Positions 1 to 32,000 of a DNA stretch of 32,000 nt are shown in pieces. The stretch covers positions 2,058,367 through 2,090,366 of the forward strand of contig NZ_LT963434.1 in the NCBI RefSeq assembly GCF_900199515.1, given 5' to 3'. The first letter of the stretch is position 1. Every line of letters starts with the position of its first letter. The DNA is from Massilicoli timonensis (GTDB taxonomy: Bacteria > Bacillota_I > Bacilli_A > Erysipelotrichales > Erysipelotrichaceae). The translations under genes were made by a program, and so were the position numbers. The notes below the pieces were generated by a model, which was not told the origin of the DNA, made no database searches, and was given only the letters and a program-made list of their open reading frames with translations.

Positions 1-144
1 TTCTGCACATCGGGCGGAAGTGGAATCGAGACCAGTGTACGGGAATTAGAAGCGTATCGGGAATCGGTAAACTGGCTTGGCGGACAGCGTTTTGCCGGTG
101 CAGATGCTTCACAGGTGCGTGCATGGGTGGATAGCCTGCAGTAA
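1..144 (+). CDS. 3' end of an unidentified CDS (partial, continues upstream of the window)
   Basis: Frame 1 is open from base 1 to TAA 142-144 (47 codons, FCTSGGSGIETSV...RAWVDSLQ). No family recognisable from this fragment. Confidence 0.45.
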   Translation, partial: FCTSGGSGIETSVRELEAYRESVNWLGGQRFAGADASQVRAWVDSLQ

Positions 145-300
145 GAAAAGACTTGCTGATGAACTTCAAGCGGCGATCAAAGGAATCCCAGAAACTTGTT
201 TGCATGATGCGGTTTGATTTGGCGAAATCTTAAGAAGCAAGTGGTATTTTACCTATTTGTGCTGATATGCGCAAAATAAACGAAATGAAATGATCTGAAA

Positions 301-329
301 TTGACAAGCAGGGGAATTGGATATATAGT
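301..329 (+). promoter_or_regulatory. Sigma-A-type promoter of marR/ABC operon 1
   Basis: TTGACA 301-306, 17-nt spacer, TATAGT 324-329, about 45 nt upstream of the marR start. Confidence 0.6.
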
Positions 330-336
330 TAGATTG

Positions 337-355
337 CTAATTATTAGTAAACTAA
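337..355. promoter_or_regulatory. Overlapping palindromes, candidate MarR operator
   Basis: CTAAT-T-ATTAG (337-347) and TTAGT-AA-ACTAA (344-355) lie just downstream of the -10 box, where MarR autorepressors typically bind. Confidence 0.4.
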
Positions 356-375
356 CTAATGAAGGAGGGATGGTA

Positions 376-822
376 ATGGACAAACTGGCCCTGCATACGT
401 TGCTATTTCGGATCACACAGTTACAGAAGGCGCATTTGCGGCCGCGCATGCGTTCTTGTGATCTGACACAGGGACAGCCGAAAGTGCTGCATTATTTAGC
501 AAAGCACGCTCCATGCCGGCAGATCGAAATTGCCCGCAGCTGCAATATCGAGGCGGCAACCGCATCAAAGCTGCTGGACAACATGGAAGCGAAAGGCTTG
601 ATTTGCAGAGAAGCGGTACCAAGTGACAAACGCGCGGTGGCGGTCGTGATGAGCGAACAGGGAAAACAGGCGTTCATGAAGTGGCAAAGCCGTTATCGTG
701 AGGTGGAACAGATCGCCTGCCACGGTTTTGATGAATCGGAAAAAGCACTGCTGTGGAATCTGTTGGAGCGGGTCTATGAAAACCTGCAAGAGGCAGCGGT
801 AGAGGAGGATGCACATGCTTAA
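376..822 (+). CDS. MarR family transcriptional regulator
   Basis: ORF 301-822. SD GGAGG 364-368 favours ATG 376 (7-nt spacing; ATG 370 is too close). Size and winged-HTH region (PKVLHYLAKH...QIEIARSCNIEAATASKLLDNMEAKGLICRE...DKR) are typical of MarR. Confidence 0.85.
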   Translation: MDKLALHTLLFRITQLQKAHLRPRMRSCDLTQGQPKVLHYLAKHAPCRQIEIARSCNIEAATASKLLDNMEAKGLICREAVPSDKRAVAVVMSEQGKQAFMKWQSRYREVEQIACHGFDESEKALLWNLLERVYENLQEAAVEEDAHA

Positions 823-2563
823 AAAACTGTATCCTTATATGAAGCCATATCGCTTATCTTTATGGATCGCGGTACTGTGCGTTTCTCTTGAAACTGTTTT
901 TGAGCTCATCATTCCGATGATGATGGCGGATATGATCGATGTCGGTGTAGCGGCGCGCGATCTTGACTATATGATTTGGAAAGGCATGCAGATGTCGGTA
1001 TGCGCGGTCGTTTCTTTGATCTTGGGACTGCTTTACGCTCGATTTGCGGCAGTTGCGGCACAGAGCTTTGGAGCCGATCTGCGTATGGCGGAGTTTGAAC
1101 AGGTGCAGAACTATCGCTTTTCCAGTTTAGATCGTTTTGAGACTTCTTCTTTGGTTACACGCTTGACCAACGATGTGAATGTGCTGCAAAATGCGATTTC
1201 GCAAGGACTGCGTCCCGGCGTGCGGGCGCCGATGGTGCTGCTTACCGGTTTGAGCGTCGCCTTTATGATGAATGGAGAGTTGGCGCTTGTATTCGTTGTT
1301 GCGATTCCGATCTTGGGCGCCGCCTTGTTTATGATCGTGCGCAAGGTCGCGCCGATGTATGAGAAGCTGCAAAAAGCGATCGATCGGGTCAATCTGATCG
1401 TACAGGAAAATCTGACGGCGATCCGTGTAGTAAAATCATATGTGCGTGAGGATTTTGAACAGCGAAAATTTGCGGAAGTCAATGAGGATCTGATGAAAGT
1501 CAGCCAGCGGACCTTCCATTTTGCACAGATGAATATGCCGGCCTTTCAGTTTGTCATGTATGGAGTCATCATCATGATCTTGTGGTTTGGCGGCAATATC
1601 ATTGAAGTAGGCGGCATGCAGGTGGGAGAGCTGACCGGATTTTTGAGCTATGTGTTACAGATCCTGAATTCTTTGATGATGCTTTCCGGAGTCTTTCTGC
1701 TGCTCATTCGCTCGATTGCTTCCGCAAAGCGAATCGAAGAGGTGCTGGATGAACCGCGTGATGAAAATTCTGCGCTTTGTACCCATGCACAGATCCAAAG
1801 CGGTTCGATTGATTTTGAACATGTGTATTTTAAGTACAGTGAGGATGCATTGGAATATGTTTTAAGCGACATCAATCTGCATATCGAGAGCGGACAGACG
1901 ATTGGGATCATGGGTGGTACCGGGGCGGCTAAAAGTACGTTGGTACAGCTCATTCCCCGTCTTTATGACACCAGCAAAGGCACGCTGAAGATCGACGGAC
2001 GACCGATCGAAACCTATGATCTGTATGAACTGCGTGATCAGATCAGCATGGTCTTACAAAACAACACGTTATTCAGCGGCACGATCAGGGAAAACCTGTG
2101 CTGGGGCAACCCACATGCGACACAAGAAGAGCTGGAATGGGCTTGCCGCATTGCCTGTGCCGATGAATTTATCAAACAGAAGCCGAATGGCTATGATGAA
2201 GATCTGGGACAGGGCGGCGTGAATGTATCCGGCGGACAGAAGCAGCGGCTCTGTATTGCCAGAGCATTATTAAAGCATCCCAAGGTGCTGATCTTTGATG
2301 ATTCTACTAGTGCCGTAGACAGTGCGACAGAAAGTACGATCCGCGAAGGACTGGCTTCTTTGAAAGATGTGACGAAGATCATCATTGCCCAACGGGTTAC
2401 TTCCGTCATGAATGCCGATCAGATCATCATCATGGAAGATGGAACGATTGCCGACAGCGGCACGCATGAGGAACTGTTGGCGCGCAATGCAACGTATCAG
2501 TCCTTATATCATTCACAGCAGGAAGGAGTGTTGGAAGATGGCAAGACCGATTTCCGGCGCTAA
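815..2563 (+). CDS. ABC exporter permease/ATPase, degenerate-site subunit of a heterodimer
   Basis: SD GGAGG 804-808 favours ATG 815, an 8-nt overlap with the marR stop. N-terminal TM domain plus NBD: Walker A GGTGAAKST, signature VSGGQKQRL. Walker B is LIFDD (Asp replaces the catalytic Glu) and the switch His is replaced by Gln (IIAQR). Confidence 0.9.
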   Translation: MLKKLYPYMKPYRLSLWIAVLCVSLETVFELIIPMMMADMIDVGVAARDLDYMIWKGMQMSVCAVVSLILGLLYARFAAVAAQSFGADLRMAEFEQVQNYRFSSLDRFETSSLVTRLTNDVNVLQNAISQGLRPGVRAPMVLLTGLSVAFMMNGELALVFVVAIPILGAALFMIVRKVAPMYEKLQKAIDRVNLIVQENLTAIRVVKSYVREDFEQRKFAEVNEDLMKVSQRTFHFAQMNMPAFQFVMYGVIIMILWFGGNIIEVGGMQVGELTGFLSYVLQILNSLMMLSGVFLLLIRSIASAKRIEEVLDEPRDENSALCTHAQIQSGSIDFEHVYFKYSEDALEYVLSDINLHIESGQTIGIMGGTGAAKSTLVQLIPRLYDTSKGTLKIDGRPIETYDLYELRDQISMVLQNNTLFSGTIRENLCWGNPHATQEELEWACRIACADEFIKQKPNGYDEDLGQGGVNVSGGQKQRLCIARALLKHPKVLIFDDSTSAVDSATESTIREGLASLKDVTKIIIAQRVTSVMNADQIIIMEDGTIADSGTHEELLARNATYQSLYHSQQEGVLEDGKTDFRR

Positions 2564-4394
2564 GCCGAAAGATTTCCGCTATACCTGGAAGCGGCTCATG
2601 CACTTCCTCGCATTACAGAAATACCTGCTTTTGCTGGTCGGCGTTTTGGTGATCATTTCAGCCGGAGTGGAACTGATCGGCACTTATTTATTAAAGCCGA
2701 TCATCAATGAATATATCCTTCCGGCAGATTTATCGGGCCTGCTTGCGGTACTGGGATTTATGGCGCTCATGTATGGTGGCGGAGTAGCGGCGACATACGG
2801 CTATACCCAGATCATGGTAAAAGCCGCGCAGAAAATCGTCTGTGAAATCAGAAACGCCCTGTTTGCGAAAATGCAGAAGCTGCCGCTAGTGTTCTTTGAC
2901 AGCCGCACCCATGGTGATACGATGAGCCGATTTACCAATGATATTGATACTTTGGCAGAAGCGCTGAATAACAGCTTTGCGGTCGTGATCAAAAGCTTTA
3001 TCCAGATTACAGGAACATTGACGCTGATCGTGCTCTTAAACTGGCAGCTGTCGATCATCGTATTGATCTGTTATCTGTTAATGTTTGCCTATATTTTATA
3101 CAGCAGCCGCAGAAGCAAATACTATTATCATTTCCAGCAGAAACACTTAGGTGCGTTAAACGGCTTTGTGGAGGAAATGGTAGAAGGGGCGAAGGTCGTC
3201 AAGGTCTTTCATCATGAACGGGAAAATCTGGAGGCCTTTGCCAAGAAAAACAAAGAACTGCGCAATGCGGCAATCGGCGCTTTAACGTATTCCGGCAGTA
3301 TGGTGCCGATCGTCGTCAGTATCTCTTATGTGAATTATGCGATCGTTGCCGTAGTCGGCGGTTTTATGGCGGTCAAAGGCTGGAGCGATCTGGGTTCACT
3401 TGCCAGTTATCTGGTATTTGTGAGACAGCTGGCAATGCCGATCAATCAATTCACGATGCAAAGCAATTTCTTGCTTTCGGCAATGTCCGGGGCAGAGCGC
3501 ATCTTTGAAGTGCTGGATCAAAAGGATGAAATAGATGAAGGAAAGGTAACACTGGCAAAAGTGAAGATCCTTGACGATGGTACGATGATAGAATGTAACG
3601 AAACGACCGGAAACTGGGCATGGCGTCATCCGCGTGCGCACGGAGTCGAACTGGTGCCGTTAAAAGGAGATGTTCGCTTTGCGCATGTTACTTTCGGCTA
3701 TCAAAGCAGTCATCCGGTATTGAAGGACATTTCCTTATTTGCCAAGCCGGGCCAAAAAATCGCCTTTGTCGGTGCTACGGGAGCAGGTAAAACGACGATC
3801 ACCAACTTGATCAACCGCTTCTATGAGATTTCTTCCGGTGTGATCACTTATGATGGCATTGACATCCGTTTGATCGATAAGGCAGATCTGCGCCGCTCTT
3901 TGAGCATCGTATTACAGGACACCCATTTATTTACCGGTACGATTGCGGATAATATCCGCTATGGGAATTTAGAAGCAAGCGATGAAGAAGTGATCGCGGC
4001 AGCCAAATTAGCCAATGCCTATTCTTTTATCAAGCGTTTGCCAAAGGGGTATGATACGATGATAAACGGTGATGGCGGCAATCTTTCCAGTGGCCAAAGA
4101 CAGCTGCTGGCGATCGCACGGGCAGCCATTCACAATCCACCGGTATTGATCTTAGATGAAGCGACCAGCTCGATCGATACGCATACGGAGAAATTGATCG
4201 AACAGGGCATGGACGCCTTAATGGAAAATCGAACGGTATTTGTGATCGCGCATCGTCTTTCAACTGTACGCAACGCCCAGGCGATCATGGTATTGGATCA
4301 TGGAGAGATCATCGAAAGAGGCACGCATGAGGAACTGTTGGCGCAGAAAGGGGTTTATTATCAGCTTTATACCGGGCAGTTTGAATTAGAATAA
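2538..4394 (+). CDS. ABC exporter permease/ATPase, consensus-site subunit of a heterodimer
   Basis: RBS GGAAGGAG 2521-2528 and ATG 2538 (MARPISGAKPKDF), overlapping the upstream stop by 26 nt. Walker A GATGAGKTT, LSSGQRQLL, Walker B LILDE, H-loop IAHRL. Confidence 0.9.
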   Translation: MARPISGAKPKDFRYTWKRLMHFLALQKYLLLLVGVLVIISAGVELIGTYLLKPIINEYILPADLSGLLAVLGFMALMYGGGVAATYGYTQIMVKAAQKIVCEIRNALFAKMQKLPLVFFDSRTHGDTMSRFTNDIDTLAEALNNSFAVVIKSFIQITGTLTLIVLLNWQLSIIVLICYLLMFAYILYSSRRSKYYYHFQQKHLGALNGFVEEMVEGAKVVKVFHHERENLEAFAKKNKELRNAAIGALTYSGSMVPIVVSISYVNYAIVAVVGGFMAVKGWSDLGSLASYLVFVRQLAMPINQFTMQSNFLLSAMSGAERIFEVLDQKDEIDEGKVTLAKVKILDDGTMIECNETTGNWAWRHPRAHGVELVPLKGDVRFAHVTFGYQSSHPVLKDISLFAKPGQKIAFVGATGAGKTTITNLINRFYEISSGVITYDGIDIRLIDKADLRRSLSIVLQDTHLFTGTIADNIRYGNLEASDEEVIAAAKLANAYSFIKRLPKGYDTMINGDGGNLSSGQRQLLAIARAAIHNPPVLILDEATSSIDTHTEKLIEQGMDALMENRTVFVIAHRLSTVRNAQAIMVLDHGEIIERGTHEELLAQKGVYYQLYTGQFELE

Positions 4395-4495
4395 AAAACA
4401 GATAAAGCATTGTGCTTGAGATGGAATGTTCTGCTGCACAAGATATCATCAAGCGATCGAATCAAGAAAACAATTAAAAAGAAGGAGGCTGTTTT

Positions 4496-4969
4496 ATGAA
4501 AAACAAATTAGTGGCATATTTTAGTGCAAGTGGTGTAACGGCACATTTGGCGGCTCATCTGGCTGAGGCAGTCGATGCGGATCTGCATGAGATCAAACCG
4601 CTTGTGCCTTACAGCGATGCCGATCTCAACTGGAATGATGCGCACAGCCGCAGCAGCGTGGAAATGAAGGATAAGACATCACGTCCTGCCATTGCCAATC
4701 ATGTGGAACACATGGAAGGCTATGATACCATCTATATCGGTTTCCCGATCTGGTGGTACACCGCCCCGACGATCATCCATACCTTTTTAGAGCAGTATGA
4801 TCTAAACGGTAAAACGATCATTCCTTTCGCAACATCAGGAGGCAGCGCAATGGGAGCGACCAATCAGGATCTTGCCCCATCATGTCCCGGCGCGATCTTA
4901 AAAGAAGGAAAACGCTGGAATGCAGATGCTTCTTTGACCACATTAAAAAATTGGGCAGAACAGTTATAA
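4496..4969 (+). CDS. Flavodoxin-like protein (short FMN-binding family)
   Basis: 157 aa with RBS AAGGAGG upstream. N-terminal VAYFSASGVT and IGFPIWWYTAP motifs are typical of clostridial-type flavodoxin-fold proteins. Confidence 0.75.
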   Translation: MKNKLVAYFSASGVTAHLAAHLAEAVDADLHEIKPLVPYSDADLNWNDAHSRSSVEMKDKTSRPAIANHVEHMEGYDTIYIGFPIWWYTAPTIIHTFLEQYDLNGKTIIPFATSGGSAMGATNQDLAPSCPGAILKEGKRWNADASLTTLKNWAEQL

Positions 4970-4983
4970 AGTGAGGCAGTGAA

Positions 4984-5496
4984 ATGGAATTCAAAGATGT
5001 AATAAACAATCGCTATTCTTGTAAGAACTTTGACGGCCGCAAAGTAGAGCGTGCGGCATTACAGGAAATTTTAGAAGCCGCAAGGAAAGCGCCGACTGCG
5101 AAAAACTTGCAGGAATATCATCTTTATGTCATAGAAAGTGAGGAAGGATTGGCAAAGATCGATCGCTGTACGCCGTGTCGCTATCATGCGGGTACCGTAA
5201 TCATGGTAACCTATGACAGCACCAATGTCTTTGTCTATCCCGGTGACAAGCGTGATTCCGGTATAGAAGATGCGACCATCGCCGCAACGCATCTCATGCT
5301 TGCGGCAGCCGATCAGCAGGTAGACAGCTGCTGGATCAATTACTTCGATCCGCAAGAACTGGCAGAAGTCATGGAGCTGCCAAAACAGGAAGAAGTGCTG
5401 ATGCTATTAGATCTGGGCTATCATGCGCAGGGAACAGGACCGCTGTCATCTCACAGTGAACGCAAATCGCTGAGGGAAACGGTTACTTATTTGTAG
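4984..5496 (+). CDS. Nitroreductase family protein
   Basis: 170 aa. N-terminus NNRYSCKNFDGRKVERAALQEILEAARKAPTAKNLQ matches the nitroreductase fold signature. Starts 14 nt after the flavodoxin stop. Confidence 0.8.
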   Translation: MEFKDVINNRYSCKNFDGRKVERAALQEILEAARKAPTAKNLQEYHLYVIESEEGLAKIDRCTPCRYHAGTVIMVTYDSTNVFVYPGDKRDSGIEDATIAATHLMLAAADQQVDSCWINYFDPQELAEVMELPKQEEVLMLLDLGYHAQGTGPLSSHSERKSLRETVTYL

Positions 5497-5512
5497 ATAA
5501 GATGCAGGGATC

Positions 5513-5563
5513 AAACCACCTGTTTACGATCTTATGAAAGGATCATAAGCAGGTGGTTTTCTA
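5513..5563 (+). terminator. Intrinsic terminator after the nitroreductase gene
   Basis: AAACCACCTGTTTACGATC ... GATCATAAGCAGGTGGTTT long stem followed by TTCT. Confidence 0.65.
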
Positions 5564-5784
5564 TGCGCAAAGCATGCAATTAAGGGAAAGGGAATGGCAG
5601 GAAGAAAAAGGTTTCCTTTATTTGTAAGATCAGACTGTTTTTGCGTTTGACATGCTATTTTAAGCTTACGCTACATAAGAAACAAAAACGATGCCACACT
5701 ATTTAAGAATTTCCTATCGGAAATTTAATAACTGTTAAGATTTCACATTCCCTTTCTGTGATAAAGTAAAGACAGGTGATGATC

Positions 5785-6441
5785 ATGAAAGGTTTATTTT
5801 CAATAATCAGTTTTGCTTTAATCAATATCATGGGACTTGTACAGTTCAATATTCCCACTTTGCAGGAAAAACAGGCGGATCATTTGATGATCGTTGCGCA
5901 TCCGGATGATGAGATTTTGTGGGGCGGTGATGAACTGCGGCGGGAGAACTATGTCGTGGTATGTTTGACAAATGGCGATAATGATGTGCGGCGCAAGGAG
6001 TTTTTTTCGGTGATGAAACAAAGCGGGGACAAAGGCATTATCCTCAGTTTTCCCGATAAGGTAGCGGGCAAGCGCAGCGAGTGGAAAAAAGAATATACGC
6101 AGATTGAAAAAGAAGTCGAACAGCTGATGAAATCACGTGAATGGAAAAAGATCGTAACGCATAATCCGGATGGAGAATACGGACATAATCATCATAAGAT
6201 GACAAGCCGCATCGTAACGGATATCGCAGAAGAAATAGGATACCGCAATCTCTATTATTTCAATCATTACACCAAAAAAGATGATCTGAAGAAAAGTGAT
6301 GAACAGCCGTATATCAGCGAAGCGGGCATTAAGTGGAAAGGAGAAATGATGAAGCTTTATCAATCACAAAGCGCAGTCAATGAGAAACTGAAACATATGT
6401 ATGGCTATGAAAAGCTGATCCCGCAAAAAGAGTGGGAATAA
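5785..6441 (+). CDS. PIG-L/LmbE family N-acetylglucosaminyl deacetylase with N-terminal membrane anchor or signal
   Basis: VAHPDDEILWGG motif (PIG-L zinc site) and a later HxxH (GHNHH). Hydrophobic N-terminus LFSIISFALINIMGLV. AGGTG 5774-5778 favours ATG 5785; GTG 5776 and ATG 5779 are alternatives. Confidence 0.75.
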   Translation: MKGLFSIISFALINIMGLVQFNIPTLQEKQADHLMIVAHPDDEILWGGDELRRENYVVVCLTNGDNDVRRKEFFSVMKQSGDKGIILSFPDKVAGKRSEWKKEYTQIEKEVEQLMKSREWKKIVTHNPDGEYGHNHHKMTSRIVTDIAEEIGYRNLYYFNHYTKKDDLKKSDEQPYISEAGIKWKGEMMKLYQSQSAVNEKLKHMYGYEKLIPQKEWE

Positions 6442-6490
6442 TGTTCCTTAAATTTGCTTGTCTATGATGATTGTATGAACAAAAGAATCG

Positions 6491-6520
6491 ATGCTTCCCG
6501 ATAAAGGGAGGCATTTTTTA
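6491..6520 (+). terminator. Intrinsic terminator after the PIG-L gene
   Basis: ATGCTTCCC / GGGAGGCAT stem (one G:U pair), 6-nt loop, T6 tail. Confidence 0.65.
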
Positions 6521-6526
6521 TACAAT

Positions 6527-6551
6527 AAAAACCGGCATCTGCCGGTTTTTC
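6527..6551. terminator. Bidirectional terminator hairpin between convergent genes
   Basis: AAAAACCGGCA-TC-TGCCGGTTTTT, with an A-run and a T-run on either side. Confidence 0.65.
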
Positions 6552-6667
6552 ATAACATCAAACATTTTATCACTATCATAATTAAGGAAGGGGCAAAGCA
6601 GAATAGGAGAGGGAGGAATTTTATTAAATGTTCATGTCATGTAAGAATCACCGCTTTGCCCCTGTCC

Positions 6668-7579
6668 TTAAAGCGGCAGATTGCTCTCTTTTACGATATA
6701 GAGCGGTCGCTGCTTATTTTCCATATAATCTTTTGTTACATATTTGCCGACGATGCCGATGAAGATCAGCTGGATCCCACTTAGCAGCAATAAGATCGTG
6801 ACCAATCCGATCGCAAAGCTTGGGGCAAATAGCAGAAAGCCTAGGGAGATGACAGATGCCAGACATAAGGCGATCCCCAATACCATCGCCATATGTACCG
6901 GTGCTTCAGAGAAAGATAAGATACCTTCCATCGCATAGGAGAATAATGATTTCAGGCTCCATTTACTGTTTCCGGCTGCCCGTTCTTCATCTTCAAAGGG
7001 AATCCATTTGGTCTTAAAGCCGACAAAGCTGAACAATCCTTTAGAATAGCGGTTGTATTCCTTCATTGATAAGATCGCATTGATCATACAGCGTTTCATC
7101 ATCCGGAAATCGCCTTCGCCCTCTTTCATCTCGACATCGCTTAAACTGTTGATGACCTGATAAAAGTTGTGAGATACGAATTTGCGCAGTCTGCTGTCAT
7201 GCGTGCGGGAAATTCTGAGCCCACCGGCACAGTCATAGCCTTCTTCGCTGATCGCCGCATACATATCTTTCAAAAGATAAGGCGGATGTTGTAAATCAGC
7301 GTCCATGATGACCGCATAATCGCCATGACAGGCTTTTAATCCCGCATACATGGCCGCTTCTTTTCCGAAATTGCGGGAGAAAGAAACATAAATGCAGTGT
7401 TCGTCAATGGCTGACAGCTGTTTGAGCAGCTTCAGCGTATCATCGCTTGAACCGTCATTGACCATGACGATTTCATAGTCCACCGGCATCTGATCCACCT
7501 GCTTACAGAGAGCTTCATGAAATAATAAGATGCTTTCTTCTTCATTGTAACATGGTACGATAATGCTTAATAAACTCAT
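6668..7579 (-). CDS. GT2 polyprenyl-phosphate glycosyltransferase (CsbB/GtrB/ArnC-like)
   Basis: 303 aa. IIVPCYNEEESI, VNDGSSDDT and the DADLQHPP (DxD) motif, plus two C-terminal TM helices. RBS AAGGAG upstream. Confidence 0.88.
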   Translation of the reverse strand: MSLLSIIVPCYNEEESILLFHEALCKQVDQMPVDYEIVMVNDGSSDDTLKLLKQLSAIDEHCIYVSFSRNFGKEAAMYAGLKACHGDYAVIMDADLQHPPYLLKDMYAAISEEGYDCAGGLRISRTHDSRLRKFVSHNFYQVINSLSDVEMKEGEGDFRMMKRCMINAILSMKEYNRYSKGLFSFVGFKTKWIPFEDEERAAGNSKWSLKSLFSYAMEGILSFSEAPVHMAMVLGIALCLASVISLGFLLFAPSFAIGLVTILLLLSGIQLIFIGIVGKYVTKDYMENKQRPLYIVKESNLPL

Positions 7580-7974
7580 ACGATCATCTCCTTATGTTCC
7601 TTGAATACAAATATTTTGGCGGCGATATAATTAAACAGCAGCACAGCTCCCGATACAAACAGCTTAGAAAGCATGATGGCGATCGGCATCCGTGATAACA
7701 GAAATAATAAAACATTTTCCATCAGCAGGGAAAGCACTCTGCTGGTAAAAAAGGAAACCGCCTGCCGCGTGAGATTGCCTTTGCTTTGAAAAACGATGCC
7801 GCGGTTGGTAACGAAAGCAAATAAAACGGCAAATATCCATGCGATGCTGTTTGATGCGATCAGTTCAATGCCTAAGATCACATGGCATAAATAAAACACG
7901 ATAAAGTTAATGGCGGTCGTGCAGATGCCAAACCAGATATACAGCAGGGTTTCACGAATTTGTGCTTTTCTCAT
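7576..7974 (-). CDS. GtrA family membrane protein (putative lipid-linked sugar flippase component)
   Basis: About 132 aa with four hydrophobic segments. ATGA 4-nt overlap with the downstream GT2 gene. The start at MRKAQIRE (7974) overlaps the yfhO 3' end. Confidence 0.75.
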   Translation of the reverse strand: MRKAQIRETLLYIWFGICTTAINFIVFYLCHVILGIELIASNSIAWIFAVLFAFVTNRGIVFQSKGNLTRQAVSFFTSRVLSLLMENVLLFLLSRMPIAIMLSKLFVSGAVLLFNYIAAKIFVFKEHKEMIV

Positions 7975-10444
7975 AACGAATGCGCCTCCATTTCGCAAAT
8001 AACAATACGCCTAAGGCGGTAAGGGACAGGATCTGTGCAGGAACTTTCAGTGGCGGCTGAAAATGAATCTTCACACGGTGCGTGCCTTTGTCGATCTGAC
8101 ATCCCACAAAACTGAGATTTACCGTTTCGAGCGGTACCTTCTTGCCATCGATCCAGATCGTATAACCGTCCTGTAACGGCAAAGAAGTGATCAGCCAGCC
8201 GTCCTTCTGCATCGTGATCTTCGCTTCATAAACAGCGTTTGTTTCATCATAAGTTTCATCAGTTACTGCCGTTTTGTTCTGCCACATCGTCTGAAAAAGA
8301 GCAGTCGGCAGTCGATAGGTTCGGATGTCGCTGAGCTGATAGTTGCCCGAGGAGAAAGTGATCTCTAACTGATCGCTTTGATGGGTGTAAAAGGTAAATT
8401 GGGTATGATGATTGGGATAAGTGGCGCCGCTGCCGCTGAGACGGTTACGCATGCCGTTGATCGTTACATCCAGATCGTTATAGTTAGAATGGATCGGTTT
8501 GATCTGCATCGTCATGATCAGGATCTCATCTTGTAAAGGGTCCTGCAATGACAAACGCATCGTCTCTTTTTGACGGCTGTTAATATGCAATGTGTTTTGC
8601 TTGGCGCTGATCCATTTCCCCTGCCGGCTGATTTCCTGCAAGTTCCATGTTTCCTTTGTCGGCTGTATCTGTGTGGTTTCGATCATGTCTTTGTCAGCAG
8701 AAACGACCGGTGTCAGTAAGAGCTGCGCGATCTTGTCAATATCTGACAGTGATGCAAACTGTGTTTGGGAAATGACTTGATCGCTGCCATAAGCAAAGGG
8801 CAGCACGTTTTTATTTTCATATAAGGTCAAAGCACCTTTTTCGGCAATCGGCACATAACCGTAAGGCGGCTTGTTCTCGCTGATCAGATAGCGGGAAGAG
8901 CTGAAAGCCAAAAAGAAGGGATTGCCGTTTTCCAAGGTCGATACACGATTGCGTAAGGAAAGGTTGTTGCGCATGACATCATAATAGAAATGATTGTAGG
9001 ACTGGGCATGGATCGAACTGTAAATAGAAGTTTTGCCAAGCGGTGCCATGCTGAGATTCATCGACTGTGCATTTTCATGGTAGTCGGCGATCTTTGTAAA
9101 AGGTGTATGCGCTAAATCCAGCGATGCGATCCATGCTTTTTTCGCTGCCAGTTCTTTGATCCGCGCATAGGAGATTCGCGGTTCTCCCTGATTCGCCTGT
9201 ACCAAGATGATTGCCATGATCAGCAGATAAGCATAATAGCCCTTTTGTTTGCGATTACCATTAGCCCAAAGAATCACAAAGGCGATCACAAAATCCCAAA
9301 ATGCCCACAGCATGTTTTTTTGATAAACGATCAGCGCACTGATCAAAAGCAAACAGAGCGTTTGCTTGGCAGAAAGCGATTCATGACGATCCAGCCATTT
9401 ACATGTTAATAAGATCAAAAACGGAAGCAGAGGGATGAGCGCTTTCGGGCGGGCATATAAGCCAAGATTCATAAGGTAAAGACAGATCGGTAAAAACAAT
9501 ATGCCCAGCATCACGATCGCCGCAATTCCCTCTCTGCTTTTATATTTTCCTGCCCATAGGAACAGACAGAATCCCATTAGCAGGCCGACCCCCATACAGT
9601 AAGGGGAATAAAGCAGCGCTTCCATCTTTATGTCCGGAGTGAAGAGCGCAGGCAGCGAAAACGCCGCAGATGTCTTTGCTCCGGATGTGAACAACGCATA
9701 GGCGCACGGCATCCAGAAGAAAGCCGATACCAGTACTGCCCCGCTATGCAATAGGATCAAACTTTTCCATAGCTTTTTGGCAGACAGTTGATGCGGATCC
9801 CAGCTCATCATCAGATAGGCGAAGCAGGCAAGCGCCCCACCGACCGTAAAATAAAAACTGGTCAAGATCATCATCGTGATCGCAAACAGATATAGATCGT
9901 ATTTCTGCTTTTGTAATAAGCGATCCGCACCGTAAAAGCCTAGGATGACAAACGGCATGTAAAGCACGAAGATGACCTGTTTGGCGCTGTGATAAAACAT
10001 CGGCGCCGCCAGCAAAAGACAGAGTGCTCCGAAAAACGCGGTTGCCGCTGCGACATGGCGTTTCAGAAAATGATGCAGCAAGATGGCGCTGCTTCCCAGC
10101 GCGCTTAAATGAATGATCGGCAAGATGAGCGACATCGAAAGGAAAGGAAATAAGTAAGATAACAGCACATCATAGCGATATAAGCCATAGTAAGCAAATG
10201 AAAAAACATTTTGTCCGCTGCCAAGATCGCTCATGAAATCCGGAAATAAACGATGTGTTCGGTAAAAGAAAGAACGGAAATCATCGGCAATGGCGATGTG
10301 CTGCGTATACCAGTCAGTCGAGGATCCAAATCCCTCCAACCAGATCAAACAGCCAAGTGCGCATAAAAAGGGAATGGCAAATAAAATGAGATCTTTCCAC
10401 GAACGTTTCCATGCGATTCCCAAAGCATGCGGAAGTCGGCGCAT
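7952..10444 (-). CDS. yfhO: YfhO family polytopic membrane glycosyltransferase
   Basis: 830 aa. The N-terminal ~430 aa are almost entirely TM helices, followed by a large soluble domain and a final TM. Size, architecture and linkage to a CsbB-type GT2 fit YfhO. RBS AAGGAG 8 nt before ATG 10444. Confidence 0.72.
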   Translation of the reverse strand: MRRLPHALGIAWKRSWKDLILFAIPFLCALGCLIWLEGFGSSTDWYTQHIAIADDFRSFFYRTHRLFPDFMSDLGSGQNVFSFAYYGLYRYDVLLSYLFPFLSMSLILPIIHLSALGSSAILLHHFLKRHVAAATAFFGALCLLLAAPMFYHSAKQVIFVLYMPFVILGFYGADRLLQKQKYDLYLFAITMMILTSFYFTVGGALACFAYLMMSWDPHQLSAKKLWKSLILLHSGAVLVSAFFWMPCAYALFTSGAKTSAAFSLPALFTPDIKMEALLYSPYCMGVGLLMGFCLFLWAGKYKSREGIAAIVMLGILFLPICLYLMNLGLYARPKALIPLLPFLILLTCKWLDRHESLSAKQTLCLLLISALIVYQKNMLWAFWDFVIAFVILWANGNRKQKGYYAYLLIMAIILVQANQGEPRISYARIKELAAKKAWIASLDLAHTPFTKIADYHENAQSMNLSMAPLGKTSIYSSIHAQSYNHFYYDVMRNNLSLRNRVSTLENGNPFFLAFSSSRYLISENKPPYGYVPIAEKGALTLYENKNVLPFAYGSDQVISQTQFASLSDIDKIAQLLLTPVVSADKDMIETTQIQPTKETWNLQEISRQGKWISAKQNTLHINSRQKETMRLSLQDPLQDEILIMTMQIKPIHSNYNDLDVTINGMRNRLSGSGATYPNHHTQFTFYTHQSDQLEITFSSGNYQLSDIRTYRLPTALFQTMWQNKTAVTDETYDETNAVYEAKITMQKDGWLITSLPLQDGYTIWIDGKKVPLETVNLSFVGCQIDKGTHRVKIHFQPPLKVPAQILSLTALGVLLFAKWRRIRYEKSTNS

Positions 10445-10590
10445 AGCATCATCTCCTTTTCACACCGTTAGTTTCTCATCTATTTATTAAATTATGCCCT
10501 ATGAAAATCTTAATAATTCTTAAACGCTGATAAAAAGTGAAAAAACTTGTTGTATAATGAGGACAAAGAATAGGAGAAGAGGATGGTCAT

Positions 10591-11280
10591 ATGCAAAATA
10601 AAATATTGGTCGTAGATGATAATCAGGAGATTCGTGAAGTGATCCGCGTATTATTAGGCAGTGAGGGTTATGAGATCATGGAAGCATCTAACGGAAGTGA
10701 TGCCATTGCTTTGGCAAAACAAGCTGATCTGATCATTTTAGATATCATGATGCCGCAGACAGATGGCTTTCAGGCGTGTATCAAGATCCGTGAATTTTCC
10801 AATGCGCCGATCTTATTTTTAAGTGCCAAGGGGCTGGATCAGGACAAAGCATTAGGCTTTTCCAGCGGCGGCGATGATTATTTGACAAAGCCGTTTTCTT
10901 ACAATGAGCTGCTTGCCCGCGTCAAAGCGCTGCTTAGAAGATATCAGGTCTATAAGGGAAAACGAGAAGAAGTCGAAGAACCGGTTTTACAAAGACAGGA
11001 TCTGAAATTAGATACGAATACCCATGTCGTTTATCAAAACGGGAAACTGGTCAATTTGACCGATCTGGAATACCAGATCTTGTACTTGCTGATGAAATAC
11101 CCGCACAAGATCTATTCGATCCAGAATCTGTATGAGAGCATTTGGAAAGAACCGTATTTCTATACGGCCAATAATACCGTAATGGTACATATCCGGAATT
11201 TACGAAAGAAGCTGGAGGTGGACAGTGATGCGCCAAGCTACATCAAAACCGTTTGGGGAAAAGGATATCGCTTTGAATAA
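10591..11280 (+). CDS. OmpR-family response regulator
   Basis: Receiver domain (ILVVDD, DLIILDIMMPQTDG, LSAKG) plus a winged-helix output domain (TVWGKGYRF). Confidence 0.92.
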   Translation: MQNKILVVDDNQEIREVIRVLLGSEGYEIMEASNGSDAIALAKQADLIILDIMMPQTDGFQACIKIREFSNAPILFLSAKGLDQDKALGFSSGGDDYLTKPFSYNELLARVKALLRRYQVYKGKREEVEEPVLQRQDLKLDTNTHVVYQNGKLVNLTDLEYQILYLLMKYPHKIYSIQNLYESIWKEPYFYTANNTVMVHIRNLRKKLEVDSDAPSYIKTVWGKGYRFE

Positions 11281-13198
11281 ACCGCATAAGATGAAGAAAA
11301 GCGCCTTTTTCATCAGAGTTTACTTAGTGCTGCTGATCAGTGTGGTCACCTTCTTTACGCTTTATGCGTATCGCAATGACGTATTGGATTACTGGGTGGA
11401 AAAGAACCGGATCGATCCTTCGCCTACTTTGCAGGAGGTGGAAAACATAAAGAAAGCCTTTTTGCAATATGATCCCGGTCAAGGGGATAAACAGGCAGCG
11501 GAAACGATCATCAGAGAAGAACTCGGATCTGACTATGACTTCATGGTATTGATCGAAGGCACTTGGACCGATACACAATCCGAGGTAGAAGCGGAAGAGT
11601 ACTACAATATGTATGTGCAGTCTTATATTTCACCTATGAGCAGTTATAGAGCAGAGTATGCTTATAGCTTTTCACTGACCTTTGGTAATGACAAGGCAGG
11701 CGAGATCACGCTGTATCCGCTGTTTGGTGAATTCTATGCGATGGCAAGGACGGTCTGTCTGCTTTTGGCGCTGCTTGTCGGCTTGATCATTGCCATAGGA
11801 CTTTATCTGTCACACCGCCATCATTTGGGCAGCCGGATCACGCAGCGGCTTATGAAAAGTCCCGCGTTGAAATGGCTGCATCATCTCTCTGTCAAACTGC
11901 TGGCAGTCAATTTATTTGCGGTGCTGTTGGCAGCTTCCACCTTTTTCTTTTTATATGAGAACCGTTACAGTTTTTTTGAGTTTGTCAATGAAATCGGCTA
12001 TCAAAGGCAGGATGTCGATGCCGTTGCCAAACAGGTACAGACGATGATCGAAGAAAAGCAATACCGTTTTCATGTCGATGAATCATCAGAAAGCGCCAAT
12101 GCGCAGGCGTTAAGCAAAGATATTGCGGCGCTGATACCGGAAGATCTCAATGTTTATCTATATGATGAAAACACGTTTTATTATGCCGGATCGTACCAAA
12201 ACACAGAAACGCGCTTTGTTCGCGGAAGCATGTATAATGTCAATATCGTTGCCAATCCCTGTATCAGGATTTATCCGGCACAGCTGGCAGATGGGATCGG
12301 AGAATTATGGATCATTTATTATCCGTTAGTGGAACTGGTATTGCCATATGTCATCGTGGTTGCAATGATTGCCATTTCTTTATATCTCATCATCAGTTTA
12401 TCTTTTACGCAGAAAAAAGTAACGGAGATCCGTTATATTTATGACGATATCGAAGTATTGTCAAATGGGGATTGGGATCATGAGGTATTTCAGGAATCAA
12501 GCGATGAGATCGGGCAGCTGGGCGATCATCTGAACCATATGCGCATATCCTTTTCTGAGAACATGGAGAAAGAAGCAGAAGCGAAAAGGGCCAATCAGGA
12601 ACTCATCAATGCGATGTCGCATGATCTGCGTACGCCGCTTACTTCGCTCATGGGGTATTTGGAGATCCTGCAGCATGAAAAATATGAGCCGGAGCAGTTA
12701 TCGGAATATTTGCATAAGTGCATGGAGAAATGTGGGCAGTTGAAAGATCGGGCGGATTCTTTGTTTAATTACTTTATGGTGTTTTCCGAAGAACCGCTGG
12801 AATTACAGGAAATCAGTATCTTTCAGTTTATGGAAATCGTGGATAACATGAAAGAGGAATTGGAATTAAACGGTTTTCACATTGCGATGGATGAATTATC
12901 GCAGGATGCACTGGTCGAGATCGACCGCAGACAGATGGAGCGTGTGTTTGACAATGTACGCACCAATCTGATGAAATATGCAAGAAAAGAGGGCGTAGAG
13001 ATCAAACTGTTTTTAGATAAGCGTTTTACGATCATGATCAAAAACAGCTGTAAAAGACAAAGTGAAGCAGAGAGCAACTGCATCGGCTTAAAAAGCATTT
13101 ATAAGATCATGGAGCGGCACCGCGGTAAAATGGAGGCGAAAAAGGAAGGAGAGGAATTTATCCTGTTTCTGCATTTCCCGATCTCGCATATCGCTTAA
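11228..13198 (+). CDS. Sensor histidine kinase with four TM helices and two ~125-aa extracytoplasmic loops
   Basis: H-box SHDLRTPLTSL, N-box region and a GIGLKS G2-like motif. Strong SD GGAGG 11214-11218 supports ATG 11228 (53-nt overlap with the regulator gene). ATG 11291 is the alternative but has a poor SD. Confidence 0.85.
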   Translation: MRQATSKPFGEKDIALNKPHKMKKSAFFIRVYLVLLISVVTFFTLYAYRNDVLDYWVEKNRIDPSPTLQEVENIKKAFLQYDPGQGDKQAAETIIREELGSDYDFMVLIEGTWTDTQSEVEAEEYYNMYVQSYISPMSSYRAEYAYSFSLTFGNDKAGEITLYPLFGEFYAMARTVCLLLALLVGLIIAIGLYLSHRHHLGSRITQRLMKSPALKWLHHLSVKLLAVNLFAVLLAASTFFFLYENRYSFFEFVNEIGYQRQDVDAVAKQVQTMIEEKQYRFHVDESSESANAQALSKDIAALIPEDLNVYLYDENTFYYAGSYQNTETRFVRGSMYNVNIVANPCIRIYPAQLADGIGELWIIYYPLVELVLPYVIVVAMIAISLYLIISLSFTQKKVTEIRYIYDDIEVLSNGDWDHEVFQESSDEIGQLGDHLNHMRISFSENMEKEAEAKRANQELINAMSHDLRTPLTSLMGYLEILQHEKYEPEQLSEYLHKCMEKCGQLKDRADSLFNYFMVFSEEPLELQEISIFQFMEIVDNMKEELELNGFHIAMDELSQDALVEIDRRQMERVFDNVRTNLMKYARKEGVEIKLFLDKRFTIMIKNSCKRQSEAESNCIGLKSIYKIMERHRGKMEAKKEGEEFILFLHFPISHIA

Positions 13199-13387
13199 AG
13201 AGATGGATATCAAAAGAAATGTCAGCAGTCGTGCGGCGTTTCTTTTTTTGCATAGGACATTTGCGGGGAATGGGATTGTATAAAAAAAGATGATTTTGTA
13301 AACGATTACACTTTCTTTTTTTGAAACGTGCTTTTTCAGTTTGATTATATTATAATTACGATATGAGATAGAAAAGGAGAAACCATT

Positions 13388-15025
13388 ATGAATCGTGCTA
13401 TTTATATTACCGGTCATAAAAATCCCGATACTGATTCGATCTGTGCGGCGATCGCTTATGCGCATCTGAAGCAAAGCTGCGGAATTGATGCGATCGCATG
13501 TCGCCTGGGCGAACTGAACACAGAAACGGAATTTGTCCTGAATAAGTTTAAGGCGCCGCTGCCTAAGCTCATTCACAGTGCCCGCTGTAAGCTAAGCGAC
13601 ATCGACATGGATCAGGCAGAACTGGTCAGTCCCGATACGACGATCAAAGAGGCGTGGGATCTGATCATTCGCATCAAGAATAAATCACTGTTTGTCGTGG
13701 ACGAGCAGCAGCGTTTGATCGGTGTCGTTTCGATGTCGAGCTTATCGAATGTGCTGATGAGTGATTTTAAGAACATCCGTGAATTTATGATGAAGACCCC
13801 ACTATCTAATATACAGAAAACATTGAATGCGACCTATATCGTAAAAAGCGATCTGTATAAAAGCAGCGGTTATGTGCATATTTTGGTGTCAGGCGATCTG
13901 GCGGATTGTGAAGATGTCTTTGAAAATTCGATCGTGCTGCTGGGCAATCAGCCGGATATTCAAAAGAAAGCGATCTTGCAGGGGGCAAGCTGTATGATCG
14001 TGATCGGCAATCCGCAGGTAAGCGAGGAAATCATTGATCTGGCAAAAGAACGGGACTGTTCGATCCTCTCTACGCCATATGACGCATTGCAGGCAGCGCG
14101 CTTGATTTATCAGACACCTTCGATCGACAATGTGATGGGTTTAGATGTCATGGTATTCCATGATCGGGAATTTGTCGATGATGTATCGGATAAGATGAGC
14201 AAGACGCGTTTCAGAAGTTATCCGGTGTTGGATGAGCATAAACGGGTCATCGGCGCCGTATCGCGTTTTCATCTGTTCAATTATGAAAAAAAGAAGCTGA
14301 TCTTATTGGATCATAATGAGCGTTCACAGAGCATCAATGATCTGGAAATGGCAGAAGTGCTGGAAATCATCGACCATCACCGCATCGGCGATATTGAAAC
14401 GAGCAATCCGATCAATTTTCGCAACCAGCAGATCGGCAGCACCTGTTCCATTATTGCGACGATGTATAAAGAGCAGGGCATTGAGCCGACACCGACGATC
14501 GCGGGATTATTATGTTGTGCGATCATATCGGATACGATGAATTTTAATTCTCCGACATCAACGGCACTGGATCGCTCGATTGCCGATGATCTGGCACAGC
14601 TTGCGGGCATTGATACGGATGCGCTCGCCAAAGAAATGTATGAATCGGTGGCGACGCTGCGTTTTAAGTCTTTCGGGGAAATTCTTTATAATGATTTTAA
14701 GGAATTTTCCATAGAAGGCACCAGACTGGGGATCGGACAAATCAATCTGTTGGATATTCGTGAACTGGAGATCATCAAGAAAGAGTTTGTCAATTACATG
14801 GAAAAGGTCAATAATGCGAATCAATATGATCTGCTGATGATGGTCTTTACCAATGCGGAAGGCAAGGGCAGCAATCTGGTGTTTGTGGGAAGCAAGGGCT
14901 GGATCATCGATCAGGCATTCAAAGATGCGCAGAAGGAAAAAATGTATTTTGTGGAGAATGTCGTATCGCGTAAAAAACAGCTGATTCCGGCAATCTCAAA
15001 AGTATTGAAGGAAGTATCGCTTTGA
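13388..15025 (+). CDS. CBS-domain-containing family II (DHH) inorganic pyrophosphatase
   Basis: 545 aa. DHH N-terminus ITGHKNPDTDSICAAIAYA, an inserted CBS pair / DRTGG-like region, DHH motif IIDHHRIG and a DHHA2-type C-terminus. RBS AAGGAG. Confidence 0.8.
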   Translation: MNRAIYITGHKNPDTDSICAAIAYAHLKQSCGIDAIACRLGELNTETEFVLNKFKAPLPKLIHSARCKLSDIDMDQAELVSPDTTIKEAWDLIIRIKNKSLFVVDEQQRLIGVVSMSSLSNVLMSDFKNIREFMMKTPLSNIQKTLNATYIVKSDLYKSSGYVHILVSGDLADCEDVFENSIVLLGNQPDIQKKAILQGASCMIVIGNPQVSEEIIDLAKERDCSILSTPYDALQAARLIYQTPSIDNVMGLDVMVFHDREFVDDVSDKMSKTRFRSYPVLDEHKRVIGAVSRFHLFNYEKKKLILLDHNERSQSINDLEMAEVLEIIDHHRIGDIETSNPINFRNQQIGSTCSIIATMYKEQGIEPTPTIAGLLCCAIISDTMNFNSPTSTALDRSIADDLAQLAGIDTDALAKEMYESVATLRFKSFGEILYNDFKEFSIEGTRLGIGQINLLDIRELEIIKKEFVNYMEKVNNANQYDLLMMVFTNAEGKGSNLVFVGSKGWIIDQAFKDAQKEKMYFVENVVSRKKQLIPAISKVLKEVSL

Positions 15026-15040
15026 TAAAGAGGTGATGGG

Positions 15041-15922
15041 ATGCGTGATGAAAAGGAAATGCTGGGACTGATCATTGAAACAGCACGTTTGGATGAACGC
15101 ATCAAAGCGGTATGGATGAATGGGTCTCGTGCCAATCCTCATGCAAAGCGGGATTTGTTTCAAGATTACGACATTGTTTATCTGGTGGAGGAAACAAAGC
15201 CGTTTTATGAAGATGCTTCTTGGATCGATCGTTTCGGCGAGCGGCTTTATGCACAGCGTCCCGATGAAGTGGATCGATGCAATGGTCTGCCGGTGGATTT
15301 TGATCAATGCTATGGCTGGCTGATCCAGCTTGCGGATGGCAATCGCTTAGATCTGCATGTGGTAACAAAGCAGGATCATACGTTTTTAGAGGACGGTATG
15401 TATGTGGTGCTGCTTGATAAAGAGCATCGTTTTGATGAGCGGCATCTGCCAAGTGATGCTTTCTATTATGTGAAAAAGCCGACACAGAAGCAGTTTTGGG
15501 CATGTTGCAATGAGTTTTGGTGGTGCCTGAATAATGTAGCGAAGGGATTGTGGCGAAAGGAAGTCCCTTATGTGCATGATGCGCTGTATCAGGGCAGTCA
15601 TCCACAGCTTATCAGGCTGTTGTACTGGCAGGTCGGATTTGCACATGATTTTCAGGTTTCCTGCGGGAAAAGCGGCAAGTACCTTGAGGACTATCTGGAA
15701 AGGGATGTCTGGAATCGCTTTTTGCATACCTATGCCGGTTTTGAGATAGCAGATCTTTGGCAAGCAGTTTTCTGTATGTGCGATCTGTTTATGGAAACCG
15801 CGCAGGAGCTGGCAAAGCGCTATGGCTATCACTATGATCAAAAAGAAGCCGATGCCGCCTATGCGCATTTACGCCATGTGCATGGACTGCCGGCAGATGC
15901 CAAGGCGATTTACGAGAGATGA
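15041..15922 (+). CDS. Aminoglycoside 6-nucleotidyltransferase, ANT(6)/AadK-like
   Basis: 293 aa. N-terminus MRDEKEMLGLIIETARLDERIKAVWMNGSRANP...FQDYDIVYLV closely resembles my recollection of AadK/AadE streptomycin adenylyltransferases. Starts 15 nt after the PPase stop. Confidence 0.75.
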   Translation: MRDEKEMLGLIIETARLDERIKAVWMNGSRANPHAKRDLFQDYDIVYLVEETKPFYEDASWIDRFGERLYAQRPDEVDRCNGLPVDFDQCYGWLIQLADGNRLDLHVVTKQDHTFLEDGMYVVLLDKEHRFDERHLPSDAFYYVKKPTQKQFWACCNEFWWCLNNVAKGLWRKEVPYVHDALYQGSHPQLIRLLYWQVGFAHDFQVSCGKSGKYLEDYLERDVWNRFLHTYAGFEIADLWQAVFCMCDLFMETAQELAKRYGYHYDQKEADAAYAHLRHVHGLPADAKAIYER

Positions 15923-15930
15923 AATAGTAG

Positions 15931-15955
15931 AAAAAGGGCAAAGCTGCTCTTTTTT
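15931..15955. terminator. Weak A/T-flanked hairpin after the ant(6)-like gene
   Basis: AAAAAGGGC-AAAGCT-GCTCTTTTT, a short stem with one G:U pair. Confidence 0.35.
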
Positions 15956-16014
15956 AATCGCTATATGGTGTGAAAAAGACAGATCAATAAGTCTCTTTTT
16001 CCTGTTGTAAGCGC

Positions 16015-16043
16015 TTGACAATATATATATATATATATATACT
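16015..16043 (+). promoter_or_regulatory. Sigma-A-type promoter whose whole spacer is an (AT)10 tract
   Basis: TTGACA 16015-16020, a 17-nt spacer made only of AT repeats, TATACT 16038-16043. The lipoprotein CDS starts 36 nt downstream. Confidence 0.6.
16021..16040. repeat. Dinucleotide simple-sequence repeat (AT)10
   Basis: Perfect atatatatatatatatatat read directly from the sequence. Confidence 0.98.
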
Positions 16044-16078
16044 GGTATTGAATAAATAAGCGGGAAAGGAAAAGGGAA

Positions 16079-16687
16079 ATGAATACTATGAGAGAAAGCA
16101 AGGCTTTTTATAAAAAAATGATGATGATTTTATTAGTAGGTATGATGGGGGTCGGTGTTGTCGGCTGTGGGAGCAGCGATATAAAAGAAGAAGCACCGAA
16201 AGAAGATAATGTTGAAAAAGAAAAGCAGAATGAGCAAGATAGTATCAAAATCGGCCTAGCTGAGCAAGCGAAATACCTTCCAAATCAAACAATGAATAGT
16301 GAAGCAACAAAAGCACTTACAGCGGGTACACTTATTGATGCAGAGGATCTTACGGAAATGCCGGATGAACTTGTTTTAGAGGAGGCAGAACTGGCGATTG
16401 GATATCGTTATAATACACTTTATAATACAGAGGGATCTAATCCTGTTCCAACTGAAATGATTGATGGAATGCCATGGGAATTAAATGAAGAAGGGCATAC
16501 AATCACAACGACAGATGGAGCTAGAATGGAAGTGATATTTTTGGGCATATCCATTGTTCCAATCGCTGATTATCAAAAGGATAAGAGTACAGAGAAATGG
16601 AATAAAATGATTGATTCTGATGGGTTGCTAGTACCTGCGGGCGAAGTGCTTTCAGAAGAAAAAATCAAAGAATTAGATGCAAAGTAA
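16079..16687 (+). CDS. Lipoprotein of unknown function
   Basis: Signal peptide with lipobox (KKMMMILLVGMMGVGVVGC|GSS), then an acidic low-complexity linker. No family recognised. Confidence 0.75.
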   Translation: MNTMRESKAFYKKMMMILLVGMMGVGVVGCGSSDIKEEAPKEDNVEKEKQNEQDSIKIGLAEQAKYLPNQTMNSEATKALTAGTLIDAEDLTEMPDELVLEEAELAIGYRYNTLYNTEGSNPVPTEMIDGMPWELNEEGHTITTTDGARMEVIFLGISIVPIADYQKDKSTEKWNKMIDSDGLLVPAGEVLSEEKIKELDAK

Positions 16688-16730
16688 CAGGATCGTAATC
16701 AAGCATTTTTGAAAATGAACAGGAAAGATG

Positions 16731-16762
16731 AAAAAAACTTCGGAATGACCCGAAGTTTTTTT
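16731..16762. terminator. Bidirectional intrinsic terminator
   Basis: AAAAAAACTTCGG-AATGAC-CCGAAGTTTTTTT between convergent genes. The T-run abuts the ABC gene stop at 16761-16763. Confidence 0.8.
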
Positions 16763-18608
16763 AAGCATCACTATCTTCAAATTGTGATTGATAGAGTTTG
16801 GCATAGAAACCGTTTTGCGCAAGCAGTTCTTCATGTGTTCCTTTTTCTACGATATCGCCGTGATCCATGACTAAGATCATATCAGCGTCACGGATCGTCG
16901 ATAAACGATGTGCAATGACAAAGGATGTTCTGCCTTTCATCAGATTATCCATTGCTTTTTGAATACTGATTTCCGTTCGAGTATCGACAGAGGAAGTGGC
17001 TTCATCAAGGATCAAGATCTGTGGATCTGCCAAGATGGCGCGGGCAATGGTAAGCAGCTGCTTTTGACCTTGTGAAATATTAGAGGCTTCTTCATTTAAG
17101 ATGCTGTCATAGCCATCCGGCAGGGTATGGATGAAGTGATCGACCTGTGCTGCCTTTGCGGCCGCATAGATTTCTTCATCGGTAGCGTCCTGCTTGCCAT
17201 AGCGAATATTGTCTTTTAATGAAGCATGATAGAGCCAAGTATCCTGCAATACCATGCCGAACAAGCCTCTTAGATCATTGCGCTTAAACTGCTTGATATC
17301 TAACTGATCGATCAAGATCGCCCCTTGGGTAACATCATAATAACGCATCAACAGCTTGATCATCGTTGTTTTACCGGCGCCGGTCGGCCCGACGATCGCC
17401 ACTTTTTGTCCCGGTTTTACCACAGCGGTAAAATCGTTGATGATCGTCTTGTCCGAGGTGTAGCCGAAATTGACATGGGCAAACCAAACTTCGCCTTTCA
17501 GATCTTCGGTGCTCAACGCATCTACCGGATCTGGTGTTTCTTCCTGCTCTTCCAAGAAAGCAAAGACACGTTCCGCAGCCGCCATCGTCATCTGCATCGT
17601 ATTGGAAATCTGTGAGATCGACTGAATCGGCTGGTTGAAGGAGCGTACATACTGAATAAAAGCCTGAATATCACCGATCGTGATCGTTCCTTGCGCCGCA
17701 TAGAAACCGCCTAAGATGGTAATTAAGACGTAACCGATATTGGAAATAAAACTCATGATCGGCATCATCAGACCGGAAAGGAATTGAGATCGCCAAGCAC
17801 TGTTGTAAAGCGAATCGTTTAATTCATTAAACTGTGCAACCGAGCGCGCTTCGCCGTTATAGGCCTTTACGATCGTATGCGCACCATACATTTCTTCGAT
17901 ATGTCCGTTTACATGTCCTAAATAATCCTGCTGCTGGCGGAAGTATTTTTGTGAATACTTGATGACGACCATGATAAACAGCATGGAGATCGGCAAGATC
18001 AGCAGCGCCACAAGGCTCATCTGCCAACTGATGGAAAACATCATGACCAGATAGCCGATCAGCTGGGTCAAACTGGTAATGACCTGTGTCGATATCTGAT
18101 TTAAGTTCTGCTGAAGCACATCGACATCGTTGGTAACTAAGGACAGCACTTCACCGTATGGACGTGTGTCATAGTAGGATAATGGCAGCTTATGCACCTT
18201 TTCTTCGATTTCTTTCCGCAGCTTATAGGCGATCTTATTGGAAATACCGGTCATTAAGAAGCCCTGTACGAGGTTACATGCCGCTGATACGATATAAAGT
18301 CCCAGCAGGAACAATAAGATCCTGGCGATCTTGTCAAAGTCAAAGCCTTTGCCGTTTTGTGCGATCAGATTCATCAGTCCTTCAAATAGAACCGTTGTCG
18401 CTTCACCCAGGATCTTCGGCCCGACGATCATGAAAATGGTTGCCAGCGCCGCAATGACCATGACGATTACCATCGTAATTTTATAACTGCCCAGATAGTG
18501 CAGCAATTTCTTTAATGTACCTTTGAAGTCTTTGGCTTTTTCACCGCTCATAGCAGGACCATGTCCCATCGGCCCTCTGCGTCTTGGATTCGTTGTTTTT
18601 TCGCTCAT
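16761..18608 (-). CDS. ABC exporter permease/ATPase, consensus-site subunit (module 2)
   Basis: Start at MSEKTTNPRRRGP (ATG 18608), 1 nt after the upstream stop. Walker A GPTGAGKTT, ISQGQKQLL, Walker B LILDE, H-loop IAHRL. Confidence 0.9.
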   Translation of the reverse strand: MSEKTTNPRRRGPMGHGPAMSGEKAKDFKGTLKKLLHYLGSYKITMVIVMVIAALATIFMIVGPKILGEATTVLFEGLMNLIAQNGKGFDFDKIARILLFLLGLYIVSAACNLVQGFLMTGISNKIAYKLRKEIEEKVHKLPLSYYDTRPYGEVLSLVTNDVDVLQQNLNQISTQVITSLTQLIGYLVMMFSISWQMSLVALLILPISMLFIMVVIKYSQKYFRQQQDYLGHVNGHIEEMYGAHTIVKAYNGEARSVAQFNELNDSLYNSAWRSQFLSGLMMPIMSFISNIGYVLITILGGFYAAQGTITIGDIQAFIQYVRSFNQPIQSISQISNTMQMTMAAAERVFAFLEEQEETPDPVDALSTEDLKGEVWFAHVNFGYTSDKTIINDFTAVVKPGQKVAIVGPTGAGKTTMIKLLMRYYDVTQGAILIDQLDIKQFKRNDLRGLFGMVLQDTWLYHASLKDNIRYGKQDATDEEIYAAAKAAQVDHFIHTLPDGYDSILNEEASNISQGQKQLLTIARAILADPQILILDEATSSVDTRTEISIQKAMDNLMKGRTSFVIAHRLSTIRDADMILVMDHGDIVEKGTHEELLAQNGFYAKLYQSQFEDSDA

Positions 18609-18609
18609 A

Positions 18610-20814
18610 TTACAATTCCTCCTTTGACAGCTGTGAAGATGCGATTTCATAATAAGTCGGACAAGTTTTCAATAATTCTTCATGTGTGCCCTTGCCGACG
18701 ACTTTGCCCTCATCTAACACTAAGATCTGATCGGCGTGCATGATAGTGGAAACACGCTGGGCAACGATCAGCAGCGTCGCATCGCTTAAATTCTCATGCA
18801 GCGCATTTCTTAACTTTGCATCGGTCTTAAAGTCCAGCGCTGAAAACGAATCATCAAAGATATAGATCGGTGCTTTGGTTGCGAGTGCGCGGGCGATCGA
18901 CAGACGCTGTTTCTGTCCGCCGGATACATTGGCGCCTCCTTGGGCGATCAGATCTTGATAGCCGTTCTCTTTGCTTTCAATGAATTCCTCAGCCTGTGCG
19001 ATCTGCGCAAACTGCTTGATTTCCGATAGATCGGCGTTCGGGTTGCCATAGGCGATGTTTTCGGCGATCGTACCGGACATCAGAATGCCTTTTTGCGCTA
19101 CATAGCCGATCTGTTCGTGCAGGTCATGCTGCTTCACTTCCCGGACATCGACGCCGTTTACGAGAATGGCGCCTTCGCTTACATCATAAAAGCGCGGGAT
19201 CAGATTGATCAGCGTTGATTTGCCGCTTCCCGTCGAACCGATGAAAGCAACCGTTTCACCCGGCTTGGCGGTAAAGGAAACATGCGAGATCACATATTCA
19301 TCGGCATTGTCATAGCGAAATGAAACATCTTTGAATTCCACAACGCCGCGCATATTTTCCTGAAATGGTTTTGGTTCAAGCGGATCTTCAATACTTGGCT
19401 TTGTCTGCAATACTTCGTTGATACGCTGGGCGCAGGCAGAAGCACGCGGTACCATGATGAAGATCATGGAAATCATCAAGAACGCCATGATGATCTGCAT
19501 CGCGTATTGAATAAAGGCCATGAGGTCGCCGACCATCATATTCGCATCGGCAATCTGGTGTCCGCCAACCCACACGATGAGCAGCGTCAGGGTATTCATG
19601 ATCAGCATCATTGCCGGCATCATTACGGTAATGACTCGATTGACAAATAATGAGTTGGCAGTCAAATCGCGGTTTGCCTGATCAAAGCGATTCTTTTCAA
19701 ATTCCTGTGAACCGAATGCTCTTACGACGAGCAGACCGCTTAGATTCTCTCTGGCGACCAGATTGATCCGGTCGATCAGCTTCTGCATGATGCGAAAGCG
19801 CGGCATTGCCACTTTCATGATCACACCGATCAAGGCAAATAACAGCACCAGCGCCACGGCAAGCGTCCATGTCATGGAAGTATTCTTTCCCATGATCATG
19901 ATCAGACCGCCAATCCCCATGATCGGTGCATAGGCGAGCATACGGATGCCTAAAATGATCACCATTTGCACCTGGGTAATATCGTTGGTGGTGCGTGTGA
20001 TCAATGAGGAAGAAGAAAAGCGGTCAAATTCTTTGGCGGAAAAGCTTTCCACTTTTTCAAAGAGATCCTTGCGCAGTCCTCGGGCAAAGCCGGCTCCGAT
20101 ACGGGATGCCAGAAAGCCGACGGAAACCGCCGCGATCACGCCGAGCAAAGAGATGCCCAGCATTTTCAGACCGGTCGATAAAATATACTGCATCTGTATC
20201 TCATCTAGGTCCATGCCCAGTTCCTGATAAAACAAAGAGGTCATCACCGAAGCGGTCTGGGTGCTTAAGCTTGCTTCTAAATCACTGCTTTGGGTTTGCG
20301 GCACACGCTGTTCTTGTGGAATCGCGGCAAGCATCGGCAGCATCTTGTAAATTTCTTCCATGTCGATGTTTTCCATGTTTGCTTCACTTTGCGTTGTATT
20401 CGCTTCTGTTCCCATACTGTTCAAAAACGTTAGCATGCGTGTCGTCGCGCTGCCGAAAGCACTGTCCAGATCTTCTCTTTGCTCATTGCTTACATCGCGC
20501 AGTTCTACGGTTTGCGTCGTATTTTGCACTTCGTCTGATAAGCTGTCGCGCCGCTCGCTTATCTCACTTGTATAAGCGTCCTCTACCAGTGCAATTTCTT
20601 TTTCATTCATAAACAGCTGCATGAGCTGCATACCGTTTTTCGATAGGATGTCAGGTGAAGCATGATCGATGCCGCTGTTTTGGATGCCCACATTGACGAT
20701 GTCTGACATATAGTTAGGCAGACCGAGATCACACATCGCCTGGACAAACAGCAGCGCCACCGCTGCGACGATCATAACGGTAAACGGTTTTAGATAACGA
20801 AATAGTTTACTCAT
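18610..20814 (-). CDS. ABC exporter permease/ATPase, degenerate-site subunit with a ~155-aa insertion in extracellular loop 1 (module 2)
   Basis: 734 aa. Walker A GSTGSGKST, VSGGQKQRL, Walker B IFDD (Asp for Glu), Gln for the switch His (IVAQR). An extra acidic, Q/S/T-rich segment lies between TM1 and TM2. Confidence 0.88.
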   Translation of the reverse strand: MSKLFRYLKPFTVMIVAAVALLFVQAMCDLGLPNYMSDIVNVGIQNSGIDHASPDILSKNGMQLMQLFMNEKEIALVEDAYTSEISERRDSLSDEVQNTTQTVELRDVSNEQREDLDSAFGSATTRMLTFLNSMGTEANTTQSEANMENIDMEEIYKMLPMLAAIPQEQRVPQTQSSDLEASLSTQTASVMTSLFYQELGMDLDEIQMQYILSTGLKMLGISLLGVIAAVSVGFLASRIGAGFARGLRKDLFEKVESFSAKEFDRFSSSSLITRTTNDITQVQMVIILGIRMLAYAPIMGIGGLIMIMGKNTSMTWTLAVALVLLFALIGVIMKVAMPRFRIMQKLIDRINLVARENLSGLLVVRAFGSQEFEKNRFDQANRDLTANSLFVNRVITVMMPAMMLIMNTLTLLIVWVGGHQIADANMMVGDLMAFIQYAMQIIMAFLMISMIFIMVPRASACAQRINEVLQTKPSIEDPLEPKPFQENMRGVVEFKDVSFRYDNADEYVISHVSFTAKPGETVAFIGSTGSGKSTLINLIPRFYDVSEGAILVNGVDVREVKQHDLHEQIGYVAQKGILMSGTIAENIAYGNPNADLSEIKQFAQIAQAEEFIESKENGYQDLIAQGGANVSGGQKQRLSIARALATKAPIYIFDDSFSALDFKTDAKLRNALHENLSDATLLIVAQRVSTIMHADQILVLDEGKVVGKGTHEELLKTCPTYYEIASSQLSKEEL

Positions 20815-21304
20815 TTTTATCCTTTCCTTTCAACATTGTTTCATTCATCACTTCCTGCATAATGTCAGGAATACGGTTTAAGATGCGGGTGAAATGGCTA
20901 CGGTCGGTTTCACCGAGCTTTTCAATAAATAGGTTCGTGCGCCGATCCATCACTTCCTTTTGCCGATGCAGCACGTTTTCACCGGGTTCAGTCAAATAAA
21001 CATAGACATTGCGACGATCCCGCTTTGAGTTGATACGCTCGATATAGCCCTTTTCCTCTAAATCGCGCAGGGCTCTGGAAATGGCCGGTTTGGATACTTC
21101 CGCAGACTGGCATAGATCACTGATCCGTGTCAAACGGCGCATTTGTTGGTCAAGTGTGACCAAAACGGCCTGCTCCTTGATCTGCATTAAGAGATAGAAA
21201 GCAAACTGTGGCAAACAGTCATTTTGATTGCTGTGAAAATCCTGCATGAACCGCTTGATGCGATGCATGGCAGTAAGCAGTTCTTCCGTTTCATTGCTTT
21301 TCAT
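20807..21304 (-). CDS. MarR family transcriptional regulator (module 2)
   Basis: Start MKSNETEELL (ATG 21304) after GGAGGCGG. wHTH region ISDLCQSAEVSKPAISRALRDLEEKGYIERINSKRDRR. 8-nt overlap with the ABC start, the same as in module 1. Confidence 0.85.
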   Translation of the reverse strand: MKSNETEELLTAMHRIKRFMQDFHSNQNDCLPQFAFYLLMQIKEQAVLVTLDQQMRRLTRISDLCQSAEVSKPAISRALRDLEEKGYIERINSKRDRRNVYVYLTEPGENVLHRQKEVMDRRTNLFIEKLGETDRSHFTRILNRIPDIMQEVMNETMLKGKDKNE

Positions 21305-21326
21305 AAAACCGCCTCCCTTCAAAATA

Positions 21327-21341
21327 ATTAACAATGTTAAT
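21327..21341. promoter_or_regulatory. Perfect 15-bp palindrome, candidate MarR operator
   Basis: ATTAACA-A-TGTTAAT lies 5 nt downstream of the -10 box, over the predicted transcription start and ~23 nt before the marR ATG. Confidence 0.5.
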
Positions 21342-21345
21342 GATT

Positions 21346-21373
21346 ATTATAGTCAACTGTTTATAAAAGTCAA
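21346..21373 (-). promoter_or_regulatory. Sigma-A-type promoter of marR/ABC operon 2
   Basis: On the minus strand: TTGACT (21373-21368), 16-nt spacer, TATAAT (21351-21346). Confidence 0.6.
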
Positions 21374-21545
21374 TCAAATGATCTTCAAAAGATGATGTGA
21401 AAACATGTGAAGCAAATGGATTGGCAAAATGCCCTATTCATTTTGGGTAAATTCTATTATAATAATGGACAGATAAAATAAGAACATGCAAATATTGATA
21501 AAAAAGACCGGTGTTTTGGGATAAAGGCGAAAAGAGGATTGGGCA

Positions 21546-22250
21546 ATGGAACGAAGGCAGGAAGTAAGAAACGGCTTAAAAGACGGCATAGCGATCGGCA
21601 TGGGGTATTTTTCGGTATCCTTTGCCTTTGGCATGCAGGCGGTTTCCGTTGGCATTTCACCGTGGATTGCGGCATTGATGTCGCTTACCAATATGACCAG
21701 CGCCGGGCAATTCGCTTCTTTACCGCTGATCGTGCAAAACGGTTCGCTGATCGAATTGGCCTTGACCCAGCTTGTCATCAATTTGCGTTATGCGCTGATG
21801 TCGCTTTCTTTATCACAGAAATTAGATCATGAGGTAACGATAAAAGATCGGTTGATCATCGCATTTGCCAATACTGATGAAATCTTTGCGAGCGCCAGTG
21901 CCAGGCCCGGTAAAAATACGAAATACTATCAGTTTGCTTTGATGGTTCTGCCGATCATCATGTGGACGCTTGGCACGCTGTGCGGCGGCTTTATCAATAC
22001 CCTGCTTCCTGAAAGTCTGCGCAGCGCACTGGGCATTGCGATATACGGTATGTTTTTGGCAATCTTTATTCCGCCTGCCAAAAAGCGACAGGAGGTGCGC
22101 ATGGTCGTGCTGTTTGCGGTTCTCTTAAGCTGTCTTTTTCACTGGATGCCGGGACTTGATCAAATCTCCAGCGGCTTTGTCATCATTATCTGCACGTTAT
22201 TAGCAGCCGGTATGGGGGCTTGCTTATTCCCGATCAAGGAGGAATGTTGA
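21546..22250 (+). CDS. azlC: AzlC family branched-chain amino acid exporter subunit
   Basis: 234-aa polytopic protein. N-terminus RNGLKDGIAIGMGYFSVSFAFGM is typical of AzlC and it is followed immediately by azlD. Confidence 0.82.
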   Translation: MERRQEVRNGLKDGIAIGMGYFSVSFAFGMQAVSVGISPWIAALMSLTNMTSAGQFASLPLIVQNGSLIELALTQLVINLRYALMSLSLSQKLDHEVTIKDRLIIAFANTDEIFASASARPGKNTKYYQFALMVLPIIMWTLGTLCGGFINTLLPESLRSALGIAIYGMFLAIFIPPAKKRQEVRMVVLFAVLLSCLFHWMPGLDQISSGFVIIICTLLAAGMGACLFPIKEEC

Positions 22251-22251
22251 T

Positions 22252-22551
22252 ATGAATCCATTGCTCGCTATTTTGGTCATGGCGCTGACTACTTATTTGA
22301 TCCGGATGTTGCCGCTGGTACTCTTTCATAGAGAAATTACACATCCATGGGTGCGCTCCTTTTTACATTATGTGCCTTATGCAGTTCTTGGTACAATGAC
22401 GATTCCCGCTGTTTTTTACAGTACGTCCAGTGTGGTGAGCGCAGCGTGCGGCTTGGGATGCGGCGCCTATCTCGCTTACAGAGAAAAAGACATGGTCATT
22501 GTGGCAGTTGCGGCAGTGATCGCAGTGTATCTCTGTGAGCTGCTGTTATGA
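22252..22551 (+). CDS. azlD: AzlD family branched-chain amino acid transport protein
   Basis: 99-aa, 3-4 TM protein starting 1 nt after the azlC stop, with strong SD AAGGAGG. Confidence 0.8.
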   Translation: MNPLLAILVMALTTYLIRMLPLVLFHREITHPWVRSFLHYVPYAVLGTMTIPAVFYSTSSVVSAACGLGCGAYLAYREKDMVIVAVAAVIAVYLCELLL

Positions 22552-22589
22552 TCAAATCCTTTTTTTGAATCAATTATTTTGAATAGAGA

Positions 22590-22630
22590 AAAAACGAAGT
22601 CGTATGCTTATTTCAGCTGACTTCGTTTTT
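22590..22630. terminator. Bidirectional terminator hairpin overlapping the XRE gene 3' end
   Basis: AAAAACGAAGTC ... GACTTCGTTTTT, a 12-bp stem with a 17-nt loop that contains the XRE stop codon. Confidence 0.6.
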
Positions 22631-22958
22631 CAATGATATGAAACAGATCGCGAAGCAATGCCTTGGTTTCGGTACCGGACTGGCGATAGATGCGAATGAT
22701 GCGCGCTTCTTCTTGGTTCATGATGAGCGGTGCATCCTGCTCCTTGTTTTGTTTGACCCGGTACAGCTCATTAAGATCTAAATCTAAATAGGAGGCGATC
22801 GCTCCCAGTGTTTCCGGATCGGGGATGCGATGATTCTTGATATAGCCGTTCAAAGTGGTGGCGCTGATATGCAGTGCGGCAGCCACCTGTTTCTGTGTCA
22901 TATTCTTTAATTCAATAGCAGATAAGATCGTATCTCCCAGCGTTCTTCTCATGATCAT
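22608..22958 (-). CDS. XRE family helix-turn-helix transcriptional regulator
   Basis: HTH_3-type N-terminus (LKNMTQKQVAAALHISATTLNGYIKNHRIPD). Three closely spaced start candidates (GTG 22961, ATG 22958, ATG 22952). Confidence 0.8.
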   Translation of the reverse strand: MIMRRTLGDTILSAIELKNMTQKQVAAALHISATTLNGYIKNHRIPDPETLGAIASYLDLDLNELYRVKQNKEQDAPLIMNQEEARIIRIYRQSGTETKALLRDLFHIIEKRSQLK

Positions 22959-23126
22959 CACCCTATAATTTATAAACTTATTATAAGTGATGAAGATGGC
23001 GAAAGATGTAGATATTCGAGATTAAGAAAGTGAATTTGAAAACTACACGAACTGCGTATTTTCAAATGTGGCTGGGAAGGGAAAAACACTTTGCCACATG
23101 GTGCATAAAATAGAGTGGGTGATAGA

Positions 23127-23273
23127 GTGAAAAAAGAAAGGTGGCTGTGGATCGCATTGATCTTATTGGTACTGATGGTCGGCTGTTTGATGGTATATAT
23201 GAGCGATCGATGGGAAGTGGATCAACTCGATATGGAAACGCTTGCAATAAGGAGTTTTTTTCTCTATAATTAA
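23127..23273 (+). CDS. Possible 48-aa small membrane protein or lipoprotein-signal remnant
   Basis: GTG start, VKKERWLWIALILLVLMVGCLMVY... (signal-like, lipobox-like MVGC). Weak SD and below the ORF-track cutoff. Its 3' end overlaps promoter P1. Confidence 0.25.
   Translation: MKKERWLWIALILLVLMVGCLMVYMSDRWEVDQLDMETLAIRSFFLYN
23242..23270 (+). promoter_or_regulatory. Sigma-A-type promoter P1 upstream of the AAGC tract
   Basis: TTGCAA 23242-23247, 17-nt spacer, TATAAT 23265-23270. Confidence 0.6.
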
Positions 23274-23306
23274 AATGTAAAATTTAAGGAAAGGGGCTTG
23301 ACAGAG

Positions 23307-23396
<90 letters not shown>

Positions 23397-23442
23397 GTCT
23401 GCCTAATTTTTCTCATCAAGCGGAGCATGATGCCGATTTTAT

Positions 23443-23486
23443 AGGCGCATCTCGTCCTGTTTTTTATGGGCGAGATGCGCCTTTTG
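23443..23486 (+). terminator. Terminator/attenuator-like hairpin in the surface-protein leader
   Basis: AGGCGCATCTCG (23443-23454) pairs perfectly with CGAGATGCGCCT (23471-23482), followed by TTT. It lies between promoters P1/P2 and the CDS start. Confidence 0.55.
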
Positions 23487-23525
23487 CGTGCAAGAAATAA
23501 CGAGTGTTTTTCAGAAAGGAGAGTA

Positions 23526-25583
23526 ATGATGAAAGTGAAAAAGTGGCTCAGTTTATTTACCGTTATTTGCTTGGGATTTCTTGTCGCCGTATCACCAAAA
23601 AATGTTTTTGCGGCAGGCAATCTGCAAGTACGCAATGGTACAAGTTCTGTTACATTGACACAAACAAAGGCGGATGTTTTTGGGGATGGTACTGTTTCAT
23701 ATGATGCAGATACCAATACGCTTACCTTGAATCACGCCACATTGGCACCAACGACCAATCCATCTATGGCGGCGATTTACGATACAAGAGGGGTAGGATT
23801 AAAGATTGTGGTAAAAGGAGAAAATAAGATTGTCCATGATCAAGCAATCTATATCACACAAAACGGCAATTTGGAAATTAGCGGAGAAGGCAGCCTGCGT
23901 GTTGAGGGAAGCGTTTATGCAATTCAAGGATCTGGAAATATCACAATCGATCAAGCAAAGGTAACTGCCAGCACGACGGGCAGCAGTAATGCCGGTATTC
24001 ATGCCAGTGGATCGATCTTGTTGCGGAACAAGTCGAATGTAAGCTCAAGTGCAGCGAATTATCATGGCATTTACGCTACAAAAGGGATCACGGTTGAAAA
24101 CAGCACACTGATCGCTTCTTCTCGTTGTACAAATGGTGCTTACAGTGGTATAGAAGCATCAAGCGGCGACATTACGATTGCCGATTCCGATGTTCGCGTA
24201 ACGGCGAATATAGGTGGGATCGCAACAGCGATCGGCGATATTACGACGCAAAACAGTAAGGTATCTATTATATCTGGCGATGCTGCGATCAATGGAAAAT
24301 CAGTTGCGATTTCTGGCGGATCGGTTGATGCGACGGCTCTAAATGGAGAGGTAAATGCGATTTATGCGTGGGATGGTCCGATAACGATTAGCGAGGGGGC
24401 AACGGTGATTGCCAATGCGGAAGATGAAAGTGCATTTCCGGCAATTTACGGCAATGGCGGCATTGTGATCAAAAACAGCAAAGTAAGTGCCGTATCCGGA
24501 GGCGATGCCGCAATCTTCTCACCGGAAACGATCATAATTAGTGAGAAAGCAGAGATAGATGCGAATGGCTATTATGCTGCGATCAATGCCAGTGAAGACG
24601 TTATGATCTCTGACAGCGTGGTGAACGCAACCGCAGCAGAAGATGTTGCGATTTATTCAGGAGCAGACGTGGCAATCACAAACAGCGCCGTATATGCAAA
24701 CGGTGTTATAGGTAATGAAGGTATTTTGGCAGATGGCACTGCATCCATTGCTCATTCATGGATCGTAACATCAGGTGCAGAAACATTTGAAGGTGAAATC
24801 GAAAATACAGCATTGTTTCATCAAACCAACGGTACTCTCATCGGCACTTTATCTTTGTCAAATGATGTGGTACTGCCTTTCGGTTCGTCGTTGAACTTTG
24901 CTGATGGTTCCCAACTTACAATCGAAAAGGGTACTACCTTTACCAACAATGGAACAATAACCGGATCCATTCGTATCGTTAACAACGGTACGCTCCTTTG
25001 CAACAGCCATGTGGGAGGCATAGCAGATTGTGTGCAGTGCGCAGTATGCGCCGTCTGCGGCAATGCATATGGAAACGTGGATGTGATGCACCACAAGCAT
25101 TTAGAAAAAGTGAATGCCGCTTCAGCTACCCATTTACAAGAAGGCAATATCACATATTGGCATTGTGATGACTGTGATCGATATTTTACCGATCAAGATG
25201 CAAAAAAGGAAATTACTTATGCCGATACGATTCTTTCAAAACTGCCTCATCATGAAAACTTGGATACATGGGAAGCAAATGAGCAGATGCACTGGCAAGT
25301 CTGCACCTGCAAAGAAAATATAAATGAAGGGAAGCATACCTTTGTATGGGTAATCGATCAGGAAGCGAGCGCAACTGAAAATGGATTGAAGCATGAAGTC
25401 TGTACGGTATGCGGTTATAAAAAAGCAGCTGTAGAAATTTTAGCAACAGGTGAATTGAACGAACAACCAACGACAACGCCTTCTACCGGCGACAACGGCA
25501 GTGCGGCATTGTGGCTTGTTTTGTTACTCGGGTCTGGCATTATTTTACATACGCTTGGTACTGCTGAGAGAACTAAAATATAA
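23526..25583 (+). CDS. Cell-wall-anchored surface protein: signal peptide, ~14 degenerate beta-helix-type repeats, Cys/His-rich module, PSTGD sorting signal
   Basis: SD AGGAG 23517-23521 with ATG 23526/23529. Signal peptide MMKVKKWLSLFTVICLGFLVAVSPKNVFA|AG. About 22-26-aa periodic units of the form xIxAxGxITIxxSxVxA. CxxC/HxH-rich region. C-terminus is PSTGD + hydrophobic helix + RTKI. Confidence 0.8.
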   Translation: MMKVKKWLSLFTVICLGFLVAVSPKNVFAAGNLQVRNGTSSVTLTQTKADVFGDGTVSYDADTNTLTLNHATLAPTTNPSMAAIYDTRGVGLKIVVKGENKIVHDQAIYITQNGNLEISGEGSLRVEGSVYAIQGSGNITIDQAKVTASTTGSSNAGIHASGSILLRNKSNVSSSAANYHGIYATKGITVENSTLIASSRCTNGAYSGIEASSGDITIADSDVRVTANIGGIATAIGDITTQNSKVSIISGDAAINGKSVAISGGSVDATALNGEVNAIYAWDGPITISEGATVIANAEDESAFPAIYGNGGIVIKNSKVSAVSGGDAAIFSPETIIISEKAEIDANGYYAAINASEDVMISDSVVNATAAEDVAIYSGADVAITNSAVYANGVIGNEGILADGTASIAHSWIVTSGAETFEGEIENTALFHQTNGTLIGTLSLSNDVVLPFGSSLNFADGSQLTIEKGTTFTNNGTITGSIRIVNNGTLLCNSHVGGIADCVQCAVCAVCGNAYGNVDVMHHKHLEKVNAASATHLQEGNITYWHCDDCDRYFTDQDAKKEITYADTILSKLPHHENLDTWEANEQMHWQVCTCKENINEGKHTFVWVIDQEASATENGLKHEVCTVCGYKKAAVEILATGELNEQPTTTPSTGDNGSAALWLVLLLGSGIILHTLGTAERTKI

Positions 25584-25621
25584 TGCATCTAAACTAAGAT
25601 AACGATTGTGTGTTGAATAAA

Positions 25622-25655
25622 ACGTCTTGTGTGATGTGAGCGCAGGGCGTTTTTT
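25622..25655 (+). terminator. Probable intrinsic terminator after the surface-protein gene
   Basis: ACGTCTT / AGGGCGT stem (two G:U pairs) followed by T5. Confidence 0.4.
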
Positions 25656-25990
25656 AGAGGAAAGTTGTAATCTGCCGGTGCATATTGGTTTATCGCATCT
25701 AAACATTCAATGAAAATGTGGTATCTTTATAAAACTGCCGCAGCACTTAACACTATGGGGCAGGTCTTGCTCCTTTCCGCTTAACCACTTTTTACAGAAG
25801 AAAAAATGAATGAGATACAAATCATTACCTTTCCTGATAAAAACAGGTGTTGGTTGTCGCTTTTCATCGTTTCCGCTTCAGTTTTAATTCCTGCTGTTTC
25901 CCTCTATAAAAAACAGAACAAATGCGGTATAATAGTTAAATCGTAGTGCTGTGTCAAGCAACCGTTATGAGAAACAAAGGAGCGTAAGAG

Positions 25991-26929
25991 ATGAAGGAAT
26001 ATTTAGAATATTTAACAAAACATTTGCCGGTGCGCTTTTCTAAACGCCAAAAGCAAAACGCTGCCGCATGGATCAGCGATGAAATGGAAAAGCAGGGATA
26101 TCTATGTGAAACGATCCGGCATAAAAAATACTTTACGAGTGTCAGAAATATCGTGGCAGGCAATCTGAAGCAGGCCAAGACGATCATCGTCGTCCCTTAT
26201 GACACACCTTCCAGAGTATTCTGGCATAAGTTTCTGTATTATCCTTTAGACGGCAATTTATCTGCAAGAAAATCACTGTTTCCGATGTATGTGCCGATTT
26301 TTCTGCTTTATTTTTTGATGCTGGCGTTGATGTATGGCATTCCTTATTTCATGCCGACCCCGGAGGCAGTCAGCGCTGCTTATATCGCGGGAATCGTGCT
26401 GCTGGTTTTGATCGTAGCACTTTTGGCAAAAGGCATCCCTACCAGAAAAAATGCGATCTATCATGCCGGTGTTGCGACAGCACTGGAACTGGCGGCTTCG
26501 CTTGAAAAAGAACAAAAGCGAAATGTCGCATTTGTCTTTACCGATCAAAACAGCGGTAAATTTTACGGTGCTTATTATGTAAGACTGCGGTTAGATGAAT
26601 TGAAAAAAAGTGCGCAGGTCATCACTTTGAATGGCGTCGGTGCCGGAGGCGAATTGGTGATCGGCTATACCAAGGGACAGAAAAAGAATGCCCAGGAACT
26701 GATCAAGGCGGCGGGCAAGCATCATCGCGTTGCATCGAAAAGCATGGATAGCGAGATGCTGGTGCAGTCCGCAATGCAGTATTTTCCAAAAGGCATCGTG
26801 GTGGCGAGCGGTGTTTATGATGAAAAACACAATCTGTATATCGATCGTTTACGCCGCAATCATGATGATCAGGTAGATGAAAAACAGCTGGAAGTCATCG
26901 TTTCCATGCTGAAAAACAATCAGAAATAA
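25991..26929 (+). CDS. Membrane protein with degenerate M28-peptidase-like fold
   Basis: 312 aa, RBS AAAGGAG. Segments NIVAGNLKQAKTIIVVPYDTP, AGVATALELAASL and VAFVFTDQNSGKFYGAYYV resemble M28 aminopeptidase blocks, but the metal ligands appear substituted. Two TM helices are inserted between the blocks. Confidence 0.45.
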   Translation: MKEYLEYLTKHLPVRFSKRQKQNAAAWISDEMEKQGYLCETIRHKKYFTSVRNIVAGNLKQAKTIIVVPYDTPSRVFWHKFLYYPLDGNLSARKSLFPMYVPIFLLYFLMLALMYGIPYFMPTPEAVSAAYIAGIVLLVLIVALLAKGIPTRKNAIYHAGVATALELAASLEKEQKRNVAFVFTDQNSGKFYGAYYVRLRLDELKKSAQVITLNGVGAGGELVIGYTKGQKKNAQELIKAAGKHHRVASKSMDSEMLVQSAMQYFPKGIVVASGVYDEKHNLYIDRLRRNHDDQVDEKQLEVIVSMLKNNQK

Positions 26930-27010
26930 AATCGTGCGGTGTGATAACATACAGCAATCGCGATCGTATCAAACAACCGAAACGAAAAAAGGAAAGGAGG
27001 AAGAAATAAG

Positions 27011-28549
27011 ATGTTTAAGAAACTGATGAATATTTTAACCAGCAAACCGGCTATCGTGGCGATGCTGATCTTGGTTCAGTTGATTATATTGGGAAGTGTC
27101 GTATTTACATTAAGCGAATACTTTATTACTTTCTATTTCTTCCTTTTATTTTTGAGCGTCGTCATGAGTATTTATGTCATTAACAAAGATGACAATCCGA
27201 ATTATAAGATGACATGGGTGATGTGCATTATGTCATTTCCGGTATTCGGCGGCTTGCTTTATTTATTATTCGGCGGCAAGAAGGTACCAAAGGAGCTGCG
27301 GGTGCGTGATTATTTTTCTCAGCGCGATATCAGCGATATCTTGGGACAGGAGCATCGGATCTTAGATGATCTGAAAGAACACGATCCGGCAGCGCACAAA
27401 CAGGCGCGCTATGTTTGGAAAAATGCGCATTTCCCTATTTACGACCATACCGAAACGACTTATTTCAAAGTCGGCGAAGAGAAATTTACAGCGCTGTTAC
27501 AGGAATTGAAGCAGGCGAAGCGCTACATCTTTCTGGAATACTTTATCATCCAGGAGGGCAAGATGTGGAATGCGGTGCTGGATATCTTAAAGGCCAAGGT
27601 TCAAGCAGGCGTCGATGTCAGATTGATGTATGACGACGCAGGCTGTATCTTCAAACTGCCGAAGGACTATGATAAGACCCTTCGCGCATATGGCATCAAG
27701 ACCAAAGTATTCAACCCGATCGAACCGCGTTTGGCGATGCAGATGAACAACCGCGATCATCGTAAGATCGTGGTGATCGACGGTGTAGTCGGCTTTACCG
27801 GCGGCATCAATTTGGCAGATGAATATATCAATATCAATTCGCCGTATGGGCATTGGAAAGATGTGGGGGTCATGCTGAAGGGTGCGGCGGTCTGGAATTT
27901 CACGTTGATGTTCTTGCAGTTTTGGAATTATGATGAAAAGATCAAAGATGATTATTTGTCTTATCAGCCGGATCCCGCCTTTTGTGAAAACATGCGAAAT
28001 GATGGGTATGTGCAGCCGTTTTCCGACAGCCCTACTGACAGCGAACATGTCGGCGAATACAGTCATATCAATATGATCAATGGAGCCAATCACTATGTGT
28101 ATGCGCAGACCCCGTATTTGATCATTGACAATGAAATGAAGACATCGCTGGTGCTGGCTGCCAAAAACGGAATTGATGTGCGCATCATGGTGCCGCATAT
28201 TCCGGATAAGCGCTATGCCTTTATGATCACGCGCGCCAATTACGAAGTGCTGTTAAAGGCAGGAGTGAAGATCTATGAATACACACCGGGCTTCATTCAT
28301 GCAAAGACCTTTGTAACCGATGATAAAATGGCGATCATCGGCACGATCAATATGGATTATCGCAGCTATTATCTGCATTATGAGTGCGGTGTGTGGTTTT
28401 ATAAAAGCAGTGTTGTGAATGCTTTGAAACTGGATTATCTGGATACACTCGCCAAATGCCATCAGGTAACGCTGAAAGAAGTGCAGAATGTAAGGCTGCC
28501 GGTGCGCATGATGCGGGCGATCCTCAATCTGCTTGCACCGATGATGTAG
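27011..28549 (+). CDS. cls: Cardiolipin synthase (PLD superfamily, two HKD motifs)
   Basis: 512 aa with N-terminal TM helices. HKD motifs HRKIVVIDG and HAKTFVTDD. Typical Firmicutes Cls architecture. Confidence 0.9.
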   Translation: MFKKLMNILTSKPAIVAMLILVQLIILGSVVFTLSEYFITFYFFLLFLSVVMSIYVINKDDNPNYKMTWVMCIMSFPVFGGLLYLLFGGKKVPKELRVRDYFSQRDISDILGQEHRILDDLKEHDPAAHKQARYVWKNAHFPIYDHTETTYFKVGEEKFTALLQELKQAKRYIFLEYFIIQEGKMWNAVLDILKAKVQAGVDVRLMYDDAGCIFKLPKDYDKTLRAYGIKTKVFNPIEPRLAMQMNNRDHRKIVVIDGVVGFTGGINLADEYININSPYGHWKDVGVMLKGAAVWNFTLMFLQFWNYDEKIKDDYLSYQPDPAFCENMRNDGYVQPFSDSPTDSEHVGEYSHINMINGANHYVYAQTPYLIIDNEMKTSLVLAAKNGIDVRIMVPHIPDKRYAFMITRANYEVLLKAGVKIYEYTPGFIHAKTFVTDDKMAIIGTINMDYRSYYLHYECGVWFYKSSVVNALKLDYLDTLAKCHQVTLKEVQNVRLPVRMMRAILNLLAPMM

Positions 28550-28617
28550 CGACCGCGGCTTGCTTTTTTCAAGCTGTTTGATTACAATGAATGCCATAAA
28601 GATAAGGAGATAGAACG

Positions 28618-29478
28618 ATGTTAGAACAAGTTGGACTTATTTGCGAAGGCGGAGGGACAAAAGCAGCGTACACCTCAGGGGTGTTACAGTGCTTCCTCGA
28701 TCATGAATTATATTTTCCTTATGCGGTAGGAATCAGCGCAGGAGCGGAGAACCTGCTTCCTTATGTATCGCGGCAAAGAGAACGTCTGCGTGTAACCGGA
28801 GTGGACAGCGCATCGCAGAAGGGTGCGGTAGGATTGTCGCCGCTGATCCATGAACACGGTGTGTTTGGGATCGAAGCGACGTTTCAATTCATCGAGCGCA
28901 ATGCGCCGCTGGATTATGAAACCTTTGCATCCAGCAGTACGCGTTTAGACATCGGTGTTTATAATATGGAAACCAATCAAGTGGAGTATTATGACAAAAG
29001 CTATTATACAAAAAACGATCAGAATTTGGTGAAAGCGGCTTGTGCGCTGCTGCTTTTGACAAAACCATATCGGTTTTTGAATGGATTATATATGGATGCG
29101 GGGCTGATCGACATGATCCCGATCGAACAGTCGATTCGTCAAGGCAATCGCAAGCATGTATTCATTTCGACAAAGGAAGCAAATTATGTGCGCAAACCGG
29201 CGCCGAAATGGCAGCTGCGGCTTTGTTCACTCGTATATCCGAAAAATAAAGCGATCCGCAAAAATCTGGAAAAGCGTCATGAACGCTATCAGGAGCAATG
29301 GGATCTGATTACCCGTTTGGAGAAAGAAGGGAAAGCGCTCGTATTGCGGCCAAGCGCCGATTATGGCATTACCCGCTATACCAATGATCAGGAAGCGCTG
29401 CAGAAGTGGTTTGATCTAGGATATCGCGATACTAAGGAACGACTGGATCAGATCATCCGATTCGTAAGTGAAGAATAA
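28618..29478 (+). CDS. Patatin-like phospholipase
   Basis: Oxyanion-hole motif CEGGGTKAAY, nucleophile elbow GISAGA (GxSxG) and catalytic DAG (MDAGLID). RBS AAGGAG. Confidence 0.85.
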   Translation: MLEQVGLICEGGGTKAAYTSGVLQCFLDHELYFPYAVGISAGAENLLPYVSRQRERLRVTGVDSASQKGAVGLSPLIHEHGVFGIEATFQFIERNAPLDYETFASSSTRLDIGVYNMETNQVEYYDKSYYTKNDQNLVKAACALLLLTKPYRFLNGLYMDAGLIDMIPIEQSIRQGNRKHVFISTKEANYVRKPAPKWQLRLCSLVYPKNKAIRKNLEKRHERYQEQWDLITRLEKEGKALVLRPSADYGITRYTNDQEALQKWFDLGYRDTKERLDQIIRFVSEE

Positions 29479-29543
29479 AAAGGTATCTCGTTCAGGCATG
29501 TAAAGAACAGATGGTACAAAGTACAGTATGAAACAAAGAAAAA

Positions 29544-29613
29544 GGTGTCTTTGGCAAGCAGATCCGTAAAACCGATAGGAGTTTTGGATCTATTGCAAGA
29601 GACGCCTTTTTTT
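29544..29613 (+). terminator. Long intrinsic terminator after the patatin gene
   Basis: GGTGTCTTTGGCAA (29544-29557) pairs with TTGCAAGAGACGCC (29593-29606). There is an inner AGATCC/GGATCT helix and a T7 tail. Confidence 0.7.
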
Positions 29614-29757
29614 GGTTAAGATAAAAATATTAGCGAAAAAACATTGATTGAAAAAGCAAGCGCCGGGAAAGAGAAATTGTAAATCAAACAGTTTTAAGCG
29701 ATGTGCTGCGTGAGATGTTTCTCAAAACATAGCTCTGTGATTTTCCTTGTGGGTTTC

Positions 29758-30240
29758 TCAAAGATCATTTTTCAAAATATTTGTCAAAATCGTTTCGATG
29801 ATCATGACGCATGCACGCAAAAAGTGTTCATCTTCTGCTTGAAAACGGTCGTATTTTGGAGAATCGATGTCCAATACCGCAAATACTTCGTCATGGATGA
29901 TGATCGGCAGGACGATTTCAGAATTGCTGGCGCTGTCGCAGGCGATATGTCCTTTGAAAGCATGCACATTGGCGATCCTTTGTACTTTGCGTTTGGCATA
30001 GGCGCTGCCGCAGACGCCTTTGCCTTTTGCGATCTTGACACAGGCGGGCTTTCCTTGAAAGGCACTTAACTGCAAAGCGCCGTTTTTTACAATATAGAAG
30101 CCGACCCAGTTGATGTCTTCCAGCACCTCGTTGAGAAAGGCGCTGGTATTGGCAAACAGCGAAACGACATCGTCGATCTCTTCACACAGTGCTTGCAACT
30201 GCTGGCACAGGCGCGTATCTTTATCGGATTGATGGATCAT
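29758..30240 (-). CDS. msrC: GAF-domain free methionine-(R)-sulfoxide reductase (YebR/MsrC type)
   Basis: 160 aa. WVGFY...FQGKPACVKIAKGKGVCG...GHIACDSASNSEIVLPI matches the fRMsr GAF signature with conserved Cys residues. RBS AGGAGG. Confidence 0.8.
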   Translation of the reverse strand: MIHQSDKDTRLCQQLQALCEEIDDVVSLFANTSAFLNEVLEDINWVGFYIVKNGALQLSAFQGKPACVKIAKGKGVCGSAYAKRKVQRIANVHAFKGHIACDSASNSEIVLPIIIHDEVFAVLDIDSPKYDRFQAEDEHFLRACVMIIETILTNILKNDL

Positions 30241-30467
30241 GGTATTCCTCCTAGCTTGTTATTGATCAGATGGCATTTTATTTGATTCGGTAGTTGATCA
30301 TGAATAAAAAGGATAGTCGAAAAATGACCAAACACACTGCGGCGAATGAAACCGATCAGCTGCTTTCTATGCATCTATTGGTCAGTGTCCATCCTTTTCT
30401 ATTGTTATCATAACAGATAATCGTAAGAATAAACAGAGGGGCGATCACAAATCAGCAGCAGGCTGTT

Positions 30468-30492
30468 ATAAAAAAGGGAACAAAAAGTTCCC
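30468..30492 (-). terminator. Intrinsic terminator of the CotF-like operon
   Basis: On the minus strand, GGGAAC-TTTTT-GTTCCC followed by T7. Confidence 0.65.
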
Positions 30493-30542
30493 GCTGTTTG
30501 TGTTTTGGGCATTTGACTGTTAGCAGCATATGCCTGCTATGC

Positions 30543-30824
30543 CTATAAATTTTCCGCTTTTTTAGAAAACTTTGTATAGATCTTGGAAATGGCCGGCGCT
30601 TTTTCAGCGGTTGGATGGTACCAGCCTTGCTTTACCATCGCATCATATACATCGCGCTGTACGCTTGAGATCTTGTCATACAATTTTTTTGCTTGTGTGT
30701 ATAATTCCGGGGTTCCGGCCTCCTGCGTCAATAGATTGAATTCTGATTTCAGATGCTTGAGTGTTCCCAGCATTTCGCTGATGACTGCCTGCTCACAGTA
30801 TCCGTTGTTTTGTTCCTTTGCCAT
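30543..30824 (-). CDS. CotF-domain (spore coat protein F-like) protein
   Basis: 93 aa with the helical pattern ...VQRDVYDAMVKQGWYHPTAEKA... characteristic of small Coat-F proteins. Strong SD GAGGAGG inside the upstream gene. Confidence 0.6.
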   Translation of the reverse strand: MAKEQNNGYCEQAVISEMLGTLKHLKSEFNLLTQEAGTPELYTQAKKLYDKISSVQRDVYDAMVKQGWYHPTAEKAPAISKIYTKFSKKAENL

Positions 30825-31025
30825 TTAGTTTACCTCCTCGATGATGGAAAGCATCGTCTGATAAAGCTGTTTGATGTCTTTCATCACTTTTTTGTGTGTG
30901 GTCTTTAATTCCGGGGTTGTCAGTAAGGCGCTTTCTTCTTCAAAACGCTTCAGACAGGTGAAGGTCTGATTTAGGAGATCTTCCAGATATAAGCAGTCTT
31001 TCGGTGTTAATAGTGTAATATTCAT
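30825..31025 (-). CDS. Small helical protein, partner of the CotF-like gene
   Basis: 66 aa from ATG 31025 (MNITLLTPKDCLYLEDLLNQ...) after AGGAGC. Its stop directly abuts the CotF start. The longer 126-aa ORF version lacks an SD. Confidence 0.5.
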   Translation of the reverse strand: MNITLLTPKDCLYLEDLLNQTFTCLKRFEEESALLTTPELKTTHKKVMKDIKQLYQTMLSIIEEVN

Positions 31026-31138
31026 TGTGCGTTCGCTCCTTTCAATTACAGTTTGTCCAGCCATGAAATTCCTATACATGAAATCTGTTATCTGCCGCAA
31101 AAGTCTGCTATAATATAAAAACGAGCGAGGTGAACGGC

Positions 31139-31675
31139 ATGCTGAAAGAAAAAGACTATGTATATATTCAAAGCTATAAGCATGACGGCAGTTTGCATCG
31201 GACATGGATCAAGGGCTTTGTGATCGAAGTAAGCAAAGAACGGATCGTCGCCGTAACCGATCGTGCCTGTGTAGTGGAAAGCGATGGCCGCAGATGGATC
31301 ACCCGAGAACCGGCAATCTGCTTTTTTTATCCGAATCAGTGGTTTAATGTGATCAGCATGATCCGCAAGACCGGTATCCATTATTATTGCAATTTGGCTT
31401 CCCCCAGCATTTATGATGGAGAAGCGATCAAGAATATCGACTATGATCTGGATGTGAAAGTACATCCGGACGGCAGTTACTTGATCTTAGATGAAGATGA
31501 GTATGCCCAGCATGGAGCGGAAATGGGATACAGCGAGCAATTAAAGCGGGCGATCGGGCTGGAAATGGAGAAATTGATCAAAAAAATCGAACGGCGTGAA
31601 AGTCCGTTTGATGAAAAAGAGATCGAACAGTTATACCGGCGTTATCAGTATTTATCGAAACATAACGGAAAATAG
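31139..31675 (+). CDS. ntdP: DUF402/UPF0374 nucleoside tri-/diphosphate phosphatase (YgaC/Ntdp family)
   Basis: MLKEKDYVYIQSYKHDGSLHRTW... and YYCNLASP...IDYDLDVKV are typical of the family. SD GAGGTG precedes ATG 31139. Confidence 0.75.
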   Translation: MLKEKDYVYIQSYKHDGSLHRTWIKGFVIEVSKERIVAVTDRACVVESDGRRWITREPAICFFYPNQWFNVISMIRKTGIHYYCNLASPSIYDGEAIKNIDYDLDVKVHPDGSYLILDEDEYAQHGAEMGYSEQLKRAIGLEMEKLIKKIERRESPFDEKEIEQLYRRYQYLSKHNGK

Positions 31676-31727
31676 AAGAAGTAAAAGGCGTAATTTGCAT
31701 AAAAAGCGAAAAAAATAAAAAAAGGGA

Positions 31728-31757
31728 TTGACATAAGGGGAAAGAATTTGATATTAT
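31728..31757 (+). promoter_or_regulatory. rRNA operon promoter
   Basis: A-rich UP-like region (31700-31727), TTGACA 31728-31733, 18-nt spacer ending in TGA, TATTAT 31752-31757. About 125 nt upstream of the 16S start. Confidence 0.6.
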
Positions 31758-31882
31758 AAGCGAGCACCGAAAAGGGGTGCGAGAAGTCGGTCTTTGAAAA
31801 CTAAACAGGAAAACGTCAATTCAAACCCGAATCGAAATGATTCAAGAAAAAGGAAAAGGACGCTAGAAAGCGTAGAGCTAAA

Positions 31883-32000
<118 letters not shown>

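Follow-up and report, generated by a model that had tools for sequence, protein, structure and literature searches.

A candidate promoter-spacing switch in an (AT)n tract upstream of a variable lipoprotein gene in a gut Erysipelotrichaceae species

The surface lipoprotein Vmm of Mycoplasma mycoides is described as switching ON and OFF at the level of transcription through dinucleotide indels in its promoter spacer (PMC2628566, PMC10502178), and poly-TA tracts that differ in length (N=10-16) are reported upstream of several lipoprotein genes of the M. mycoides cluster (PMC3053259). At the hifA/hifB promoters of Haemophilus influenzae, (TA)9-11 lies between the -35 and -10 elements, and changes in unit number alter both spacing and expression (PMC2651432, citing van Ham et al. 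1993); the original prediction for the DNA studied here invoked this TA tract as its precedent, in terms that agree with the account in PMC2651432. Other surface-protein genes carry mononucleotide repeats in or beside the promoter spacer and vary in transcription, as with the poly-A of Mycoplasma hyorhinis vlp and the poly-G of Neisseria meningitidis porA (PMC10502178, PMC3639595). Such repeat-driven contingency loci have been recorded mostly in pathogens, and whether that restriction is real or a product of sampling bias is a question raised in PMC11868660. For gut commensals, accounts of phase variation deal mainly with invertible promoters and epigenetic switches, largely in Bacteroidales. 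The Erysipelotrichia, the group considered here, are walled relatives of the Mollicutes.

The locus described below lies near the middle of a 32,000-nt stretch of DNA from Massilicoli timonensis (the window, meaning the whole stretch analysed; all positions are counted from its first base). An (AT)n tract fills the spacer of the promoter of a predicted lipoprotein gene, and is probably a contingency locus that acts as an expression switch by changing promoter spacing. The mechanism is well known; the lineage and the ecological setting are new, and literature searches found no such switch described in Erysipelotrichaceae or gut Firmicutes. Public metagenome assemblies alone reveal promoter-spacer variation of 6-12 units on clonal backgrounds in this commensal Firmicute.

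The promoter and its transcription unit

The features of the locus are these:

15930-15961, + strand: intrinsic terminator of the upstream adenylyltransferase gene (11-bp stem, loop AAAG, T6 run)
16015-16020, + strand: -35 hexamer TTGACA, perfect consensus, the same in all 31 related contigs
16021-16040, + strand: (AT)10 simple sequence repeat, the entire promoter spacer; almost certainly hypermutable
16038-16043, + strand: -10 hexamer TATACT, a 5/6 match with A at position 2 and T at position 6
16049-16051, + strand: predicted transcription start, placed from promoter geometry about 7 nt past the -10
16065-16076, + strand: purine-rich ribosome-binding region AAAGGAAAAGGG, read from the sequence, with an A4/A5 length polymorphism
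16079-16687, + strand: lipoprotein CDS, 202 aa by ORF translation, with a disordered linker at about residues 31-61 and a beta-rich domain at 65-202
16079-16168, + strand: lipoprotein signal peptide, residues 1-29 plus Cys30 (predicted to be lipid-modified), with lipobox VVGC
16731-16762, both strands: bidirectional intrinsic terminator common to the lipoprotein gene and the convergent ABC-transporter gene

The first three bases of TATACT are themselves repeat bases, and the 17-nt spacer consists of repeat units alone. The original prediction had placed TTGACA, (AT)10, TATACT and this all-repeat spacer at just these coordinates, all of which are exact. Tandem Repeats Finder reports 10.5 copies at 16021-16041. 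The length of (AT)10 is far above chance expectation: an AT run of at least 16 nt occurs in 0 of 100 dinucleotide-preserving shuffles of the window. A consensus scan of 15000-17500 ranks TTGACA-17-TATACT first among sigma-70-type sites, at 11 matches out of 12. The predicted 5' UTR is about 29 nt long, and the segment 16044-16085 folds without structure (dG 0). The A4/A5 polymorphism of the ribosome-binding region falls at 16069-16073, is linked to cassette haplotype (see below), and shifts the SD-to-ATG spacing by 1 nt. A 46-aa minus-strand ORF that runs across the tract (15961-16101) was rejected as a translation artefact of the repeat.

The gene upstream (15041-15922) is co-oriented with the lipoprotein gene and encodes a streptomycin adenylyltransferase (Pfam Adenyl_transf PF04439, E = 3e-105). 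Its terminator folds with dG -14.7 kcal/mol (z = -3.4), a value equalled by 0 of 200 shuffles, and the bidirectional terminator beyond the lipoprotein gene folds with dG -19.5 (z = -4.3). A consensus scan shows no other promoter-like site between the upstream terminator and the lipoprotein CDS. Since terminators insulate both sides, the lipoprotein gene should depend on the repeat-containing promoter. A divergent arrangement like that of hif is ruled out, the upstream gene being co-oriented and terminated, and there is no notable divergent ORF.

All same-species contigs keep the adenylyltransferase gene, at 98-100% identity, so that it looks like part of the core genome and not like a mobile gene. 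An Rfam search over the whole window finds only the start of a 16S rRNA gene, whose 5' end (31884-32000; RF00177, 80.8 bits) runs off the window end; no known RNA element coincides with either the AT tract or the second repeat described below. Elsewhere in the window, a T7/T8 homopolymer polymorphism is found at 13236-13243, in the intergenic region between a histidine-kinase gene and a DHH/CBS/DRTGG/DHHA2 gene, the shorter allele being carried by the window and by contigs L001 and L008.

Tract length in related contigs and the proposed switch

The lipoprotein, its paralogues and the two flanking genes were looked up by exact protein match; with one DNA-pattern scan added, this yields 31 independent contigs. 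The look-ups supplied most of the alleles; the pattern scan of metagenome contigs gave a single match (L007), and the one hit of a pattern scan of genome contigs, in a Candidatus Uhrbacteria MAG (L022), was discarded as a chance match. Because their flanking genes are 98-100% identical to those of the window at the nucleotide level, the contigs are taken to represent the same species. One of them comes from GCA_024462795.1, and its lipoprotein shares a 90%-identity cluster with a protein that NCBI assigns to Candidatus Onthosoma merdavium, Erysipelotrichaceae. The lengths observed, which are metagenome consensus values that may be off by one unit in single cases, are distributed as follows:

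n=6 AT units: 6 contigs
n=7 AT units: 2 contigs
n=8 AT units: 4 contigs
n=9 AT units: 10 contigs (the commonest allele)
n=10 AT units: 3 contigs and the window
n=11 AT units: 3 contigs
n=12 AT units: 3 contigs

In all 32 alleles (31 contigs plus the window) the tract is pure and varies in 2-nt steps, and both hexamers are invariant. Length differs even where nothing else does. Over 6591 nt, contig L001 shows neither mismatch nor gap against the window, yet has n=9; the same is true of L003 over 3809 nt (n=12) and of L004 over 2915 nt (n=11). An alignment of 11 sequences over 3.5 kb contains 65 substitution sites, and the AT tract is its sole multi-allelic indel site, two further indel sites being 1-nt, bi-allelic and in homopolymers. 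Each of the three cassette haplotypes has several tract lengths, so the length changes must be recurrent. Since n varies on substitution-free flanks, the tract must also mutate far faster than the DNA around it. Contig L030 ends 2 nt past an (AT)12 tract and L005 begins 9 nt past the tract, breaks that possibly reflect length heterogeneity within a sample. A tract of fixed length in populations and strains was the outcome that the original prediction named as counting against it; instead, 6 to 12 units are found among the 32 alleles, and length varies even between backgrounds that show no substitution across kilobases.

PCR stutter is common at dinucleotide repeats, and some contigs do break at the tract, so the lengths might be errors made by short-read assemblers at a low-complexity site. 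The tract, however, is only 12-24 nt long, below k-mer and read lengths; its seven length classes recur in 31 contigs from various studies and assemblers (SPAdes NODE_, MEGAHIT k141_, Logan); the flanks are error-free over kilobases; and a range of 6-12 units far exceeds one-unit stutter. The probability left for such an artefact is negligible, and the AT tract is almost certainly a genuine hypermutable locus.

Length polymorphism by itself does not prove a regulatory effect. The tract could be a neutral microsatellite, unstable but without phenotype, with the gene driven from elsewhere or insensitive to length, and the breadth of the distribution, which is not centred on 10, speaks for this. 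Against it stand the lack of any other promoter-like site between the upstream terminator and the CDS, the placement of the tract precisely between a perfect -35 and a good -10, neither of which changes in any of the 32 alleles, the uninterrupted state of the tract in each allele, and the presence of a second variable repeat at a nearby surface-protein promoter, a pattern typical of contingency genes. Neutrality is thus a very improbable account of the locus.

As a promoter-spacing switch, the tract would work as follows. Slipped-strand mispairing during replication would add or remove AT units, each changing the spacer by 2 nt and rotating the hexamers relative to each other by about 70 degrees. 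At n=10, with the optimal 17-nt spacer, the lipoprotein gene would be transcribed; at n=9 or n=11, which give spacers of 15 and 19 nt, transcription should drop sharply, and tracts longer or shorter than these would be further out of register. Because 2-nt steps skip the tolerable spacers of 16 and 18 nt, sharp switching is favoured. RNA polymerase would be expected to use TTGACA/TATACT, and expression to follow n reversibly within a clone. Such a switch would serve to vary a surface antigen or receptor under immune, IgA or phage pressure.

Modelling of hexamer pairs by consensus for n=4-14 indicates that n=10 alone produces a strong pair, TTGACA-17-TATACT (11/12). The prediction that the window allele is ON is therefore borne out at the level of the model, in which no other length places TATACT 17 nt from the perfect -35. 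Most of the assembled consensus alleles are predicted to be OFF or low: the predicted ON allele is a minority (4/32), and n=9 and n=6, the two most frequent lengths, fall among those predicted to be OFF. Either OFF is usually favoured or the assignment of ON and OFF is incomplete. If the former, expression would usually be disfavoured in vivo. Expression is often disfavoured in vivo for surface proteins that are immunogenic or serve as phage receptors.

The output may be multi-state rather than strictly binary, as other pairs in the consensus model are also in register. With n of at least 11, a TATATA within the tract stays 17 nt from the -35; with n=6, TGgTATTGA, which resembles an extended -10 element, comes to stand 17 nt from the -35. 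Expression could then be graded, a 'volume control' with full output at n=10, a constant weak TTGACA-17-TATATA promoter at n of at least 11, a second promoter at n=6, and the remaining lengths OFF. The over-representation of n=6 (6/32 alleles, on all three cassette haplotypes) fits such a scheme, not being obviously predicted for a length four units away from a sole ON state. But neither TATATA nor TATTGA has the conserved -7 T, the commonest allele (n=9) is out of register under every model, and short tracts may pile up through lower mutation alone. Graded control of this kind seems unlikely, and a switch with n=10 as its ON state is the reading carried forward here.

The lipoprotein, its cassettes and a second variable repeat

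The original prediction that the CDS starting at 16079 has a classical lipobox signal holds in each of its parts. The N-terminus reads MNTMRESKAFYKKMMMILLVGMMGVGVVGC, followed by GSS; its n-region, MNTMRESKAFYKK, carries positive charges at R5, K8, K12 and K13, and the hydrophobic h-region, MMMILLVGMMGVGVV, leads into the lipobox V-V-G-C at Cys30. The lipoprotein pattern [LVI][ASTVI][GAS]C thus occurs within the first ~35 residues together with the charged and hydrophobic regions. The signal-peptide region is nearly invariant across paralogues that are otherwise 42-54% identical, and the mature part is hypervariable between strains. A predicted lipoprotein signal joined to a hypervariable mature part is the kind of surface product associated with contingency loci, and the protein is likely to be under immune or phage selection.

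The mature protein belongs to no Pfam or NCBIfam family. Its AlphaFold2 model has pLDDT >90 over residues 65-202, a beta-rich domain that follows the disordered linker. A Foldseek search of the PDB with this model gives no meaningful match, the best TM-scores being about 0.1; the top hit, an antibody light chain fold at TM ~0.1, was dismissed as noise. Only about 28 relatives (by size, 25 at 170-230 aa, three at 111-123 aa and one of 1155 aa) turn up when 1.8 billion cluster representatives are searched exhaustively with HMMER, and lipobox-like ...GC motifs occur near the N-terminus in 14 of the 14 relatives inspected. A scan of genome contigs by protein alignment shows no relative. By these searches, the family is lineage-restricted and known from a few dozen clusters.

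The 21 other window ORFs of at least 150 aa have a mean GC3 of 0.521 (sd 0.046); that of 16079-16687 is 0.302 (z = -4.8), and local GC at the gene falls to 0.37. The remark in the original prediction that this gene favours A/T-ending codons is thus upheld, but its suggestion of foreign origin is not: the family occupies the same syntenic site in all contigs of the species, and cassette exchange within the lineage explains the low GC3 equally well.

Within this one species the lipoprotein locus holds either one gene, as in the window, or two tandem paralogues (forms read in window 16079-16760 and in contigs L008-L013, L015, L023 and L039). The two-gene forms are P0006 with P0003, or a P0001-like protein with P0004, and their products are 44-54% identical to the window protein. 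The promoter, the ribosome-binding site, the first ~40 residues and the last ~14 residues are nearly invariant across cassettes. Since the 44-nt intergenic spacer of the two-gene form repeats the ribosome-binding region but has neither promoter nor AT repeat, both tandem genes would share one switch. The window gene follows gene 1 until about 42 nt short of the stop codon; beyond that point, its coding end and 3' flank match gene 2. This implies that the single-gene form is the footprint of a deletion, presumably by recombination between the conserved 3' ends.

No AT repeat is found upstream of two distant homologues, P0011 and P0009, and P0009 (39% identity; L036 150-215) has an ordinary non-repeat TTGACA-16-TATAAT promoter. 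With no repeat at either and a fixed promoter at P0009, the AT repeat is a derived feature of the locus in the window species. A further homologue, P0007 on contig L014, lies in a different context, beside bioY and birA; this contig begins only 13 nt ahead of the ATG, which may point to heterogeneity within the sample.

About 7 kb downstream of the AT tract is another promoter, TTGACA (23298-23303), 17 nt, CATAAT (23321-23326), with 11 of 12 matches. An (AAGC)15 repeat begins 2 nt past CATAAT, at 23328-23387, in what is predicted to be the initially transcribed region or leader. The gene behind it (23529-25583) encodes a 684-aa signal-peptide protein with no match in Pfam or NCBIfam, and its GC3 of 0.39 is the second-lowest in the window. 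Copy number varies here too: L031 has 7 units and an imperfect one, L032 has 13 and the window 15. Of the contigs examined (L031, L032, L033 and L034), two end inside the repeat.

That variable repeats occur at two surface-protein promoters less than 8 kb apart suggests a contingency repertoire of several loci. It is possible, if still doubtful, that this walled gut Erysipelotrichaceae species runs a multi-locus repeat-driven 'phasome' that combines the (AT)n cassette locus with (AAGC)n at the large surface protein. The conserved 5' end (promoter, ribosome-binding site and signal peptide) and the conserved 3' end would then permit cassette exchange and tandem duplication or deletion. If true, this would bear on the issue, posed in PMC11868660, of whether pathogens alone have repeat-driven phase variation at several loci.

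Comparison with known systems

The locus has the traits of the promoter-spacer repeat class: the position and purity of the repeat, its polymorphism in the population, and a (predicted) surface product. With the mononucleotide repeats of vlp and porA the difference lies in the step, which there is 1 nt and gives graded output, whereas the tract described here changes by 2 nt. The resemblance to hif is in the dinucleotide TA tract between the hexamers. In hif, however, that tract sits in the overlapping divergent promoters of two operons, in contrast to the single, unidirectional promoter of the lipoprotein gene, and it controls the fimbria of a Gram-negative pathogen rather than the lipoprotein of a Firmicutes commensal.

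The closest analogue of the putative AT switch is Vmm of M. mycoides. Like Vmm and its counterparts in the M. mycoides cluster (e.g. Vmc of M. capricolum), the locus has a TA/AT tract in the -35/-10 spacer of a surface-lipoprotein gene. The differences are several. The window protein has a folded beta-rich domain (predicted), while Vmm-type proteins are short and repetitive; the host has a cell wall, lives as a gut commensal, has a genome of 45% GC and is known mostly from metagenomes; and the locus varies by cassette replacement as well, while its switching is a prediction from sequence. Vmm and Vmc are offered as analogues of mechanism, with no claim of homology, and the Pfam and NCBIfam searches reveal no kinship between the proteins. 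Should the 'phasome' prove real, it would represent a variable-lipoprotein strategy of the Vmm/Vmc kind operating outside the mycoplasmas.
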